The notes under the pieces: model-generated
Databases searched by the model: none
What the model saw: the letters and a program-made list of their open reading frames with translations, nothing else
Told to the model about the DNA's origin: nothing
Assembly (NCBI GenBank): GCA_963708025.1
Contig: CAVPSB010000015.1
Span: 288,001 to 352,000 of the forward strand
DNA: 64,000 nucleotides
Reading direction: 5' to 3'
Source of the DNA: an uncultured Candidatus Rokubacteria bacterium
GTDB lineage: Bacteria > Methylomirabilota > Methylomirabilia > Rokubacteriales > DASRDR01
Position numbers and translations under genes: made by a program
Part shown: positions 1-64,000 of the stretch, in pieces
Layout of the letters: each line of letters opens with the position of its first letter
Position numbering within the stretch: position 1 is the first letter of the stretch

Positions 1-2
1 AC

Positions 3-749
3 GAGCTGGACGGCGGCACCGCCCCCGGCCTGGCCGTCATCTTCGCCCGCGCCCAGGGCGTGGACCTCAAGCTGGTCGCGGCCATCTGCCAGGAGGCGGC
101 CGGCAAGGAGTGGTTCACGACCCAGTACATGGTCAAGGACGACGGCCCCATCAAGAGCGTCAAGGACCTCAAGGGCGGCACCGTGGCCGTGGTCGGGATC
201 AAGACCGCCACCGACCTGTGGGCGCGGGCGGCGATCCTGAACGCCGGCCTGGTCCCGGACAGGGACGTCAAGGTGGTGCCGATGGGGTTTCCCGCCATCG
301 GCCCGGCCGTCCGCTCGGACAAGGTGACCGCCGGGACCTTCGTGGAGCCGTTCTACTCGGCCGAGAAGGCCAAGGGCGGGCTGCGGACGCTGTTCACGGC
401 GGTCGACGTGGTCGGCTACGACCACGAGCTGCTCGACATCTGGTTCGGCGAGCGCTTCCTCAAGGCGCAGCCCGACGCCGTGCGCGCGTTCCTCGCCGAC
501 TACGTCGCCGTCACCCGGTACTACCTGGCCAACACCGAGCAGGCCAAGCGCGACATCCACAAGGCGGGCTTCGTCCGGACGCCGCTCGAGCTCTACCTGA
601 AGAACGCCGACTGGAAGCGCGATCCGAACGGCCGGGTGGACGTCGCCAGCCTGAAGAAGCTGACGGCGCTGATGCTCGAGAAGCTCGCCTGGCTGGAGAA
701 GCCAGTCAACGTGGACGAGCTGGTCGACCAGGGCTACCTGCCGAAGTAG
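3..749 (+). CDS. NitT/TauT-family ABC transporter substrate-binding protein (5' truncated by window edge)
   Basis: Frame open from window start (ELDGGTAPGL...); IKSVKDLKGGTVAV and AGLVPDRDVKVVPMGFP are typical of SsuA/NMT1-type SBPs; followed by the ATPase. Confidence 0.85.
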   Translation, partial: ELDGGTAPGLAVIFARAQGVDLKLVAAICQEAAGKEWFTTQYMVKDDGPIKSVKDLKGGTVAVVGIKTATDLWARAAILNAGLVPDRDVKVVPMGFPAIGPAVRSDKVTAGTFVEPFYSAEKAKGGLRTLFTAVDVVGYDHELLDIWFGERFLKAQPDAVRAFLADYVAVTRYYLANTEQAKRDIHKAGFVRTPLELYLKNADWKRDPNGRVDVASLKKLTALMLEKLAWLEKPVNVDELVDQGYLPK

Positions 750-773
750 GGCCGCGGCGGGCGGCGGGCCGGC

Positions 774-1553
774 ATGAGCGTCGTCGCCCTGGAGGCGGTG
801 GGCGTCCGGAAGCTCTACACGAAGAACGGCCGCCAGCTCCCGGTCCTCGACCTCGAGCGGTTCACCGCCCGCGAGGGGGAGTTCGTCACCGTGGTCGGCC
901 CCAGCGGCTGCGGCAAGAGCACCTTCCTCCACATCGTGGGCGGCTTCATTCGGCCGGAGGCCGGGTCGATCCGCGTCTACGGCCGGGAGGTGGCCGGCCC
1001 CGGCCCCGACCGCGGCATGATGTTCCAGGAGTTCGCGCTCTTCCCCTGGCGCACGGTGGCCGGCAACGTCGAGTGGGGACTCGAGGTGCAGGGGGTGCCG
1101 CGCGGCGAGCGGGAGGCGACCGTCCGGAAGTACCTGGAGCTCATGGACCTGGTGGAGTTCCGCCACCACTATCCAGCCGAGATCTCGGGCGGCATGAAGC
1201 AGCGGGTGGCGCTGGCCCGGGTCCTGGCCTTCGATCCCAAGGTCCTCCTGATGGACGAGCCCTTCGGCGCCCTCGACGCCCAGACGCGCGAGGTCATGCA
1301 GGAGGAGCTGCTCCGGCTCTGGGAGCGGACCGGGAAGACCATCGTCTTCGTGACCCACGACATCGAGGAGGCCGTGTACCTGGGCGACCGCGTGGTCGTC
1401 CTCACCGCCCGCCCGGCCCGGGTCAAGGAGGAGGTGGCCATCGGCCTCCCGCGCCCCCGCGACATCACGGTGAGGAAGTCGGTCGCGTGCCTCGAGTACC
1501 GGAACCACGTAGGGGACCTGATCCGCGGCGAAGCCGCCGACCGCCGCGGCTAG
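774..1553 (+). CDS. NitT/TauT-family ABC transporter ATP-binding protein
   Basis: Walker A GPSGCGKST, signature ISGGMKQR, Walker B LLMDEPFGALD, FVTHD. Confidence 0.95.
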   Translation: MSVVALEAVGVRKLYTKNGRQLPVLDLERFTAREGEFVTVVGPSGCGKSTFLHIVGGFIRPEAGSIRVYGREVAGPGPDRGMMFQEFALFPWRTVAGNVEWGLEVQGVPRGEREATVRKYLELMDLVEFRHHYPAEISGGMKQRVALARVLAFDPKVLLMDEPFGALDAQTREVMQEELLRLWERTGKTIVFVTHDIEEAVYLGDRVVVLTARPARVKEEVAIGLPRPRDITVRKSVACLEYRNHVGDLIRGEAADRRG

Positions 1554-1611
1554 ACCCTCGGGAGTCCTCGGGGGTCTTCCGGGATCCCGAGGAGGGTGTG
1601 AGGGAATCGGC

Positions 1612-1680
1612 CTCCGGCTCCCCCCTCCCCCCAGCGGGTGGGGGAGGGGGGCTGGGGGGGGGGAGGAGGGAGGTCCCGAA
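1612..1680. repeat. G/C-rich palindromic repeat (family 2, copy 1)
   Basis: CTCCGGCTCCCCCCTCCCCCC-AGCGGGT-GGGGGAGGGGGG...GGGAGGTCCCGAA; near-identical to 38692-38758 and related to 30497-30623. Confidence 0.85.
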
Positions 1681-1682
1681 AA

Positions 1683-2456
1683 TCAGGCGTAGTAGGAGTC
1701 GAGCTTCTCCCAGAAGACGAGGCGGTTCCGCAGCAGGACCAGGAGGCGGTCGAGGCCGAGGCCGAGCGCCGCGATGACGACGACCGCCGCCAGCATCCGG
1801 TCCGTCTTCAGCGACGCCAGCGAGTAGATGACCAGGTAGCCGAGCCCGTCGGCCGAGCTGATCATCTCGGTGATGATGACGACGATCATCGCGATCGGGA
1901 GGGCCACCCGGAGGCCGGCGAAGATGTAGGGAGCGGTGGCCGGCATGACGATGCGGCGGAGCACCTGCCCGCGCGAGGCGCCCATGTTGAGCGCCGACCA
2001 CACCAGGACCCGGTTGACGGCCCGGCTGCCGGCGTAGGCGTTGATGACGATCGGGTAGAGGCACTCCAGGAAGACCAGCAGGACCTTGGACAGGCTGCCG
2101 ATCCCGAAGGCGAAGATGAAGATGGGGAGGAGCGCGATCTTCGGGATCGGATAGGTGCCGGTCAGGAGGGGATCGACGATGGCCGCCAGCAGCGCCGATC
2201 GCCCCATCGCCACGCCGATCAGCACGCCGGCGGCGGCGGCGAGCGCGAAGCCGGCCAGGGCCCGGTAGAGGGAGTGCCACGCCTCGCCGAGCGACTCGAC
2301 CCGGACGAGGAGCCACCCCAGCTCGCGGGCGACGCTGACCAGCGAGGGGAAGATGATGGGGCTCAGGTTTGCGGTCCGGGCGATCACCTCCCAGGCCACC
2401 AGGCCGCCGGCCAGCAGGGCGACCCGCCGGAGCCACGCGGCGCCGCCGGCGCTCAC
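1683..2456 (-). CDS. NitT/TauT-family ABC transporter permease
   Basis: Multiple TM segments, YPIPKIALLP, ALNMGASRGQVLRRIVMP (EAA-loop region); GTG start overlaps the upstream TGA. Confidence 0.92.
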   Translation of the reverse strand: MSAGGAAWLRRVALLAGGLVAWEVIARTANLSPIIFPSLVSVARELGWLLVRVESLGEAWHSLYRALAGFALAAAAGVLIGVAMGRSALLAAIVDPLLTGTYPIPKIALLPIFIFAFGIGSLSKVLLVFLECLYPIVINAYAGSRAVNRVLVWSALNMGASRGQVLRRIVMPATAPYIFAGLRVALPIAMIVVIITEMISSADGLGYLVIYSLASLKTDRMLAAVVVIAALGLGLDRLLVLLRNRLVFWEKLDSYYA

Positions 2457-3209
2457 GCGGCCGACGCCTCTTGCCACGCCAGCACGCGCCGGCGCACGAG
2501 CCGCAGGAGCTGGTCGCTCGCGTAGCCCAGGATCGCGATCGCCAGGATGGCGACGTACATCAGGTCGAAGCGGAGGCTATTCTCCGACTGCCGGATCAGG
2601 AACCCGAGCCCCGAGCGCGCGTTGATCATCTCGGTGGAGAAGAGCAGGATGAACGACAGCGCCAGCGACACGCGGATACCGGCGAAGATCAGCGGCAGCG
2701 CGACGGGGACCACGATCTTCCGGAAGATCTGCGCCGCGGCCGGCCCCCATGTTGAGGGCGGACCAGACCAGGATGGTCGGCGTGGCGCGGGCGCCGTAGT
2801 AGGCGTTGATGAAGCTCGGGTAGAAGCAGGCGAGCGCGATGATCAGCACCTTCGAGAGGTCGCCGATCCCGAACCAGAGCATGAAGATCGGCAGGAAGAC
2901 GATCTTCGGGACCGGGTAGGTGAGGAAGACCACCGGGCTCAGGAGCTGGTCGAACCCCCGCGCCGCGCCGGCGCCGAGCCCCAGCGCGATGCCGGCGGCG
3001 GTCCCGAGGGCGAAGCCCGGGAGCGAGCGGACGAGGCTGGCGGCGACGTGAGGGAGAAGCTCCCCGGAGCGGAGCGCCTCGATGAAGTGGGTGGCGACCT
3101 CGGCCGGGCTCAGGACGAAGTCGGGCAGGCCGGTCAGCCACAGGAGCTGCCAGAGCGCCAGCGCGCCGAGCAGGGCGAGGGGGCCAACCAGCCGGCGGGC
3201 GGCGGGCAT
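2453..3209 (-). CDS. NitT/TauT-family ABC transporter permease (frameshift near 2735)
   Basis: ORFs 2577-3248 and 2453-2713 join as ...ALNMGAGRAQIFRKIVVP... if one base is removed; paralogous to the adjacent permease. Confidence 0.85.
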
Positions 3210-3216
3210 GATCAGC

Positions 3217-3326
3217 GGGCGGGGACCGATGAGCGTCGCAAGGTTCATCTCGGTCGGGACGCGCTCGGCCTACAACGTTCGGACGGCCTTCGGCCTGTGG
3301 GCGCTGCTCGCTCCTCGGCCCCGCCC
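3217..3326 (+). repeat. Structured dispersed repeat family 1, copy A (short)
   Basis: GGGCGGGGACCGA...TCGGCCCCGCCC terminal inverted repeat; internal blocks GTTCATCTCGGTCGGGACGCGCTCGGCCT and GCGCTGCTCGCTCC shared with other copies. Confidence 0.9.
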
Positions 3327-3370
3327 CCGGAACTTGACTCATCCGTCATGACTTTGGCGCCCCAAGGACT

Positions 3371-5068
3371 CTAGCGCGGGGTGGGTCGCAGGAAGTCGAA
3401 GTCGCACCCCTCGGAGGCCTGGAGCACCCGCTCGACGAAGAGCCGGCGGTAGCCGCGCTCGAAGCCCGGCGCCGGGGCCCGCCACTCGGCCCGCCGCCGG
3501 GCCAGCTCGTCGTCGGGCACCCGCAGGTCGAGCCGCCGCGCCTCCACGTCGAGCACGATCTCGTCGCCGTCCCGCACCAGCGCCAGCGGACCGCCCACGG
3601 CCGCCTCGGGCGCGACGTGGAGCACGACCGTGCCGCCGGCGGTGCCGCTCATCCGCGCGTCGGAGACGCGCACCATGTCGCGGACCCCGGCCGCCAGCAG
3701 CTTGGCCGGGATCGGCAGCGAGCCGGCCTCGGGCATCCCGGGGCCGCCGACGGGCCCGGCGTTCTGGAGCACGAGCACGCTGTCGGGGGTGACGGGCAGC
3801 GCCGGGTCGTCCACACGGGCGGTGAGGTCGTCGAGGTCGCGGAAGACGCACGCCGGGCCGCGGTGGCGCAGGAGCGCCGGTGAGGCCGCCGAGACCTTCA
3901 TCACCGCGCCGTCGGGGGCGAGGTTGCCCCGCAGGATCGCCAGGCCGCCCTCCGCCCGGAGCGGGCGCTCGAGTGGCGTGATCACGTCCTGCCACGCCCC
4001 CGGCACGGGCACGCCGTCGAGCACGTCGCCGAGCGTCTGCCCGGTCACCGTGAGCACCTCCCGCGCCAGGAGCGGCGCCAGCACCTTCATCACGCCCGGG
4101 ATGCCGCCGGCCTCGACGAGGTCCTCCATGAGGTGCTTCCCGGATGGCCGGACGTTGGCCACCACCGGCGTCGTCCGGCCGACGCGGTCGAAGTCGTCGA
4201 GGGTCAGCGGCACCCCGGCACGCCCGGCGATCGCCAGGAGGTGGACCACGGCGTTGGTGGAGCCGCCGAGGGCCATGACGACCCGGAGCGCGTTCTCGAA
4301 CGCCGGCCGGGTCAGGATCACCGACGGCCGGAGGTCCTCGCGCGCCATCTCGACGATCCGCCGGCCGGCGGCCTCGGCGAGACGGAGGCGGCGCGCCAGC
4401 GGCGCCGGGATCGCCGCCATCCCGGGGAGCGTGAGGCCGAGCGCCTCGGCGAGGGCCGCCATCGTGCTGGCCGTGCCCATGACCATGCAGGTGCCGGTGG
4501 ACGGGAAGAGCTCGCCCTGGATCGCCTCCAGGCGGACGGCGTCGAGGGTGCCCGCCCGGTACTCGCTCCAGAAGCGCCGGCAGTCGGTGCAGGCCCCGAG
4601 CCGCGCCCCCTCGTGGCGTCCGGCCAGCATCGGGCCCGCGGTGACCACGATGGCCGGACGATCGGCGCTGGCCGCGCCCATGATCTGGGCGGGCATGGTC
4701 TTGTCGCAGCCCCCGAGCAGGACGACGCCGTCCATCGGCTGGCCGAGGATCATCTCCTCGGTGTCCATCGCCATCAGGTTGCGGAAGAGCATGGTGGTCG
4801 GCGAGAGGTAGATCTCGCCGAGCGAGATGGTCGGGAACTCGAGCGGGAGACCGCCGGCCTGCCAGACGCCGCGCTTCACGGCCTCGGCGATCTCGCGGAG
4901 GTGCCGGTGGCAGTGGTTGAACTCGCTCCAGGTCTGGGCGATCCCGATGATGGGCCGGGCGAGGTCCTCGGCCGTCAGCCCCGAGCCCCGGGCGTAGGCG
5001 CCGCGGATGAAGAGGCTGAAGGCGGGGTCGCCGTAGTGGGTCAGGCCGCGTCGGATGCCGTGGATCAT
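3371..5068 (-). CDS. IlvD/Edd-family dehydratase (probable sugar-acid dehydratase)
   Basis: GGCDKT, GTCMVMGTASTM, GGSTNAV, LRGNLAPDGAVMK and SDARMSGT motifs. Confidence 0.92.
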   Translation of the reverse strand: MIHGIRRGLTHYGDPAFSLFIRGAYARGSGLTAEDLARPIIGIAQTWSEFNHCHRHLREIAEAVKRGVWQAGGLPLEFPTISLGEIYLSPTTMLFRNLMAMDTEEMILGQPMDGVVLLGGCDKTMPAQIMGAASADRPAIVVTAGPMLAGRHEGARLGACTDCRRFWSEYRAGTLDAVRLEAIQGELFPSTGTCMVMGTASTMAALAEALGLTLPGMAAIPAPLARRLRLAEAAGRRIVEMAREDLRPSVILTRPAFENALRVVMALGGSTNAVVHLLAIAGRAGVPLTLDDFDRVGRTTPVVANVRPSGKHLMEDLVEAGGIPGVMKVLAPLLAREVLTVTGQTLGDVLDGVPVPGAWQDVITPLERPLRAEGGLAILRGNLAPDGAVMKVSAASPALLRHRGPACVFRDLDDLTARVDDPALPVTPDSVLVLQNAGPVGGPGMPEAGSLPIPAKLLAAGVRDMVRVSDARMSGTAGGTVVLHVAPEAAVGGPLALVRDGDEIVLDVEARRLDLRVPDDELARRRAEWRAPAPGFERGYRRLFVERVLQASEGCDFDFLRPTPR

Positions 5069-5144
5069 GCCGAGCCTCCTGGGTGGCGGTGGCGGAGAGC
5101 TACGCGGTAAGATACCTCATCCCGCGCACGACCCAGGAGGGGCC

Positions 5145-7565
5145 ATGCCCGAGCCGTTCACGGCCGCCCTCGGCCGCCCGACCGACGCTCCGCGCCTGAC
5201 CGCCGAGGAGCGGCGGATCCTGGAGCGCATCCAGGACCGGCTCCTGTGGCTGGCGACGTACACCATCCACTACGCCAACGCCCAGCGGAAGAATCCCTCG
5301 CCGGAGCGGGTCGGCGGCCACCAGTCCAGCTCGACGTCGGTCCTCACCCTGCTCACGGCCCTCTACTTCAAGCTCCTGCGGCCCGGCGACCGCATCGCGG
5401 TCAAGCCGACCGCGGCGCCGATCTTCTACGCGATCCAGGTGCTGCGCGGCCTCCTGCCGCCCGAGGGCCTGAAGGCCTACCGGTCCCTCGACGGGCTCCA
5501 GGCCTACCCCAGCCGCGCCAAGAACCCCGACTGGCTCGACTTCTCGACCGGCTCGATGGGCCTGGGCGCCGTCGCGCCCGCCTTCGCGACCCTGATGGAT
5601 CGCTACCTCGCGGACCACTTCGGCGCCCCCGGCGAGGGTGTTCCCGGCCGCCCGCGCAACATCGCGCTGGTCGGGGACGCCGAGCTGGACGAGGGGAGCG
5701 TGTGGGAGGCCTGGACCGAGGAGGCGATGGCCGAGCTGGCCGGACACGTGGTCGTGGTCGACCTGAACCGGCAGAGCCTCGACCGCGTCGTCGGCGACCG
5801 GCGGAGCCGGCAGCTCGAGGCGTTGTTCGGCGCGCTCGGCTGGCACGTGATCCGGCTCCGCCACGGCCGTCGGCGCGCGGCGCGGTTTGCGGGGCCGGGC
5901 GGCGAGTGGCTGCGGGATCGCTTCCAGACGATGGAGAACCTCGAGTACCACGCGCTCCTGCGCCTCGCTCCGGACGCCGCGCGGGCGGCGCTGCTCCGCG
6001 ACGCCCCACCGCCGGCGCGGGCCGCGCTCGACGACCTCGGCGCCGCCGCGGTGCGCGCGCTCCTCACCGACCTCGGGGGCCACGACCTCGACGCCGTCGT
6101 GGACGCCTTCGCCGAGGCCGATGCCGTCGGCGACCGGCCGGTGGCGATCCTGGCCTGGACGCTCAAGGGCTGGCGGCTTCCGTTCGCCGGCGACCCGCTC
6201 AACCACGGCGCCCAGCTCACCGCCGACCAGATCCAGGCGCTCGGCCGGGAGCTGGGGGTGGCCGAGGGGGACGAGTGGGGCCCGTTCGCGCCGGACAGCG
6301 CGGAGGCCGGCTACATCCGCCGGGTCATGGGGGCCGGGATCGGGCTCCCCCACCGCTACGCGCCGCCGCCGCCCATCCGGATCCCGGATCGACTCGAGCG
6401 ACCGCCCCGGCCGGCGACCTCGACCCAGGAGGCCTTCGGCGACGTGCTGGCGGCCCTGGCCCGGAACGCCGATCTCTCCCGGCACCTGGTCACCGTGTCG
6501 CCTGACGTGGCGACCACGACCCATCTCTCCGGGTGGGTGAACCGCCGCGGGGTCTACGCGCTCCGCGAGAGGGACGACGCCTTCGAGCGCCACGGCCTCG
6601 GCTCGCTGGTTCGCTGGCGCGAGAGCCCGGCCGGCCAGCACATCGAGCTGGGGATCGGCGAGGCGTCCTTGTTCATCCTCCTGTCGGTGCTCGGGCTAGC
6701 CCCCGAGCTGACGGGTCGCGCGTTGCTGCCGATCGGGACGCTCTACGACTGCTTTCTCCCCCGCGGCCTCGACCCACTCCTCCACGCCACCTACTCGAAG
6801 GCGCGCTTTCTCCTGGTGGCGAGCCCGTCGGGGATCACGCTGGCGCCCGAGGGGGGGGCCCACCAGTCGGTCCTGACGCCGAGCCTGGGCATCGAGGTGC
6901 CGAACCTGGCCGCCTACGAGCCGACGTTCGCCGGCGAGGTCGAGTGGCTCGTGCTCGACGCGCTGCGACGCATCCAGGATCGTGAGCACGGGCACGCGGT
7001 GTACGTCCGGCTCTCGACGAAGGTCGTGGACCAGGCCCTCCTCGAGCCCGCGGTGGCCCGGCTCGGCGAGACCGAGCTGCGCGCGCAGGTGCTCCGCGGA
7101 GGCTACCGCCTGGTCGACCATCGCGCGCGCGCGGGGTACGAGCCGGGCGCCAACGTCGTGACCCTCGCCGCGACCGGCGTGATGGTGCCGGACGCGGTCG
7201 CGGCGAGCCGGCTACTCGAGGCGGAGGGGATCTTCGCCAACGTGCTCGCGCTGACGAGCCCGCGGCTCTGCTACGACGGCTGGCGGGCCCGCCTGGACGG
7301 CCACGTGCGGAAGCGCGGGCCGCGGCCGCCGTCGTGGCTGCGCGGGCTCGTGCCCGCCGCCGAGGTCGAAGGCCAGGTGCCGATCGTGAGCGTGGTCGAC
7401 GGGCACTCGCACGCGCTCGCCTGGCTGGGGACCGCGATCGGCGTGCCCCAGGTGGCGCTCGGCGTCGACGGGTTCGGGCAGTCCGGGGCCCGGGACGATC
7501 TCTACCAGCATTACGGGATCGACGCGGAGACGATCGCCGCCGCCGCGCGCCTGACGCTCGCGTGA
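5145..7565 (+). CDS. AceE-like (homodimeric pyruvate dehydrogenase E1/transketolase-type) TPP-dependent enzyme
   Basis: GGHQSSS, STGSMGLG, TPP motif GDAELDEG...N, GITLAPEGGAHQS, FGQSG; SD AGGAGG before ATG 5145. Confidence 0.88.
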   Translation: MPEPFTAALGRPTDAPRLTAEERRILERIQDRLLWLATYTIHYANAQRKNPSPERVGGHQSSSTSVLTLLTALYFKLLRPGDRIAVKPTAAPIFYAIQVLRGLLPPEGLKAYRSLDGLQAYPSRAKNPDWLDFSTGSMGLGAVAPAFATLMDRYLADHFGAPGEGVPGRPRNIALVGDAELDEGSVWEAWTEEAMAELAGHVVVVDLNRQSLDRVVGDRRSRQLEALFGALGWHVIRLRHGRRRAARFAGPGGEWLRDRFQTMENLEYHALLRLAPDAARAALLRDAPPPARAALDDLGAAAVRALLTDLGGHDLDAVVDAFAEADAVGDRPVAILAWTLKGWRLPFAGDPLNHGAQLTADQIQALGRELGVAEGDEWGPFAPDSAEAGYIRRVMGAGIGLPHRYAPPPPIRIPDRLERPPRPATSTQEAFGDVLAALARNADLSRHLVTVSPDVATTTHLSGWVNRRGVYALRERDDAFERHGLGSLVRWRESPAGQHIELGIGEASLFILLSVLGLAPELTGRALLPIGTLYDCFLPRGLDPLLHATYSKARFLLVASPSGITLAPEGGAHQSVLTPSLGIEVPNLAAYEPTFAGEVEWLVLDALRRIQDREHGHAVYVRLSTKVVDQALLEPAVARLGETELRAQVLRGGYRLVDHRARAGYEPGANVVTLAATGVMVPDAVAASRLLEAEGIFANVLALTSPRLCYDGWRARLDGHVRKRGPRPPSWLRGLVPAAEVEGQVPIVSVVDGHSHALAWLGTAIGVPQVALGVDGFGQSGARDDLYQHYGIDAETIAAAARLTLA

Positions 7566-7633
7566 GGCAGAGCTCGGGGAGTGTTCGAGTTTCCCGTAGA
7601 TCCTCCCATTTGGGAGGCACGGGAGGGGAAAGC

Positions 7634-7663
7634 TTGACAGGCCGAATGAACCTGGGCTATCAA
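7634..7663 (+). promoter_or_regulatory. Putative sigma70 promoter
   Basis: TTGACA (7634-7639), 18 bp spacer, TATCAA (7658-7663). Confidence 0.55.
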
Positions 7664-7671
7664 GAGGCAAC

Positions 7672-7815
7672 CCTTGCCCCCGAGGGGGGCGAGGCGCGGA
7701 GCGCCGGTCGGGCCTCGCGTCGTCGTGATCGAGCTGGGGCGCCTCTCGTGGGCCTTCCGGCCCGCGCGAGGCGCTCGTGTTTTGAGCCAGCCACGCGAGA
7801 TCCCGATCGGTCCGC
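7672..7815 (+). ncRNA. Candidate structured RNA leader or ncRNA upstream of bactofilin
   Basis: 5' hairpin (7672-7694) plus a rod of about 120 nt made of six nested helices whose non-Watson-Crick pairs are G-U on the + strand. Confidence 0.5.
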
Positions 7816-7838
7816 CCGCCGTGAAGGAGGCGACAGAG

Positions 7839-8396
7839 ATGGCACTGTTCGGCCAGCAGTCCCGCAAGGACGAACCGCCCGCCAAACCCGAGCCGAAGCC
7901 GGAGAGGCCGGAGATGCCGCCGTTCAGCGTGCCGCCCGTGGCGCCGGCGCCGGCGCGCCCGGTCGAACCGCTGCGCGGAGTGGAGGAGAAGCCGATGTCG
8001 ATTCCCCCAGCCAAGCTGTCCGAGTCGATCCTGGCCGCGGGCCTCACGATCGAAGGCAAGATCGAGGGCAACGGGAACATCCGCGTGGCCGGACGCTTCA
8101 AGGGGAACGTCAACGTCAAGGGCGAGCTGACGATCGAGCCGGGCGCGTCGCTCGACGGCGAGATCAAGGCGGACAGCGTGCTGGTGGGGGGCGAGGTGCG
8201 CGGGCACATCGTCTCCAAGAGCCGGGTCGAGTTCAAGGAGTCCGGCACGCTCATCGGCGACCTGAAGGCCGGCAGCCTCACGGTGGCCGCCGGCTCGAAG
8301 ATGCGCGGCAAGGTGGAATTCGGCTGGAAGGAGGGCGAGCTGGACTCGGGCCCGCCGCCGGACACCGGCGCCGGCACCCTGCCACCCGCTCGATAA
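7839..8396 (+). CDS. Bactofilin (polymer-forming cytoskeletal protein, CcmA family)
   Basis: Pro-rich N-tail, then beta-helix repeats SILAAGLTIEGKIEGNGNIRVAGRFKGNV...; SD AAGGAGG. Confidence 0.93.
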   Translation: MALFGQQSRKDEPPAKPEPKPERPEMPPFSVPPVAPAPARPVEPLRGVEEKPMSIPPAKLSESILAAGLTIEGKIEGNGNIRVAGRFKGNVNVKGELTIEPGASLDGEIKADSVLVGGEVRGHIVSKSRVEFKESGTLIGDLKAGSLTVAAGSKMRGKVEFGWKEGELDSGPPPDTGAGTLPPAR

Positions 8397-8442
8397 TCGG
8401 TCCCGGGCGGCGGCCCGGTGGCTCATTGCTGGAGGGAATCCG

Positions 8443-8805
8443 ATGAGCACTCGCCCGGCAGCCACCGGTGAAGCGTGGAATTGCCCGCACTGCGGAGAGC
8501 GGATCCTCCGCAGTGCGGCCACCTGCCCGGCGTGCCAGCGTCACCTACGCTTCGACGCCGTCACCGTGGCCCGCCCCGCCCCGGCCACGGTCTGTCCGCT
8601 GACCGTGGACGGCACTATCCGGCACCCGGGCACCGAGGCGCCCTGGGAGTACTCGGTGATCATCGAGATCCACGACGAGCGCGGCGAGATGGTCGCCCGC
8701 CGGGTGGTGGGCGTGGGCGCCATGCGGGCCGGCGAGGGGCGGAAGTTCACGCTGCGCGTCGAGGTGGTCGTACCCGACAAGTCGGTCCTGACCGCCGCGT
8801 CGTAA
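8443..8805 (+). CDS. Zinc-ribbon protein (CPHC-x10-CPAC) with a beta-rich C-terminal domain
   Basis: Two CxxC motifs; SD GGAGG; follows bactofilin. Confidence 0.75.
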   Translation: MSTRPAATGEAWNCPHCGERILRSAATCPACQRHLRFDAVTVARPAPATVCPLTVDGTIRHPGTEAPWEYSVIIEIHDERGEMVARRVVGVGAMRAGEGRKFTLRVEVVVPDKSVLTAAS

Positions 8806-8881
8806 CTCGACCCCCCACGAGAAGAGCGGCCGCCGTCGGGCCCCCCGGTGCCCGACGCCGGCCAGCCGCTCCCGGGCCGGG

Positions 8882-8911
8882 TTGTCCCCGGGCCCCCCTT
8901 GGGCGTATAGT
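8882..8911 (+). promoter_or_regulatory. Putative sigma70 promoter of the peptide ABC operon
   Basis: TTGTCC, 18 bp spacer, TATAGT. Confidence 0.5.
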
Positions 8912-8961
8912 CGCCTCGATCACCTGATTTCCCCAGGCTCGTCCGAGCGAGGAGGCCCCTG

Positions 8962-10572
8962 ATGAATCGAAGCCGCATCGTCGCGGTCGCCGGCGCCGTG
9001 CTGGCCGTGGCGCTCGTGCTCCCCTCCGACCCGGCCACCGGGCAGGCCCCCAAGTCGGGCGGCTTGCTGAACGTCATGCAGCGCGAAGACCCGCCGCAGG
9101 GGTTCTCGATCCACGAGACGTTGACGATCTCCTCGGTGTGGCCGGCGATGCCGTGCTTCAACAACCTCGTGCTCTTCGACCCGCTGAAGAAGCAGGAGAG
9201 CATGGACACGGTCGTCGGCGACCTGGCCGAGAAGTGGGCCTGGCAGGACGGCGGCCGGAACCTCGTCTTCTTCCTTCGCAAGGGCGTGAAGTGGCACGAC
9301 GGCCAGCCCTTCACCTCCAAGGACGTGAAGTTCACCTTCGACGTGCTCCGGGAGACCCCGGACGCCCAGGGCAAGCTGCGGCTCAACCCGCGGAAGGACT
9401 GGTACGCCACCGTGGAGGCCGTCGAGGCCCCCGACCCGCACACCGTGGTGTTCCGCCTCAAGCGGCCGCAGCCCTCGCTCCTCCTGATGCTCGCCTCCGG
9501 CTACACCCCGATCTACGCGGCCCACGTGCCGCCCGCCGCCTACCGGACCGGCTGCGTCGGGACCGGTCCGTTCAAGCTCAAGGAGTGGCGGCAGGGCGAG
9601 TACATCGACTTCGTGAAGAACCCGGACTACTTCGTCAAGGGTCGCCCGTACCTCGACGGCCTCCGCTACGTGCCGATCCCGGAGCGGGGGACGAAGTTCG
9701 CCGCGCTCCAGGCCGGGCGCCTGGACGTCGCGTTCCCGGGGGACGCGACCAAGACGATCGCCGAGCAGGTCACCAAGGCCGAGCCCCGGATCAAGGTGAC
9801 GATCGCCGCCCAGAACGTCAACGACAACATGCTGCTGAACGCCACCAAGCCGCCATTCAACGACGTCAAGGTCCGGCGGGCCATCAGCCTGGCCATCGAT
9901 CGGCGGGCGGCCGTCCAGGCCGTGCACCAGGGCGGCGCGATCGTCGGGGCCTCGATGGCGCCCAAGCCGCACGGCGTGTGGGGGCTCCTCGACCGTGACC
10001 TGGCCCGCCTCCCCGGCTACGGCAAGCCGGCCGACGAGAAGGCGCAGGCCCGGAAGCTCCTGGCCGAGGCGGGCCACGGCCCCCAGAACCCGCTGCGGCT
10101 GGAGTTGGCCACCCGGAACATCCCCATCTACATCGACTTCGCGTCGTTCGTGATCAACGAGCTGAAGCAGATCGGGGTGGAGGCCACGCTCAAGCAGATC
10201 GAGACCGCCCAGTGGCATCCGCTGGCCACCCGCAAGGAGTACCAGGCGGCGCCCAACCTGACTGGCATCGGGGCCGACGACCCCGACGCCAACTTCTACG
10301 AGAACTACGCCTGCGGGTCCCCGCGCAACTACACCGGGTACTGCGACGAGCAGGTCATGAAGCTGATCGACCAGCAGTCGGCCGAGCAGGATGCGAAGAA
10401 GCGCCTGGAGCTGGTCGCCCAGATCCAGACGAAGCTGGAGGAGGACGCGGCGCGGCCCACGATCGACTGGCGACTCGACTACTACCTCCAGTGGGAGCAC
10501 GTGAAGAACCTGGTCCCGCACCAGTCGATCTACAACTGGGGCCGCATGCAGGAGGTCTGGCTGGACAAGTAG
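8962..10572 (+). CDS. Peptide/nickel ABC transporter substrate-binding protein (family 5)
   Basis: Signal peptide; LRKGVKWHDGQPFTSKDVKFTF, VGTGPFKL, PFNDVKVRRAISLAIDR. Confidence 0.95.
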   Translation: MNRSRIVAVAGAVLAVALVLPSDPATGQAPKSGGLLNVMQREDPPQGFSIHETLTISSVWPAMPCFNNLVLFDPLKKQESMDTVVGDLAEKWAWQDGGRNLVFFLRKGVKWHDGQPFTSKDVKFTFDVLRETPDAQGKLRLNPRKDWYATVEAVEAPDPHTVVFRLKRPQPSLLLMLASGYTPIYAAHVPPAAYRTGCVGTGPFKLKEWRQGEYIDFVKNPDYFVKGRPYLDGLRYVPIPERGTKFAALQAGRLDVAFPGDATKTIAEQVTKAEPRIKVTIAAQNVNDNMLLNATKPPFNDVKVRRAISLAIDRRAAVQAVHQGGAIVGASMAPKPHGVWGLLDRDLARLPGYGKPADEKAQARKLLAEAGHGPQNPLRLELATRNIPIYIDFASFVINELKQIGVEATLKQIETAQWHPLATRKEYQAAPNLTGIGADDPDANFYENYACGSPRNYTGYCDEQVMKLIDQQSAEQDAKKRLELVAQIQTKLEEDAARPTIDWRLDYYLQWEHVKNLVPHQSIYNWGRMQEVWLDK

Positions 10573-10635
10573 GGTCGACGGCCGCGCGGCCAGGGCGCCG
10601 CGCCCTCGCCCTGCCGTCCCCGGGGGGGTTCCACC

Positions 10636-11589
10636 ACGCGCACCTACCTCGCCCGTCGCCTCGGCATCGCCGTCGTGACGCTCTTCGGCATGTCGGTGGT
10701 GATCTTCCTCCTGCTCCGGGTGGCGCCGGGCAACATCGTCGACATCCTCTTCTCGGCCGGTGGCTACGTCAGCGAATCCGACAAGGCGCAGATCATGAAG
10801 GAGCTGGGGATCGATCGGCCGCTGTGGGCCCAGTACACCGAGTGGATCCGCCAGCTGGCGAGCGGGCACCTCGGCAAGTCGTATCGCTACGACATCCCGG
10901 CCTGGCAGATCATCCGCCCGCTCATCCCGGTGACCGTGGAGCTGGCCGTCCTGTCCACCATCATCGCGGTCCTCCTCGGCGTGCCGACGGGGGTGGTGAG
11001 CGCGGTCCGCCAGGACGGCGCGCTCGACTACGCGATCCGGATCTTCTCGCTGGCGGGGCTGTCCATGCCGTCGTTCTGGCTCGGGATGGTGATCATCCTG
11101 GCCCTGGTGGCCTGGCTCGGGTGGATCCCGCCGATGACCTACATCGGGCCGACCGAGAACTTCAAGATCCACCTCGTCCAGTTCCTGCTCCCCGCCCTGG
11201 CCGTCGGCTACCGCTCGTCGGCGCTCATCACGCGCATCACGCGCTCGGCGCTCCTGGAGGTGCTCCGCGAGGACTACGTCCGGACCGCCTACGCGAAGGG
11301 CCAGCGCGGGCGGGTGGTGATCTGGCACCACGCGCTGAAGAACGCGATGCTGCCCGTCATCACCGTGATCGGGATCGAGTTCGCGTTCCTGATCGGTGGT
11401 CTCGTCGTCACCGAGACCGTCTTCAACCTGCCCGGCGTCGCCCGATTCCTGGTGCAGGCGATCCTCTGGCGGGACTACCCGGTCGTGCAGAGCCTGGTCA
11501 TGTTCATCGCGGTCGTCGTGATCCTGTCGAATCTGGCGGTCAACATGCTGTACGGGGTTCTGGACCCGCGCGTCCGTTATGGCGGTTAG
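10636..11589 (+). CDS. Peptide/nickel ABC transporter permease (DppB-like), apparent ACG start
   Basis: (T)RTYLARRLGIAVVTLFG N-terminus; EDYVRTAYAKG, HALKNA, TETVFNLPG. Confidence 0.9.
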   Translation, partial: TRTYLARRLGIAVVTLFGMSVVIFLLLRVAPGNIVDILFSAGGYVSESDKAQIMKELGIDRPLWAQYTEWIRQLASGHLGKSYRYDIPAWQIIRPLIPVTVELAVLSTIIAVLLGVPTGVVSAVRQDGALDYAIRIFSLAGLSMPSFWLGMVIILALVAWLGWIPPMTYIGPTENFKIHLVQFLLPALAVGYRSSALITRITRSALLEVLREDYVRTAYAKGQRGRVVIWHHALKNAMLPVITVIGIEFAFLIGGLVVTETVFNLPGVARFLVQAILWRDYPVVQSLVMFIAVVVILSNLAVNMLYGVLDPRVRYGG

Positions 11590-12481
11590 GCCGATCGACC
11601 GCGGTCTCGACCTGGCGCTGCCGGCCCGGCCCCGGTCCCGCTGGGCGAGCGGGCTCGCGCGCTTCTGCCGGAAGAAGCCGCTGGGCGCGGCCGGTGGATT
11701 CCTCATGGCGGCGATGCTGCTGACCGCCCTCTTCGCCGGCGTGCTCGCCACCCACGATCCGATCGCCACCGATGCTGCCCACACGCTGGCTCGCCCCGGC
11801 CCCGCGCACTGGCTCGGCTCCGACCATCTCGGCCGCGACATCTACTCCCGGATCGTCCACGGCGCCCGGGTCTCGCTCATCGTCGGCCTGGCCTCCATGG
11901 TGCTGGGTTCCGTGGCCGGTGGGATCATCGGGCTCCTCTCCGGCTACGCCGGCGGGACCGTCGATCTCGTGATCCAGCGCGTCCTGGACATCCTGCAGGG
12001 ATTGCCGCTGCTGGTGCTGGCCCTCGTCATGTCGGCGGCGCTGGGGCCGTCCATCCACAACGTCGTCCTGGCGATCTCGATTCCGATCATCCCGCGCGCG
12101 GCGCGGGTCGTCCGCGCCAGCGTGCTCACGATCCGGGAGATGCAGTACATCGAGGCGGCCCGGGGACTCGGCCTCCGCCATCTGCGGATCGCGTTCCGCC
12201 ACGTCATGCCCAACACCGTCGGTCCATTCATCGTCCTGTGCACGGCCCAGCTCGGCAGCGCGATCCTGGTCGAGGCGGCGCTGTCCTTCCTGGGCCTCGG
12301 GGTGCCCGAGCCCTACCCGTCGTGGGGTCGCATGCTCTCGGTGTCGGCGGCGGAGTACGCGCAGAAGGCCCCGCACCTGGTGCTCTTCCCGGGCGCCGCC
12401 ATCAGCCTGGCCGTCTTCGGCTCCAATCTCCTGGGGGACGCGCTGCGGGACAGCCTGGATCCACGGCTCCGCGGCGCATGA
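11579..12481 (+). CDS. Peptide/nickel ABC transporter permease (DppC-like)
   Basis: HWLGSDHLGRDIYSRIVHGARVSL, YIEAARGLG, EAALSFLGLG. Confidence 0.95.
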   Translation: MAVRPIDRGLDLALPARPRSRWASGLARFCRKKPLGAAGGFLMAAMLLTALFAGVLATHDPIATDAAHTLARPGPAHWLGSDHLGRDIYSRIVHGARVSLIVGLASMVLGSVAGGIIGLLSGYAGGTVDLVIQRVLDILQGLPLLVLALVMSAALGPSIHNVVLAISIPIIPRAARVVRASVLTIREMQYIEAARGLGLRHLRIAFRHVMPNTVGPFIVLCTAQLGSAILVEAALSFLGLGVPEPYPSWGRMLSVSAAEYAQKAPHLVLFPGAAISLAVFGSNLLGDALRDSLDPRLRGA

Positions 12482-12518
12482 GGACGAAATGCGAGAATCG
12501 GCTGCGGGCGTGACGACC

Positions 12519-12983
12519 ATGCCGGATGCTCCACCCTCGGTCCGGGATCTGCCGGTGCCTCAACGGGTGGCGATCGCGACGCTGTTCCAGGAGATCCTGG
12601 CCACCCAAAGTGAGCTCGCCCACCTGTACGGCCGCTTCGCCGAGCGGACGCCGATCGCCCCCCTGCGAGCCGCGCTGGAGGAGCTGACCCGGGAGAAGGA
12701 AGCCCAGGTGACCGCGCTGGCGCGTCTGGCGCCGGTGCTGGCCGAAGACGGGGCCGAGGCGCCGGTCGAGCCGTCCCGGCCGGGTCCGCGGGACGCCGGC
12801 GTCGCGCAGCGCTCCGACCTGTTCACCCGGGCCTTCCAGGCCGAGCGGACCCTGGAGGGGGGGTACCGGGAGCTGCTGGTGCTCCTGGGCAGCCAGGCCG
12901 TCCGTTCGGAGGTGGCCGGGCTGTTCCAGGCCTCCGCCCGGCACCGCAACCTCCTCCGGACGCTCTACCTCTGGTACTCCTAG
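12519..12983 (+). CDS. Ferritin-like four-helix-bundle hypothetical protein
   Basis: Two similar helical halves (QSELAHLY...LTREKEAQ / AERTLEGGY...ASARH) joined by a Pro-rich linker. Confidence 0.6.
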   Translation: MPDAPPSVRDLPVPQRVAIATLFQEILATQSELAHLYGRFAERTPIAPLRAALEELTREKEAQVTALARLAPVLAEDGAEAPVEPSRPGPRDAGVAQRSDLFTRAFQAERTLEGGYRELLVLLGSQAVRSEVAGLFQASARHRNLLRTLYLWYS

Positions 12984-13091
12984 CCCGCTTTTCCGCCGGC
13001 CCCAGCTGAGGTACTGCCGGTCCCGTAGCCCACCACCGGTTGTTTTCCTGCCAATCCCCGTTTTTTTCTTTTTCGAACGCCATTTTTCCCC

Positions 13092-13166
13092 TTGACACGG
13101 CCTTTCCGACCTTTGTAGCATGGGCCCCACAAAGTGGGATGAAGTGGGATGAACTGGCAGGGTGGC
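13092..13166 (+). promoter_or_regulatory. dcw (Pmra) promoter with MraZ-binding direct repeats
   Basis: T-tract upstream; TTGACA 13092-13097, 18 bp spacer, TAGCAT 13116-13121; AAGTGGGATG repeated with 10-bp period plus degenerate copies, matching known GTGGG-type MraZ boxes. Confidence 0.85.
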
Positions 13167-13233
13167 CCATGGCCGAGCCATCCGAGCCCTGCCGCAGGCG
13201 GTGGGTGGGAGACGCGGGGGAGGGGGACAGGGC

Positions 13234-13674
13234 GTGTTCCGGGGGCGGTATCAGCACACGATCGACCCCAAGGGGCGGCTCAGCATCCCGGCCAAGTTCC
13301 GGGAGGAGCTGAGCGAGCGCGCCGTCGACACGCTCGTGCTGACGGAGGGTGACCACTGCATCGTGGCGTATCCCATGGACGAGTGGGAGCGGTTCGAGGA
13401 GCGGCTGCGACAGCAGCCCCAGCAGTCGCGCGAGATGCGCGATTTCCTCCGCGTGTCCGTGGGGAGCGCGAAGGATTGCCCCGTGGACAAGGCGGGGCGC
13501 ACGCTCGTCCCGCTGGAGCTGCGCGAATTCGCGGGACTCCACAAGGACGTGATCATCGCCGGCGCGCTCAACAAGTTCGAGATCTGGAACCGTGACCGGT
13601 GGAACGATCACTATCAGCGGGCGCGCGTCAGCTACGACGACAACGCGAAGAAGCTGAGCGAGCACGGGCTGTGA
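13234..13674 (+). CDS. mraZ: Division/cell wall cluster transcriptional repressor MraZ
   Basis: MFRGRYQHTIDPKGRLSIPAKFR and second DKAGR motif. Confidence 0.97.
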   Translation: MFRGRYQHTIDPKGRLSIPAKFREELSERAVDTLVLTEGDHCIVAYPMDEWERFEERLRQQPQQSREMRDFLRVSVGSAKDCPVDKAGRTLVPLELREFAGLHKDVIIAGALNKFEIWNRDRWNDHYQRARVSYDDNAKKLSEHGL

Positions 13675-14594
13675 ACGCGATCCCGAGCGCGAATGCCAAC
13701 ACGCTGGCCGAGCTGCATCGGCCCGTGCTCCGCGACGAGGTCGTGGGCTGGCTCGGATCGGTGCCGCCCGGTGGCTGGATCGTGGACGGCACGGTGGGCC
13801 TGGCCGGTCACGCGATCGCGCTCCTGGAGCGGGCGGCCGAGGCGCGGCTCCTCGGGCTGGACCGCGACGGAGAGACGCTCGACCTGGCCGCGCGCCGGCT
13901 CGCCCGCTTCGGCGCGCGAGTGGTCCTCCGCCGCGCCGACTTCCGCCACCTGGCGGAGGAGGCGGCGGCGTGTGGCGTCGAGGCGGCGCACGCGGTCCTC
14001 CTCGACCTCGGGCTGTCCTCCTATCAGCTCATGCGGGCGGGCCGCGGCTTCTCCTTCCAGGTCGACGAGCCGCTCGACATGCGGTTCGACGACCGGCAGC
14101 GGCTCACGGCGGCCGACCTCCTCCGCACGACGCCAGAGCCCGAGCTCGCCCAGCTGCTCGCGACCTACGGCGAGGAGCCGGCGGCCCGGCGCATCGCGCG
14201 GCGGCTCGTCTCCGCCCGCTCGCGGGCGCCGATCACGACCACGGGGGCGCTGGCCGAGCTGGTCGCGGCGGCGATCCCCCCGCACCGGCGGCCTCGCCGG
14301 ATCCATCCCGCCACCCGGACGTTCCAGGCGCTCCGGATCGCCGTCAACGACGAGCTGGGCAGCCTGGAGGCGGCCCTGCCGCAGGGCGCCGGACTCCTGG
14401 CGCCCCGCGGCCGCCTCGCCGTGATCGCCTTTCACTCACTGGAAGATCGCCTCGTCAAGCGCGCGTTCCGACGCCTGGCCGCCGAGCCGGGGTTCCAGGT
14501 GGCCACGCCGAAGCCGATCGGGCCGAGCGAGGACGAGATGCGCGACAACCCCCGCGCCCGGAGTGCCAAGCTACGGGTGCTGGAACGAAGCTGA
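13671..14594 (+). CDS. rsmH: 16S rRNA m4C1402 methyltransferase
   Basis: HRPVL, DGTVGLAGH, DLGLSSYQL, PLDMR, HPATRTFQALRIAVN, FHSLEDR, NPRARSAKLR. Confidence 0.97.
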   Translation: MNAIPSANANTLAELHRPVLRDEVVGWLGSVPPGGWIVDGTVGLAGHAIALLERAAEARLLGLDRDGETLDLAARRLARFGARVVLRRADFRHLAEEAAACGVEAAHAVLLDLGLSSYQLMRAGRGFSFQVDEPLDMRFDDRQRLTAADLLRTTPEPELAQLLATYGEEPAARRIARRLVSARSRAPITTTGALAELVAAAIPPHRRPRRIHPATRTFQALRIAVNDELGSLEAALPQGAGLLAPRGRLAVIAFHSLEDRLVKRAFRRLAAEPGFQVATPKPIGPSEDEMRDNPRARSAKLRVLERS

Positions 14595-14676
14595 GGAGAG
14601 CCATGACAGGCCCGGGAAACTCGACGGCCGACAGTTCCGGGCCCGCCGGGTTTACGAGCGGGAGCTGAGGAGAGCA

Positions 14677-15096
14677 ATGACAGGGCTCATGCACGACCAG
14701 ACCTCATCCGTGATCCGGGAGCGCGATCACCGGCGCTTGCGCGCGATGGCGGGCGTGCTCTGTCTCGGCGGCCTCCTCGTGGGCGGCGTGCTCGGGTACG
14801 TGTGGCTGCACGTGCAGCGGGTCCGGGTCTCCTACGAGCTGGAGGACCTCCGATCGCTGCGGGCCGAGGTGGAGGAGCAGAACAAGAAACTCCGTCTCGA
14901 GTTGTCCTCGCTCCGCTCGTTCGCGCGGGTGGATTCGGCGGCCCGCCGGCTCGGCCTCACCGAGCCGGCGCGCGACCAGGTGCGGCTGGCCCGCGAGTTC
15001 GTGACGCCGGAGAAGTCCGATCCGCTGGCGGCGGTCGACGCTTTCCACACGGCGGCCAGGGACGCGGGCATCCTTCCGCTCCCGATGCGCCCCTGA
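14677..15096 (+). CDS. ftsL: Cell division protein FtsL
   Basis: Single TM helix plus leucine-zipper coiled coil, located between rsmH and ftsI. Confidence 0.85.
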   Translation: MTGLMHDQTSSVIRERDHRRLRAMAGVLCLGGLLVGGVLGYVWLHVQRVRVSYELEDLRSLRAEVEEQNKKLRLELSSLRSFARVDSAARRLGLTEPARDQVRLAREFVTPEKSDPLAAVDAFHTAARDAGILPLPMRP

Positions 15097-15115
15097 CCGA
15101 CATGACCAGGGTGGT

Positions 15116-17112
15116 ATGAGGGAGACTTCGCGACTTCGGACTCGCGCGCTCATCCTCACCGGCGTCCTCGTCGCCGTCCACGTCGCGGTCGTCATCCGCC
15201 TCGGCCACCTCCAGCTCCTGCGCAAGGACGAGCTGTCCCGCTTCGCCGAGCGCCAGTACTCGAAGGCGATCCCGCTCAAGCCCCGGCGCGGCCCCATCGT
15301 CGACCGCAACGGCCAGGTCCTCGCCATCTCCGGCGAGGTCGAGTCCGTGTTCGCCGACCCGCGCCGGATCCCCGATCGCGCCGCGCTGGCCGCTCGCCTG
15401 GCGCCCGTGGCTCGGGGAGCGGCCCCGGGAGATCGAGGAGCGCCTGGCCAGCGACCGCCCGTTCGTCTGGCTGAAGCGCAAGCTCCCGCCGTCGGCCGTC
15501 CAGCCGATCCGGGCCCTCGGCCTGCCCGGCATCGGGCTGCTTCCCGAGTCGCTCCGCTTCTACCCGAACCGCGAGCTGGCCGCCCACGTCCTCGGCTTCG
15601 AGGGCGTGGACGACCGGGGACTGGAAGGCGTCGAGCTGGCCTACGACCGGCTGCTCGCCGGGAGACGCCGGGCTGGCCCTCGTCGAGCGGGACGCTCTCG
15701 GACGCGACGTGAGCGCGGAGCCGCGGATCCTGAAGGCCCCCAGCCCCGGCCAGGGCCTCGTCCTCACCCTGGACGCGGCCATCCAGTACATCACCGAGCG
15801 CGAGCTGGACGCGGTGTGGCGCCAGACCGGCGCGCGGGCCGGCATGATCCTGGCCATGGACCCCCGCACCGGGGAGATCCTCGCCATGGCCATCCGCCCG
15901 ACGTTCAATCCCAACGCCTACCAGGCCGCCACCTCCGAGCAGTGGCGGAACCGCGCCATCACCGACCCGTTCGAGCCGGGCTCCACCTTCAAGGCGATCC
16001 TCGCCGCGGCCGCGCTCGAGGAGGGGGTGGCCCGGCCCGACGACCGGTTCTACGGCGAGCAGGGCGTCATCACCATCGCCAACCGGGCCATCCACGACTG
16101 GAAGCGCTACGGCTGGCTCTCGTTCCGGGAGGTGCTCCAGTTCTCGTCGAACGTGGGGGCGATCAAGGTCGGCCTCACGCTCGGCCGGGACCGCTACTAC
16201 AAGCACATCCAGGCCTTCGGCTTCGGGAGCCCGACCGGCCTCGGCCTCCCGGGTGAGAGCCGGGGCCAGCTGCGGCCCCCCCAGCGGTGGTCCGGGCTCT
16301 CGCTGGCCTCCATGTCGATCGGCCAGGAGATCTCGGTCACCGCGCTCCAGATCCTGGCCGCCTTCGCCGCCATCGCCAACGACGGCCGGCTCATGCAGCC
16401 CCAGATCGTCCGGGCGGTCCTGGACGCGAACGGACACGAGGTGCGGCGGTTTCCGCCGCAGCCGGTGCGCCAGGTGGTCTCCCCGGAGACCGCCGCGACG
16501 CTCCGGGCGATCCTGACGGCGGTGGTGGCCCAGGGGACGGGGCGCCGGGCGGCGATTCCCGGCTACGCGGTGGCCGGCAAGACCGGCACCGCCCAGAAGC
16601 TCGACCCGGTCGCGCGCGTCTATTCACGCAAGCCCGGCGTGCTCTCGTTCGTGGGCTTCGTGCCCGCCGAGGATCCCCGCCTGGCCATGCTGATCATGCT
16701 CGACGAGCCCAAGACGGTGGCCTGGGGATCCGAGGCGGCGGCGCCCGTGTTCGCGGCGGTGGCGGCGCCGATCCTGCGCCATCTCGGGATCTCGCCCTCC
16801 GACCTGCCCTCGGTCCAGCTCCTGCGGACGAGCCTCGGCGCGGCCGCTCCGGACGCCGGGGCAGCCGGCGGCCCGGCGCTCGGGGAGCCGGAGGCCGGCG
16901 GGGTGATGCCCGATCTCATCGGCCGGAGCCTCCGGCAGGCCCTCGTTCTCCTGGCCGGGGACGATATCGAGCTGACGGTGGTCGGGCGAGGGTTGGTGGT
17001 CCGTCAGACGCCCGCCCCCGGGACGCCGCTCGGTCCGGGCACCGCCTGCCGGCTGGAGCTGTCGCCGCCGGGCACCGGCCCCGGCCCGGCCGCGAAGGGA
17101 TCGGCGCTGTGA
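15116..17112 (+). CDS. ftsI: Class B penicillin-binding protein FtsI with PASTA domain (two +1 frameshifts, about 15410 and 15661)
   Basis: RGPIVDRNG, RFYP, GLEGVELAYD, STFK, SSN, KTGTAQK; removing one G at each site restores a continuous frame. Confidence 0.93.
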
Positions 17113-18692
17113 GCTCCGCCGGCGGCCGCACGGTTCAGCTGGCCGATCTGTTGCGCGTCCTGCCCGAGCGAACGCTGGCCGGCCCGCTGCCGGCCGAGGT
17201 GCGCGGCATGACCGACGACTCCCGGCGCGTGGAGGCGGGAGGCTGCTTCGTCGCGGTTCGCGGCCTCCGCGTCGACGGCCGTGGCTTCATCCCGCAGGCC
17301 GTGGAGCGAGGCGCCTGCGCGATCGTGGCCGAGCCCCCCGATCCGCTTCCCGGCCGGGCGGTCGGGCGCATTCTCGTCCCCGACAGCCGGTGGGCGCTTC
17401 CCCGGCTGGCCGACGCCTACTTCGGCCATCCTTCCCGGGCGCTCGTCGTCGTCGGCGTGACCGGGACGAACGGGAAGACCACGACCTCGTATCTCGTCGA
17501 GGCGCTTCTGCGGGCGCGCGGGCTCGAGACCGGGGTGATCGGCACCATCCAGTACGCCGGTGGCGGCGTGGCCCGGGAGGCGAGTCAGACGACCCCGGAG
17601 GCCCTCGAGCTGCAGGGCCTGCTGGCCGAGATGGTGGCCGCCGGCGTGGGCGGCGTGGCGATGGAGGTCTCCTCGCATGCCCTCGAGCAGCGGCGGGTTG
17701 ACGGGATCGCGTACGACGTCGCGATCTTCACCAACCTGACGCAGGACCACCTGGACTTTCACGGGACGATGGAGCGCTACGCCCAGGCCAAGGCGCGCCT
17801 GTTCTTCGAGCTGCTCCGGGACGGCGGCAAGCCCCGGGCCACCGCGGTGCTGAACGCCGACGACCCCGTCGGCGCGGAGTGGGCGCAGCGCCTGGCGGCC
17901 GAGGGGCGAGCGCGCGTGCTGACCTTCGGGCTTGGCGGGCTTGGCGGGCTTGGCGGGCTCGGCCGCCTCGGGTCCGAACCCACCGTGCGCCCGCGCGCCT
18001 GGGAGTCGGCCCTTGACGGGATCCGGCTCGAGGCCGCGACGCCGGCCGGCGTCGTCACCCTGCGCTCCCCGCTGATCGGCGAGCACAACGTCCTGAACCT
18101 GCTGGGGGCGGTGGCGACCGGGGTGGCGCTCGGGCTCGGCCCCGCCACGATCGCGCGGGCGCTCGGCGCGGTGGCGGCGGTGCCCGGCCGCTTCGAGCGG
18201 GTGAACGCGGGCCAGGACTTCCTGGTCGTGGTCGACTACGCCCACACGCCGGACGCGCTCACCCGGGTGCTGGAGACGGCGCGCCGGCTCACGCCGGGTC
18301 GCCTGGGCGTGGTGTTTGGCGCCGGTGGCGACCGGGACCGTGGGAAGCGGCCGATCATGGGCCGCATCGCCGCCGAGTTGGCCGACCGCGTGTGGCTGAC
18401 GTCCGACAACCCCCGGTCCGAGGACCCCCGCGCGATCCTCGAGGAGATCTCCGTAGGAGTGGTGCCCCTTCTCCCCGGCGGCTATACTAGTCATCCCGAT
18501 CGACGAGAGGCGATTCGCGACGCGCTGGGCTGGGCCCGGGCGGGCGATACGCTCGTCATCGCGGGGAAGGGCCACGAGACGTACCAGATCATCGGGGCGC
18601 AGGTTCTCCCCTTCGACGACCGCCAGGTAGTCCGCGACATCCTCGCCGGCCGCCCCCAGGCGTCACGACCACACGAAGGATCACGGGGGTGA
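17109..18692 (+). CDS. murE: UDP-MurNAc-tripeptide synthetase (meso-DAP type)
   Basis: GVTGTNGKTT, MEVSSHAL, NLTQDHLDFH, DYAHTPDAL, DNPR. Confidence 0.97.
   Translation: MSSAGGRTVQLADLLRVLPERTLAGPLPAEVRGMTDDSRRVEAGGCFVAVRGLRVDGRGFIPQAVERGACAIVAEPPDPLPGRAVGRILVPDSRWALPRLADAYFGHPSRALVVVGVTGTNGKTTTSYLVEALLRARGLETGVIGTIQYAGGGVAREASQTTPEALELQGLLAEMVAAGVGGVAMEVSSHALEQRRVDGIAYDVAIFTNLTQDHLDFHGTMERYAQAKARLFFELLRDGGKPRATAVLNADDPVGAEWAQRLAAEGRARVLTFGLGGLGGLGGLGRLGSEPTVRPRAWESALDGIRLEAATPAGVVTLRSPLIGEHNVLNLLGAVATGVALGLGPATIARALGAVAAVPGRFERVNAGQDFLVVVDYAHTPDALTRVLETARRLTPGRLGVVFGAGGDRDRGKRPIMGRIAAELADRVWLTSDNPRSEDPRAILEEISVGVVPLLPGGYTSHPDRREAIRDALGWARAGDTLVIAGKGHETYQIIGAQVLPFDDRQVVRDILAGRPQASRPHEGSRG
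17928..17963 (+). repeat. In-frame 9-bp tandem repeat (GGGCTTGGC)x3 plus one variant, inside murE
   Basis: Encodes GLGGLGGLGGLG. Confidence 0.85.
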
Positions 18693-20104
18693 GCGTGCCC
18701 ACCGTGTCGATCGCCGACCTCGTGCGCGGGACGCAGGGCGCCCTCGTCGGCGGCTGCCTCGAGCGGGTCGTGACCGGTGTCTCGATCGACAGCCGGTCGT
18801 GCGGGCCGGGCGAGGTCTTCTTCGCCATCCGCGGCCACCACCAGGACGGCCATGCGTTCCTCGCCGACGCGCTCGGGCGCGGGGCCGGCGCCGCCGTGGT
18901 CAGCCGCTACCCGGCCGAGGTCGCCCTGCCCGGCGACTTCCCCCTCGTCCTGGTCGAGGACACCACCCGCGCGCTCCAGCGCCTGGGCGCCTTCCACCGG
19001 CGGCGCCACACGCTGCCCGTCGTCGGGGTGACCGGCTCGATCGGCAAGACGACGACGAAGGAGCTGACCGCGGCCGTCCTGGCCGAGCGGTTCCGCGTGC
19101 TCAAGGCGACCGGCAGCCTCAACAACCAGTGGGGGGTGCCGCTGACCCTGCTCGGCCTCGAGCCGACCCACGAGGCCGCCGTGCTCGAGCTGGGCATGAA
19201 CGCCTTCGGCGAGATCGCGGCGCTCGCCCAGCTCGCCCGACCGAGCGTGGGGGTGCTGACCACGATCGCGCCGGCCCACCTCGAGGGCGTCGGCTCCCTG
19301 GAGGGCGTCCAGAAGGCCAAGGCGGAGCTGGTCGAGGCGATCCCGGCCGACGGCGTCGTCATCCTCAACGCCGACGATCCGCTGGTCCTCGCGCTCGCCG
19401 GAGCGGCGCGCGGGCGGGTCGTGACCTACGGCCGGGCCGCCGAGGCCGAGGTGCGGCTCTCCGACGTCGCACCGGCGGACGGCGGCCTCAGCTTCACGGT
19501 GGCGCACCGGGGCGAGGCGGTGGCGATGCGGCTCCCGCTCCCCGGCCGCCACAACGCCGGGAACGCGGCAGCGGCGGTCGCGGTCGGCCTGGCGCTCGGC
19601 GTGCCCCTGGCCGCCGCGGCCCGGGGACTCGGGCGCGTGACCCCGGTCAAGGGCCGGCTCCACTGGCGCGAGGCGGGCGGCGTCCACCTGCTCGACGACA
19701 CCTACAACGCGAGCCCCGTGTCGCTCCGCGCCGCCCTCGACGCGCTCCGCGAGGCGGGTCCGGCCGGCCGGATGTGGGTGGTCTTCGGCGACATGCTCGA
19801 GCTGGGCCCTGCCAGCGATGCCGCGCACGTGGACGCCGGGCGCTGGATCGCCGCCCTCCCGGCCGCTGGCCTGGCGACGGCGGGGCCGGCGACCCGGGCG
19901 ACGGCCGCGACGGCCGCGGCGGCCGGCTGCCCCGACGTGGCGGCCTGTGCGACCCCGGCGGAGGCGGCCGCCCACGTCGCGGCGCGCGTCCGGGCCGGTG
20001 ATCGGGTCCTGGTCAAGGGCTCGCGCGGGATGCGGATGGAGCGCGCAGTCGAGACGCTGCTCAGGGATCTGGGCCGCGAGGGGCGGGGGAGGCCGGCGTG
20101 CTGA
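18689..20104 (+). CDS. murF: UDP-MurNAc-tripeptide--D-Ala-D-Ala ligase
   Basis: IDSR, TGSIGKTTTKE, NNQWGVPLTL, DTYNASP, GDMLELG, VKGSRGMRME. Confidence 0.97.
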   Translation: MSVPTVSIADLVRGTQGALVGGCLERVVTGVSIDSRSCGPGEVFFAIRGHHQDGHAFLADALGRGAGAAVVSRYPAEVALPGDFPLVLVEDTTRALQRLGAFHRRRHTLPVVGVTGSIGKTTTKELTAAVLAERFRVLKATGSLNNQWGVPLTLLGLEPTHEAAVLELGMNAFGEIAALAQLARPSVGVLTTIAPAHLEGVGSLEGVQKAKAELVEAIPADGVVILNADDPLVLALAGAARGRVVTYGRAAEAEVRLSDVAPADGGLSFTVAHRGEAVAMRLPLPGRHNAGNAAAAVAVGLALGVPLAAAARGLGRVTPVKGRLHWREAGGVHLLDDTYNASPVSLRAALDALREAGPAGRMWVVFGDMLELGPASDAAHVDAGRWIAALPAAGLATAGPATRATAATAAAAGCPDVAACATPAEAAAHVAARVRAGDRVLVKGSRGMRMERAVETLLRDLGREGRGRPAC

Positions 20105-21171
20105 CGGCCCTGGCGGCCCTCACCAAGTACCACATCGCGTTCAACGTGTTCCGCTACATCACGTTCCGGACGGCGATGGCGCTGCTCACCGCGCTCCTGA
20201 TCAGCCTGGTGCTCGGCCCCTGGGTCATCCGGAAGCTGCGGGAGCGGCAGATCGGCGAGGTGATCCGCGCGGACGGGCCCGAGCGGCACCGGGGCAAGGC
20301 CGGGACCCCGACCATGGGCGGCCTGCTGATCCTCGGCGCCCTGTTCGGCTCGTGCCTCCTCTGGGGGAACCTGGGCAACCGCTACGTCCGGGTCGTCCTC
20401 GTCGTCACGGCGCTCCTCGGGCTCATCGGCTTCTACGACGACTGGCTCAAGCTGCGGACGAAGCGGCCGCTCAAGATCCGGGAGAAGTTCCTCGCCCAGT
20501 CGGCGGTCGGCCTCGGCCTCGGCGCGTATCTCTACCGCTACCAGGCGGACGGCGTGACGAGTCAGCTGGTGGTGCCGTTCGCCAAGGAGTGGGTGCCGGA
20601 TCTGGGTGCCTGGTACGTCCTGGTCGTCGCCCTGATCGTCGTCGGCGCGTCGAACGCGGTGAACCTGACGGACGGCCTCGACGGCCTCGCGATGGGTCCG
20701 GTCATCGTGGCGGCCATCGCGCTGGGCATCTTCTCCTACGTGGCGGGACACGCCCGGCTCTCCGAGTACCTGTTCATCCTGAAGGTGAAAGGGGCGGGGG
20801 AGCTGGCCGTCTTCTGCGGCGCGCTCATGGGCGCCAGCGTCGGCTTCCTCTGGTTCAACAGCCATCCAGCCGAGGTCTTCATGGGGGACGTGGGATCCCT
20901 CGCCCTCGGCGGCGCCATCGGAACGCTGGCCGTGCTCGCCAAGGCCGAGCTGCTGCTGCCGTTCATCGGCGGGCTGTTCGTGGTCGAGGCGGTGTCGGTG
21001 ATCCTCCAGGTCGCCTCCTTCCGCCTGACTGGCCGAAGGATCTTCCGCATGGCGCCGCTTCACCACCACTTCGAGCTGGCCGGCTGGCCGGAGTCGAAGA
21101 TCGTGATCCGGTTCTGGATCCTCGCGCTGCTGATGGCGCTGCTGGCCGTCACGACGCTCAAGCTCCGATGA
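20098..21171 (+). CDS. mraY: Phospho-MurNAc-pentapeptide translocase
   Basis: KAGTPTMGG, NAVNLTDGLDGL, FMGDVGSL, MAPLHHHFE. Confidence 0.98.
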   Translation: MLTALAALTKYHIAFNVFRYITFRTAMALLTALLISLVLGPWVIRKLRERQIGEVIRADGPERHRGKAGTPTMGGLLILGALFGSCLLWGNLGNRYVRVVLVVTALLGLIGFYDDWLKLRTKRPLKIREKFLAQSAVGLGLGAYLYRYQADGVTSQLVVPFAKEWVPDLGAWYVLVVALIVVGASNAVNLTDGLDGLAMGPVIVAAIALGIFSYVAGHARLSEYLFILKVKGAGELAVFCGALMGASVGFLWFNSHPAEVFMGDVGSLALGGAIGTLAVLAKAELLLPFIGGLFVVEAVSVILQVASFRLTGRRIFRMAPLHHHFELAGWPESKIVIRFWILALLMALLAVTTLKLR

Positions 21172-22589
21172 CGACCATGCTCGAGCCGGCGTGGGTGGCG
21201 GTGGAGCGGGGGGCGGCCTGGCGGGCCGCCCTGGCCGGCCGCCGGGTCACGGTCGTGGGCTTGGCCCGCAGTGGCGTGGCGGCCTGCCGGCTGCTGCTGG
21301 GCTGTCGGGCGCGCGTCACCGCGACGGACGCCCAGCCGGCCGAGGCGCTGAGCGCGGCCGCCCGCGCGCTGCCGGCCGAGGGGGTGCGGCTCTACGCCGG
21401 CCAGCATCCGCCCGAGGCGTTCGGGGATGCCGAGCTGGTCGTGGTGAGCCCCGGCGTGCCGGCCGACCTGGCCGCCATCGCGTCGGCCCGGGAGCGCGGT
21501 GTCCCGGTGATCGGCGAGGTGGAGCTGGCGTACCGGACGATGACGGCCGACGTGATCGCGGTGACCGGCACCAACGGGAAGACGACGACGACGGCGCTGA
21601 TCGGCGCGCTCCTCGCCGAGGCCGGCCGGCCGCTGCTGGTCGGGGGGAACATCGGTCGCCCCCTCGCCACCGAGGCGCTCGACTTCCCGGCCGACGGCCT
21701 CGTCGTCGCCGAGGTGTCGAGCTTCCAGCTCGAGACCGTCGACACCTTCCGGCCGCGGGTGGCGGTGCTCTGCAACCTGACGCCCGACCACCTCGACCGG
21801 CACCGGAGCGTCGCGGCCTACGCGGAGGCGAAGGCGCGCATCTTCCTCCGCCAGACCGCCGAGGACTGGGCGGTCGTCAACGCCGACGACCCGGGGGCGG
21901 CGGCGCTCGCCGGGCGCGCCCCCGGACGCCTCGTGTGGTTCAGCCGGACCCGGGAGGTAGCCGAGGGGAGCTACGTCGGCGACGGCTGGGTGCGCCTGAG
22001 GCTTAGCGGCCGCGAGTCGGCCGTCTGCCCGGTCGAGGAGATCCTCCTGCGGGGCGCCCACAACCTGGAGAACGTTCTCGCCGCGACAGCGGCGGCGGCC
22101 TGGGCCGGCGTCCCACCGTCGCGGCTGCGGGCGGCCATCAAGGGCTTCCGAGCCGTCGCGCACCGGATCGAGTGGATCCGGGAGCTCGGGGGCGTGGCCT
22201 TCTACAACGACTCCAAGGGGACGAACGTCGACGCTACGCTCAAGGCGCTGGCGGCGTTCCGGGAGCCGGTCGTGCTGATCGCCGGCGGCCGGGACAAGGG
22301 CCAGGACTTCGCGCCGCTGGCGGCGGCCGCCGCCGGGCGGGTCAAGGCCGCCGTCCTGATCGGTGAGGGCCGGGCGACCCTGGGCCCCCCGCTCCGGCGG
22401 GTCACGGCGGTGCACGAGGCGGACTCGATGGCGGCCGCCGTCCGACAGGCGCTCGCGCTGGCCGTGCCCGGCGACGTGGTGCTCCTGTCCCCGGCCTGCG
22501 CCTCGTTCGACATGTTTCGCGACTACGAGCACCGCGGTGAGGTGTTCCGCGCAGAAGTCCTGAAGCTGGACCCGGCCGGGAGCCGGTAG
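21168..22589 (+). CDS. murD: UDP-MurNAc-L-Ala--D-Glu ligase
   Basis: GLARSG, TGTNGKTTT, EVSSFQLE, NDSKGTN, LLSPACASFDMF. Confidence 0.97.
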   Translation: MTTMLEPAWVAVERGAAWRAALAGRRVTVVGLARSGVAACRLLLGCRARVTATDAQPAEALSAAARALPAEGVRLYAGQHPPEAFGDAELVVVSPGVPADLAAIASARERGVPVIGEVELAYRTMTADVIAVTGTNGKTTTTALIGALLAEAGRPLLVGGNIGRPLATEALDFPADGLVVAEVSSFQLETVDTFRPRVAVLCNLTPDHLDRHRSVAAYAEAKARIFLRQTAEDWAVVNADDPGAAALAGRAPGRLVWFSRTREVAEGSYVGDGWVRLRLSGRESAVCPVEEILLRGAHNLENVLAATAAAAWAGVPPSRLRAAIKGFRAVAHRIEWIRELGGVAFYNDSKGTNVDATLKALAAFREPVVLIAGGRDKGQDFAPLAAAAAGRVKAAVLIGEGRATLGPPLRRVTAVHEADSMAAAVRQALALAVPGDVVLLSPACASFDMFRDYEHRGEVFRAEVLKLDPAGSR

Positions 22590-22628
22590 CGGAGCAGGGA
22601 GGGGTCCGACCGTGCGACAGGAGGAAGA

Positions 22629-23828
22629 GTGCCGAGGAAGGTGAGTCCGGACTACTTCCTTTTCCTGGTCGTCGTCGCCCTGGCCGGCTTCGGCGTGGTC
22701 ATGGTCTACTCGGCGAGCGCGATCCTGGCCACCGACCGCTTCCGCGATCCCTACTTCTTCCTCAAGAAGCAGGGCTTCTGGGCGCTCCTGGGCCTCGGCG
22801 CCCTGTGGGCGACCATGGGGGTGGACTACCGCCGGTGGCGGGCCGTCGTGCTGCCGCTCCTGGGGCTGGCGGTCGTCCTGCTCCTGGCCGTGCTGGTCCC
22901 GGTGTTCGGGCAGGAGATCAACGGCACCCGCCGGTGGCTCCGCTGGGGGCCGGTCTCCTTCCAGCCGACCGAGCTGGCCAAGGTCGCCCTGGTCCTGTAC
23001 CTGGCCGACTTCCTCGCCCGCCGGCAGGCCCAGATCCGCAGCTTCTGGCGCGGCTTCCTGCCCCCGCTCCTGGTGACCGCCGTGATGGCGGGGCTGATCC
23101 TCAGGCAGCCGGACCTGGGCTCGAGCGTCGCCCTGGTCGCGGTGGTCCTGTCCATGCTCTACGTCGCCGGGGCCCGGCTCCGTCACATGGCCGTGGTGGC
23201 GCTGGCGGCGGTGCCGGCGATCGTGTTGCTGGTCGCCGGGGCCAGCTATCGCCTCCGGCGGGTCTTCGCCTTCATCGACCCCTGGGCCGACCCCCGCGGC
23301 GCCGGCTTCCAGATCATCCAGTCGTACCTCGCCCTCGGCGGGGGCGGGCTGACCGGCCGGGGCCTCGGGGAGTCCAAGCAGAAGCTCTTCTACCTGCCCG
23401 AGCCCCACACCGACTTCATCTTCGCGATCGTGGGCGAGGAGCTGGGCTTCGTCGGCGCGGTGGTGACCGTCAGCCTGTTCGGCCTGCTCCTGTGGCGCGG
23501 CATCCGGATCGCTCTCCGCGTGGCCGACCCGTTCGGAGCCCTGGCGGCGATCGGGATCACCGCGATGCTGACGACGCAGGCCCTGGTCAACCTGGGCGTC
23601 GTGGTCGGCCTGCTGCCGACCAAGGGGCTGCCCTTGCCCTTCGTCTCCTTCGGCGGCTCGTCGCTCGTGATGGCCATGGCCAGCGTGGGCCTCCTCCTCA
23701 ACATCTCGCTCCACCAGAGCTCCCTCTCCCGCCTCGGGGGAGCGGATCGGGATGCGAGGCCGGTCCGGCGCCAGGCCCCGACCCTCTCCCTGGAAGGGAG
23801 ACGGAGTGGAGTCGGAGCCGTCCCATGA
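22629..23828 (+). CDS. ftsW: SEDS peptidoglycan polymerase FtsW
   Basis: [45 protein letters not shown]. Confidence 0.97.
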
Positions 23829-23898
23829 CCAGCCCGCGGTGGAAGGCGACCGATCCTCGCGCCGAGGCGACCGGACGAGCCGGGGTCGGAGCCGTCCC

Positions 23899-25347
23899 AT
23901 GACCAGCTCGCGGTGGAAGCGGTACCAGCAGGTTCACTTCGTGGGGATCGGCGGCGCCGGCATGAGCGGCATCGCCGAGGTGCTGCTCACCCTCGGCTAC
24001 CAGGTGACCGGCTCCGACGCCCGGCGCAACGAGGCGGTCGAGCGGCTCGAGCGGCTCGGGGCCAAGCTCTTCACCGGCCACGCCGCCGGCCACGTCGAGG
24101 GCGCGCAGGTCGTCGTCTACTCCTCCGCCGTCGCCCGGGACAACCCGGAGCTACAGGCCGCCCGGCAGCGCGGGATCCCGGTGATCCCCCGCGCGGAGAT
24201 GCTGGCCGAGCTGATGCGGGTGAAGTCGGGCATCGCGATCGCCGGGACCCACGGGAAGACCACGACGACGTCGATGGTGGGCGCCGTGCTGGCCGAGGCC
24301 GGCTTCGATCCGACGATCGTCGTCGGGGGCCGGGTGACGGCCCTCGGGGCCAACGCCCGGCTCGGCCAGGGCGAGTTCCTGGTCGCCGAGGCCGACGAGT
24401 CGGACGGCTCGTTCCTCAAGCTCACGCCGACCATCGCGGTGGTGACGACGATCGACGCCGAGCACCTCGACTACTACCGCGACCTGGCGGCCATCCGGGA
24501 GACGTTCCTCCAGTTCATCAACAAGGTGCCGTTCTACGGGGTGGCCGTCCTCTGCGCCGACCAGCCCGAGATCCAGGCGCTCCTCCCGCGTGTCGAGAAG
24601 CGCGTCATCACCTACGGGCGGGAGAACGCCGCCGACCTGGTGGCGGCCGCGGTGCGCCTCCAGGGGCTCACCGCGCGCTTCGAAGTGCTCCAGCGCGGCG
24701 AGGCGCTGGGCGAGCTGACCCTCCAGGTGCCGGGGGTCCACAACGTCGCCAACGCGCTGGCGGCGACCGCCGTCGGGCTGGATCTCGAGGTGCCCTTCCC
24801 CGTGATCCAGCGGGCGCTCGGGGGCTTCACCGGCGTCCAGCGGCGCTTCCAGGTCAAGGGGGAGGCCGGCGGGATCCTCGTCGTGGACGACTACGGCCAC
24901 CACCCGGCCGAGATCCGGGCGACCCTGGCCGCGGCGCGCCGGGGGTTCGAGCGCCGTCTCGTCGTCGCCTTCCAGCCGCACCGCTTCACGCGGACACTCC
25001 ACCTGCACGCCGACTTCCTGACCGCTTTCGGTGATGCGGACGTGCTGGTGCTCACCGATATCTACCCCGCCGGCGAGGCGCCGATCCCCGGGGTCCACGC
25101 AGAGACCCTGGCCCAGGGCATCGCAGCGGGAACCACCCGAGAGGTCCGATACGTCAGCGACCGGGGGGAGCTCGTCGAGCTCCTCCTCCGCATCACGCGG
25201 CCCGGGGACCTGATCGTCACGCTGGGGGCCGGGGACATCGGGGGCGTCGCCGACCAGGTGCTCGCGCGCCTGGCCGCGGCCCCTTCGGCCGCCGCCCCCC
25301 AAGCCGAGGACGATCGGAGCGCAGGAGGAGGGCGCCATGCTCGGTGA
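23899..25347 (+). CDS. murC: UDP-MurNAc--L-Ala ligase
   Basis: [48 protein letters not shown]. Confidence 0.97.
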
Positions 25348-26215
25348 GATTCGCGGTGAGGTCCGGTTCAAGGAACCGCTGGCCTTCCACACGTCCCTTC
25401 GCTGTGGAGGGCCGGCCGACATCTTCGTCCTGCCCCAGGACGTGGACGACGTCCGCAAGGCGCTCATGTACGCCGACAAGGAGAAGCTGCCCGTCGTCGT
25501 CCTGGGCGGGGGGAACAATGTCCTCGTCAAGGACAAGGGCGTCCGCGGGATCGTCATCAAGCTCGAGGGGTGCCTCGGCCGCATGGAGTTCCACGGCGAC
25601 GAGGTGACGACCGGCTGCGGGGCCGGGCTCTCGACGATGATCCGGGAGGCGGCGGCCCTCGGATTGGGGGGCGTGGAATGCCTGGTGGGGATCCCGGCCA
25701 CCGTCGGGGGTGCCCTGGCCATGAACGCCGGGACGAACGACGGCTCGATCGGGGACTTCGTCTCCGCCGTGTACTTTCTCCACGCGGACGGGACGATCGG
25801 GGAGCTGAAGCCCGCCACGGGGACCTTCGCCTACCGCACGTTCAACTTCGCGCCCGGCTCGATCCTGCTCGGCGCCCGGCTGACCCTCCACCGGAAGCCG
25901 CAGAAGGAGATCTACGCCGAGATCAAGGCCCGGCTCAAGCAGAAGAAGGCCACGCAGCCCCTGGCCCTGGCGTCCGCCGGCTTCATCTGGAAGAATCCCC
26001 CCTTCGACCAGGCCGGCAAGCTCCTCGAGAAGGCGGGGTGCAAGGGCAAGCGCATCGGGAGCGCCGAGGTCTCGGCGAAGCACGCCAACTTCATCGTCAA
26101 TCGGGGGGGCGGCACCGCGGCTGACATCCTGGCCCTCATGGAGATGGCCTTCGAGCGCGTGTTCAAGCAGACGGGCACGAAGTTGCAGCCGGAAATCCGC
26201 ATCATCGGAGACTAG
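25337..26215 (+). CDS. murB: UDP-N-acetylenolpyruvoylglucosamine reductase (divergent active site)
   Basis: [52 protein letters not shown]. Confidence 0.9.
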
Positions 26216-26218
26216 CGG

Positions 26219-26815
26219 GTGCCGTGCCGATAACCTTCGCATCGTTCATCTCGGTCGTGACGCGCTCGGCCTGCGGCAATCGAACGGCCTTCGGCCTCTG
26301 GCGAACGGCCTTCGGCCTCTGGGCGTCCGTCCCGACCTATGGTCGTCCTTCATCCGGCCTTCGGCCTCTGGCATCCGGCCTTCGGCCTCTGGCATCCGGC
26401 CTTCGGCCTCTGGCATCCGGCCTTCGGCCTCTGGCATCCGGCCTTCGGCCTCTGGCATCCGGCCTTCGGCCTCTGGCATCCGGCCTTCGGCCTCTGGCAT
26501 CCGGCCTTCGGCCTCTGGCATCCGGCCTTCGGCCTCTGGCATCCGGCCTTCGGCCTCTGGCATCCGGCCTTCGGCCTCTGGCATCCGGCCTTCGGCCTCT
26601 GGCATCCGGCCTTCGGCCTGGCATCCGGCCTTCGGCCTCTGGCATCCGGCCTTCGGCCTCTGGCATCCGGCCTTCGGCCTCTCGGGTGGTCGGCCACCCT
26701 CAACGTACCAGGGCGTACGTCTCGGGTGGCCTCCTCCCTGCGTCCTTCGGACGGCCTCCGGCCTTTGGCAGACGGCCTCCGGCCTGGGGGGGCTGCTCGG
26801 TTCTCGGCCCGGCAC
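26219..26815 (+). repeat. Structured dispersed repeat family 1, copy B (expanded)
   Basis: Terminal stem GTGCCGTGCCGA / TCGGCCCGGCAC; shared internal blocks; contains the 21-bp array. Confidence 0.85.
26351..26682 (+). repeat. Tandem array of about 16 x 21 bp (CATCCGGCCTTCGGCCTCTGG)
   Basis: 12 perfect units 26351-26602, one 19-bp unit, two perfect units, one truncated unit. Confidence 0.97.
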
Positions 26816-26816
26816 A

Positions 26817-27729
26817 ATGCCTGTGGTTAGGACTGCCCGGCCGACCATCCTCGTCCCGCGCGAGCGCCGGGGGACTTCGGTCGAACGCGGCGACGCGTGA
26901 GCCCTTCATTGCCCGCCAGCAACACCGAAACCGGCGTCTCCGGCGGGTCCGCCGGTCGGTCCGGTGGCTCGGCACGGTGGTGGCAACCGGTCTCATCTCG
27001 ACGGCGATCGCCGTCGCCGGCGTCGCCGTCGTCCACGCCGTTCGCCAGAGCCGGCTGATGGCCGTTTCCGATGTGGCCGTGGTTGGGGCCCGGCGCCTGT
27101 CGGAGACCGCGATCCGCACTGCCGCGGCGATCGAGCCGGAAGCGTCGCTGCTCGACCTCGACGTCGCCGCGGTCCGGGGCCGCCTGGAAGCCTTGCCGGG
27201 CGTCCGCCGGGCCCGGGTCGTTCGCCATCTCCCCAACCGGGTGGCGCTGTGGATCGAGGAGCGGGAGCCCTACACGCTCGTCAATCTCGACCGGGCGGCC
27301 CGGTCCGGGCTGGTCTGGATCGACGCCGACGGTTACCTCGTCGGTCCGGAGCGGCGGGGCACCACGCCGTCCCTGCCCATCTTGAGCGGGGTCGAAGCTC
27401 CGGCGACGCCCGGCGAGCCCCTGGGGGACCGGCTCCAGGCCGGCTTGACGCTGCTCCGCGCCATCCAGCGGTCGGGCACTCGCGTCGTCGCCCGGATCTC
27501 CGAGATCGACCTCGAACCCGCTGGCGGACCGGTCCTCTACACCGTGGACGGCGCCGCCGTGTGGCTCGGCGCCGAGGGCTGGGACGAGCGGCTGGCCCGG
27601 CTCGACGGGGTGCTGGGTGAGCTGGACGACCACCGCGAGCGCGTGGACTCGCTTGATCTCCGCTTCCGGGATCTGGTGGTGCTGAAGCCCCGGCCCTCCC
27701 CGACAACCACCATGCCAAAGGAACGGTGA
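26817..27729 (+). CDS. ftsQ: Cell division protein FtsQ/DivIB (start uncertain)
   Basis: Basic stretch, TM helix, POTRA-like region, C-terminal DLRFRDLVVLKP, directly before ftsA. ATG 26817 needs one base removed (G run 26869-26873); otherwise the frame is open from GTG 26224 through the repeat. Confidence 0.85.
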
Positions 27730-27731
27730 GG

Positions 27732-28979
27732 ATGCGCAAGACGCAGGTGCTCGCGGGCCTCGACGTCGGAACCACGAAGGTGTGCGCGCTCATCGGTGAG
27801 CTGACACCGAACGGCGTGGACATCGTCGGGATCGGCCAGCAGTCGTCCCGCGGGCTGCGGAAGGGCATGGTCGTGAACATCGACTCGACGGTCGAGGCCA
27901 TCAAGGGCGCGATCGCCGACGCCGAGCAGATGGCCGGGGTGGAGGTGGAGGCGGTCTACACCTCGATCGGCGGCGGGCACATCAGCGGGATCAACAGCCA
28001 GGGCGTGGTGGCCATCCAGGGCAGGACCCGGGAGGTCGCGCCGCCGGACGTCGAGCGCGCCATCGAGGTGGCGCGCGACATCCACCTGGCGCCTGGTCGC
28101 GAGATCTTGCACGTCCTCACGCAGGCCTTCTCGGTGGACGAGCAGGACGGCATCCGGGAGCCGATCGGCATGCTGGGGAGCCGGCTCGGTGTCGAGGTCC
28201 ACCTGATCACCGGCGCGGTGACGGCCGTGCAGAACGTCGTCCGCAGCGTGAACCGCGCCGGTTTGACCGTGAGGGACCTGGTGCTCCAGCCGCTGGCCTC
28301 GGCCGAGTCGGTGCTGACCCCGGACGAGCGGGACCTCGGCGTGGTCGTCATCGACGTGGGCGGCGGCACCACCGACGTGGCGCTCTTCCGCGAGAACGCG
28401 GTCTGGCACACCGCGGTCGTTCCGCTGGGCGGGGACCACATCACCAACGACATCGCCGTCGGACTCCGGACGCCGCCGGCCGACGCGGAGGAGCTCAAGA
28501 AACACTTCGGGTGCGCGCAGGCGGCGCTCGTGCTGGAGGACGAGACGGTCGAGGTCCCGTCCATCGGCGGGCGGAAGCCGCGCGTTCTTTCCGGGCAGAC
28601 GCTGGCGCGCATCGTCCAGGCCCGGGTGAAGGAGATCTTCACCCTGGTCGCCCGCGGTATCCGGCAGGCCGGGCTGGAGGACGCCGCCACCTCCGGCATC
28701 GTGGTGACCGGCGGCGCCGCGCTGATGGAAGGCCTGCCGGAGCTGGCCGAGTCCATCTTCGACTCGCCCGTGCGGCGCGGGACCCCGAAGTGGGTGGGCG
28801 GCTTCTACGACCAGGTCGAGAGCCCGACGTTCGCCACCGCGGTGGGGCTCGTGCTCGCCGGCGCTCGCCGTGAGCGCCGGCCGCCGGCGAGCGCCGGCTT
28901 GCCCGGGCTCGGCGAGGGGCTGCCGGGCGTCGGGCGGGCGGTGCGTCGAGTGCGCGAATGGGTGGGTCAGCTCTTTTAG
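27732..28979 (+). CDS. ftsA: Cell division protein FtsA
   Basis: GLDVGTTKV, DVGGGTTD, GGDHITNDIA, VVTGGAA, amphipathic C-terminal helix. Confidence 0.98.
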   Translation: MRKTQVLAGLDVGTTKVCALIGELTPNGVDIVGIGQQSSRGLRKGMVVNIDSTVEAIKGAIADAEQMAGVEVEAVYTSIGGGHISGINSQGVVAIQGRTREVAPPDVERAIEVARDIHLAPGREILHVLTQAFSVDEQDGIREPIGMLGSRLGVEVHLITGAVTAVQNVVRSVNRAGLTVRDLVLQPLASAESVLTPDERDLGVVVIDVGGGTTDVALFRENAVWHTAVVPLGGDHITNDIAVGLRTPPADAEELKKHFGCAQAALVLEDETVEVPSIGGRKPRVLSGQTLARIVQARVKEIFTLVARGIRQAGLEDAATSGIVVTGGAALMEGLPELAESIFDSPVRRGTPKWVGGFYDQVESPTFATAVGLVLAGARRERRPPASAGLPGLGEGLPGVGRAVRRVREWVGQLF

Positions 28980-28982
28980 CTT

Positions 28983-29148
28983 GGGCGGGGCCGATGAGCG
29001 TCGCATCGCGTCGTCGTTCGGACGGCCTTCGGCCTTTGGGGTCGTCGCCGATCCTCGGCGTACTCGGAGTACGCCTGCGGTCGGCGACGCCCTGCGTCTG
29101 TCGGACGGCCTTCGGCCTGTGGGCGCTGCTCGCTCCTCGGCCCCGCCC
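28983..29148 (+). repeat. Structured dispersed repeat family 1, copy C
   Basis: GGGCGGGGCCGA...TCGGCCCCGCCC; two GGCCTTCGGCC modules; GGCGTACTC-G-GAGTACGCC hairpin. Confidence 0.92.
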
Positions 29149-29283
29149 CTGCGAGGTTGACTCATCGACGATGGCTGCGGGGCTTCGAGGACAGTAGGGG
29201 GATCGGTGGAACGACGTGGTGGTCGAGGGAGCAGGGCGGAGCTGAAACCCGGTGGTGACACCGGGGCAGGAGAAGGAGGCGGG

Positions 29284-30477
29284 ATGGCCGAAGGGTTGGT
29301 CTTCCGGCTGGAGGAAGAGGACGAGCAGCTCGCGGCCAAGATCAAGGTCATCGGCCTCGGGGGCGGCGGTTCGAACGCGGTGAACCGGATGATCAGCTCC
29401 CGGTTCACGGGCGTCACCTTCGCCGTCGCGAACACCGACGCCCAGGCGCTCCGCACCTCCCCCGCCCCGATCAAGATTCAGCTCGGGGCGAAGGTGACCG
29501 GCGGACTCGGCGCCGGCTCGGATCCCGAGGTCGGACGCCGGGCGGCGACCGAGGACCGCGAGATCCTGCAGCGCACGCTCTCCGGCGCCGACATGGTCTT
29601 CATCACCGCCGGCATGGGCGGCGGCACCGGCACCGGCTCGGCGCCGGTGGTTGCGGCCCTCGCCAAGGAGCTGGGGGCGCTGACCGTTGCCGTCGTCACC
29701 AAGCCCTTCGCCTTCGAGGGGGGCCGCCGGACCCGGCAGGCGGAGGTCGGGATCCATGAGCTACGCGGGATCGTGGACACCCTGATCCAGATCCCCAACC
29801 AGCGCCTCCTCGCCGTGGTGGAGAAGGGGACCTCGCTCCAGGAGGCGTTCCGGGTCGCCGACTCGGTTCTCCAGCAGGCGGTGCAGGGCATCTCCGACCT
29901 CATCCTGGTCCCCGGTCTCATCAATCTGGACTTTGCCGACGTGCGCACGATCATGTCGGGGATGGGGCTGGCCCTCATGGGTGTGGGCGTCGGCCGCGGG
30001 GAGCACCGGGCGATCGACGCCGCCCAGAAGGCGATCGCCAGCCCGCTGCTGGAGGAGACGTCGATCGAGGGCGCCCGTGGGCTTCTGATCAACATCACCG
30101 GCGGCGGGGACCTCACCCTCCACGAGGTGAACGAGGCCGCCAGCACCGTGGCCGAGGCCGCCCACGAGGAGGCGAACATCATCGTGGGGGCGGTGGTCGA
30201 CGACACACTGGCCGAGGAGATCCGGGTGACGGTCATCGCGACCGGCTTCGAGGATCGGCGGGTGGGCCTGGCGGCGGCGCCGGCGACCGCCGCCGCGAGT
30301 GTCGCCACCGGTGCCGCGGCGGGGGGCGGACGGACGGTGGATCTCAAGGCCTTCCGGGGCGGCGAGCGGTCGGCTCCCTGGCGGCGGCCCCGGGTGGAGG
30401 GCGTGCGCGCGGACGGCGCGGACGGCTTCGCCGACGACCTCGACATCCCAGCCTTTCTCCGTCGCCAGGCCGACTGA
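29284..30477 (+). CDS. ftsZ: Cell division GTPase FtsZ
   Basis: [29 protein letters not shown]-terminal [13 protein letters not shown]. Confidence 0.99.
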
Positions 30478-30496
30478 GAGGTTGAAAGATTCGGGT

Positions 30497-30623
30497 CCTC
30501 CGGCCCCCCCCTCCCCCCGGTGGCCGCCGGAAGGACGGGACGTCGTGAGGGCCGCAGGCCCGAGCCGTCCCGGCGATCCGGTTAAGTGGGAGGGGGGCTG
30601 GGGGGTGGGCGGGAGGTCCCGAA
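30497..30623. repeat. G/C-rich palindromic repeat (family 2, copy 2, with internal insertion)
   Basis: CCCCCCCTCCCCCC...GTGGGAGGGGGGCTGGGGG...GGGAGGTCCCGAA; ends at the pgeF ATG. Confidence 0.75.
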
Positions 30624-31375
30624 TGGTGGTGACCTTCCACGGCGATCCGGCGACCCACCTCACCCTCGAGCCGCTCGAGGCGGCGGGCATCCGGCACGCC
30701 TTCACGACGCGCCACCACGGCAACTTCGCCGCGGCGCCGGCCGGTCGCCCCTTCGCCGAGCCGGGCCCGGCGCTGCGGTCACTCCAGATCGAGGGGAGCG
30801 CCGTCCGCTACGCCCGCCAGGTCCATGGCACCGAGTGCCTGCCGACCGACGGCCGGCCGCCGGGTCTCGTGGGTGAGGGCGACGCCATCGTCACCGGCAC
30901 GCCCCGGACCCCGCTGGCGATCTTCACCGCGGATTGCCTGGCGGTCGTGCTGGCGGATCCGGCACGGCGCGCTCTCGGCGTGGCCCACGCGGGGTGGCGC
31001 GGCACGGTCGGCGGGCTGCTCGGCCGGCTCGTGGAGGCACTGGTCGAGCGCCTCGGCGCCCGGCCGAGCGACCTGGTGGCCGCCATCGGGCCGTCCATCG
31101 GCCCGTGCTGCTACGAGGTGGACGAGCCGGTCGTCGGGCCCTTGAGGGCGGCCTTTGCCGACGACTGGGAGCGCTGGGCCCGGCCCCGCGGGCCGGGTAA
31201 GTGGTCGCTCGACCTCTGGCAGGCGAACGCGGACCAGCTCGTTTCGGCCGGCGTGCCCCGCGCGGCGATCGCCAATCCCCGGCTGTGCACCGCCTGCCGG
31301 CTGGATCTCTTCTTCTCATACCGCAAGGAGGGTCGTGGGCGGAGCCTGGTGACCCTCGCCCTCCTTGCCGGATGA
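30623..31375 (+). CDS. pgeF: PgeF/YfiH family protein
   Basis: HAFTTR, QVHG, TADC, HAGWRG, IGPSIGPCCYEV, FFSYR. Confidence 0.95.
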   Translation: MVVTFHGDPATHLTLEPLEAAGIRHAFTTRHHGNFAAAPAGRPFAEPGPALRSLQIEGSAVRYARQVHGTECLPTDGRPPGLVGEGDAIVTGTPRTPLAIFTADCLAVVLADPARRALGVAHAGWRGTVGGLLGRLVEALVERLGARPSDLVAAIGPSIGPCCYEVDEPVVGPLRAAFADDWERWARPRGPGKWSLDLWQANADQLVSAGVPRAAIANPRLCTACRLDLFFSYRKEGRGRSLVTLALLAG

Positions 31376-31396
31376 CCCACCGCCGGCCGGAATCCC

Positions 31397-31426
31397 TTGG
31401 CGCGTCTCCGAGTGAACGGCTACAAT
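31397..31426 (+). promoter_or_regulatory. Putative internal promoter giving a nearly leaderless yggS mRNA
   Basis: TTGGCG, 18 bp spacer, TACAAT ending 12 nt before the ATG; no obvious SD. Confidence 0.5.
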
Positions 31427-31438
31427 ACACCGGTATCG

Positions 31439-32143
31439 ATGAGTGATGGGGGTCGGGACGAGGTCGGCGCCAACCTGGCGCGGGTCAGGGATCGCATCAC
31501 GCGGGCGACCGAGCGCGCCGGCCGGTCCGGGACCGGAGTCCTCCTCGTCGCCGTGTCCAAGACGGTGACCGTCGAGCGGATCCGGGCGGCCATCGCGGCC
31601 GGGGTCCCCGCGCTCGGCGAGAACCGCGTGCAGGAGGCCAGGGAAAAGGTCGCGGCGATCGGGCGCCCGGTCCCCTGGCACCTCATCGGCTCGCTCCAGA
31701 CGAACAAGGTCAAGGACGCCCTCCTCTGCTTCGACCTGATCCAGTCCATCGACCGGCTGCCGCTGGCCGAGGCCCTCTCGGCCCGCGCGACGCGAGAGGG
31801 GCGCCAGGTCGAAGGCCTGGTCCAGGTCAACGTCGCGGAGGAGCCCCAGAAGGGTGGCCTGTCACCCGCCGACCTCCGTCCGGCGCTCGAGGCGATGGCG
31901 GCCCTGCCCGGCCTCGTGCTGCGCGGGCTGATGACGATCCCGCCCCTCCCGCGTGACCCCGAGGAGTCGCGGCCGCACTACCGTGCGATGCGGAAGCTCC
32001 TCGACGAGGCGCAGGGCTGGGGGCTGGGCCCCGGCTTTCGGGAGCTGTCGATGGGCATGAGCGGAGACTTCGAGGTCGCGGTCGAGGAGGGTGCGACCAT
32101 GGTCCGGGTCGGGACGGCGATCTTCGGGGCCCGGGGACACTGA
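31439..32143 (+). CDS. yggS: PLP homeostasis protein YggS
   Basis: LVAVSKT, GENRVQE, WHLIGSLQTNK, LSMGMSGDF, VRVGTAIFGAR. Confidence 0.97.
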   Translation: MSDGGRDEVGANLARVRDRITRATERAGRSGTGVLLVAVSKTVTVERIRAAIAAGVPALGENRVQEAREKVAAIGRPVPWHLIGSLQTNKVKDALLCFDLIQSIDRLPLAEALSARATREGRQVEGLVQVNVAEEPQKGGLSPADLRPALEAMAALPGLVLRGLMTIPPLPRDPEESRPHYRAMRKLLDEAQGWGLGPGFRELSMGMSGDFEVAVEEGATMVRVGTAIFGARGH

Positions 32144-32145
32144 CC

Positions 32146-32970
32146 GTGTCGGCCAAGGGCAAGAAGATCGGCTTCCTCGGCGGGGGCAACATGGGCGAGG
32201 CCCTGATCCGGGGCCTCGCCAAGACGGGCCTCATCCCGCCCGATCACCTCTTCGTCACCGACGTCCGCCTGGAGCGCCTCGAGGAGCTGGGACGCCGCTA
32301 CGGGCTGCACACCCTCTCGGACAACACGCTGCTCGTGCGGCGCGTGGACGTCGTGATCCTGGCCGTCAAGCCCCAGATCCTCGCGAGCGTCCTCCGGGAG
32401 GTCGCCGCGGCGGTCCCGGGCCGGCTGATGATCTCGATCGCCGCCGGGGTGTCAACGGCGTCGATCCGGAGTCACCTGCCCCCCGGGGTCCGCCTCATCC
32501 GGACCATGCCGAACACCCCGGCCCTCGTGCTCGAAGCCGCCACCGCCATCGCCCGGGCCGACGGGCTGGAGCCGGGCGACCTCGAGACGGCGCAGGAGAT
32601 CTTCTCGGCGGTGGGCAAGGTCGTCGTGCTGGAGGAAGAGCTGATGGACGCGGTGACCGGGCTTTCCGGCTCCGGCCCCGCGTACCTCGCCCTCATCGTC
32701 GAGGCGCTCGCCGACGGCGGCGTCCGGGTTGGGCTGGACCGGCAGACCGCGATGACGCTGGCCACGCAGACCGTGCTCGGCTCGGCCCGGCTCCTCATCG
32801 AGACCGGCACCCACCCGGGCCAGCTCAAGGACATGGTGACGTCGCCCGGCGGGACGGCCATCGCCGGGATCCACACCCTCGAGTCGGGCGGCCTCCGGCG
32901 CACGCTGATCGACGCGGTGGAGCGCGCGACCCAGCGGTCGCGGGAGCTGGGCCGCGGGGAGTCGAAATAG
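32146..32970 (+). CDS. proC: Pyrroline-5-carboxylate reductase
   Basis: GFLGGGNMG, AVKPQ, RTMPNTP, TGLSGSGPAY, VTSPGGT. Confidence 0.97.
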   Translation: MSAKGKKIGFLGGGNMGEALIRGLAKTGLIPPDHLFVTDVRLERLEELGRRYGLHTLSDNTLLVRRVDVVILAVKPQILASVLREVAAAVPGRLMISIAAGVSTASIRSHLPPGVRLIRTMPNTPALVLEAATAIARADGLEPGDLETAQEIFSAVGKVVVLEEELMDAVTGLSGSGPAYLALIVEALADGGVRVGLDRQTAMTLATQTVLGSARLLIETGTHPGQLKDMVTSPGGTAIAGIHTLESGGLRRTLIDAVERATQRSRELGRGESK

Positions 32971-32974
32971 CCCG

Positions 32975-33268
32975 ATGTTCGTGGCGGGGCAGCTCCTGTA
33001 CGCGGTGGCGATGGTGGTGCGCTACGTTCTCGAAGCCTACATGTGGATCATCATCATCCGGGCCCTCATCTCGTGGGTCAACGCCGACCCCTGGAATCCG
33101 ATCGTGCGATTCCTCCACCAGGTCACGGAGCCGGTGCTCCGGCCCATCCGCCGGATGCTCCCCGCGACGCCGATCGACTTCTCGCCCGTCATCGCCATCT
33201 TGGGCATCTATTTCCTCCAGATGTTCCTGGTTCCGGTTCTCTTGAGGGCCGCCGCTCGGCTCGACTGA
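32975..33268 (+). CDS. yggT: YggT family membrane protein
   Basis: ISWVNADPWNPIVRFLHQVTEPVLRPIRR...IDFSP. Confidence 0.95.
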   Translation: MFVAGQLLYAVAMVVRYVLEAYMWIIIIRALISWVNADPWNPIVRFLHQVTEPVLRPIRRMLPATPIDFSPVIAILGIYFLQMFLVPVLLRAAARLD

Positions 33269-33295
33269 AACGCCGGCGGCTGAGGAGGTCAGGGT

Positions 33296-33751
33296 ATGCG
33301 ACTGTCGGCCATGGACATCCGGCAGCAGCAGTTCGCGGTCAAGCTGATCCGGGGGTTCGATCCCCAGGAGGTCGACGCGTTCCTCGAAGAGGTCGCCGAC
33401 GATTGGGAGGAGCTCCACAAGGAGAACAATCTCCTCAAGGAGCAGCTCACCACCCTCGAAGATCAGAAGAAAATCAGCGACGAGCACGCCACCAGCCTCC
33501 AGCAGACGCTCGTCGTCGCGCAGAAGATGGCCGAGGAGTTCCGCGAGAGCTCCAAGCGGGCGGCCGAGATCGTCCTCCGGGAGGCGCAGCTCCAGGCCGA
33601 GAAGCTCCTCGAGGAGAAGCGCCAGGAGCTGAACAAGCTGACCCTGGACATCGACGGGCTCAAGCAGGCGAAGCGCCAGCTGGCGGAGGAGCTGCTGTCG
33701 ACCCTCCGGATGCACCAGCGCCTAGTCGAGCAGAAGCTCGCGGATGCATAG
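33296..33751 (+). CDS. divIVA: DivIVA domain protein
   Basis: LSAMDIRQQQF...RGFDPQEVDAFL followed by coiled coil. Confidence 0.93.
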   Translation: MRLSAMDIRQQQFAVKLIRGFDPQEVDAFLEEVADDWEELHKENNLLKEQLTTLEDQKKISDEHATSLQQTLVVAQKMAEEFRESSKRAAEIVLREAQLQAEKLLEEKRQELNKLTLDIDGLKQAKRQLAEELLSTLRMHQRLVEQKLADA

Positions 33752-33954
33752 GGGGGCGGGGCCGATGAGCGTCGCAACGTTCATCTCGGTCGGGACGCGC
33801 TCGGCCTGCGTCGATCGGACGGCCTTCGGCCTGGGGGCGTCCGTCCCGACCTATGGTCGTCCTCGGTCGTCGCCGATCCTCGGCGTACTCGGAGTACGCC
33901 TGCGGTCGGCGACTCCCTGCGTCCTAGCGCTGCTCGCTCCTCGGCCCCGCCCCC
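33752..33954 (+). repeat. Structured dispersed repeat family 1, copy D (partial further copy at 33981-34022)
   Basis: 14-bp terminal inverted repeat GGGGGCGGGGCCGA / TCGGCCCCGCCCCC; all internal blocks present. Confidence 0.93.
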
Positions 33955-34053
33955 GCGCGCTTGTCGCATCAGCCATGGCCGGGCGGGGCCGTTGAGCGTC
34001 GCATCGCGTCGTCGTTCGGACGACCTCCCGGTAGCGCCTCGGAGGGGGCCCCA

Positions 34054-34434
34054 TTGATCGGAAGGGGGGCACCCTCCGAAGCTCCTCGGAGGGCGGCGAC
34101 GGCGAAGCCGCCGCGCGGCGCGGCCTCAGGCGCCCGCTCAGCCCGACAGGCTCCCGGCGAGAAGGAGACGCGGCTGACCGTGCAGGTTCAGCCCCGCGCC
34201 TCCCGCAACGGGATCGTCGCCGTGGACGGAACCGTGCTGCGGGTCCGCGTGACGGCCCCGCCGGCGGACGGCGCCGCGAACCAGGCAGTGCGCGATCTCC
34301 TGGCCGATGCCCTCGGGTGCCCGCGCTCCGCCGTGACGATCCTGCGCGGCCACGGCGCCCGCACGAAGCTGGTGGGGGTCACCGGGCTCGCGCCCGGCGA
34401 GCTCCTGTCCCGGCTCATGGCGGTCGCGCCCTGA
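34054..34434 (+). CDS. yggU: DUF167 (YggU) family protein, start uncertain
   Basis: LTVQVQPRASR...LRVRVTAPPADGAAN...GHGARTK; TTG 34054 preceded by GGAGG. Confidence 0.85.
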   Translation: MIGRGAPSEAPRRAATAKPPRGAASGARSARQAPGEKETRLTVQVQPRASRNGIVAVDGTVLRVRVTAPPADGAANQAVRDLLADALGCPRSAVTILRGHGARTKLVGVTGLAPGELLSRLMAVAP

Positions 34435-34436
34435 CC

Positions 34437-35468
34437 GTGGTGTCGAAGCTCGCCTTCACCACCGTCGCCTGGCTGGGCGACCGGCTCCTCCTCCTCGACC
34501 AGCGCCGCCTTCCCACCGACGAGGTCTTCATCGAGTGTCGCGCGTGGGAGGAGGTGGCGGAGGCGATCCGGTCGCTCGCCGTGCGGGGCGCGCCGGCCAT
34601 CGGGGTGACCGCCGCCTTCGGCGTGGCGCTGGCCGGCCTGGCCAGCAAGGCGGCCACGTTCGAGGATCTGCTGGCCGACCTCGAGGTCGCCCTCCAGGGC
34701 CTGGCCGGGACCCGGCCGACCGCGGTGAATCTCTTCTGGGCCCTCGACCGGATGCGCCGGCGCGCGCTCGACCAAGCCCCCCGGCCGGTCGCCGAGATCC
34801 GGGGGAGCCTCGTGGCGGAGGCCGAGACCATCCTGGAGGAAGACATCGCCGGCAACCGCCGGCTCGGGGCCCACGGGGCCGAGCTGGTGCCCGACCGGGC
34901 GCGGATCCTGACCCACTGCAACGCCGGCGGCCTGGCGACCGCCGGCTACGGGACCGCGCTCGGCGTGGTCCGGGGCGCGGTCGAGGCCGGCAAGCGGCCG
35001 TTCGTGTGGGTGGACGAGACCCGCCCGGTGCTCCAGGGCGCGCGGCTCACCGCCTGGGAGCTTTCCAAGGAAGGGATCCCCCACACGGTGATCGCCGACG
35101 CGGCGGCCGCGTCGATGATGGCCCGCGGGGAGGTGGATCTCGTCGTGGTCGGCGCCGACCGGATCGCCGCCAACGGGGACACCGCCAACAAGATCGGGAC
35201 CTACGGCCTGGCGGTGCTCGCCCAGGCTCACCGGCTGCCCTTCTACGTGGCCGCGCCCTTCTCCACCATCGATCCCGCGCTCCCCGACGGCACGGCGATC
35301 CCGATCGAGGAGCGCGACGCCCGCGAGGTGCAGGAGCTGGCCGGCCACCGCATCGTGCCGGCCGGCTCGCCGGCCCGCAACCCGGCCTTCGACGTCACCC
35401 CGGCCGGGCTCATCACCGCCATCATCACCGAGCGCGGCGTCTTCCGCCCGCCCTACCACTTCGGCTAG
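34437..35468 (+). CDS. mtnA: S-methyl-5-thioribose-1-phosphate isomerase
   Basis: LLDQRRLP, VRGAPAIG, RPTAVNL, THCNAG, ETRPVLQGARLT, GDTANKIGT, NPAFDVTP. Confidence 0.97.
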   Translation: MVSKLAFTTVAWLGDRLLLLDQRRLPTDEVFIECRAWEEVAEAIRSLAVRGAPAIGVTAAFGVALAGLASKAATFEDLLADLEVALQGLAGTRPTAVNLFWALDRMRRRALDQAPRPVAEIRGSLVAEAETILEEDIAGNRRLGAHGAELVPDRARILTHCNAGGLATAGYGTALGVVRGAVEAGKRPFVWVDETRPVLQGARLTAWELSKEGIPHTVIADAAAASMMARGEVDLVVVGADRIAANGDTANKIGTYGLAVLAQAHRLPFYVAAPFSTIDPALPDGTAIPIEERDAREVQELAGHRIVPAGSPARNPAFDVTPAGLITAIITERGVFRPPYHFG

Positions 35469-35553
35469 AGAGCGCCACCTGGTTGGCTAGCAAGGCAACC
35501 GCCCGTGAGATCAAGCGGTTCGGCGACATTTTCCTTGAAGAGCAGAGGTTGCT

Positions 35554-36231
35554 ATGACTTTGCCGTTCAAGATTGCTCAGGGTGACTTGGCGTTCCAGGC
35601 GGAATTCTCTGAGCCAGCCTTTGATCTTCTAAGAGATCCGACAGCGCTTCATCAGCGTGTCTTTTCGCAGTTGGCTCGTCACGGATTGACACTCGCCGAT
35701 ATGAAGATCGAGACAGGTAGCGGCGCTTTTGGCGATTTCCAGCTTAGCTGCTCCTTGCTCCATCTCACAACGTCTGTTCGCATTCGTCTCGACAAAGTAG
35801 AGATCCATTGTCTCGACCTCAAGCGGGTTTCAGCGAAGCAGATCGAGGAGATTGGATTGGCATCAATCGAGGCACCGACAGTTCAGGAGAGACAGCTTTC
35901 ATACAAGACATATTCAATGGCTGTGGCTGTTCACGGGTCTCTGGTTGGTTCCACGCCCAAAGATTTCTTAGCCAGATTTGCCACAGGAGCTCCCGGGCAA
36001 GTTGGGCCGCTGGTTGGATCCGGAAGTGTATTCTACTATGGTCCTGCAGGCGAACAGGTCGCTGCGTCAGTTACTGTGGATCTGTCGGCGATACTGCAGC
36101 CTGGTCTATTTGTCAGAACGCACGTAGTCTGGGATGCTGGTAAGATAGCTGTTGCTGCACTCTCTGAGTTCGCGGCCAAGCATGTACAGAACGTCTTTTC
36201 GCAACTCGGAATAGCCGTAGAAAAAGGCTAG
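35554..36231 (+). CDS. Hypothetical protein (low-GC cassette gene 1)
   Basis: 225-aa ORF, SD GAGG, AT-richer codon usage than the flanks. Confidence 0.7.
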   Translation: MTLPFKIAQGDLAFQAEFSEPAFDLLRDPTALHQRVFSQLARHGLTLADMKIETGSGAFGDFQLSCSLLHLTTSVRIRLDKVEIHCLDLKRVSAKQIEEIGLASIEAPTVQERQLSYKTYSMAVAVHGSLVGSTPKDFLARFATGAPGQVGPLVGSGSVFYYGPAGEQVAASVTVDLSAILQPGLFVRTHVVWDAGKIAVAALSEFAAKHVQNVFSQLGIAVEKG

Positions 36232-36232
36232 C

Positions 36233-36940
36233 GTGGCATCCGTGGCCATCCTTCCAGTCGTGGGCGCGCTGAATACCTCGGCAGTGCCCGATCGTGCCAC
36301 AAGCATGTCGCAGTCGTTCCTTCGCCGGAGACATCTAAGTGAACTAGGCGAGGGGGGAGCCGGCAGACGTGAGCTGAACCTTCGCCACGTGGGCCTTCAG
36401 AGACACTCCGTCCTTCTCGGTGAGCATTCAAACTTCGGCTTCGGCCAAGATGTGCGGACTGACCAATCGTTTCTGGATCTCCGTATCGATCCAGAACTCT
36501 TGAAGCTCGGCTTGCGCGCTAGATCACGGGCCAGAATCCTTCGTGCCCGGCGCGCTCCTCTAGCTGACGTGGTGAGCGAGAAACCAATTGGAACTACGCT
36601 CCCATACTCCTCACTGCTCAAGACCTTGATCGATGAGGAGCACATTGATGCTGCGCGCCGCTTACTCTCTGTAGCCCTCAGCGAGATCCCACATGATGTG
36701 CATCTCTTGGCTCTTGCCAGCCTTCTCGGAAGGCCGGCCATCACAAAGACCCAGGCCTCGGATGTCAACCGAAGCCGCGAGTTCCGATGGCTTCGTACGC
36801 AGGCGTCGGCCTATCGCGGCAAGTGGGTAGCCGTGGACGGGGACACGTTAGTCGCCGAAGCAGACTCGTTGCGCGAGTTGCTCGAGACGTTAAGGACGTC
36901 AAAGAGGTCGAGACCACCGCTCGTGCATCGAGTCCAATAG
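36233..36940 (+). CDS. Protein with C-terminal DUF5678-like domain (cassette gene 2)
   Basis: REFRWLRTQASAYRGKWVAVDGDTLVAEADSLRELL, preceded by a helical hairpin. Confidence 0.75.
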   Translation: MASVAILPVVGALNTSAVPDRATSMSQSFLRRRHLSELGEGGAGRRELNLRHVGLQRHSVLLGEHSNFGFGQDVRTDQSFLDLRIDPELLKLGLRARSRARILRARRAPLADVVSEKPIGTTLPYSSLLKTLIDEEHIDAARRLLSVALSEIPHDVHLLALASLLGRPAITKTQASDVNRSREFRWLRTQASAYRGKWVAVDGDTLVAEADSLRELLETLRTSKRSRPPLVHRVQ

Positions 36941-36944
36941 CGCA

Positions 36945-37400
36945 ATGCTGATGCTTGATGATCAGGTCTTTACCGTTGGTCGTTCGAAGTTTGCCGATCA
37001 AGCAACCGAAGGCGGTGAGCCGACCGCCAAGATCTATGTGAAGATCGCCCCAGGAGACCTCGGTGTACCGGTGTTGGCTCAGTTGGACACAGGCTCGCCG
37101 TGGAGCGTACTAGAGCCGGAAATCGCCGAAGCTCTCGGTGTTCTGGGAGGGCCCGGGGAACCCAAGACGCTTCTCACGAAGGATGGACTCCAGGCTGGTC
37201 GGCTTGTACAGGTACCGATGACTTTGCTCGCCGACGAGGGCCAAGGACAGTCATTGCAAATGGAAGCCACTGTATTCGTGTCTCCTGCTTGGCCACAGGG
37301 AAGAAGCTTTCTGGGGTATTCGGGACTGCTCGAGTTCATACGTTTCGCAGTCGATGCACAGGCTAACTACTTCTACTTCGGACCTTCGCAGTCATCGTAG
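36945..37400 (+). CDS. Retropepsin-like aspartyl protease (cassette gene 3)
   Basis: Single LDTGS catalytic motif; C-terminal FLGYSGLL resembling the retropepsin hydrophobic-hydrophobic-Gly strand. Confidence 0.8.
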   Translation: MLMLDDQVFTVGRSKFADQATEGGEPTAKIYVKIAPGDLGVPVLAQLDTGSPWSVLEPEIAEALGVLGGPGEPKTLLTKDGLQAGRLVQVPMTLLADEGQGQSLQMEATVFVSPAWPQGRSFLGYSGLLEFIRFAVDAQANYFYFGPSQSS

Positions 37401-37430
37401 TCGCTGCCCGATAGCCTGACAGGAGCTCTC

Positions 37431-37459
37431 TTGACGGGGTCCAGGGCCCCGTCTACAGT
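37431..37459 (+). promoter_or_regulatory. Putative sigma70 promoter of the aminotransferase-serA operon, with an internal inverted repeat
   Basis: TTGACG, 17 bp spacer, TACAGT; GACGGGG-N7-CCCCGTC covers the spacer. Confidence 0.65.
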
Positions 37460-37529
37460 AGTGCTACCGTGAAAGTCCCCCCACATCTAGCGGTGCTCAT
37501 GGTTGATTGGTCGTGAAAGGAGCGGCCGG

Positions 37530-38672
37530 ATGAAGAAGTACTACCTCCTCGCCCCCGGACCGACGCCCATCCCGCCGGAGGTGCTCCAGGCCCTGTCCCG
37601 CCCGATCCTCCATCACCGCACCCCGGAGTTCGAGGCGCTCTTCGCCCGGGTCCGGAGCGGGCTGGCCGAGCTCTGCGAGACGCGGAGCGAGGTGCTGGTC
37701 CTGGCCGCGTCGGGGACGGGGGCGATGGAGGCGGCGGTGGTGAACCTGCTGTCGCCGGGCGACGAGGCCATCGTGGTCCGCTGCGGCAAGTTCGGCGAGC
37801 GGTGGACCGACATCGGGACGGCCTTCGGGGTCACCGTTCACGCCCTCGACGCCCCCTACGGCGACACGGTGCCGCCCGAGCGGGTGGCGGCCGCCCTCCA
37901 GGCCCACCCGCGGGCCCGGGCCGTCTTCGCCACCCAGAGCGAGACCTCCACCGGCGTGCTCGAGGACATCGAGGCCTACGCCGCCCTGACCCGGAAGACC
38001 GACACGCTCCTGGTCGTGGACACGGTCTCCTCCCTCGGCGTCGTGCCGTGCCCGATGGACGCCTGGGGCGTGGACGTCGTCGTCGCTGGCTCCCAGAAGG
38101 GGCTCATGTGCCCGCCCGGCCTGGCCTTCATCGCGCTCGGCGACCGCGCCTGGCGGGCGGTCGAGACCGCGCGGTGCCCGAAGTTCTACTGGGACCTGGC
38201 CGCCGAGCGGAAGTGGCAGGCCAAGCGGCAGGCGCAGTACACCCCGGCGGTCTCGCTCCTGATGGGCCTCGACGTGGCGCTCGGGCTGATGAAGGCGGAG
38301 GGACTGCCGCAGGTCTACGGCCGCCACGACCGCCTGGCCCGGGCGATGCGGGCCGGCGCCGAGGCCCTCGGCCTCACGCTCTTCCCGCGCGCCACGCCGA
38401 GTCCGGCGGTGACGGCGGTCGTGGCCCCGCCCGGGGTGGACGGGGAGGCGGTGGTCCGCGCCTACGGGGAGGAGCACAACATCACGATCGCGGGCGGCCA
38501 GGGCGAGATGAAGGGGAAGATCTTCCGCCTCGCCCACCTGGGCTACGTCGCCGACTACGACGTGATCGTGGGGCTGGCCGCCCTCGAGCGCGTGCTCGCC
38601 CGCCTCGGTGTCCCGGTGGACTTCGGCGCCGGCGTGGCCGCGGCCCAGAAGCTCCTCGCCAAGGAAAACTGA
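37530..38672 (+). CDS. Class V aminotransferase (alanine-glyoxylate/serine-pyruvate family; likely phosphoserine aminotransferase role)
   Basis: LLAPGPT, SGTGAMEA, ETSTG, GSQKGLMCPPG, GGQG..KGKIFRLAHLG; adjacent to serA. Confidence 0.9.
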   Translation: MKKYYLLAPGPTPIPPEVLQALSRPILHHRTPEFEALFARVRSGLAELCETRSEVLVLAASGTGAMEAAVVNLLSPGDEAIVVRCGKFGERWTDIGTAFGVTVHALDAPYGDTVPPERVAAALQAHPRARAVFATQSETSTGVLEDIEAYAALTRKTDTLLVVDTVSSLGVVPCPMDAWGVDVVVAGSQKGLMCPPGLAFIALGDRAWRAVETARCPKFYWDLAAERKWQAKRQAQYTPAVSLLMGLDVALGLMKAEGLPQVYGRHDRLARAMRAGAEALGLTLFPRATPSPAVTAVVAPPGVDGEAVVRAYGEEHNITIAGGQGEMKGKIFRLAHLGYVADYDVIVGLAALERVLARLGVPVDFGAGVAAAQKLLAKEN

Positions 38673-38691
38673 GAGCGTGTCGAGGAAGCGG

Positions 38692-38758
38692 CTCCGGCTC
38701 CCCCCTCCCCCCAGTGGGTGGGGGAGGGGGGCTGGGGGGGTAGGCGGGAGGTGCTGAA
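38692..38758. repeat. G/C-rich palindromic repeat (family 2, copy 3)
   Basis: Near-identical to 1612-1680. Confidence 0.85.
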
Positions 38759-38775
38759 CAAACGGGAGGTGCTCA

Positions 38776-40356
38776 ATTAAGCGCGTCCTGGTCACCGACT
38801 CCCTCCAGGAGGTGGGCGTCGAGGCGCTCCGCGCCGAGGGCCTCGAGGTGGAGGTGATCCCCACGCTGCCGCCGTCCGAGCTGGCCCGGCGGATCGGGCC
38901 GTACGCCGGGCTCGTCGTACGGAGCGCGACCAGGGTCACGGCGGAGGTCATCGAGGCGGCGGCCGCCCTCGAGGTGGTGGGCCGGGCCGGCGTCGGGCTG
39001 GACAACGTCGACGTCGAGGCCGCGACCCGGCGCGGCGTCGTCTGCATGAACACGCCGGGCGGGAACACGATCGCCGCCGCCGAGCACACCATGGCCCTTC
39101 TCCTCGCGACGGCCCGCAAGCTCCCCCAGGCCCACGCGCACCTCAAGGGCGGCAAGTGGGAGCGGGAGCGGTTCCTGGGGACCGAGGTCTACGGCAAGAC
39201 GCTCGGGGTCGTCGGGCTCGGGCGGATCGGCGCCGAGGTGGCGCGCCGCGCCCAGGGCTTCGCGATGACCGTCATCGCCTACGACCCCTACCTGGGCGAG
39301 GAGGTGGCCCGCCGTCTGGGCGTCGAGCTGGTCGATCTCGACACGCTCTACCGACGGGCCGACTTCATCACGGTGCACGTGCCCCTCACCCGGGACACCC
39401 GGGCGCTCATCGGCGCCGCCGAGCTGGCGAAGATGAAGGACGGCGTGCGTCTCGTCAACTGCGCGCGCGGCGGCATCGTGGACGAGGCGGCGCTGGCCGC
39501 CGCCGTCCAGTCGGGCAAGGTGGCGGGGGCGGCGCTCGACGTGTTCGAGCGGGAGCCGCCGTGGGGCTCGCCCGTCCTCGACCTGGACCCGGTGGTGACT
39601 ACGCCGCACCTGGGAGCCTCCACCGAGGAGGCCCAGACCTCGGTGGCGGTGGCGATCGCCCAGCAGGTCGCCGACCTCCTCGTGCGCGGGGTCGTCCGGA
39701 ACGCGGTGAACGCCCCCAGCGTGGACCCGGAGCTCTTGAAGGAGCTGGCCCCGTATCTCGGCTTGAGCCAGAAGCTCGGGTCGTTCCTGGGTCAGGTCGC
39801 GCGCGGCCGCACGAGCGCGGTGACGATCCAGTACGCCGGGGAGGTGGCCGGGCTCGGCGTGCAGCCCCTGACGGTCACGCTCCTCCGCGGACTCCTGGCC
39901 GTGATCCTGGAGGAGAACGTGACCGACGTGAACGCGCCGTACCTGGCCCGCCAGCGCGGGATCCGGGTCGTCGAGTCCCGGACCCCGGTCAGCGAGGACT
40001 TCGCGAGCCTCGTCTCGGCGGAGGTGACCACCGATGCCGGGACCTGGCAGGTCGCCGGCGCGCTCTTCCACCGGAAGGAGCCGCGCATCGTCCAGGTGGA
40101 CGGCTACGGGATGGAGGCCCACCCGTCCGGCTGGATGCTCGTCTTCTCGAACGACGACGTCCCCGGTGTGATCGGCCGGATCGGCACCCTGTTCGGCGCC
40201 CACGCGATCAACATCGCGGGCATGCAGCTCGGCCGCTCGGCCCCGGGCGGCCGCGCGGTCTCGATCCTGAACCTCGACAGCCCGGTGCCGGATCCGATCC
40301 TCGCCGAGATCCGGGCCCTGCCGAACATCCGCTCGGCGACCCTCGTCCGGCTCTAG
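38776..40356 (+). CDS. serA: D-3-phosphoglycerate dehydrogenase (long form with ASB and ACT domains), apparent ATT start
   Basis: KRVLVTD N-terminus, RAGVGLDNVD, GLGRIG, NCARGG, PHLGASTEEAQ, ACT-like DVPGVIGRIG. Confidence 0.95.
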   Translation: MKRVLVTDSLQEVGVEALRAEGLEVEVIPTLPPSELARRIGPYAGLVVRSATRVTAEVIEAAAALEVVGRAGVGLDNVDVEAATRRGVVCMNTPGGNTIAAAEHTMALLLATARKLPQAHAHLKGGKWERERFLGTEVYGKTLGVVGLGRIGAEVARRAQGFAMTVIAYDPYLGEEVARRLGVELVDLDTLYRRADFITVHVPLTRDTRALIGAAELAKMKDGVRLVNCARGGIVDEAALAAAVQSGKVAGAALDVFEREPPWGSPVLDLDPVVTTPHLGASTEEAQTSVAVAIAQQVADLLVRGVVRNAVNAPSVDPELLKELAPYLGLSQKLGSFLGQVARGRTSAVTIQYAGEVAGLGVQPLTVTLLRGLLAVILEENVTDVNAPYLARQRGIRVVESRTPVSEDFASLVSAEVTTDAGTWQVAGALFHRKEPRIVQVDGYGMEAHPSGWMLVFSNDDVPGVIGRIGTLFGAHAINIAGMQLGRSAPGGRAVSILNLDSPVPDPILAEIRALPNIRSATLVRL

Positions 40357-40437
40357 GCCCCGGGCGAAGGGGGTGGCGCCCGCGCCGGTTTGCCCGTATA
40401 CTTCCCCGGGTTTGCCCCGGCGTCCGGGGGCGCACAT

Positions 40438-41763
40438 ATGGACCGACGCAGTCTCCACTCTCAACTTCCCACCGGGGTCAAGATCTACCTCCCCGACGAG
40501 GCGGCCCGGCTCCGCGGGCTCCAGGAGCGGCTGCTGGGCGTGTTTCGCCTCTGGGGCTTCCGGGAGGTCATGACCCCGACCTACGAGTTCTTCGACGTCC
40601 TCGCCGTCGGTACCGACCCGGCCCTCCAGGAGCGGATGTTCAAGTTCATGGACCGCGAGACCGGCCGGATGCTGGCCCTCCGGGCGGACGTCACGCCCCA
40701 GATCGCGCGCATCGCGGCCACCCGGCTCCGCGACCAGCCCAAGCCCTACCGCCTGGCGTACCGGGCCAACGTCTTCCGTTACGACGAGCCCCGGGTCGGG
40801 CGGCAGCGCGAGTTCTACCAGGCGGGCGTCGAGCTGCTCGGCCTGGACAAGCCCGAGGCGGACGCCGAGATGATCGCCATGGCGGTCGAGAGCTTCCGCG
40901 CCGCCGGGGTGGCCCGCTTCCAGATCGAGGTCGGCCAGGTCGAGTTCGTCCGCGGGGTCATCGAGGGGCTGGGGGTCGAGGCGGAGGTCGGGCGCGGCCT
41001 GCGCGACGCGCTGCGCCGGAAGGACGCCGCCGAGCTGGCGCGGCTGGTCGGCGACATGGGATTGCCGGCCGCCACCGCCGACCTCCTGCTCGCGCTGCCG
41101 GCGCTCCACGGCCGGGGGGCCGATGTGCTGGGACGGGCGGCGGGCCTGGTCCAGAATCCGCGATCGGAGCGGGCGCTGGCCAGCCTCACCGAGGTCCACC
41201 GGCTGCTGACCGCGTACGGGCTGGCCGACGCCATCATGCTGGACCTCGGCGAGGTGCGGGGCTTCGACTACTACTCGGGTGTCCACTTCGAGGGCTACGC
41301 GGACGGCTACGGCGCCGAGCTGTGCGGCGGCGGGCGCTACGACCACCTGCTGGCGCGGTTCGGCGCGCCGTGCCCGGCCACGGGCTTCGCCTTCGACGTG
41401 AACCGGCTCCTGCTGGCGCTGGAGGCCCAGGGCGTCGAGCTGCCGGTTCGCGGCCCCGAGGTGTTCGTCATCGACTTCACCGAGGACAAGACGACGGCGC
41501 TGGCCCTCTCGCGCCGGTTCCGGGACCTCGGCCTCGCCGTCTGCCGGGACATCATGAGCCGGCCGCTGGCCGAGTCCCTCGCCTACGCCCGCGAGATCCG
41601 GGCGGCCCGCGCCCTGGTGATCGACGCCGCCGGGCTCGCCCGCGGCGAGGTGCGGATCGTCGACCCGGTCACCGGCCACGAGGAGCCCTATCCGCTGCGC
41701 GACCTGATGGCCGCCCCGGCGCGCCTCCTGGAGCCGGCCCGGGGAGGCGCCGCCCGTGCCTAA
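40438..41763 (+). CDS. hisZ: ATP phosphoribosyltransferase regulatory subunit
   Basis: LPTGVK, LALRADVTPQIAR, REFYQAGVELLG, DLGEVRGFDYYSG, GGGRYD; hisZ-purA adjacency. Confidence 0.92.
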   Translation: MDRRSLHSQLPTGVKIYLPDEAARLRGLQERLLGVFRLWGFREVMTPTYEFFDVLAVGTDPALQERMFKFMDRETGRMLALRADVTPQIARIAATRLRDQPKPYRLAYRANVFRYDEPRVGRQREFYQAGVELLGLDKPEADAEMIAMAVESFRAAGVARFQIEVGQVEFVRGVIEGLGVEAEVGRGLRDALRRKDAAELARLVGDMGLPAATADLLLALPALHGRGADVLGRAAGLVQNPRSERALASLTEVHRLLTAYGLADAIMLDLGEVRGFDYYSGVHFEGYADGYGAELCGGGRYDHLLARFGAPCPATGFAFDVNRLLLALEAQGVELPVRGPEVFVIDFTEDKTTALALSRRFRDLGLAVCRDIMSRPLAESLAYAREIRAARALVIDAAGLARGEVRIVDPVTGHEEPYPLRDLMAAPARLLEPARGGAARA

Positions 41764-43069
41764 CGTCGTCGTCGTCGGCGCGCAGTGGGGGGACGAGGGG
41801 AAGGGGAAGATCGTCGACCTGGTCGCCCCGTGCGTGGACGTCGTCGCCCGCTACTCCGGCGGGCCGAACGCCGGCCACACGGTCGTGACGGGCGAGCGGC
41901 GGTACGTCCTCCAGTCCCTCCCCTCCGGCGTCCTCCGCCCCGGCAAGAAGAGCGTGATCGGCTGCGGCGTGGTGGTGGACCCGGGCGCGCTCCTCGACGA
42001 GATGGACGGGCTGGTCCGGGCCGGCATCGCGCTCGACGGTCTGTACGTCTCGGCCAGCGCCCACGTCATCCTGCCGTACCACCGGGCCCTGGACCAGGCC
42101 GACGACCAGGGCCGGGTCGGGACGACGGGCAAGGGGGTCGGGCCGGCCTACGCGGACAAGGCGGCCCGCCGCGGCATCCGGATGGGAGACCTCCTGGACG
42201 AGGCCCTTCTTCGCGAGAAGCTGGAGGCGAACCTCGCCGTCAAGAACCGCCCGCTGCGCGAGCAGTACGGCCATGCCGGCTTCGCCGTGGAGGAGCTGCT
42301 GCGGACCGCGCGCGGCCAGGCGGAGCGCCTGGCCCCCCACATCGCGGACACCACGCTCCTCCTCCACCGGTGGCTCGGCGAGGGGGCCAGCATCATGTTC
42401 GAGGGCGCCCAGGGCACCATGCTGGACATGGACCACGGAACCTATCCCTACATCACGTCCTCCAGCGCCACCGCGGGCGGCGCGGTCACCGGGACCGGGG
42501 TCCCGCCTACGCGCATCAACGGGGTCCTCGGCGTGACGAAGGCCTACGCGACGCGGGTGGGCGGCGGCCCGTTCCCCACCGAGGTCACCGGCGACCTGGG
42601 CGAGCTGATCCGGGCGCGGGGCAAGGAGTACGGCTCGGTCACCGGGCGCCCGCGCCGCTGCGGCTGGTTCGACGCGCCCCTCCTCCGTCACGCCGTGCGG
42701 GTCAACGGGCTCGACACGGTCGCGGTGACCAAGCTCGACGTGCTCGACCAGTGCCACCGGGTGCTGGTGGGGGTCGCGTACCGCTACCGCGGGTCGCTGC
42801 TCCACGAGATCCCGCTCGAGGAGCGGGTCCTCGCCCGGATCGAGCCGGTGTACGAGGAGCGGCCGGGCTGGATGGCCGTCACCGAGGGGCTGCGCGCCTG
42901 GGACGACTTGCCGGGCCGGGCCCGTGACTACATCAACTGGCTGTCCGACCTCATCGGCTGCGAGATCTGCCTGATCTCGACCGGCCCGGCGCGGGACGAG
43001 ACGATCCTCCTCGAGTCCTCCCAGCTGACCCGCTGGTTCCCCGACCTCCAGCGGGCCGCGGTCCGCTGA
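41756..43069 (+). CDS. purA: Adenylosuccinate synthetase
   Basis: GAQWGDEGKGK, NAGHT, GTTGKGVGPAYADK, EGAQG, TGRPRRCGW. Confidence 0.98.
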   Translation: MPNVVVVGAQWGDEGKGKIVDLVAPCVDVVARYSGGPNAGHTVVTGERRYVLQSLPSGVLRPGKKSVIGCGVVVDPGALLDEMDGLVRAGIALDGLYVSASAHVILPYHRALDQADDQGRVGTTGKGVGPAYADKAARRGIRMGDLLDEALLREKLEANLAVKNRPLREQYGHAGFAVEELLRTARGQAERLAPHIADTTLLLHRWLGEGASIMFEGAQGTMLDMDHGTYPYITSSSATAGGAVTGTGVPPTRINGVLGVTKAYATRVGGGPFPTEVTGDLGELIRARGKEYGSVTGRPRRCGWFDAPLLRHAVRVNGLDTVAVTKLDVLDQCHRVLVGVAYRYRGSLLHEIPLEERVLARIEPVYEERPGWMAVTEGLRAWDDLPGRARDYINWLSDLIGCEICLISTGPARDETILLESSQLTRWFPDLQRAAVR

Positions 43070-43817
43070 CGCTCCGCGCGTAGACGGAGACGTGGAACCG
43101 GCTGGCGGCCGAGAAGGGCTCCCGGCCGAAGCCGCCCCAGCGCTCCCGCAGCCCGAGCCCGGCCAGCCGCGCCATGAGATCCAGCTCCGCCGGCCAGGCA
43201 TAGCGGCTCTGAACCGGGTAGACGCCGACACCTTCCGCCGAGAGCACCACATGGGCCGAGCGGGTCCGCTGCTCGACCGGGTCGTGCAGGCTGGCGGTCA
43301 GCTGTACCACGTCGGACCCGACCTGCCGCACGTCCACGCGCTGGCCATGGTCGAATCGGGTGAGGTCGGGTACGAAGGCCTCGATCAGGAAGACGCCGTC
43401 GTCGGTCAGGTGCTCGGCCACTCGGGCGAAGCACCGCACCTGCGCCTCCTGCGAGGGGAGGCCGAAGAACGTGTTGAACACGACGAAGACCAGGGAGAAG
43501 CGTCGCCCGATCGCCAGGTCCCCGAAGTTCCCGATGGTGACCGGGATGCGGTCGCCACCCGGCTTGCTCCGGAGCCTCGCCACCATCGCAGCCGACGCGT
43601 CGATCCCGTGGACGTCCACGCCGCGCTGCGCGAGGGGCAGCGCCACCCGGCCCGTGCCGATGCCGAGCTCCAGCACCGGCCCCCGGCCGGCGAGCTCCGC
43701 CAGAAACGCGGCGGCGGCCTCGGCGTCGGATGGCGGCTGGGCGATCCGGTCGTAGACGCCAGCGACGCGATCACCATACGTCGAGGCGTCGTACTCGGAG
43801 GCATCGTACTCGGCCAC
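42951..43817 (-). CDS. Class I SAM-dependent methyltransferase
   Basis: VLELGIGTGRV, GIDASAAM, VFNTFF; the 3' end overlaps purA. Confidence 0.9.
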   Translation of the reverse strand: MAEYDASEYDASTYGDRVAGVYDRIAQPPSDAEAAAAFLAELAGRGPVLELGIGTGRVALPLAQRGVDVHGIDASAAMVARLRSKPGGDRIPVTIGNFGDLAIGRRFSLVFVVFNTFFGLPSQEAQVRCFARVAEHLTDDGVFLIEAFVPDLTRFDHGQRVDVRQVGSDVVQLTASLHDPVEQRTRSAHVVLSAEGVGVYPVQSRYAWPAELDLMARLAGLGLRERWGGFGREPFSAASRFHVSVYARSVSGPRPAGGRGTSGSAGRTRGGSSRPAPGRSRSGRSRSR

Positions 43818-43846
43818 TGCCGGCCGGCTCGCGGCTGTTCTAGCCT

Positions 43847-44024
43847 CGGCGGGGCCGAGGAGCGAGCAGCGCTAGGACGCAGGGAGTCGCCCACCGCAGG
43901 CGTATGCAGCATACGCCGAGGATGGGCGACGACCGAGGACGACCAGAGGTCGGGACGGACGCGAGGCCGCAGGCCGAGCGCGTCACGACCGAGATGAACG
44001 TTGCGAAGCTCATCGGCCCCGCCG
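43847..44024 (-). repeat. Structured dispersed repeat family 1, copy E
   Basis: Perfect 12-bp terminal inverted repeat CGGCGGGGCCGA; reverse complement of the copy D blocks. Confidence 0.92.
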
Positions 44025-44025
44025 G

Positions 44026-44982
44026 CTACGTGTAGCTGAAGCCCATCGTCCGGCAGTGATAGTACAGCCCGCCGTCCTGGACGATGAGGAAGAGGGCCAG
44101 CCCGTCACCCTCGTTGTGGTGCGAGTGCATCCGGGTGGGCGGGGTGATCATGACCGCGTTCGGCTCCCAGTCCACCCGCTCCCCGTCGATCAGCGAGTAG
44201 CAGCGCTCACCGGCCACGACCAGCGTGACGGCCACCGCGTTGTGCCGGTGGGCGCGCTGGGTCTCGCCGGGCAGGAGCGAGTTCATGGCCAGCGTGTACG
44301 TGGGGGTCGTGGTGCGCGCCTGCTCGAGGGCGGCGTTCCCCAGGTTGACCGACTTCCCCGGCATGCTGGCCCCGCGCGGGTCGAGGTAGACGGCCCGGAG
44401 CTGCCGCCGGATCTCGGCCGCCGGGTAGTGCGCCGCCCGGATCGGCGGGTCGCCGGGCGCCGGCGACTGGCAGCGCTCGAAGGCCAGCGCCGGCTCGTTG
44501 GTGGCGATCCACAGTACCGTGTCCGTCGTGGCGTGGTGCCGGACCGTGCCGCCGCCGGGCAGGGCGAAGACGTCCCCGGCCTCCCAGGCGATCGACTCGC
44601 GGCCGTCGACCCCGAAGCTGGTCGTGCCGGCGCCGCGGATCGCGTAGTGGAGCTCGGTGCTGGCGACGAAGCGCGTCTCCAGGCGCTCGCCCCCCCGGAT
44701 GCGGGCGTAGCGCGCGAGGATCAGCGGCGTGGTGGCCGGCGACTCGAGCTGGAGGAGGCCGCTCAGGTCGAGGGGAACGAGGCCGGTCGGCGCCGCGGGG
44801 TCGAGGGCCCGGTCGTGCTCCGTCCGGAAGACGTGGGCCGGGATCGCCGGGCGCTTGATGTCGAAGCCGTCCAGGGAGGAGAGATAGCGCGCGTTGGCGG
44901 CGTAGGGGCTCGGCGTGCGGTCCGGCCCGGTCTCCACGCCGAGCAGCTCCCGGAGCCCGAGCTCGTCGATGGTCCTCGCCAT
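44026..44982 (-). CDS. Bicupin, gentisate 1,2-dioxygenase-like
   Basis: RAHRHNAVAV and HSHHN metal motifs in the C-terminal cupin; QDGGLYYH. Confidence 0.8.
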   Translation of the reverse strand: MARTIDELGLRELLGVETGPDRTPSPYAANARYLSSLDGFDIKRPAIPAHVFRTEHDRALDPAAPTGLVPLDLSGLLQLESPATTPLILARYARIRGGERLETRFVASTELHYAIRGAGTTSFGVDGRESIAWEAGDVFALPGGGTVRHHATTDTVLWIATNEPALAFERCQSPAPGDPPIRAAHYPAAEIRRQLRAVYLDPRGASMPGKSVNLGNAALEQARTTTPTYTLAMNSLLPGETQRAHRHNAVAVTLVVAGERCYSLIDGERVDWEPNAVMITPPTRMHSHHNEGDGLALFLIVQDGGLYYHCRTMGFSYT

Positions 44983-45014
44983 GGCGGGTTCCTCCTCGCG
45001 TGTCGGTCTGAGCG

Positions 45015-45464
45015 ATGCTAGCCCGCGGCCCCGAGAGCGTCAAGCCGACGGACTCGAGCGCGACGACCCGGCGGCCTCGAGTCATCGCGGCGCTCGCGCT
45101 CGCGCTGGCCGCCGCGCCGGTGCTCCAGGCGGCGAGCCTGGCCGGGCTCCGGCTGCTGAACTTCGCGCCGGACCGCCCGTGGAACTACGTCGCCTACGGC
45201 CTGGCGGCCCCCTACGTCGCGGTCCTGCTCTGGCGGCGCCACCCGCGGGCGCGCTTCGCGGCCTACGTGTTCCTGACCCACGAGACCGTCCGCGGTCTCC
45301 ACTTCCGACGCTGGGACGCCGTGCTCGTCGCCGTCGCCGGCATCCTTCTCCTCCAGCTTCCCTCGGCCCGCCGCTGGGTGCCGTCGCTGCGCCCCGCCGA
45401 GATCCGCGCCCGGCTGCCGTGGCGCCGGCGGCACCCGGAAGCGTCAAGCTCCGACACGGCCTGA
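45015..45464 (+). CDS. Hypothetical membrane protein
   Basis: Several hydrophobic segments; typical codon usage. Confidence 0.6.
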   Translation: MLARGPESVKPTDSSATTRRPRVIAALALALAAAPVLQAASLAGLRLLNFAPDRPWNYVAYGLAAPYVAVLLWRRHPRARFAAYVFLTHETVRGLHFRRWDAVLVAVAGILLLQLPSARRWVPSLRPAEIRARLPWRRRHPEASSSDTA

Positions 45465-45496
45465 GCGAGCTACAGTAGGGTTTCGGGAGGAGGGCG

Positions 45497-46204
45497 ATGG
45501 CAACGTTCGTGCTCGTGCACGGCGCGTGGCACGGGGGGTGGTGCTGGCGTCACGTCGCGCCGTTGCTGCGGCGCGCGGGACACGACGTGTACGCGCCCTC
45601 GCTCACCGGGCTGGGCGAGCGCGCGCACCTGGCGCGGCCGGGCATCGACCTGAACGATCACGTCCAGGACGTCGTCGCGCTCCTCGACATGGAGGATCTG
45701 GGTGACGTCGTGCTCGTGGGTCACAGCTACGGCGGGATGGTGGTGACCGGCGCGGCGGACCGCAACCCGGCGCGCATCCGCCACCTCGTGTACCTGGATG
45801 CCTTCGTCCCCGAGAACGGCAAGTGCGCGCTCGACTACGTGGTGCCCGAGCGCGCGGCCGCGATGCGCAGGGACGGCGAGCAGGCGGGCAGCGTGACGCC
45901 GCCGCCGGTTTCGCTCTGGGGGCTCACCAGGCCCGAGCACATCGCCTTCGTCGAGCGGCGGGAGGTGCGGCATCCGTATCACACGCTGACGCAGCCGATC
46001 CGACTCACGAACGAAGCCGCGCTTGCGCGGCTGCCCCGGACCTTCATCTACTGCTCGTCGCCCGCGACCGGCTCGTTCGACCAGTTCGCCGCCCGGTGTC
46101 GCAACGACCCGGCGTGGCGCTTCTTCGAGCTCGAGACCGGCCACGACGCCATGATTCTCGTGCCGGCGGAGCTGTCCGAAATCCTGCTGCAGTCGGCCCG
46201 ATAG
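45497..46204 (+). CDS. Alpha/beta hydrolase (esterase)
   Basis: HGAWHGGW, GHSYGG nucleophile elbow, GHD; SD GGAGG. Confidence 0.93.
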   Translation: MATFVLVHGAWHGGWCWRHVAPLLRRAGHDVYAPSLTGLGERAHLARPGIDLNDHVQDVVALLDMEDLGDVVLVGHSYGGMVVTGAADRNPARIRHLVYLDAFVPENGKCALDYVVPERAAAMRRDGEQAGSVTPPPVSLWGLTRPEHIAFVERREVRHPYHTLTQPIRLTNEAALARLPRTFIYCSSPATGSFDQFAARCRNDPAWRFFELETGHDAMILVPAELSEILLQSAR

Positions 46205-46294
46205 CGCAAGCGCGCTCCCGGGAGCTCTCGATCCCGGAAACTTGACAGGCCGGGGGCGGCCGTCCCAGACTGCGGCCCGGGAGGACGACGAGGC

Positions 46295-47416
46295 ATGGCG
46301 CGAGCCAAAGGCTCCGGGCTGGCGGCGGCTGACCCGCGCGTCGGGCAGACGCTCCGCTTCGACGGCCAGGACTGGGAAGTCACCGACCACTCGAGCTACT
46401 GGAACGACGCGGGATACCGCGTCATGGAGTGGTGCTGCGAGGCCGAGGACGTCGAGGGCTACCTCCTCAAGGAGATCAAGGACGGCGAGCCGACCCGCTG
46501 GTTCTTCACGCGAAAGGTCCCGCGCGAGGCGGTGACCGGACTGGGCGATAGCCGGCCCGCGAGCCCGCCGCCGGCGCTCACCTTCGAGAGCCGATCCTAC
46601 CGGCACGCCGAGACGAACGAAGGCACCTACGAGGAGGAGCCGGGGCAGCGCGTCCCGAAGACCACGTGGGAGTACTGGGACGACGGCCGCCAGCGGAACC
46701 TCGCCGTCGAGCTGTGGCCGGACGGCCGTGTCAACTGCTACCACGGCGCCTACATCGAGCCCGGCCAGGTCACGCCGGTCGCCGGCGCGGAGGGCTCCGG
46801 CGACCGCGAGGAAGGGAGCGCGACCCCGGGGCGGAACGTCGCCGCGGCCGGGCTAGCCGCGCTGGCCGGGGCGGCGGCGGCCAGGGCTGCGAAAGGGGGG
46901 AAGACCGGGGGCGGGGGCGGCAACCCGTTCATCGCGGCGATGGTGTTCTTCCCCCTGGTCTACGTCTTCCCCTTCTTCGTCGGCCGGCCCTTCGACGAGT
47001 GCCTGGCGGTGGCCCTGCCGCTCGCGCTGGTCGGGGGCTGGCTCTTCGCGCTGCGCGCGCCCCGGGCGGCGGGCCTCGCCTTCCTGGGCATGGCGCTGGG
47101 GCTCTACCTGTTCTGGCGATTCCCGCCGCTGACGAGCCCGTACGGGCTGGCCGCGGTGCTCGGGGGCCCGACCGTCCTGGCGGTGTGCGCGCGCGGCGAG
47201 GCCGCCAGGAAGGGGCGGCGACCCGTGCTCTACGCGGCGGCCGTCGCGGTGGCGCTGCCCGCGGTTCTGGTCGGGCTCCACCGCTACTTCTGGTACGCCC
47301 CCGGCCCCCACACGCTCGACCAGCTCGGCCTCGCGCTCGGGCCGGCCGCGCTGGGCGGGCTCGCCGCCCTCGTGGTGGCGAGCGTGGTGCTGGTGGGCGA
47401 GACCACCGACGCCTGA
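46295..47416 (+). CDS. DUF4178-like domain protein with a C-terminal multi-pass membrane region
   Basis: Two beta-rich repeats (VGQTLRFDGQDWEV...W.EW / PPPALTFESRSY...WEY), then about 6 TM segments. Confidence 0.7.
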   Translation: MARAKGSGLAAADPRVGQTLRFDGQDWEVTDHSSYWNDAGYRVMEWCCEAEDVEGYLLKEIKDGEPTRWFFTRKVPREAVTGLGDSRPASPPPALTFESRSYRHAETNEGTYEEEPGQRVPKTTWEYWDDGRQRNLAVELWPDGRVNCYHGAYIEPGQVTPVAGAEGSGDREEGSATPGRNVAAAGLAALAGAAAARAAKGGKTGGGGGNPFIAAMVFFPLVYVFPFFVGRPFDECLAVALPLALVGGWLFALRAPRAAGLAFLGMALGLYLFWRFPPLTSPYGLAAVLGGPTVLAVCARGEAARKGRRPVLYAAAVAVALPAVLVGLHRYFWYAPGPHTLDQLGLALGPAALGGLAALVVASVVLVGETTDA

Positions 47417-47470
47417 GCGACCCGGGGCCATGGTCGGCGTGCCGGAACTGTCCGGGGCGGGGGGAGGGCG

Positions 47471-49483
47471 GTGAGCCAGGTCTTCCTCGACAGTCGCGAC
47501 GGCGGTCTCCGACTCTACCTGAACGGTGAGCTCCAGTTCGACAGCCGGGACGAGCGGCTCTATCACGAGCCACTGGCCCTCGTTCCCACCGCGCTGGCTC
47601 GCGCGCGGGCGGCGGCGCGGGAGCTGCGAGTCCTGATCCTGGGAGGCGGCGACGGCCTGGCGCTGCGGGAGGCGCTCCGGGTCCCCGGGGTCGCCGAGGC
47701 GCACGTGGTCGATCGCGATCCCGACGTCCTGCGCCTCGGCGCCGGCTCGCTGGCGGCCCTCAACGCGGGCGCCTTCCGGGATCCCCGGACGCGCGTCCAC
47801 GTCCGGGACGCGCGCGAGTTCCTCGGCCGGGCCCGGGACTTCGACGTGGTGATCTGTGACCTCACCTACCCGGGTGACGTCGCGGGCGCCGAGCTCCTCA
47901 GCGTTCCGCTGTTCCGGAAGGCGCGGGCCGCGCTGCGACCCGGCGGGGTGCTGAGCGTGAACGCCGTCTCCCCGGAGGAGACGCCCCAGGCCTTCGGCTG
48001 CGTCGGCCGCACGCTCGGCGCCGCCGGGCTGGCCGCCGTCCCATACGCGTTCATGCTGCCCTCGTTCTTCGCCGAGGGCTACGGCCGGTGGGGCTTCTTT
48101 TTCGCCTCCTCCCGGACCATCGGGACGCGTGAGCTCCGGCGGCTCCCCCTGCCGGCGGGCGCCGGAATCACGCGGCCGCTCCTCCTCGAAGGCCTGCGCC
48201 TGCCGGTGGCGGCGGGCCCCGCGATGCGTGTGGCCCCCAACCGGAGCACCGAGCTGCTCTACTACATCTACAACGCGACGCCGCTCGCCTGGGATCCCCC
48301 GTGGCGTCCGTTCCGCTTCGCCGCCTCCGCGCTCGGGGTCGGCCCGCGCCCGACCGCCGCTCAGGGCTTCGCCCGCTGGCTGCGGGCCCCGGCCGGCCGT
48401 CGGACGCTCACCGAGCTGCTGGCCTGCGTGCCCCTGGCCCAGCGCGGCCAGACCCGCGAGGCGTTTCTCGAGTGGAGCGAGCACGCCGCGGTCCTCTTCC
48501 GCGAGGTGGACCTCCGGGCGTTCCTCGAGCGGACGCTCCGGCGGGCGGCGGAGCTGCCCCGCGCCTGGGTCCGCGAGCTGCGCCGGCTCCGGGACCGCAT
48601 CCGGGCCGGGCTCCCGTCGATGGAGGAGCTGCTCGAGCAGGCCTACCGCGTCTTCGCGATCTACCTGCTCGTGCTCCTGCTGGCCAACCTGTTCTTCCCC
48701 GACAACCTGTACGCGAAGGGCGGGAGCTACTCCAGCGGCCGATCGAGCTTCTCGTCCAGCTCCAGCTCGGATTCCGGCCCGTTCCACGGGTTCAGCTTCA
48801 GCGATCCGGGACAGCGCTACGGCCCGTACCGGCACCGCGCGTTCTACTCCCGGGGCTACGGCGTCACCCCGAGCACCGGCGCCGACCGCGTCTACGACGC
48901 CGAGGGGCGGGAGTACCCGGCCCTCCGCTTCGCCCTCACCGACCCCGTGGGCGGACGGAAGCCGGTGCCCTCGCTGCTCGCGCTGAGCCCCGAGCTTCAG
49001 CTCCTCGAGACGGGGGCCATCGCCTACCTGACGGGGCTCGCCGGCTATCAGGCCCTGCTCGAGCCCGGGCGACTCCGCACCCTGGACGCGAGCGGCCGCG
49101 ACGTGCTGGCGCTGGCGCCGCCCACGCGCCTCCAGGCCGACGCCGCCAGCCGGATCGCCCAGCAGGGCCCGCTGATCGACACGGCGCTGGTCGAGCACGA
49201 GCGCTGGCTCGAGTGGACGCGCTGGCGCGCGGTGATCGCGCCGGGGCGGGGGTCGGACTCCGAGCTGGCGGGACTCCAGGCGACCCGGAAGGCCGTGGAT
49301 GCGGCCCGCGAGGTCTGGCAGCGTCCGGGGACGGCGCGCGCGTTCGACCCGCCGGCCGGCTGGGTCACGCTGTTTCCCGGCGTCTACCTCGAGCCGGCGA
49401 GGATCGCCGCCCAGGATCCGACCATCGTCCTGGTCAACCCCGACGGGAGCCAGAGCCGGCAGCCCGTCGGGCCGCCGGGTTGA
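47471..49483 (+). CDS. Spermidine synthase-like (aminopropyltransferase) protein with a long C-terminal extension; frame resumes after TGA to 49627
   Basis: RLYLNGELQFDSRDERLYHEPL, VLILGGGDGLALRE, DARE, LRPGG, WGF. Confidence 0.88.
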   Translation: MSQVFLDSRDGGLRLYLNGELQFDSRDERLYHEPLALVPTALARARAAARELRVLILGGGDGLALREALRVPGVAEAHVVDRDPDVLRLGAGSLAALNAGAFRDPRTRVHVRDAREFLGRARDFDVVICDLTYPGDVAGAELLSVPLFRKARAALRPGGVLSVNAVSPEETPQAFGCVGRTLGAAGLAAVPYAFMLPSFFAEGYGRWGFFFASSRTIGTRELRRLPLPAGAGITRPLLLEGLRLPVAAGPAMRVAPNRSTELLYYIYNATPLAWDPPWRPFRFAASALGVGPRPTAAQGFARWLRAPAGRRTLTELLACVPLAQRGQTREAFLEWSEHAAVLFREVDLRAFLERTLRRAAELPRAWVRELRRLRDRIRAGLPSMEELLEQAYRVFAIYLLVLLLANLFFPDNLYAKGGSYSSGRSSFSSSSSSDSGPFHGFSFSDPGQRYGPYRHRAFYSRGYGVTPSTGADRVYDAEGREYPALRFALTDPVGGRKPVPSLLALSPELQLLETGAIAYLTGLAGYQALLEPGRLRTLDASGRDVLALAPPTRLQADAASRIAQQGPLIDTALVEHERWLEWTRWRAVIAPGRGSDSELAGLQATRKAVDAAREVWQRPGTARAFDPPAGWVTLFPGVYLEPARIAAQDPTIVLVNPDGSQSRQPVGPPG

Positions 49484-49626
49484 CTCACCGACGAGGATCG
49501 CTTTCTCTTCCGCCTGCTCCACCGGCGCCTCACCGAGGGCAAGGACCAGTCGCTCAGCGTCCCGGTGACGCGCTGGATCGAGGCGCACGGGGCGGCCCTC
49601 GGCGTGAAGCCGGCCCCGCGCTCGTG

Positions 49627-50685
49627 ATGCGGATCGCCCCGCTCGACAGCCGGCACCGCGAGGCCTGGGACCGGCTGGTCGCGACCCATCCGGCATCCGG
49701 CTTCATGCAGTCGTGGGCGTGGTCGTGCTTCAAGGAGCTGGAAGGCTACCGGGTCGTGCGGCTGGGCGTCTTCGAGGGGGAGGCGCTCGCCGGCGGGGCG
49801 ATCGGCTACGCGTTCCCTTCGCCGGCCGAGGCCGCGCTGCTGGCCGTGCCCGACGGGCCGCTCCTCGACTGGGACGCGCCCACCGCCGGCGCCGCTTTCG
49901 AGGCGCTGGTGCGCGCCCTCCGGCGATCGCCGGCGGGCCGGCGGGCGGTGGCGGTGCGCGTCGAGCCGCGGCTCCCGCTCGGGGCGGGGCCGGAGCGGGT
50001 GCCGGCGCCGCTCCGCGGCCTGGCCCGCGCGCCCGTGGACCTGGTCCCCGAGGAGACCCTCGAGGTCGACCTGGGACCGGAGGACCTCATGCTGGCGCGG
50101 ATGAAGCCGAAGGGGCGCTACAACGCCCGCCTGGCCTGGCGCCGCGGTGTCGAGGTGGTGAGCTCGTCCGACCCCGGCGACGTGCACTCGCTCCACTTCG
50201 TCCTGGAGCAGACCGCCGGCTACCAGGACTTCCTCCTCGAGCCCAAGAGCTTCTTCATCAACCTGGCCGGGGCGCTCATGCCGGCCATGGCCCGGCTGGC
50301 CTTCGCCCGCTACAAGGGCATCACGCTGGCCGCGGCGCTGACCGTGCGCCACGGCGCGACCGTGACGTACCTCTACGGCGGGCACCTCCCGCTGTTCCCC
50401 GACGTGATGGCTAGCCATGCGCTCCACTGGCACGTCATGCGGGAGGCGGCGGCCGAGGGCGCCCGCGTCTACGACCTCTACGGTTACGCGCCGCCCGACC
50501 GGCCCGGCCATCCCTACGCCGGCTTCTCGCGCTTCAAGGAGAAGCTGGGCGGGCGCCACGTGCGCCGGATCGGCTCTCACGACGTCGTCTTCTACGATCG
50601 GCTGGCCGACGCCGCCCTCCGCGCGATCCGGTCGGCATCGGCGGTGCGGAGGCGCGCCGCCTCGGAGAGATCGGAGAGAACATGA
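49627..50685 (+). CDS. FemAB/FemX-family aminoacyl-tRNA-dependent transferase
   Basis: WDRLV...FMQSWAW..FK, MKPKGRYNARLA, YLYGG, LHWHVMREA, YDLYG, GFSRFKEKLGG. Confidence 0.88.
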   Translation: MRIAPLDSRHREAWDRLVATHPASGFMQSWAWSCFKELEGYRVVRLGVFEGEALAGGAIGYAFPSPAEAALLAVPDGPLLDWDAPTAGAAFEALVRALRRSPAGRRAVAVRVEPRLPLGAGPERVPAPLRGLARAPVDLVPEETLEVDLGPEDLMLARMKPKGRYNARLAWRRGVEVVSSSDPGDVHSLHFVLEQTAGYQDFLLEPKSFFINLAGALMPAMARLAFARYKGITLAAALTVRHGATVTYLYGGHLPLFPDVMASHALHWHVMREAAAEGARVYDLYGYAPPDRPGHPYAGFSRFKEKLGGRHVRRIGSHDVVFYDRLADAALRAIRSASAVRRRAASERSERT

Positions 50686-51521
50686 GCTACGGGCTGTCAG
50701 CCGTCACCTATCTCGTCCTGTCCTTCGGGATCTGCTGGATCGGGAAGGTGGCCTACGGCCTCTTTCATCCCCGCGTCCGGGTCGACCGGGAGATGACCGC
50801 CCGCGACAACCTCGCGTTCGCGGTGCCGATGGGCGCCTACTACCTCGGCATTCTCATCGTGATGGGGGCCCCGCTCTCGGGGCAGCCCCGGGGGGATTTC
50901 GTGCGGGAGGCGCTCTCGGTACTGGCGTGGGGCGTCCTGGCCATGGTGCTGCTGAACGTCGCCTCGCTCGCCAACCGGCGGTTCCTGTTCGGCGGCATCG
51001 ACCTGGCGGGGGAGATCCTCGAGCGGACCAACGTGGCGGCCGGGATCCTGGTCGGCGGCTCGCACATCGCCAACGCCCTCCTGATCCTCGGGGCCCTGGC
51101 CGACGAGGGCGGCCTCCTGCCGGCGGCCGTCTTCTGGCTGTACGCCCAGGTCCTCCTGACGCTGGCCGCGATCGCCTTCCAGCGCCTCGTCCGCTGCGAC
51201 CTCGCCGCCGAGATCCGGCGGGGGAACCAGGCGCTCGCGCTCGCGGTCGCCGGGGCGCTCATCGGCATCGGCAACATCCTGCGCATGTCGATCAGCGGGC
51301 CCTTCGAGGGCTGGTCGGCGGGCTTCGCCGCCTCGACCGGCTACGCGGTGGCCGGCCTCGTGCTCCTCTTCGTGGTCCGGCAGCTCGCCGACTGGGTGCT
51401 CCTGCCGGGGGTGACGATCCGGCAGGAGGTCCTGGAGCAGGAGGTGCCGAACGTCGGCGTCGGCTACCTCGAGGCGGTCTTCTACCTGGGGGCGTCGCTG
51501 CTGGTCGGCTGGAGCCTGTAG
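50682..51521 (+). CDS. Tandem DUF350-domain membrane protein
   Basis: Repeated D/E-I-x-x-N-x-A helix caps (DNLA, TNVA, GNQA, PNVG) between TM pairs. Confidence 0.8.
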   Translation: MSYGLSAVTYLVLSFGICWIGKVAYGLFHPRVRVDREMTARDNLAFAVPMGAYYLGILIVMGAPLSGQPRGDFVREALSVLAWGVLAMVLLNVASLANRRFLFGGIDLAGEILERTNVAAGILVGGSHIANALLILGALADEGGLLPAAVFWLYAQVLLTLAAIAFQRLVRCDLAAEIRRGNQALALAVAGALIGIGNILRMSISGPFEGWSAGFAASTGYAVAGLVLLFVVRQLADWVLLPGVTIRQEVLEQEVPNVGVGYLEAVFYLGASLLVGWSL

Positions 51522-51526
51522 ATCCT

Positions 51527-51632
51527 TCGGGGGGGTCTCGGAAGACCCCCCCGATGCCCCCCTCGGTTGCGGCGCCTAGTGGACGGCCTTCGGCCTTTGG
51601 GCTGCCGCTCGGACGCTGCACGCTGCCGAGCG
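51527..51632. repeat. Palindromic intergenic element (family 3), possible bidirectional terminator
   Basis: Perfect 12-bp stem TCGGGGGGGTCT-CGGA-AGACCCCCCCGA between convergent genes; related to 34040-34118; contains a GGCCTTCGGCC module. Confidence 0.7.
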
Positions 51633-51665
51633 CGGCCGGCCGCAGCCGTTCCCGATGCTCCTCCT

Positions 51666-52286
51666 CTAGGTTCCGAAGAGGCGGTCGCCGAAGTCGCCCA
51701 GCCCGGGCAGGATGAACTTCCGCTCGTTGAGCTCGCGATCGACCGCCGCGGTGTAGACGATGGCGTCCGGGACCGCCGACCGGAGGAGGGCGATGCCCTC
51801 GGGTGCGGCCACGATCGACAGGAGGCGTACCCGGCGGGCGCCGAGCTCGGCGAGTCCCTCGATCGCCATCGCGGCCGAGCCCCCCGTGGCCAGCATGGGG
51901 TCGAGGAGGAAGACCACGGCGCCCGCCAGGTCTTTCGGCACCTTCTCGTAGTAGCGACGCGCCACCGCCGTCACCTCGTCGCGCTCGAGGCCGAAGTAGC
52001 CGACTTGCGCCTGCGGCACGAGCTCGAGGAACCCGTCGAGCATGCCCAGGCCGGCGCGCAGCACCGGCACCGCGACCACCCGCGCCGCGAGCCGGCGCAC
52101 CGCCGTCGCCTCCAGCGGCGTCTCGACCGTGCGCTCGGCCAGCGGCAGGTCGCGGGTGGCCTCCGCGACCAGGAGCAGGCTCACCCGGCGGGCGAGCTGG
52201 CGAAAGACGTCGCTGGGAGTGTGGCGATCCCGCAGCGCGGCGAGAACATCCTCGACCAGGGGGTGCTGGAGAACGTGGACGTCCAT
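51666..52286 (-). CDS. upp: Uracil phosphoribosyltransferase
   Basis: PVLRAGLGM, DPMLATGGSA, FILPGLGDFGDRLFGT. Confidence 0.97.
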   Translation of the reverse strand: MDVHVLQHPLVEDVLAALRDRHTPSDVFRQLARRVSLLLVAEATRDLPLAERTVETPLEATAVRRLAARVVAVPVLRAGLGMLDGFLELVPQAQVGYFGLERDEVTAVARRYYEKVPKDLAGAVVFLLDPMLATGGSAAMAIEGLAELGARRVRLLSIVAAPEGIALLRSAVPDAIVYTAAVDRELNERKFILPGLGDFGDRLFGT

Positions 52287-52300
52287 GGGTCGCTGCGGCG

Positions 52301-53860
52301 CTACCGCTCGAGGTCTCGCAGCACCACGGTGGCCGCGTTGCGGCCGGGCAGGCCGCTGACGTACCCCCCGGGGTGGCTGCCGCTCCCGCAGAGGTAGAGG
52401 CTCCCGACCGGCATCCGGTGGCCACCGAACCCCGGGATCGGCCGGAGCGAGAAGAGCTGCTCGAGGGTCAGGTCCCCGTGGAAGATGTTCCCGCCGGTGA
52501 TGTTGAAGCGCGCCTCGATGTCGGGGGGCACCAGGACCATCCAGTCGCGGATCACGTCCCGGATGTTGGGGGCGTGCTCGGCCAGCGTGTCGAAGACGTC
52601 CTCCACGAACGCGCGCCGCCGCTCGGGCGTCCAGGGACCATCGGCCGGCTGGTACGGCACCCAGTCGCCGTACACCGTCATCGTGTGCTTTCCGGGGGGC
52701 GCCAGCCCGGGATCGGTGATCGACTGGAAGTGGAGGATCGCGTACGGCCGCCGGGGGACCCGACCCGCCCGCGCGTCCCGGTAGGCCGTCTCCAGGTACT
52801 CGAGGCTCGGGGAGATGACGACGCCGCCGCGGAGGTACGGCGTCTGGTCGCCGGGCGGCAACGCCCGGAAGCGCGGCAAGGCGTCCAGCGCGCAGTTGAT
52901 CTTGTAGGAGCAGCCGGTCGTGCGATAGCGCCGGAGGTCGGCGACCACGTCGGGATCGAGCGCCTGCTCGCCGACGAGCCCCAGCAGCGTGTGGCGGGGG
53001 TCGGCGTTGGAGAGCACGACCCGGGCCGGCACCTCTTCCCCGCCGGCGAGCGCGACCCCGGTCGCCGCGCCATCCCTGATCAGCACGCGCTCGACGGTGA
53101 CGCCGGTCCGGATCTCCCCGCCGTGCCGGCGCAGCGTGGTGGCGAGCGCCTGGCTGAGCCCGCCCATGCCGCCGCGGATGTACCCGAAGCACCCCAGGTG
53201 GTCGTCCACGCGCGCGGCCAGGTGGTGGGCCTTCGAGTACGCCGACCCGGGCGTGGACGGCCCGACGAACGTGCCCACGGCGCCGCCGAAGGCGAGGAGT
53301 CCCTTGACGCCCTCCGACTCGAAGTACGCGTCGACCAGGTCCCGGGTGGTGCCCAGGATGAACCGGGCCAGCAGGCGCTCGCCGTCCGCCCCGTGGAATG
53401 CTCGCGCGAAGTCGCCCCACGTCCAGTCGTCGGCCGGACGCAGGAAGTGATCGCGCAGGATCGCTCCCACCCGGGCGCCGTCAGCCTCGAAGCGCGGCCA
53501 GGCCTCGGCGTCGCGCCGCGACCACCGGGCCACGTCGCGGACCGTCCGCTCGAGGTCGGGGTAGACGACCAGGTGTCGGCCGTCCGGGAAGACGCCGGTG
53601 AACTGCGGATCGCGGACGTACGACGCGAAGCCCGCCTCCCGGAGTCCGAGCTCCTGCACGATCTCCGGCTGTAGCATGCCGACCGTGTACGACGCCACGC
53701 TCAGGCGGAAGCCCGGGAACAGCTCCTCGGTCACGCAGGCGCCGCCTACCAGCTCGCGGCGCTCCAGCACCACGACCGAGAGCCCGGCCCTGGCGAGATA
53801 GCACGCCGCCGTCAGCCCGTTGTGCCCGCCCCCCACCACGACCGCGTCATAGCGCTTCAT
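52301..53860 (-). CDS. Phytoene dehydrogenase-like FAD oxidoreductase
   Basis: VGGGHNGL...LERRELVGGA, GGMG, GGNIFHG, LYLCGSGSHPGG. Confidence 0.9.
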   Translation of the reverse strand: MKRYDAVVVGGGHNGLTAACYLARAGLSVVVLERRELVGGACVTEELFPGFRLSVASYTVGMLQPEIVQELGLREAGFASYVRDPQFTGVFPDGRHLVVYPDLERTVRDVARWSRRDAEAWPRFEADGARVGAILRDHFLRPADDWTWGDFARAFHGADGERLLARFILGTTRDLVDAYFESEGVKGLLAFGGAVGTFVGPSTPGSAYSKAHHLAARVDDHLGCFGYIRGGMGGLSQALATTLRRHGGEIRTGVTVERVLIRDGAATGVALAGGEEVPARVVLSNADPRHTLLGLVGEQALDPDVVADLRRYRTTGCSYKINCALDALPRFRALPPGDQTPYLRGGVVISPSLEYLETAYRDARAGRVPRRPYAILHFQSITDPGLAPPGKHTMTVYGDWVPYQPADGPWTPERRRAFVEDVFDTLAEHAPNIRDVIRDWMVLVPPDIEARFNITGGNIFHGDLTLEQLFSLRPIPGFGGHRMPVGSLYLCGSGSHPGGYVSGLPGRNAATVVLRDLER

Positions 53861-53966
53861 CCCCGGCCTCCTCCCTTGCCCGGCTCCGGCGCAGCCCAAT
53901 TATAGGGGCGAGGTCCGAGAAGTGTCGGCCGAAGTCCGGCGGCATGCCTTGGAGCTCGGCGCGCGG

Positions 53967-54551
53967 TCACGGCGCCCGGAGGAGGCTCCGAAAGGTCAGG
54001 CTGATGCGCTCGCCTCCGGCGCCGGCCTGGCGGGGCACACCGTGGACGTAGTGGCGCTGGACGGTCCCGCCCATGACCAGGAGGGCGCCGTGGCCGAGCT
54101 CGAGGTCGTGCCGCTCCCGGTCCTGCTTCCGCCGCGGCTTGATGGCGAGGCGCCGGGTCGCGCCGAGCGACACGATCGCCACCGTCGGGTCGGGCCCCAG
54201 CTCCGGCTCGTCGTCGGCGTGGAGTCCCATGCTGTCGTCGCCGGTCCGGTAGCGATTCACGAGGACGTGGTTGAATGGCACGCCGGTCTGGCCGCGCACG
54301 CGCTCGAGGAGGCGCCCCGCCGCCGGCGTGAATGCGCGCGGCTCGAGGGTCTGCCCCGAGTACCGGTAGCCGAGGTCGCCGGCCCAGGCGATCAGCCGTG
54401 GCTGGAGGACGCGCCGGCCGAAGAGCACGATGGCGCGCTGCTCCCAGGTCAGCTCGTCGCGGAGCGCCGCCAGCGCCGCATCGGCCTCGTCCGCCGACAG
54501 CCAGGCCGCGTCGAAGTCGAGCCAGGCACCCGATGCGAGAGGAATGCGCAT
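53967..54551 (-). CDS. AlkB-family 2OG-Fe(II) dioxygenase (ALKBH2/3-like)
   Basis: QPRLIAW, YRYSG, HADDE, H.VP, RISLTFR. Confidence 0.93.
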   Translation of the reverse strand: MRIPLASGAWLDFDAAWLSADEADAALAALRDELTWEQRAIVLFGRRVLQPRLIAWAGDLGYRYSGQTLEPRAFTPAAGRLLERVRGQTGVPFNHVLVNRYRTGDDSMGLHADDEPELGPDPTVAIVSLGATRRLAIKPRRKQDRERHDLELGHGALLVMGGTVQRHYVHGVPRQAGAGGERISLTFRSLLRAP

Positions 54552-54608
54552 GCCGCGCGGCCGGGGTTCACCAGGGGAGACTCGACCCCGGCGAGTGAGG
54601 GAGTCCGC

Positions 54609-54986
54609 TCATCGCGGGCGGGCCCACGGCTCGCGGGGGTCGTGCGCCCGGATCCGCCGGACCTCGACGCTGCCCAGGCGCGCTCCCGGGATCCGCCCGG
54701 CCACCTGGACGGCCTCGTCGAGATCCCGCGCCTCGATGAGGTAGTACCCGCCGAGCTGCTCCTTCGTCTCGGCGAAGGGGCCGTCGACGGTGGACAGCTT
54801 CCCGTTGCGCATGCGCACGGTGGCGGCGGTCTGCACCGGGTCGAGCGGCGAGGCGCTCACGTAGTGCCCGCTCTTGCGGAGCTGCTCGCAGAGCTCCAGG
54901 TTCTCGACGACCAGGGCGTCCCATTCGCTGTCGGACAGCGCGGCGAGCCGCTTCTCTTCCGCGTAGACCAGGCACAGGTACTTCAC
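54609..54986 (-). CDS. YciI family protein
   Basis: (M)KYLCLVY...ATVR...DGPFAETKEQLGGYY...VEVR; SD AAGGAGG. Confidence 0.92.
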   Translation of the reverse strand: MKYLCLVYAEEKRLAALSDSEWDALVVENLELCEQLRKSGHYVSASPLDPVQTAATVRMRNGKLSTVDGPFAETKEQLGGYYLIEARDLDEAVQVAGRIPGARLGSVEVRRIRAHDPREPWARPR

Positions 54987-55407
54987 GGCTTCCTCCTTGG
55001 GCTCGCGGTCGTCCCCCGGGGGGATGGGCGGACCGAGCCTCCTCCCCCCCTGATGGTGCGCGCCGGGCGCGGGGGCGTCAAGAACGCGATCCCTGGCGCG
55101 ATCCCTGGCGGAAGGGAGACGGCCGATGACGGCATCAGCTGCGCCAGGCGCCGTCACGCGAGCGACGCCGAGACCCTGGCCGGCCGGCGCGGGCTCGAGG
55201 ACACCCACGGGTCCCGCCCCGGACGGTCAGGGCCGGAGCCCGGTCGGGCCCGGCGCCCTTGCGGCCGATCGAGTGCTCGTCTAGGATGCCGGTGGCGAGC
55301 CGGAGCGTGTCGCGCACGGCGAGGCTGATCGAGCGCTGCCTCGGTTCCGCGCGCCGCGAGGCGCCCCGGACAGGTCGAGGACTCCGTGCCGGCCCAAGGA
55401 GGTCACC

Positions 55408-56701
55408 ATGAGCACCCGGAGTCGGGTCGTCGCACTGCTCGTGTCGATGAGCCTGGTCGGCGTCGCGGCCCTCGCGGCCGCCGCCCCGGTCACGCTCACC
55501 TTCCGGTTCAACGACGCCGAGCACAAGGAGCTGCGGGAGGCGCTCGACGTCTTCGAGCGGCAGAACCCGAACATCAAGGTGAGCCTGCAGCGCATCGCCT
55601 GGGCCGACTCCCGCGAGCAGTTCCTCCGCGAGGCGGCGGTGGGGCAGGGGCCGGACGTGGTGCACGTGGCCCAGGTCGCCGTGCGCAGCATGGGGCAGGC
55701 CGGCGCGTTCTACAAGCTGAACGACCTGGTCAAGCGGTACGGCCTCCTGGGCGGGTGGGACGACTTCCTGTCCACCGAGCTGGCCGCCCAGGACGACGGC
55801 ACCATCCACGCGATCCCCTGGACGGTGGACACCTTCGCCATGGTCTACAACCCGGAGATCCTCAAGCAGGCGGGGATCGCGAAGTTCCCGGAGACCTGGG
55901 ACGAGCTCAGGCAGGCCAGCCGCCAGATCAAGGCGAAGACCGGGAAGGTCGGCTGGGCGTTCCCGGCCGGCAGCGGCTCCACCAACTCGATCTGGTTCTT
56001 CTGCAACTTCTACTGGTGGTCTCACGGCTGGGGCCTGGTGGACCGGACGCCCGACGGAAAGTACGCGATGGGGATCACCGTCCCCCAGATCGCCGAGGCC
56101 TTCGACTACTACAACTCGTACTTCAAGGAAGGCCTCAACGACAAGTCGATGCTGGCGGTGACCAACTGGGGGGCCCAGGAGCTGATCGAGGGCATGGTGC
56201 AGGGGAGCTACGCGATCATCAGCACGCCCGAGTTCGTCCTGACCCAGATCGAGGAGGCCTACAAGGCCCGCTATCCCGGTAAACCCCTGCCGTTCGCCTC
56301 CACCATCCATCCCAAGGACCGGAACGGCTCCAAGACGTTCATCGGCGGCCGCCAGCTGGCCATCAACGCGAACACGAAGTATCCGGACGAGGCGTTCAAG
56401 CTGGTCCAGTACCTGATCGGCCCCGACATCTACGCCAAGTACTACGTCGGCCAGTGGCCGGCGCAGAAGAGCGGAATCGCCAAGATCCAGCGCCCGCCCG
56501 CCCACATGGGGCTACCCGGAGCAGCTCAAGCACGCCCGGCAGTGGGGCGCGTACTCCAGCGGGCCGGTGGCCATCCCGACGATGTGGAACGCGGTGGGGC
56601 GCGCCATCGGGTCGGTGTTCACCGGGGAGAGGGCCTCCACGGCGGCGGCCCAGGAGGTGTACGACCTGGTCCAGGCCGAGCTTGCCAAGAAGAAGCCGTA
56701 G
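55408..56701 (+). CDS. Carbohydrate ABC transporter substrate-binding protein (+1 frameshift about 56510)
   Basis: Signal peptide, FERQNPNIKV, GPDV, PETWDEL; removing one G gives ...HMGYPEQLKHARQW...KKKP*. Confidence 0.88.
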
Positions 56702-56743
56702 GAGCCCGCCGAGACCCGACGCCGGAAGCGAGCCGGAGACCCA

Positions 56744-57646
56744 GTGAGGGGAGACCGGTCCTTCATCACATTCCTGCTGCTTCCGGCGTTCTTCTTCCTC
56801 GTCCTGTTCTACCTGTACCCGATGGTCTTCAACCTCCAGGTCAGCCTCACCGACCTCAGCCTCTTCGGCCTCCGGCGCGGCGGGCAGTGGGTCGGCCTCG
56901 GCAACTACGTCGAGCTCCTGACCAGCCCGCAGTTCCGCCGGGTGCTCTACAACACGACCGTGTGGCTCTCGCTCGTCGGCGTGTCGATCCGCATCGTGCT
57001 CGGCGTGGCCCTGGCGTTCCTGATCAACTCCGACACGCTCCGGCGGTACCGGCTGCGGACGCTGTTCCACGTCCTGCTGATCGTGCCGTGGGCGACCCCG
57101 CCCATCGTGACGGTGGTCATCTGGCGGTGGATGCTCGATCCGCGGGCGGGGGTCGTCAACAAGCTCCTGGTCGGCTCGGGGCTGGCCGCCGAGCCGGTGG
57201 CCTTCCTCTCCGACACCGGCTACGTGTGGCCGGCGCTGATCACCATCATCACGTGGAACACGCTCCCGCTGGTGACCCTCACCTTCCTGGCGAGCCTCAA
57301 GTCGATCCCGACGGAGATCCTGGAGGCGGCCGCCGTGGACGGCGCCACGAAGGTCCGGAGCGCGTGGCACGTGGTGCTGCCGCAGCTCATGCCGGCGATC
57401 GTCGTGATGACCCTGCTGTCAACCTTCTGGACCTTCAACAACTTCGCGTACGTCTGGCTCACGACGGGCGCCGGGCCGGGGACCTACACGAACGTGATGG
57501 CGACGGAGGTCTACATCAAGGCGTTCGTCGACGGCCGCATGGGATACAGCTCCGCGCTCGGCGTCATCATGGCGGCGATCATGACCGCCTTCGGACTCCT
57601 CTACCTCCGGTTCGTGGTGCAGCGGGAGCTCCGTGAGGTCTTCTGA
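56744..57646 (+). CDS. Carbohydrate ABC transporter permease
   Basis: WVGLGNY, SIPTEILEAAAVDGA, TGAGP. Confidence 0.95.
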   Translation: MRGDRSFITFLLLPAFFFLVLFYLYPMVFNLQVSLTDLSLFGLRRGGQWVGLGNYVELLTSPQFRRVLYNTTVWLSLVGVSIRIVLGVALAFLINSDTLRRYRLRTLFHVLLIVPWATPPIVTVVIWRWMLDPRAGVVNKLLVGSGLAAEPVAFLSDTGYVWPALITIITWNTLPLVTLTFLASLKSIPTEILEAAAVDGATKVRSAWHVVLPQLMPAIVVMTLLSTFWTFNNFAYVWLTTGAGPGTYTNVMATEVYIKAFVDGRMGYSSALGVIMAAIMTAFGLLYLRFVVQRELREVF

Positions 57647-58526
57647 CGCGCCGTTGCGCGAGACGCTGGCGGGGGCCGCGGTCACCGCGCGCCCGCGCGT
57701 CGCGCGCCGTCGCCGCGTGCCGACCCCGGGCGAGGTCCTGATCCTGGCGACGGCGCTGGTGGTGGCGGTGGTGATGCTCTATCCGACCGCCTGGGTCTTC
57801 TTCGCGTCGTTCAAGACCCAGGAGACCCTCTTCTCGGGAGAGTTCGCCCACTACACGCTGCGGAACTACGTCCGGCTGCTCGGCTCCGGCTTCGCGGTCC
57901 ACATCGCCAACAGCCTCGCGATCTGCCTGACCGCCGTCGTCGCGTCGACGTTCGTCTCGGTGATCGCCGCCTACGTGTTCTCCCGGACCCGGTTCCGCTG
58001 GAAGCCGGCGATCTTCGGGGCGGTGATGCTGGGACAGACGTTCCCGTGGATCGTCCTCGTCACCCCCGTCTTCATCCTGTTCGCGCGCCTGGGGCTCCTC
58101 AACAGCTACGTGGGGATGGTGTTCTGCTACATCGCGATCACCATCCCCTTCTCCGTCTACCTCCTGGTCGGCTACCTGGAGTCGGTGCCCCGGAGCCTCG
58201 ACGAGACCGCGATCATCGACGGCTGCCCCCGGTTCCAGGTGATCTGGCGGATCGTCTTCCCGATCATGCTCCCGGGCGTGGTCGCCACCGCCACCTACTC
58301 CTTCCTGCTGTGCTGGTCCGAGTACCTCTTCGCGCTCGCGTTCCTGACGCAGACCGAGATGAAGACGATGCCGCTGGCGCTCTACGCGTTCTTCGGCGAG
58401 CACACCACCGAGTGGGGCCAGGTGATGGCGGCCTCGGCCCTGATCACGCTGCCGACCCTCCTCCTCTTCCTGCCCCTCCAGACGAAGCTCACGGCGGGGC
58501 TGGCCGCCGGCTCCGTCAAGCAGTAG
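57633..58526 (+). CDS. Carbohydrate ABC transporter permease
   Basis: ANSL, VPRSLDETAIIDG, WSEYLFAL, GLAAGSVK. Confidence 0.95.
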   Translation: MRSSDAPLRETLAGAAVTARPRVARRRRVPTPGEVLILATALVVAVVMLYPTAWVFFASFKTQETLFSGEFAHYTLRNYVRLLGSGFAVHIANSLAICLTAVVASTFVSVIAAYVFSRTRFRWKPAIFGAVMLGQTFPWIVLVTPVFILFARLGLLNSYVGMVFCYIAITIPFSVYLLVGYLESVPRSLDETAIIDGCPRFQVIWRIVFPIMLPGVVATATYSFLLCWSEYLFALAFLTQTEMKTMPLALYAFFGEHTTEWGQVMAASALITLPTLLLFLPLQTKLTAGLAAGSVKQ

Positions 58527-58537
58527 GCTCGCGGTCG

Positions 58538-59598
58538 ATGACGTCGCTCGAAACCATCCGAGTGCGCCAGCGCGGCCGAACGCCACTGGCTCGCCTCAGA
58601 GGGACATGGATCAGGCTGGGCACTGCCGCCGCCGTGGTCTTCTGTGCGGGTGTCCTCGTCCTCGCCGCTCCGAACGCCGCCGCCGCACAGCCGGGGGCCA
58701 GGGTCGCCCGGATCGGATACCTGACGGCAGCAAGGGCAGCGCGGGTACCACGCGCCCTCGAAGCGCTCCGGCTCGGGCTGTCGGATCTCGGCTACGTGGA
58801 GGGCCAGCATTACGTCATCGAGGCGCGGGCGGCCGAGGGGCAACTCGACCGTGTGCCCGGCCTGGCCGCTGAGCTCGTCCGGCTCAAGGTCAACGTCATC
58901 GTGGCGGCAGGCCCGCAGGCGGCCATCCCGGCGAGGGTCGCCACTACGACCATCCCCATCGTTCTGGTATTCAGTGAGGACCCGGTGGCCATCGGCCTCG
59001 TCCAGAGCCTCTCGCGGCCGGGCGGCAACGTGACGGGGCTGTCTCACATGAGCGTGGAGCTGGCCGGGAAGCGGCTCGAGCTGCTGAAGGAAGCCGTGCC
59101 CCGGCTGTCGCGCGTGGCCGTCTTCTGGGACTCGACCCTCCCTGAGAAGGTCCTCGAGTTCAGGCAGACCGAGAGGGCGGCCCGGGTCCTCGGGATCCAG
59201 CTGCAGTCCGCGGAGGTGCGCGGGCCCGCTGACCTCGAGCCGGTCTTCGCCGCCATCGTCCGGGAGCGGGCCAGCGCGTTCATCGCCCTGCAGTACCCGC
59301 AACTGGACCCGCTGATGAAGCGGCTCTTGGAGCTGGCGCTCAGGAGCCGACTGCCCGGATTGTGCCCGGGATGGTCGAGGAGGGGTGCCTCATGGCTTAC
59401 GAGGTGAACGGCGCCCAGTTGCTTCGCCGGCAGGTCGCCGGGTACGTGGACAAGCTCTTGAAGGGCGCCAAGGCCGCTGAGCTGCCCGTCCAGCAACCCA
59501 CGGTCTTCGATCTGTCGATCAACCTCCGGACCGCCAGGACGATCGGCCTCACGATCCCGCCGGCGCTCCTCGACCGCGCCGACCGCGTGATCCGGTGA
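58538..59598 (+). CDS. ABC substrate-binding protein (DUF534/TrpX-like), frameshifted about 59365
   Basis: RIGYL, LGYVEG, SLSRPGGNVTG, KRLELLKE; second frame YVDKLLKGAKAAELPVQQPT...INLRTA. Confidence 0.85.
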
Positions 59599-60827
59599 GC
59601 GTCACCCCGACCGCGCGGACGTGCGCCTGTCGCCGTGCCGTGGCATCGTCGAGCGGGTGGGTACCTGCCGACCTCGCGAACCAGCGGCCTGACGCGCTGC
59701 TGGCACCGTCGCACTTCGACCCCGTGGCCGGCAGCCGTCTCTACAACGAGTACCTCCAGCACTACCAGCTCGTCGAGGCCGTCGGCTTCGACGGCATCAT
59801 GCTGAACGAGCACCACAACGCGCCGTTCTGCATGCAGGCCAAGGCGAACATCTTCGCCGCGATCCTGGCCGCCACGACCTCCCGGGTGAAGATCGTGCCG
59901 CTCGGCAACCCGCTGCCGCTCGCCGACAACCCGGTGCGCCTGGCCGAAGAGCTGGCCATGATCGACATGATCTCCCGGGGCCGGCTCGTGTCGGGGTTCG
60001 TCCGCGGCGGCGGCCAGGAGCAGCTCGCCACCGGCGTGAATCCCGCCTACAACCGCGAGCGCTTCGAGGAGGCGCACGACCTCATCGTCAAGGCCTGGAC
60101 GCAGCCCGGGCCGTTTCGCTGGGAGGGCCCGCACTACCAGCACCGCGTCGTGAATCCCTGGGCGCTGCCGCTGCAGAAGCCGCACCCGCGCATCTGGATC
60201 CCCGGCGTCCTCAGCAAGGAGACGGTCGTCTGGGCGGCCCGTCACCGCTACCCCTACATCGCGCTGAGCACGTCGATCGAGGCCACCAAGAAGATCTGGG
60301 CGCTCTACGACGCCACCGCGGCCGAGGCGGGGTACGCCGCCGGGCCGGAGAACCGCGGCTACCTGCAGCGCTGTCACGTCGCCGAGACCGAGGAGAAGGC
60401 CCTGGCCAACGCGCGCCAGTTCATGTGGATGCAGGGCGAGTTCACAGGGCTGGCCCATCCCGTGTGGTCCACCCCGTCCGGCTACTTCTCGCCGTCGAAC
60501 CGGCGCGCGTTCGTCGAGTACGCCGTGGGCCGCCGGGCCAACCCGCGCGGGGTCAAGTTCGAGGATCAGATCCGCGACCAGATGATCATCGCCGGCACGC
60601 CGTCGACGGTGATCCCGAAGCTCCGGCGCCTGCTCGAGGAGACGCGGCCGTCGATCCTGGCCTTCTGGGCGAGCGACGGGTTCGTCGGCGACGAGGACGC
60701 GCGGACGTGCATCCGGCTCATGGGCCAGGAGGTGCTGCCGGCGCTGCGCGAGATCGGCAAGGAGCTGGAGCTGTGGAGCCCGTTCGAGGTGAACGCGCCG
60801 GTGAGCCTGGCGGCCGGCTCCGGCTAG
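59595..60827 (+). CDS. LLM-class flavin-dependent oxidoreductase (N-terminus atypical)
   Basis: GFDGIMLNEHH, PVRLAEELAMIDMISRGRL, PLQKPHPRIW, IAGTP. Confidence 0.88.
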   Translation: MSVTPTARTCACRRAVASSSGWVPADLANQRPDALLAPSHFDPVAGSRLYNEYLQHYQLVEAVGFDGIMLNEHHNAPFCMQAKANIFAAILAATTSRVKIVPLGNPLPLADNPVRLAEELAMIDMISRGRLVSGFVRGGGQEQLATGVNPAYNRERFEEAHDLIVKAWTQPGPFRWEGPHYQHRVVNPWALPLQKPHPRIWIPGVLSKETVVWAARHRYPYIALSTSIEATKKIWALYDATAAEAGYAAGPENRGYLQRCHVAETEEKALANARQFMWMQGEFTGLAHPVWSTPSGYFSPSNRRAFVEYAVGRRANPRGVKFEDQIRDQMIIAGTPSTVIPKLRRLLEETRPSILAFWASDGFVGDEDARTCIRLMGQEVLPALREIGKELELWSPFEVNAPVSLAAGSG

Positions 60828-60862
60828 GCCGTAGCGGGCGCGGCGGCGAGGAGGGAGGTCCG

Positions 60863-62326
60863 ATGGCCGCGTCGAGCGACCGGGTGCGGAACGTCGTGCT
60901 CGTCGTCTTCGACACGCTCCGTCTGGACGCCGTCGGCTCCTACGGCACGCCGCCTCCGTGGGGCGCGATCGCGACGCCGGTCCTCGACGCCTTCGCCCGG
61001 GAGTCGGTCCGCTTCACCCGCGCCTACCCCGAGTCGCTCCCGACGCTCTGCGCGCGCCGCGCGCTCTACACCGGCCAGCGGACCTACCCCTTCCACGACG
61101 GGAACTTCCGCCTGAAGGGCGACTTCCCCGGGGTCGCGCCCGGGTGGGGGCCGATCCCCGAGGCGCAGCACACGCTGGCCGAGATCTTCCAGGCGGCCGG
61201 CTTCCGCACCGGGCTGATCGCGGACGTCTACCACATGTTCAAGCCGTCGAAGAACTTCTGGCGCGGCTTCGACCAGTGGACGTTCATCCGGGGCCAGGAG
61301 ACCGACCCCGCCCGGAGCGGCCCGGCGCCGAGCCAGGCGCTGATCGACCGGTACGTCCCGCGCCGGCTCCAGGACGCGCGGCGCCAGGCACGGGGGCTCG
61401 CGAAGCTCCCGACGGGGATCGACTGGTTCTCGAGCGCGTGTGTCCGCAACATGCACGACCGGGTGCGCGAGGAGCTGTGGTTCAACGCCCAGGTCATGCA
61501 GGAGGCGGCGCGCTGGCTCGAGCAGAACCGGGACGCCGAGCGGTTCTTCCTCACCGTCGAGTCGTTCGATCCCCACGAGCCGTGGTTCGTGCCCGAGCAC
61601 TACCGGACGCCGCTACGACGGCGTCGGAGGGGCCGGAGCAGGTGCTCTCGCCCTACTGCCGAGCTCCCGGATCTCGAGCCGGAGCTGGTGCGGCGCACCC
61701 GGGCGAACTACGCGGGCCTGGTGACGATGTGCGACCGGTGGCTCGGCCACCTGCTGGAGACCCTCCGCGCCCAGGGGCGGCTCGACGACACGCTGGTCGT
61801 CGTCGCCTCCGACCACGGCCACACGCTCTGGGAGCGGCGGGCGTACATCGGCAAGCGCGGCTACCCGTCGGACCCGGAGGTCTACGACGTCCCGCTCCTG
61901 ATCCGCCACCCCGCCGGCCTCGGCGCCGGGACGACGTGCGATGCCTGGGTCCAGCACCACGACCTCGCCGCCTACGCTCCTGGAGGCGGCCGGCACGCCG
62001 CCGCCGGAGCCCATCGCCGGCCGCTCGGTCTGGCGGACGGCCTTCGCCGGCGGCCCGCCGGTCCGCGACCACGTGGTGGTCGGCTGGGGCTCGGCGATGA
62101 CCGTCGTGACCGACCGCTGGTGGTTCAACTGCAAGGCGGACGGGCGGGGCGCCTTCCTGTTCGACCGGAAGCGCGCCGATCCCTTCGGCGAGAACCTGGC
62201 CGACGCGGAGCCCGCCCTCGTCCGCGAGCTGTTCGCCCGCGAGCTGGCGGGTTCCCCGGCTACGTCATGGCGCTGGCCGCGAGCGCCGTCGACGCCCCCG
62301 GCTGCAGCCCCATCGCAGTGGCGTAG
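60863..62326 (+). CDS. Sulfatase-like alkaline-phosphatase-superfamily hydrolase (several frameshifts 61605-62260)
   Basis: NVVLVVFDTLRLD, ATPVLDAFA, FDPHEPW, SDHGH, VPLLIRHP. Confidence 0.85.
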   Translation: MAASSDRVRNVVLVVFDTLRLDAVGSYGTPPPWGAIATPVLDAFARESVRFTRAYPESLPTLCARRALYTGQRTYPFHDGNFRLKGDFPGVAPGWGPIPEAQHTLAEIFQAAGFRTGLIADVYHMFKPSKNFWRGFDQWTFIRGQETDPARSGPAPSQALIDRYVPRRLQDARRQARGLAKLPTGIDWFSSACVRNMHDRVREELWFNAQVMQEAARWLEQNRDAERFFLTVESFDPHEPWFVPEHYRTPLRRRRRGRSRCSRPTAELPDLEPELVRRTRANYAGLVTMCDRWLGHLLETLRAQGRLDDTLVVVASDHGHTLWERRAYIGKRGYPSDPEVYDVPLLIRHPAGLGAGTTCDAWVQHHDLAAYAPGGGRHAAAGAHRRPLGLADGLRRRPAGPRPRGGRLGLGDDRRDRPLVVQLQGGRAGRLPVRPEARRSLRREPGRRGARPRPRAVRPRAGGFPGYVMALAASAVDAPGCSPIAVA

Positions 62327-62398
62327 ACGGGCGTCGCGTCAGCGTGGCCGGGTCCGGTTTGACCCCGATGCCCGCCGCGTCGATGCTACACTGCGTTC

Positions 62399-62665
62399 GT
62401 GGACCCGATCGCCCTGAGGGCCTACCGGGATCGCGCGTGGGCGGTGGCGGAGGACCTGAAGCGGGCGCACTGGGCGCGCGAGTTCGCCGCGCGGGGTCCC
62501 GAGGCGACCGTCCACGCCGCCCACGCGCTCTGGCGGCACATGCGCCTCGTCCGCCCGGACTGGCCCTCGGCGGCTCAGCGCCGCGAAGACTTCGCCCATC
62601 ACGTCCAGCTCAAGCAGCGCATCGACCGCGCCGCCGGTGCCGTCCTCCGCCTCGCCGATCGTTGA
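62399..62665 (+). CDS. Small helical hypothetical protein (possible antitoxin)
   Basis: 88 aa; overlaps the NTase gene; TGcTACACT extended -10 ends 6 nt before the GTG (leaderless). Confidence 0.65.
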   Translation: MDPIALRAYRDRAWAVAEDLKRAHWAREFAARGPEATVHAAHALWRHMRLVRPDWPSAAQRREDFAHHVQLKQRIDRAAGAVLRLADR

Positions 62666-63227
62666 GCTCCTCGCGGAGCTCGGGCCGGCCCTTGCCGCGC
62701 TCGGCGCTCGCTGGTACCTGTTCGGGGCTCAGGCGGCCATCCTCCACGGCGTCGCCCGGCTCACGGCCGACGTGGACGTCACGGTCGATCTCGGCTCCCA
62801 GCCGACGGCCCGGCTCGTCGCCGGTCTGGCCGACGCGGGCTTCGACCTGCGCGTCGCCGACGTCGGCGGGTTCGTCGACGCCACGCGGGTCCTCCCGTTC
62901 GTGCATCGCCGCACGCGCATCCCGGTCGACGTCGTGCTGGCCGGCCCCGGGCTCGAAGAGCTGTTCTTCGCCCGGGCCGAGGAACGGGAGATCGGGAGTG
63001 TTCGCGTGCCGGTCGCATGCGCCGAGGATCTGATCACCATGAAGGTCCTGGCCGGGCGTCCGCGGGACCGGGAGGACGTCGTCGCCATGCTCCGGGCGCG
63101 CGGTGGAGAGCTCGACCTCGAGCGGATCCGGGCCACCCTGGGCCTCCTGGAGAAGGCCTTGGACCAGGCCGACCTCCTCCCCGAGCTGGAGCGCGCCATC
63201 GAGCGCGCCGGACGCGGCCGGTCCTAG
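62637..63227 (+). CDS. Pol-beta-superfamily nucleotidyltransferase (DUF6036/AbiEii-like)
   Basis: LFGAQAA...RLTADVD, VDV, EDLITMK..AGRPRD.ED. Confidence 0.85.
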   Translation: MPSSASPIVELLAELGPALAALGARWYLFGAQAAILHGVARLTADVDVTVDLGSQPTARLVAGLADAGFDLRVADVGGFVDATRVLPFVHRRTRIPVDVVLAGPGLEELFFARAEEREIGSVRVPVACAEDLITMKVLAGRPRDREDVVAMLRARGGELDLERIRATLGLLEKALDQADLLPELERAIERAGRGRS

Positions 63228-63282
63228 CCGGACGTCGAGCCGCGTCCCTGGACGCGTCGAATGAACGCGGTTCCGATCATTC

Positions 63283-63999
63283 TCAGGCGAGCGCTGACGG
63301 GTCCAGCTCGACCCCGAAGCCCGGCGCGTCGGTGGGACGGATCAGCCCCCGCTCGATCCGGGGCTCGCCGCGGAGCCACGTGACCCAGGGCCGCCCGCTC
63401 TCGGCGAGCGGCTCCGGGCTCAGGGCGGCGATCGCGTGGAGGCCCCACACCTCGGCGCCCCGGTGGGGCACGACCCACAGGCCGTGCTCGGCGCCCAGCC
63501 GGAAGATCGCCCGGAGGGGCGTGAGGCCGCCGCACCAAGAGGCGTCCGGCTGGAGGATCTGGTGGGCGTGGCGCGCGATCACCTCCCGGAAGCCCTGCGC
63601 CCCGCACTCGTGCTCGCCGCCGGCGATCGGAATGGGCGAGCGGCGGCAGAGCTCCGCGTAGCCGTCCAGGTCGTCGGGCGAGAGCGGCTCTTCGATCCAG
63701 CGCACGTCGTGGGCCACGAACGCGTCCGCCAGTCGCAGTGTGGTCGCCAGGTCCCACTCGAGGAACGCGTCCACGTAGAGCGCGATCTCCGGGCCGAGCC
63801 GCTCGCGGGCCCGGCGCACTACGTCCACGTTTGCGGCGAAGCCCGGGGAGGGCCGCGGCATGTGGAGCTTCACGTGGCGGAAGCCCCGCTCGGCCTCGTC
63901 GCCGACCTCGTGACCAATCGAGGCGTAGGCGAGGATCGCGGGGTTCCGGAGTCCCCCGAGGAGCGCGTAGACGGGCTCCCCGGCGACTTTCCCCGCGAG
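63283..63999 (-). CDS. Mandelate racemase/enolase-superfamily protein (5' truncated by window edge)
   Basis: PVYALLGG, VKL, YVDA, WIEEPL, PIAGGEHE, QPD, PGFGVE. Confidence 0.92.
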   Translation of the reverse strand, partial: LAGKVAGEPVYALLGGLRNPAILAYASIGHEVGDEAERGFRHVKLHMPRPSPGFAANVDVVRRARERLGPEIALYVDAFLEWDLATTLRLADAFVAHDVRWIEEPLSPDDLDGYAELCRRSPIPIAGGEHECGAQGFREVIARHAHQILQPDASWCGGLTPLRAIFRLGAEHGLWVVPHRGAEVWGLHAIAALSPEPLAESGRPWVTWLRGEPRIERGLIRPTDAPGFGVELDPSALA

Positions 64000-64000
64000 G

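Follow-up and report, generated by a model that had tools for sequence, protein, structure and literature searches.

The BIMEs of enterobacteria are mosaics of a few hairpin and linker modules that fall into discrete length classes, with REPs alternating in strings, and MITEs of IS630/Tc1 or IS5 origin show a target preference for CTAG or TA, CTAG also being the preference of IS630-family elements. PATEs, which derive from IS200/IS605, have asymmetric ends with a sub-terminal hairpin a few nucleotides before the 3′ end, and carry the same tetranucleotide at the left flank and at the right end, with no duplication needed. The MIRUs of mycobacteria are intercistronic and oriented with the operon, abut stop and start codons, vary in their number of tandem units, and are read as small ORFs; they are not long palindromes. 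The described class closest to the repeats reported here is that of the GTAG-tagged REPs, which PMC3733652 (Di Nocera et al. 2013) places chiefly behind genes, in the gaps between ORFs that are co-directional or convergent, with the TAG often serving as the stop codon of the flanking ORF, and whose transposases may be absent from a genome. On that account GTAG REPs are already known to donate TAG stops, so the stop-codon habit described below is not new in itself.

The repeat family considered here was encountered in a 64,000-nt stretch (hereafter the window) of the draft genome of an uncultured Candidatus Rokubacteria bacterium, an assembly of 8.17 Mb in 49 contigs with 71% G+C, estimated at 99.67% completeness and 8% contamination. 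The Rokubacteria and Methylomirabilota are abundant soil bacteria without cultured representatives, and we found no literature on their repeats. A sequence-only reading of the window had listed five copies of a structured repeat and a fragment, all of which were found at the positions given. The stems quoted in it also read as written, with the inner hairpin GGCGTACTC-G-GAGTACGCC in copies C and D, GGCGTATGC-T-GCATACGCC in copy E and ACGTAC-N6-GTACGT in copy B, the enclosing stems GTCGCCGA/TCGGCGAC versus GTCGCCCA/TGGGCGAC versus GGCCACCC/GGGTGGCC, and the terminal stems likewise present. Its limits put the copies in the right places but drew them too narrowly: the start of each copy is a stop codon that lies 1-6 nt before the limit given, and on the 3′ side most continue into a tail. 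Three features had gone unremarked, namely the start on a gene's TAG stop, the 3′ tail with (C)TAG, and the orientation that follows the genes. The units and their parts are as follows:

33749..33980, plus strand: copy D, the feature under study, a whole unit
33749-33751, plus strand: TAG of copy D, which is the stop codon of ORF 33296..33751
33752-33954, plus strand: hairpin body of copy D, with the outer stem, the long hairpin M1, one 21-nt GGCC-TTC-GGCC module and the 54-nt hairpin M3
33955-33980, plus strand: truncated tail of copy D
33981..34030, plus strand: fragment of a further copy, comprising the head alone (GGGCGGGGCCGTTGAGCGTCGCATCGCG...) and fused with the tail of copy D
28977..29197, plus strand: copy C, with its body at 28983-29148
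28977-28979, plus strand: TAG of copy C, which is the stop codon of ftsA (ORF 27726..28979)
29194-29197, plus strand: GTAG end of the 47-nt tail of copy C, upstream of ftsZ
26213..26830, plus strand: copy B, with the variant outer stem GTGCCGTGCCGA / TCGGCCCGGCAC
26213-26215, plus strand: TAG of copy B, which is the stop codon of ORF 25337..26215
26285-26682, plus strand: array of the 21-nt module in copy B, 18.7 tandem copies
26828-26830, plus strand: TAG end of the short tail of copy B
43840..44028, minus strand: copy E, of the body subfamily with GTCGCCCA/TGGGCGAC and GGCGTATGC/GCATACGCC
44028-44026, minus strand: TAG of copy E, which is the stop codon of the minus-strand ORF 44026..44982
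43843-43840, minus strand: short tail of copy E, GAGG + CTAG
3213..3374, plus strand: copy A, among the few reversed copies; at its head CAG replaces TAG, and the next minus-strand gene has its start codon (CAT 3208-3210) 2 nt away
3371-3374: tail-terminal CTAG of copy A, which gives a TAG stop to the minus-strand ORF 3371..5068

With so short a tail, the inverted repeats of copy E extend almost to the CTAG on both sides. The tandem form seen at copy D, with a fragment fused into the tail, occurs at two other loci of the genome. A lone match at 51570-51614 of the window to the 21-nt GGACGGCCTTCGGCC module region, 76% identical to the reference copy, may be a further partial copy of the family. 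The window also holds a second repeat family, of C-run/G-run hairpins (CCTCCGGCTCCCCCCTCCCCCC ... GGGGGAGGGGGGCTGGGGGG), at 1611-1680, 30497-30623 and 38691-38758; two of these three copies (at 30497 and 38691) lie ~15-20 nt after a TGA stop, one of which is the ftsZ stop, and elsewhere (G000:C13:384226-385513) an IS110-family element sits inside a copy of this second hairpin. Finally, G+C drops to 61% at 36001-38000 of the window versus 69-76% elsewhere, and 35915-37116 is nearly uncovered by contigs from four soil runs that span the rest of the window; the low-G+C stretch may be a strain-specific island.

At the scale of the genome, a BLAST search with the window's five copies gave 1,860 matches that merged into 302 loci on 33 of the 49 contigs, totalling 42,093 nt or 0.52% of the genome, a repetition far beyond chance. 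The earlier description of a dispersed, structured and probably mobile repeat family is supported. Searching with both ends of copy D returned 187 5′-end and 211 3′-end matches, from which 158 end pairs were formed; 154 pairs of 80-410 nt were kept, and one of 6 nt and three of 2.9-6 kb were dropped. Left unpaired were 29 heads and 54 3′ arms, and the orphan heads, considered as a separate class, proved to be truncated or variant copies. Four contig pairs of the bin (C33/C4, C40/C13, C12/C30 and C32/C5) are 85-99% identical over kilobases, which fits the contamination estimate and probably reflects a mixture of two related strains or species.

A complete unit consists of a (C)TAG, a hairpin body and a tail with a terminal (C)TAG, and each copy forms an imperfect long hairpin, 90-250 nt in length. 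A 17-bp outer stem (GGGCGGGGCCGA-GAGCG / CGCTC-TCGGCCCCGCCC) closes the mosaic body, inside which the modules are optional: the long hairpin M1, 0 to 18 copies of the 21-nt GGCC-TTC-GGCC mini-hairpin, and the 54-nt hairpin M3. Length classes of 91, 117, 132, 153, 174, 186, 207, 228 and 249 nt result, differing by the 21- and 54-nt modules. M3 is present at ~174 genome loci and varies within the genome as a few linked ‘alleles’, so that its sequences count subfamilies and not independent events. Across 151 copies, 2,401 of 2,567 cells of the outer stem (12 + 5 bp) are Watson-Crick, and this stem supplies terminal inverted repeats of the kind that characterize MITEs. Bodies of the same length class have a median identity of 91% (up to 98.5%), and tails one of 70%. 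Either the bodies are constrained or homogenized after insertion, or the tails differ among sources; simple recent copying does not explain tails less alike than bodies. A coding reading was also considered, as module lengths are multiples of three and the TAG-to-TAG frame can be open, and was ruled out on the grounds that the spacing varies and the changes compensate stems rather than being synonymous. An 8-codon ATG...TAG frame in the tail was set aside as well, being not conserved in other genera.

The link to stop codons extends far beyond the window. TAG stands immediately before the outer stem in 82 of the 154 paired copies and at the 5′ edge of 107 of 151 anchored copies; in frame with this TAG, the sequence upstream has a periodicity of the third codon position. 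Gene ends were taken from a crude caller, not a gene finder (open frames of >= 100 codons with GC3 >= 0.8 and well above GC2), which gave 8,316 ends over the whole genome: 4,508 TGA (54%), 3,439 TAG (41%) and 369 TAA (4%). By this caller, 145 of 197 heads found with nhmmer lie <=12 nt from a same-strand gene end, and those ends are TAG in 115 cases, TGA in 21 and TAA in 9. Immediately before the element's TAG stands C in 54 of 82 copies and G in 23, versus C in 643 of 3,439 (19%) and G in 72% of all TAG stops so called. CTAG itself is scarce in this genome (2,458 sites versus ~21,000 expected from composition, a ratio of ~0.11 or ~nine-fold depletion), and 81 of the 624 CTAG stop codons called in the same way bear an element. 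Copies in 12 other genomes lie behind different genes, yet a stop triplet, read by eye, again stands directly before them (TAG in 14 and TGA in 3 of 19 readable cases). The palindrome therefore bears an unpaired 5′ (G)TAG tag such as defines REPs and REPINs.

At the other end, ~40% of copies have a 3′ tail that again ends in (C)TAG. The 47-nt tails, of which there are 78, are nearly all joined to a body and have the consensus ...TTCAAGGAACCTAG (in full, GAGAACTTGACTCATCTGCCATGACTTTGGCGCTTCAAGGAACCTAG). Past the 3′ arm of the 151 anchored copies, the first TAG comes at 35-55 nt in 51 (at exactly 46 nt in 25), at <=14 nt in 12 and elsewhere in 22, and 66 copies have none within 62 nt; in a control stretch placed 300 nt beyond, a TAG stands at 35-55 nt in 9 copies and at <=14 nt in 1. 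TAG at either fixed 3′ distance is thus found in 63 of 151 copies versus 10 of 151 in the control stretch, and 48 of 151 combine the 5′ TAG with one at a canonical 3′ distance, a pattern in which the TAG, CTAG or TA may be duplicated or may simply abut the element. The sequence-only reading had seen no clear target-site duplication, but a (C)TAG repeat resembling one does exist. Such ends bring to mind a classical MITE of a CTAG-targeting DDE transposon, either IS630/Tc1-like with TA duplication or IS5-like with CTAG duplication, in which the outer stem would be the terminal inverted repeats and the tail a remnant of the parent's interior. The 17-19-nt inverted repeats, which in copies with a short tail, E among them, reach nearly to the CTAG at either end, and the excess of (C)TAG at both ends over the control agree with such an origin, but long-tailed copies have no inverted repeat at their extreme 3′ end.

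Copies point in the same direction as the upstream gene: among 75 tailed copies, the head lies at a same-strand gene end in 57, and in 6 it is the tail that lies at the end of a gene on the opposite strand. Agreement with local GC skew is similar for elements (66 of 110, 60%) and for genes (2,370 of 4,301, 55%); orientation follows genes, not replication. Coding downstream of the 78 tails is co-directional in 52 cases, convergent in 14 and unclear in 12, and in 32 of the 52 co-directional cases an in-frame start codon is first met -1 to 16 nt past the tail, an upper bound on closeness, as the first start codon can precede the true start; that of ftsZ is probably ~70 nt beyond the first start codon after the tail of copy C. 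In 13 of the 52 the start codon lies 7-9 nt past the tail, and it is ATG in 9 of these 13, ATG being rare in such composition. An AAGGA or GAGGA motif, which other genera also keep, stands 6 nt ahead of the tail's end, and this candidate ribosome-binding site could serve genes whose own site was displaced; at 13-15 nt from those ATGs, AAGGA has a long spacing for a Shine-Dalgarno site. The tail's TTGACT was considered as a promoter and rejected, as no sigma-70-like pair was found around copy A (scan of window 2900-3700). The same scan of copy A and its flanks gave no U-tract terminator, and the 3′ arm is followed by CCCCGAGAAC, not by the U-tract that together with a GC-rich hairpin makes an intrinsic terminator.

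The structure of the unit is maintained to a degree that its sequence is not. As single-stranded DNA, copy D folds at -72.9 kcal/mol (z = -6.7 versus 200 shuffles), and the whole body folds to a single closed structure. RNAalifold applied to 20 of the 28 distinct 132-nt copies of the own genome gave a 45-pair rod with compensatory changes in 6 of its 45 pairs, and a covariance model built from those copies had full-length matches at loci of other genomes, with the sense strand scoring far above the antisense (123 vs 39 bits at locus L011). A cross-genome alignment joined three own copies with 14 copies of 12 other genomes from at least five families (17 copies, 13 genomes), and contained double changes in 19 of 35 consensus pairs (11.0 +/- 1.5 in shuffles), 96.1% paired cells (80.5 +/- 0.9) and 80 compensatory cells (21.6 +/- 3.7). 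None of 500 shuffles reached any of these three measures, and slid controls gave at most 8 pairs and 16 cells. In helices 2-4, which are internal and far from the ends, 10 of 21 pairs have double changes. The earlier proposal that stems change while pairing is kept, so that structure rather than sequence is maintained, is borne out within the genome as well as across the 13 genomes, where covariation in the larger alignment exceeded that of every shuffle.

Covariation of this kind might be taken to indicate a host-useful RNA element (a terminator, an mRNA stabilizer or a ‘ribosome termination structure’) whose mobility is secondary. The fixed sense orientation directly behind stop codons would suit such a role, as would bodies far better conserved than tails and the covariance model's preference for the sense strand, and stable structures just past stop codons are put forward in bioRxiv 10.1101/2020.02.10.941153 as insulators of translation in operons. 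Two invariant sense-strand U-G pairs, present in 20 copies, are the only hint toward RNA in the pairing itself. The substitutions argue otherwise: compensatory changes are nearly all double (80 cells changed on both sides versus 6 on one) and mostly GC<->CG, and the outer stems of 151 copies hold 19 G-U versus 33 A-C, with no sense-strand G-U excess. Swaps between GC and CG that take no path through G-U, with almost no G-U present, suggest upkeep of a palindrome at the DNA level rather than RNA, and the pattern points to what is expected for a DNA palindrome kept symmetric, not for selection on RNA. The mRNA-level function suggested earlier thus finds no support in the substitution pattern, and with no U-tract at copy A and its flanks, the one copy scanned, and orthologous genes of the nearest species doing without the element (see below), we think it quite improbable that an RNA role is primary. 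The symmetry of the palindrome could instead be kept through recognition of the fold, or of both ends, by an enzyme, or through hairpin-templated repair.

No Rfam family matched the window at gathering score, and no published description was found for the element or for repeats of this phylum, in keeping with the earlier view of the family as undescribed. A sub-threshold SAH riboswitch match on the minus strand at 34039-34093, just downstream of the fragment (19.4 bits versus a gathering score of 37, E = 0.3), is probably due to chance.

Several comparisons bear on mobility. In the own genome copies follow ddl and ftsA. The six nearest species, whose FtsA is 63-84% identical, have none in their dcw loci, and none is present at 26 metagenome ftsA loci (61-88% identity); the element occurs at these orthologous sites only in this lineage. 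Contigs 95-99% alike from four soil runs break at the element borders, the breaks being piece ends at 28978 and 33755 and piece starts at 44032; in three of the runs 28978 is joined to 33754. The ftsA stop is thus joined to an element start in three runs, which indicates that very close relatives share copy C; no bridging empty allele was seen among the contigs of the four runs. Within the assembly, C33/C4, C12/C30 and C32/C5 differ by an element, in intergenic DNA too diverged for a duplication to be read from an empty site, and the interval that an element occupies in one contig of C40/C13 is taken up in its partner by another repeat with an IS110 inside it. Matches are present in 27 of 31 genomes (30 relatives and the own genome) and, at E <= 1e-5, in 52 of 151 genomes of a phylum sample that include other orders of the class. 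By family these comprise 11/11 of its own, 31/93 of f2, 1/1 of f4, 4/12 of f8, 3/3 of f10 (among them G067, an unpublished genome) and 1/18 of f7, with none in five further families. What is conserved across orders is M3 with the 3′ arm, at 73-85% identity.

An enzyme that might move these elements was sought in the same genomes. The 99.7%-complete own genome has no hit to Y1/RAYT (PF01797) or to TnpB (PF07282), and its transposase loci (7 IS110, 5 IS4/IS5, 3 weak Y2 and 1 sub-threshold IS630, a decayed piece) have no head, tail or M3. Y1 genes are present in 11 of 30 relatives, with none in the five richest in element hits (G001, G002, G003, G005 and G006), and the six Y1 loci of relatives that were fetched are without head, tail or head motif. 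At Y1 loci of relatives (L100, L103 and L104, from G010, G009 and G028) there are 28-42-nt TIRs with GGGGTCAG, clear in three of four examined, which match the ‘TIRYT’ type with its GGGGWSAS motif as given in PMC3733652. The arrangement also agrees with the ‘TIRtron’ described for Acidobacteria and others.

These results bear most directly on the idea of a true REP/REPIN system, in which a RAYT or TIRYT (Y1 HUH) would cut the folded strand at its foot, where the (C/G)TAG tag lies, the enzyme's gene having been lost here. The unpaired (C/G)TAG foot, high copy number, place behind genes and donation of TAG match the GTAG REPs as PMC3733652 presents them, and that source also states that REPtrons can be absent and that transposase and repeat presence correlate poorly; in addition, GGGGTCAG in the TIRs of the relatives' Y1 loci is loosely like the element's GGGG(C/G)(G/A)GGGCC. 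The absence of Y1 from the own genome and from the relatives richest in the element nevertheless tells against it, as do compound hairpins of 90-250 nt where units of 20-40 nt would be expected, and an orientation that tracks genes, not replication. The REP/HUH-type character proposed in the sequence-only reading is accordingly weakened, Y1 or RAYT genes flanked by copies having been found neither in the own genome nor at the relatives' six loci, where the TIRs are unrelated to the element; we consider a lost REP/REPIN system improbable. The same reading had set the family apart from classical MITEs, a separation that loses force given the terminal inverted repeats and the (C)TAG repeated at either end. 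IS630-type DDE_3 genes, found in 18 of 30 relatives and as the decayed piece in the own genome, add to the case for a MITE, but the head motif is absent from 12 IS630 loci of relatives and from the own DDE loci, the covariation of helices 2-4 is not something that a transposase reading only the ends needs, and the identity of M3 and the 3′ arm across orders is unusual for a decaying MITE. A classical MITE origin thus seems unlikely, if less so than a lost REP/REPIN system.

Candidates for an autonomous copy were rejected. Head-to-3′-arm pairs of 2.9-6 kb turned out to be adjacent elements that enclose housekeeping genes only, with holA, murJ, xerC/D-like, moeA and cytochrome genes between them, and convergent or divergent copies enclose genes for citrate synthase, enoyl-CoA hydratase, FTHFS, histidine kinases, rbfA and ribF. 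Also set aside was a 1.55-kb repeat, which encodes a DUF222-HNH protein and has nothing in common with the hairpin element. This unit, found at G000:C15:235156-236717 and in about a dozen other places, comprises a 469-aa DUF222 + HNH endonuclease gene and a ~210-nt conserved leader, and resembles the REP13E12-type repeats of mycobacteria.

We therefore favour the reading, to which we assign a probability of roughly 0.55, that the family belongs to the REP/BIME/MITE kind and consists of small mobile elements that are neither coding nor autonomous. New copies would be placed at a (C)TAG, and with such placement the gene would retain its stop codon and the element would be tolerated even within operons. 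The mobilizing enzyme would act in trans, being either not encoded in the own genome or not recognizable there. That it reads the folded palindrome by REP- or IS200-like single-strand chemistry, a lost RAYT or TIRYT included, is a tentative suggestion with appreciably less than even odds, and a DDE transposase of IS630 or IS5 type, duplicating TA or CTAG, is nearly as likely. Selection would then filter which copies are retained. The very stable hairpin directly past the stop codon may insulate translation or transcription, and the orientation bias would reflect selection on retained copies through this post-stop hairpin and through the tail's Shine-Dalgarno-like AAGGA upstream of the next start. 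Translation insulation by a post-stop structure is a plausible reason for sense-oriented copies to be kept, and a host-level role of the hairpin is possible. A bolder proposal, for which we would give long odds, is that of a class-wide, RAYT-independent repeat system built for operon junctions, which would land on the rare stop-codon CTAG, restore the stop, offer a ribosome-binding motif on the other side, and be copied by an enzyme family not yet recognized as a transposase. On this proposal, activity of the element could also be among the reasons for the scarcity of CTAG in the genome.

The family is of wider interest in that it adjoins core genes such as ftsA and represents a natural case for REP-like elements that persist without a RAYT. 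If it is true that hairpin and tail insulate the upstream gene and re-prime the downstream one, the unit would be a compact natural part for operon building, and the number of 21-nt modules, which varies from 0 to 18, makes it a useful strain-typing marker even without an insulating role.

Set beside the systems introduced at the outset, the family is real, abundant, undescribed and of the REP/BIME/MITE kind. It shares with the GTAG REPs, as described in PMC3733652, the form of high-copy extragenic palindromes with an unpaired xTAG foot, units that combine into larger hairpins and a conserved structure. It differs from them in a tag that is mostly CTAG, in multi-module, nested units far larger than the 20-40 bp of REPs, which occur singly or in inverted doublets, in an asymmetric 47-nt tail with a second CTAG, and in having no RAYT in its own genome and none flanked by the element in relatives. 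Its combinatorial mosaic build and discrete length classes recall the BIMEs, but its modules are nested within one closing stem and show no sequence relation to them. Terminal inverted repeats, small size, the lack of coding capacity and CTAG or TA at both ends are as in MITEs of IS630/Tc1 or IS5 origin, from which it departs in that no parent IS with its ends was found, its internal hairpins covary, and a long tail breaks the symmetry of the ends. The asymmetric ends, the sub-terminal hairpin and the tetranucleotide on left flank and right end are PATE-like; unlike PATEs, the element has no TnpA or TnpB in its own genome and an orientation that is not tied to replication. Like the MIRUs, it is intercistronic, oriented with the operon, abuts neighbouring stop and start codons and varies in its number of tandem units, but it has no conserved frame, and other genera lack the ATG of the tail. 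New here are the preference for CTAG, the large nested mosaic hairpin and the asymmetric tail with a second CTAG beside the following start codon, together with persistence across a class and the lack of a RAYT link.

Follow-up and report, generated by a model that had tools for sequence, protein, structure and literature searches.

The region of interest, positions 46295–51521 of the window (the whole 64,000-nt stretch of DNA analysed here), carries four co-oriented genes on the + strand, G1–G4, encoding a DUF4178 protein, a SpeE-like protein, a transferase of the FemAB family and a membrane protein with DUF350 in tandem. We put at about even the chance that these genes constitute one conserved functional module, of a Fem type, with proposed aminopropyl and aminoacyl chemistry at the membrane. 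Judged by its sequence, the module probably builds an amine compound at the cell membrane, and the cluster is best explained as the Fem-type branch of the widespread AdoMet-decarboxylase/SpeE-like/DUF350/DUF4178 membrane modules. The evidence that carries this reading is directly observed: gene identities, cross-phylum synteny, the exclusivity of Fem to one SpeE-like subtype, a switch in the active site of that subtype, and SpeD adjacency.

A preliminary description of this DNA had proposed the four co-oriented genes, and they are borne out by GC3 analysis, by the ORF listing and by Pfam domains on all four. G1 (46295–47416) encodes a DUF4178 domain with membrane helices (PF13785, 3.8e-14, residues 15–156); G2 (47471–49627, of which the called ORF covers 47471–49483) a SpeE-like protein (PF01564, Spermine_synth, 7.6e-23; 81.5 bits, cut-off 22.9); G3 (49627–50685) a 352-aa FemX-like protein of the FemAB family without the coiled-coil insert (PF02388, 4.5e-27; 95.3 bits, cut-off 24); and G4 (50682–51521) a tandem DUF350 protein of the YjfL family (PF03994 in two stretches, 2.8e-45). 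Both of the overlaps described earlier are present: TGATG at 49625–49629 both closes the extended G2 frame and opens G3, and ATGA at 50682–50685 is shared by G3 and G4. G1 and G2, however, do not overlap (they are separated by a 54-nt spacer, 47417–47470), and the G2 frame that ends in TGATG is broken 144 nt earlier, a point to which we return below.

The flanking signals were upheld in part. The TTGACA hexamer is indeed present (46242–46247, + strand, 48 nt before G1 begins), as is a Shine-Dalgarno-like GGGAGGA run before G1 (46279–46285), but no sigma-70-like promoter passes a scan of positions 46100–51800; with no −10 partner passing, TTGACA is only a candidate −35 element. Similarly, the terminal hairpin is real and perfect (51527–51554, + strand, 6 nt past the G4 stop; GC-rich, 12 bp, 4-nt loop), but sequences of like composition often fold about as stably (−29.6 kcal/mol, z −1.39; equalled by 16/200 shuffles), and it is missing from the terminator scan because it lacks a T run. 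It is possibly a terminator without a U tract. A PF01593 gene at 52301–53899 is not conserved together with the cluster.

Evidence for a module comes from the linkage of Fem with the SpeE-like gene in other genomes. A scan of species genomes placed a Fem relative in 23 loci; in all 17 of those with a near-full-length Fem match of at least 39% identity a G2 relative is adjacent, and G1 is also present in 14 of the 17. A Fem orthologue likewise lies beside a SpeE-like gene in 5/5 assessable metagenome loci. The preliminary description had named an unlinked Fem gene in other genomes as the observation that would count against it; Fem is instead firmly linked there to SpeE-like, DUF4178 and DUF350 genes, and so that objection falls. 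The records concerned are labelled Methylomirabilota, cyanobacteria, Syntrophobacteraceae and Omnitrophota, one carrier being Leptolyngbya sp. FACHB-36. In most loci Fem begins within, or almost at, the stop codon of G2. Since the gene order is conserved in other phyla, the arrangement is far beyond chance. By hand count, the longest contig is of equal size within 26 Fem/G2 protein pairs.

Firstly, a sample of 201 genomes of the phylum contains eight with a Fem orthologue of at least 65% identity. Full-length G2 orthologues are found only in those eight, on the same contig and adjacent in seven; a contig edge cuts the eighth. Two other genomes of this sample (G198 and G035) contain SpeE-like matches of 43–44% identity reaching residues 296–329, with no Fem orthologue on the contig. 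Secondly, the metagenome loci already mentioned belong to a G2-centred sample of 80, which comprises eight G2-type and 72 other SpeE-like loci: Fem and G4 follow G2 in all five G2-type loci with downstream sequence, while Fem is present in 0/72 of the others. Pairwise identities of Fem and G2 correlate over 18 loci (r = 0.97; Mantel 0/2000), a correlation equally expected of two genes that merely follow the species tree.

The remaining genes are less constant. G1 orthologues lie upstream of G2 in 20/23 Fem-type loci, with the three misses cut by a contig start, and a G4 relative is present in 19/23. DUF350 is absent beside Fem in L010, L016 and L018, and a search of the divergent loci L108 and L109 yielded no DUF4178; the invariant part is therefore the SpeE-like/Fem pair alone. 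In one case the pair is a single 788-aa protein, P0290, in which a G2-type SpeE-like part (with a PF13847 match on the fusion) is joined to Fem. The Fem part of P0290 comes after the hydrophobic helix; were that helix membrane-spanning, Fem would be placed outside the cell, away from tRNA, and so P0290 either has a helix that does not cross the membrane or results from an erroneous gene call.

G3 itself is a well-supported member of its family. FemAB (PF02388) and Acetyltransf_6 (PF13480) are the only Pfam domains on it, and a genome search matches PF02388 positions 4–106 and 304–390 in one frame, covering both halves of the double-GNAT fold. Among solved structures the best match is S. aureus FemX (6snr, 4.9e-12; aligned residues 13–217 and 229–324), with whose FK dipeptide F303-K304 of G3, invariant in 15/15 orthologues, align. 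Passages of a review (PMC12945691) describe a key Lys preceded by an aromatic residue, namely Lys305 of Weissella viridescens FemX and Phe328-Lys329 of DhpH-C; the equation of K304 with Lys305 follows that description rather than an alignment. The same passages list small-molecule amines among the acceptors acylated by Fem-like enzymes such as Orf11, PacB, VlmA and DhpH (PMC12945691).

Membership of this family invites a more conventional explanation: that Fem branches the stem peptide of peptidoglycan precursors and has no functional tie to the SpeE-like enzyme, with shared envelope regulation alone accounting for the neighbourhood. The relationship to S. aureus FemX would fit, as would the automatic name "lipid II:glycine glycyltransferase" that G3 orthologues carry in their source records, and two loci have cell-wall neighbours (PBP transpeptidase and VanY genes upstream in L013; a DPBB/RlpA-like gene downstream in L017). 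These neighbours are not conserved among loci, however, whereas adjacency to G2 is strict across records that carry the labels of at least four phyla, and the stop codon of one gene often overlaps the start of the next. Fusion into one protein (P0290) and the absence of Fem from all 72 comparator clusters also speak against independent action. Moreover, the MurE gene in the window (17196–18644) carries the DNPR motif, as stated in the preliminary description; G3 is the sole FemAB locus in this genome, and in five other host genomes searched the cluster Fem is the only strong FemAB match (two have one extra, weak match). A classical cross-bridge role for G3 is thus unlikely, as was originally argued, and we consider an independent role on peptidoglycan precursors very improbable.

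For G2, the closest solved structure is SpeE of Thermus thermophilus (7.9e-24). The protein begins with the SpeE-like domain (residues 1–215) and a conserved helical middle region (~215–385), continues with a hydrophobic helix (~390–410) ending in an invariant ANL..PD..YAKG motif, and closes with a Ser/Gly-rich stretch and a region of ~270 aa. Two dcSAM-site motifs, GGGDG and Q..DE..YHE, are invariant in 14/14 G2 orthologues and align with T. thermophilus SpeE. In the D-x-x-D-P motif, by human enzyme numbering, the first Asp is the catalytic Asp173, and the second, Asp176, holds putrescine or spermidine by its far amine, according to passages of PMC13619349. The first is retained as D130 of G2 (equated with Asp173 through the common motif, not by direct alignment) and is invariant. 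The second is replaced, by Y133 in G2 and by Y/F/C/H/A in 23/23 Fem-type enzymes, whereas 72/72 comparator SpeE-like enzymes keep it; the groups compared were set by Fem presence and G2 profile score, and are not fully independent of the motif. Most likely, on this sequence evidence, the acceptor of G2 is not putrescine-like.

Loss of the substrate-anchoring Asp could also mean that G2 is no aminopropyltransferase at all, but instead methylates with SAM, or brings Fem to the membrane as a scaffold or sensor without catalysis of its own, with Fem performing the sole chemistry. Weak matches of G2 to Methyltransf_25/12, below cut-off, and the PF13847 match on the fusion point the same way, and G2 reaches no NCBIfam equivalog cut-off: the best, PRK03612, scores 189 against 472 bits, the match beginning at position 264 of the 522-position profile, and TIGR00417 (speE) scores 80.2 against 249.55. 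Against this, the catalytic Asp and the motifs typical of dcSAM-using enzymes are invariant, and in 9/23 Fem-type loci the cluster has a neighbouring PF02675 AdoMet_dc gene, an arrangement difficult to account for if the substrate were not dcSAM. We therefore regard a G2 without aminopropyltransferase activity as quite unlikely. A SAM decarboxylase gene had been reported missing; this is true of the 64,000-nt window, but the genome encodes one (SpeD) beside a canonical SpeE on contig C22.

One feature that the preliminary description overlooked is an in-frame TGA in the SpeE-like gene at 49481–49483 (+ strand), which reflects either a nonsense mutation or a mistake in sequencing or assembly. 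Because of it the called ORF ends at 49483 and gives a protein of 670 aa, where the uninterrupted frame would give 718 aa (full-length homologues are mostly 705–750 aa, a few 657–700), and 47 conserved residues are removed. As G2 is truncated, the module may be impaired in this genome. It is possible, if doubtful, that the module is decaying here, the TGA being a real nonsense mutation and the cluster non-functional though functional in relatives. In line with this, soil-metagenome contigs ~96% identical have C at 49481, giving CGA, and all seven Methylomirabilota loci have a sense codon at this position and a conserved LT[DE]EDRF tail. Other copies are also defective: there is a frameshift in L006/G163, and stops were counted within several Fem matches. 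On the other hand, the G2 frame continues past the TGA for 47 codons that retain high GC3 and conserved residues, as expected if the TGA arose very recently or through misassembly; the source genome assembly has 49 contigs and 8.18% contamination, and UGA read-through is possible.

The two remaining proteins are membrane proteins by hydropathy. G1 consists of an all-beta DUF4178 domain (residues ~1–165; an AlphaFold2 model of residues 1–170 has pLDDT 94.1 and 10 strands), a Gly/Ala-rich linker and about five C-terminal hydrophobic helices (212–369), reduced to one in the cyanobacterial versions. A hydrophobic segment at the N-terminus is missing from both G1 and G2. G4 has eight hydrophobic helices, and DUF350 is its only Pfam domain. 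Weak fold hints for DUF4178, under the tool's stated noise level, include EF-P/eIF5A domain I (Z ~5).

A protein, rather than a small molecule or lipid, might be the acceptor, with both enzymes acting on a lysine or N-terminus such as the YAKG Lys of G2 or the DUF4178 protein. K416 and the whole ANL..PD..YAKG motif are invariant in 14/14 G2 orthologues across phyla (its Asn, Pro and Lys in 40/40), and DUF4178 always accompanies SpeE-like enzymes of both types, in Fem-type and comparator loci alike. EF-P/eIF5A domain I is itself lysine-modified, and the lysine epsilon-amine is the classical acylation site of Fem enzymes. The fold hints, however, lie within the noise; we know of no SpeE-family enzyme that aminopropylates a protein; and the positive-inside rule would put the YAKG Lys on the outer side of the membrane, away from both catalytic domains. 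Modification of a protein thus seems unlikely to us.

How does the cluster compare with known systems? Its nearest relatives are clusters in which a membrane-fused SpeE-like enzyme is followed by a Tat-signal flavin amine oxidase. Clusters of Band-7, DUF4178, DUF350, membrane-fused SpeE-like, flavin amine oxidase and AdoMet decarboxylase genes are a variant of the third PSP-associated operon group of Ravi et al. 2024 (PMC11237479), who attribute the AdoMetDC linkage to Li et al. 2019 (Biochem J 476:2579). Shared with these are DUF4178, DUF350, a SpeE-like enzyme with GGGDG and the catalytic Asp, a frequently adjacent AdoMet decarboxylase and membrane association. The differences are that (i) here the SpeE-like domain opens the protein and is anchored from its C-terminal side, rather than placed after 4–7 hydrophobic helices, (ii) the second D-x-x-D-P Asp is replaced, (iii) the Band-7 gene is missing (0/23 Fem-type loci versus 22/72 comparators), (iv) DUF350 is tandem, with eight helices, rather than single, and (v) a predicted cytoplasmic Fem lies directly downstream in place of the oxidase, whose N-termini are Tat-like (RRxFL) in 9/9 comparators and which occurs as a cluster-type gene in 0/23 Fem-type loci.

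Other DUF350 systems are more distant. The CesT/Tir-PspA operon, the second group of PMC11237479 (for example, Shewanella AAN56744–AAN56747), combines a 7TM-spermine-synthase-like protein, an 8TM YjfL/DUF350 protein, a Ctha_1186 lipoprotein and DUF4178; our cluster shares the single-operon combination of SpeE-like enzyme, 8TM DUF350 and DUF4178, but has no 7TM fusion and adds Fem, and PspA, CesT and lipoprotein domains were found neither on its four genes nor on the other scanned flanking ORFs. In the third group, the Escherichia coli-type yjf clusters, a glutathionylspermidine-synthase-like ATP-grasp ligase accompanies 4TM DUF350, DUF1190 and DUF2491 (PMC11237479). Here too DUF350 adjoins an enzyme that makes an amide bond to an amine, but a SpeE-like gene does not figure in the description of that group. 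The preliminary description noted the missing ATP-grasp ligase correctly, as a search of this genome found no GSP_synth, but the contrast of Fem with ATP-grasp enzymes is not the informative one: with GSP_synth absent also from 109 ORFs of 16 comparator loci, "Fem replaces ATP-grasp" is an analogy only, and it is the amine oxidase of the nearest relatives that sits where Fem does.

Two tRNA-dependent systems provide parallels for G3. With FemX/FemABX and the Fem-like small-molecule transferases (Orf11, PacB, VlmA, DhpH/DhpK), as described in the review cited above, G3 shares family, its 352-aa size and the FK dipeptide; it differs in having an aminopropyltransferase-like partner rather than cell-wall or antibiotic-pathway genes, and in hosts with a meso-DAP-type MurE. 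The other is MprF. This aminoacyl-phosphatidylglycerol synthase and flippase has a Fem-like double-GNAT fold at the cytoplasmic membrane face, and resembles the module by functional analogy only, as a tRNA-dependent aminoacyl transferase coupled to a multi-helix protein able to move a cationic product outward. No MprF-type Pfam domain is present on G3 or G4, MprF has no counterpart of the aminopropyl transfer step, and a lipid acceptor is purely hypothetical here.

From these observations we infer a pathway, including all of its chemical steps, what G1 and G4 do in it, and any topology other than the hydrophobic helix. Lacking a signal peptide, the G2 catalytic domain should face the cytoplasm, where the C-terminal hydrophobic helix would hold it at the membrane. 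G2 would add an aminopropyl group from decarboxylated SAM—supplied here by the SpeD encoded elsewhere in the genome, and in related loci perhaps by the one next door—onto an amine acceptor. G3 would acylate an amine of the same molecule using aminoacyl-tRNA, the two steps occurring in either order where the preliminary description puts aminopropylation first, to give an N-aminoacyl-aminopropyl (aminoacyl-polyamine-like) group. The membrane-anchored DUF4178 domain of G1 may be a partner that assists the SpeE-like enzyme or holds its substrate, and the eight-helix G4 may carry the product into or across the membrane. As to the acceptor, we estimate the chance of a small amine at somewhat short of half and of a lipid head group at a little under a third, with the rest shared equally between a protein lysine and other acceptors. 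The specific proposal that an aminopropyltransferase and a tRNA-dependent Fem enzyme modify the same membrane-proximal amine (lipid head group or small amine), with DUF350 moving the conjugate to the surface, is a tentative one, clearly less than even in likelihood.

The pairing of SpeE-like and Fem enzymes was not found in our literature searches, and the terms "FemAB", "aminoacyl" and "tRNA" are absent from the main text of Ravi et al. 2024 (PMC11237479). If true, the proposal would describe a new biochemical pairing and a new class of cationic compounds, either secreted or part of the envelope, and would provide the first functional handle on the DUF350/DUF4178/SpeE-like modules, including their mycobacterial and proteobacterial cousins.

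The four co-oriented genes lie on the + strand at 46295–51521, in a region of ~73% G+C, and are backed by both codon-position GC (GC3) analysis and the ORF listing. The first (46295–47416; 373 aa) encodes a DUF4178 domain at its N-terminus (PF13785, 3.8e-14) and, after it, ~5 hydrophobic helices. The second, which begins at 47471, is SpeE-like: a spermidine-synthase-family domain occupies its first ~215 residues (PF01564, 7.6e-23), and its best NCBIfam match, PRK03612, reaches 189 bits, far below the cut-off of 472. These are followed by the Fem gene (49627–50685; 352 aa; FemAB family, PF02388 at 95.3 bits, also PF13480) and the tandem DUF350 gene (50682–51521; 279 aa; two DUF350 repeats, eight hydrophobic helices). 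The gene overlaps of the preliminary description were found at two junctions—the ATGA shared by the Fem and DUF350 genes, and the TGATG directly before the Fem gene—but the DUF4178 and SpeE-like genes are 54 nt apart. Similarly, the TTGACA hexamer noted upstream is present (46242–46247), but the promoter scan passes no sigma-70-like promoter; the terminal hairpin exists as a perfect 12-bp stem (51527–51554), but lacks a T run and has an energy that is ordinary for this composition.

The cluster is preceded by an unrelated alpha/beta hydrolase gene (45497–46204) and faces two convergent genes on the - strand: upp (51669–52286) and a PF01593 amine-oxidase-family FAD oxidoreductase (52301–53899). 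None of these three adjoins the cluster at any other locus checked, and upp and the oxidoreductase are probably incidental neighbours. The oxidoreductase was considered, and for that reason rejected, as an amine oxidase of the module; it also gave no match at E <= 1e-5 to the profile of the oxidases found in sister clusters (see below). No tRNA gene was found at 40–58 kb of the window, and no Rfam family at 45–52.5 kb. Further away, ~28 kb upstream, a murE gene with the DNPR motif (17196–18644) is followed by more Mur-ligase-like matches, up to ~25300 (G000:C15:305196–313236, G000 being the window's own genome); this stretch looks like a cell-division/cell-wall (dcw) gene cluster. Besides canonical SpeE and the gene studied here, the genome holds two more SpeE-like genes (G000:C19:224365–224823 and G000:C31:310647–311027), in long open frames of 1158 and 799 aa. 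Given that DUF350 and DUF4178 are each single-copy in the genome, these two genes stand outside any second module.

The SpeE-like frame is interrupted by a TGA at 49481–49483 that is absent from the preliminary description. Past this stop, another 47 codons, with a GC3 like that of coding sequence, lead in frame to a TGA that overlaps the Fem start. Three observations indicate a nonsense mutation or an assembly error in the window's copy: (i) all seven Methylomirabilota loci (7/7) have a sense codon at this position and a conserved tail, LT[DE]EDRF, (ii) full-length homologues in the protein database are mostly 705–750 aa (a few 657–700), compared with 670 aa for the called gene, and (iii) at 49481, soil-metagenome contigs ~96% identical to the window have C, and hence an Arg codon (CGA), in each of the two runs with coverage there. 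The stop therefore arose very recently by nonsense mutation, or is an assembly error. Elsewhere, stops were counted inside the Fem match in five genomes (G084:C114, G104:C424, G246, G225 and G312), and the SpeE-like gene of locus L006 (genome G163) is frameshifted; such defects may be assembly errors or signs that an accessory module is decaying.

The preliminary description proposed that its reading be tested by the linkage of Fem to the other genes in other genomes. A species scan, for which aligned Fem orthologues served as the query against one genome per species, gave 23 loci. In all 17 loci with a near-full-length match (at least 39% identity), Fem is immediately adjoined by a relative of the SpeE-like gene. 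DUF4178 is present in 14 of these 17, the contig start cutting the remaining three, and DUF350 in 13 (tblastn); gene order is as in the window in all linked loci but one, and in most, the SpeE-like stop overlaps or almost abuts the Fem start. Six weak, partial Fem matches (34–36% identity, Desulfotignum-type) have no partner genes. The records are labelled Methylomirabilota/Rokubacteria, cyanobacteria (Phormidium, Floridaenema, Leptolyngbya, Nostocales, Acaryochloridaceae, Myxacorys), Syntrophobacteraceae and Omnitrophota, plus two MAGs labelled Elusimicrobia and Rhizobium; cultured cyanobacteria are among the carriers (records named Leptolyngbya sp. FACHB-36 and Floridaenema fluviatile BLCC-F154).

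Within the window's phylum, Fem orthologues at >= 65% identity occur in 8 of 201 sampled genomes (a tally that includes five flagged unpublished genomes, none of which has the cluster). Full-length orthologues of the SpeE-like gene were found only in these Fem genomes: in 7/8 they lie next to Fem on one contig, and the eighth is cut by a contig edge. Two counter-cases (genomes G198 and G035) have SpeE-like matches of 43–44% identity, extending into the middle region, on a contig with no Fem orthologue. A cyanobacterial sample yielded Fem orthologues in 10/201 genomes; together, the two samples show a patchy module, carried by ~4–5% of genomes per sampled phylum. The converse test, a metagenome scan centred on the SpeE-like gene, gave 80 loci: eight of the window's type and 72 other SpeE-like loci (hereafter, comparators). 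Fem and DUF350 follow the SpeE-like gene in 5/5 of the former that have downstream sequence, and Fem occurs in 0/72 of the latter. Fem and SpeE-like identities co-vary (r = 0.97, 18 loci), although shared descent alone would also yield so high a value. Two divergent cyanobacterial loci, L108 (G326:C294) and L109 (G344:C455), keep the SpeE-like/Fem pair, but the 9–12 kb retrieved for each yielded no DUF4178 gene; the two enzymes are apparently the module's invariant core. An apparent fusion of the pair in genome G326 was rejected, as the long open frames there are in different reading frames. At a single Omnitrophota locus (L016:2412–4083), Fem is followed by an AdoMet decarboxylase gene and then a group II PLP-dependent decarboxylase gene (PF00282), a possible source of the amine acceptor.

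The comparators belong to the sister clusters described by Ravi et al. 2024 (PMC11237479). Profile counts over all 72, which are lower bounds because many contigs are short, give DUF4178 in 35, AdoMet decarboxylase in 30, Band-7 in 22 and a single DUF350 in 19, with a flavin amine oxidase directly downstream in 38. The SpeE-like gene, DUF4178, DUF350 and a frequent AdoMet decarboxylase (adjoining the cluster in 9/23 Fem-type loci, the type of the window's own cluster) are thus common to both groups. They differ in that Fem-type loci have Fem rather than the oxidase, tandem rather than single DUF350, and neither Band-7 nor the cluster-type amine oxidase (0/23 each). Among 109 ORFs scanned with Pfam at 16 comparator loci, there was neither Fem nor a GSP_synth ATP-grasp ligase. 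Fem therefore takes the slot held in sister clusters by an exported amine oxidase, not one held by an ATP-grasp ligase. As stated earlier, the cluster has no ATP-grasp gene, and the search of the window's genome found no GSP_synth either. A SAM decarboxylase gene is likewise missing from the window, but adjoins the cluster at related loci, and SpeD is encoded elsewhere in the window's genome. An RRxFL Tat-like signal stands at the N-terminus of all nine comparator oxidases inspected, and the comparator SpeE-like domain is preceded by 4–7 hydrophobic helices. At three comparators (L039:7460–10414, L063:7460–10411 and L057:7823–10408), the SpeE-like match lies in ORFs of 860–985 aa with amine-oxidase or NAD-binding domains in the second half, suggesting a putative SpeE-like/oxidase fusion.

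The window's SpeE-like protein keeps the motifs of aminopropyltransferases that use decarboxylated SAM (dcSAM)—Q..DE..YHE, GGGDG and the first Asp of D-x-x-D-P. For human spermidine synthase, PMC13619349 describes this first Asp (Asp173) as deprotonating the attacking amine, and the second (Asp176) as forming a hydrogen bond to putrescine or spermidine at the far amine. The second D-x-x-D-P Asp is replaced by Y, F, C, H or A in 23/23 Fem-type enzymes with data at that position, and is Asp in 72/72 comparators. As judged from these alignments, the active-site switch is clean: the predicted putrescine-anchoring Asp is gone exactly where Fem occurs. Retention of the motifs and first Asp, with loss of the second, makes the Fem-linked enzymes look catalytically competent and adapted to an acceptor that has no far ammonium group. 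In the Fem protein, F303-K304 is invariant (15/15 orthologues) and aligns to the FK of Staphylococcus aureus FemX; the corresponding Lys is described as the key residue of W. viridescens FemX in PMC12945691, which also reports Fem-like enzymes acylating small-molecule amines in antibiotic pathways.

The DUF4178 and SpeE-like proteins have no hydrophobic segments at their N-termini. The DUF4178 and SpeE-like domains should consequently lie in the cytoplasm, as should Fem, given its need for charged tRNA. The Fem-type module appears to be an inward-facing version of the system, the sister form probably acting on the outer face. The hydrophobic helix of the SpeE-like protein terminates in an invariant ANL..PD..YAKG motif, beyond which the sequence is lineage-dependent (~270 residues in the window, a second helix in cyanobacteria). 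One metagenome protein (P0290, 788 aa), a single case, joins a SpeE-like part of the window's type to Fem. This natural fusion, if not a gene-call artefact, puts the topology in question, as Fem directly after the helix casts doubt on whether that helix spans the membrane.

Structural comparisons gave few leads. The DUF4178 domain is modelled with high confidence as all-beta (pLDDT 94.1); Foldseek against the PDB returned no solved counterpart at E <= 0.001 (best 3.3e-2, TM 0.18), and the best hit in a VIA wide search (Z 5.5, ~57 aligned residues) is under the stated noise level. The CarD N-domain, EF-P/EfpL domain I, eIF5A and Tudor-like folds, all with Z below that level, gave no assignment. 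The middle region of the SpeE-like protein models poorly (pLDDT 69.8, pTM 0.41), and the helical hairpins that it matches in the VIA wide search (best Z 6.1) are meaningless. PDB sequence searches with the DUF4178 protein, the SpeE-like protein beyond its SpeE domain and the DUF350 protein returned nothing useful; an ESM Atlas search with residues 215–670 of the SpeE-like protein gave a best score of 0.75 and no lead.

The module is most likely a two-step aminopropyl/aminoacyl pathway at the membrane, its chemistry being proposed from gene content and conserved residues. Aminopropyl transfer from dcSAM and tRNA-dependent aminoacyl transfer would share one acceptor at the cytoplasmic face, an amine other than putrescine. 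The DUF4178 protein would be accessory, tandem DUF350 would probably let the product enter or cross the membrane, and dcSAM would come from a SpeD–SpeE pair on another contig of the genome. A peptidoglycan cross-bridge role for Fem, already doubted in the preliminary description, is unlikely: MurE carries DNPR, Fem is the sole FemAB locus in this genome, and in the five other host genomes searched no FemAB match besides it is strong.

In the literature search, no paper connected Fem to SpeE-like genes, DUF350 or DUF4178, and there was none with the terms 'aminoacyl-polyamine' or 'aminoacylated polyamine', and nothing functional on Rv2597–Rv2601; the main text of Ravi et al. 2024 (PMC11237479) does not mention FemAB, aminoacyl or tRNA. 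By this literature, the modules themselves are known and functionally unsolved, and the presence of a Fem enzyme within them is new. Membrane modules of SpeE-like, DUF350 and DUF4178 genes are widespread and have been catalogued twice, without a known product. The Fem-type branch makes the product question testable through three constraints: partner chemistry, the active-site switch and cultured hosts. Fem is a partner of known chemistry, forming an amide bond from aminoacyl-tRNA to an amine, which implies a pathway intermediate with a free amine on the cytoplasmic side; presence in cultured cyanobacteria makes knock-outs feasible. Fem enzymes are known from cell walls and antibiotic pathways, a range that the module also widens; if its product is a cationic lipid or a surface amine, it may also matter for membrane charge and for stress tolerance.
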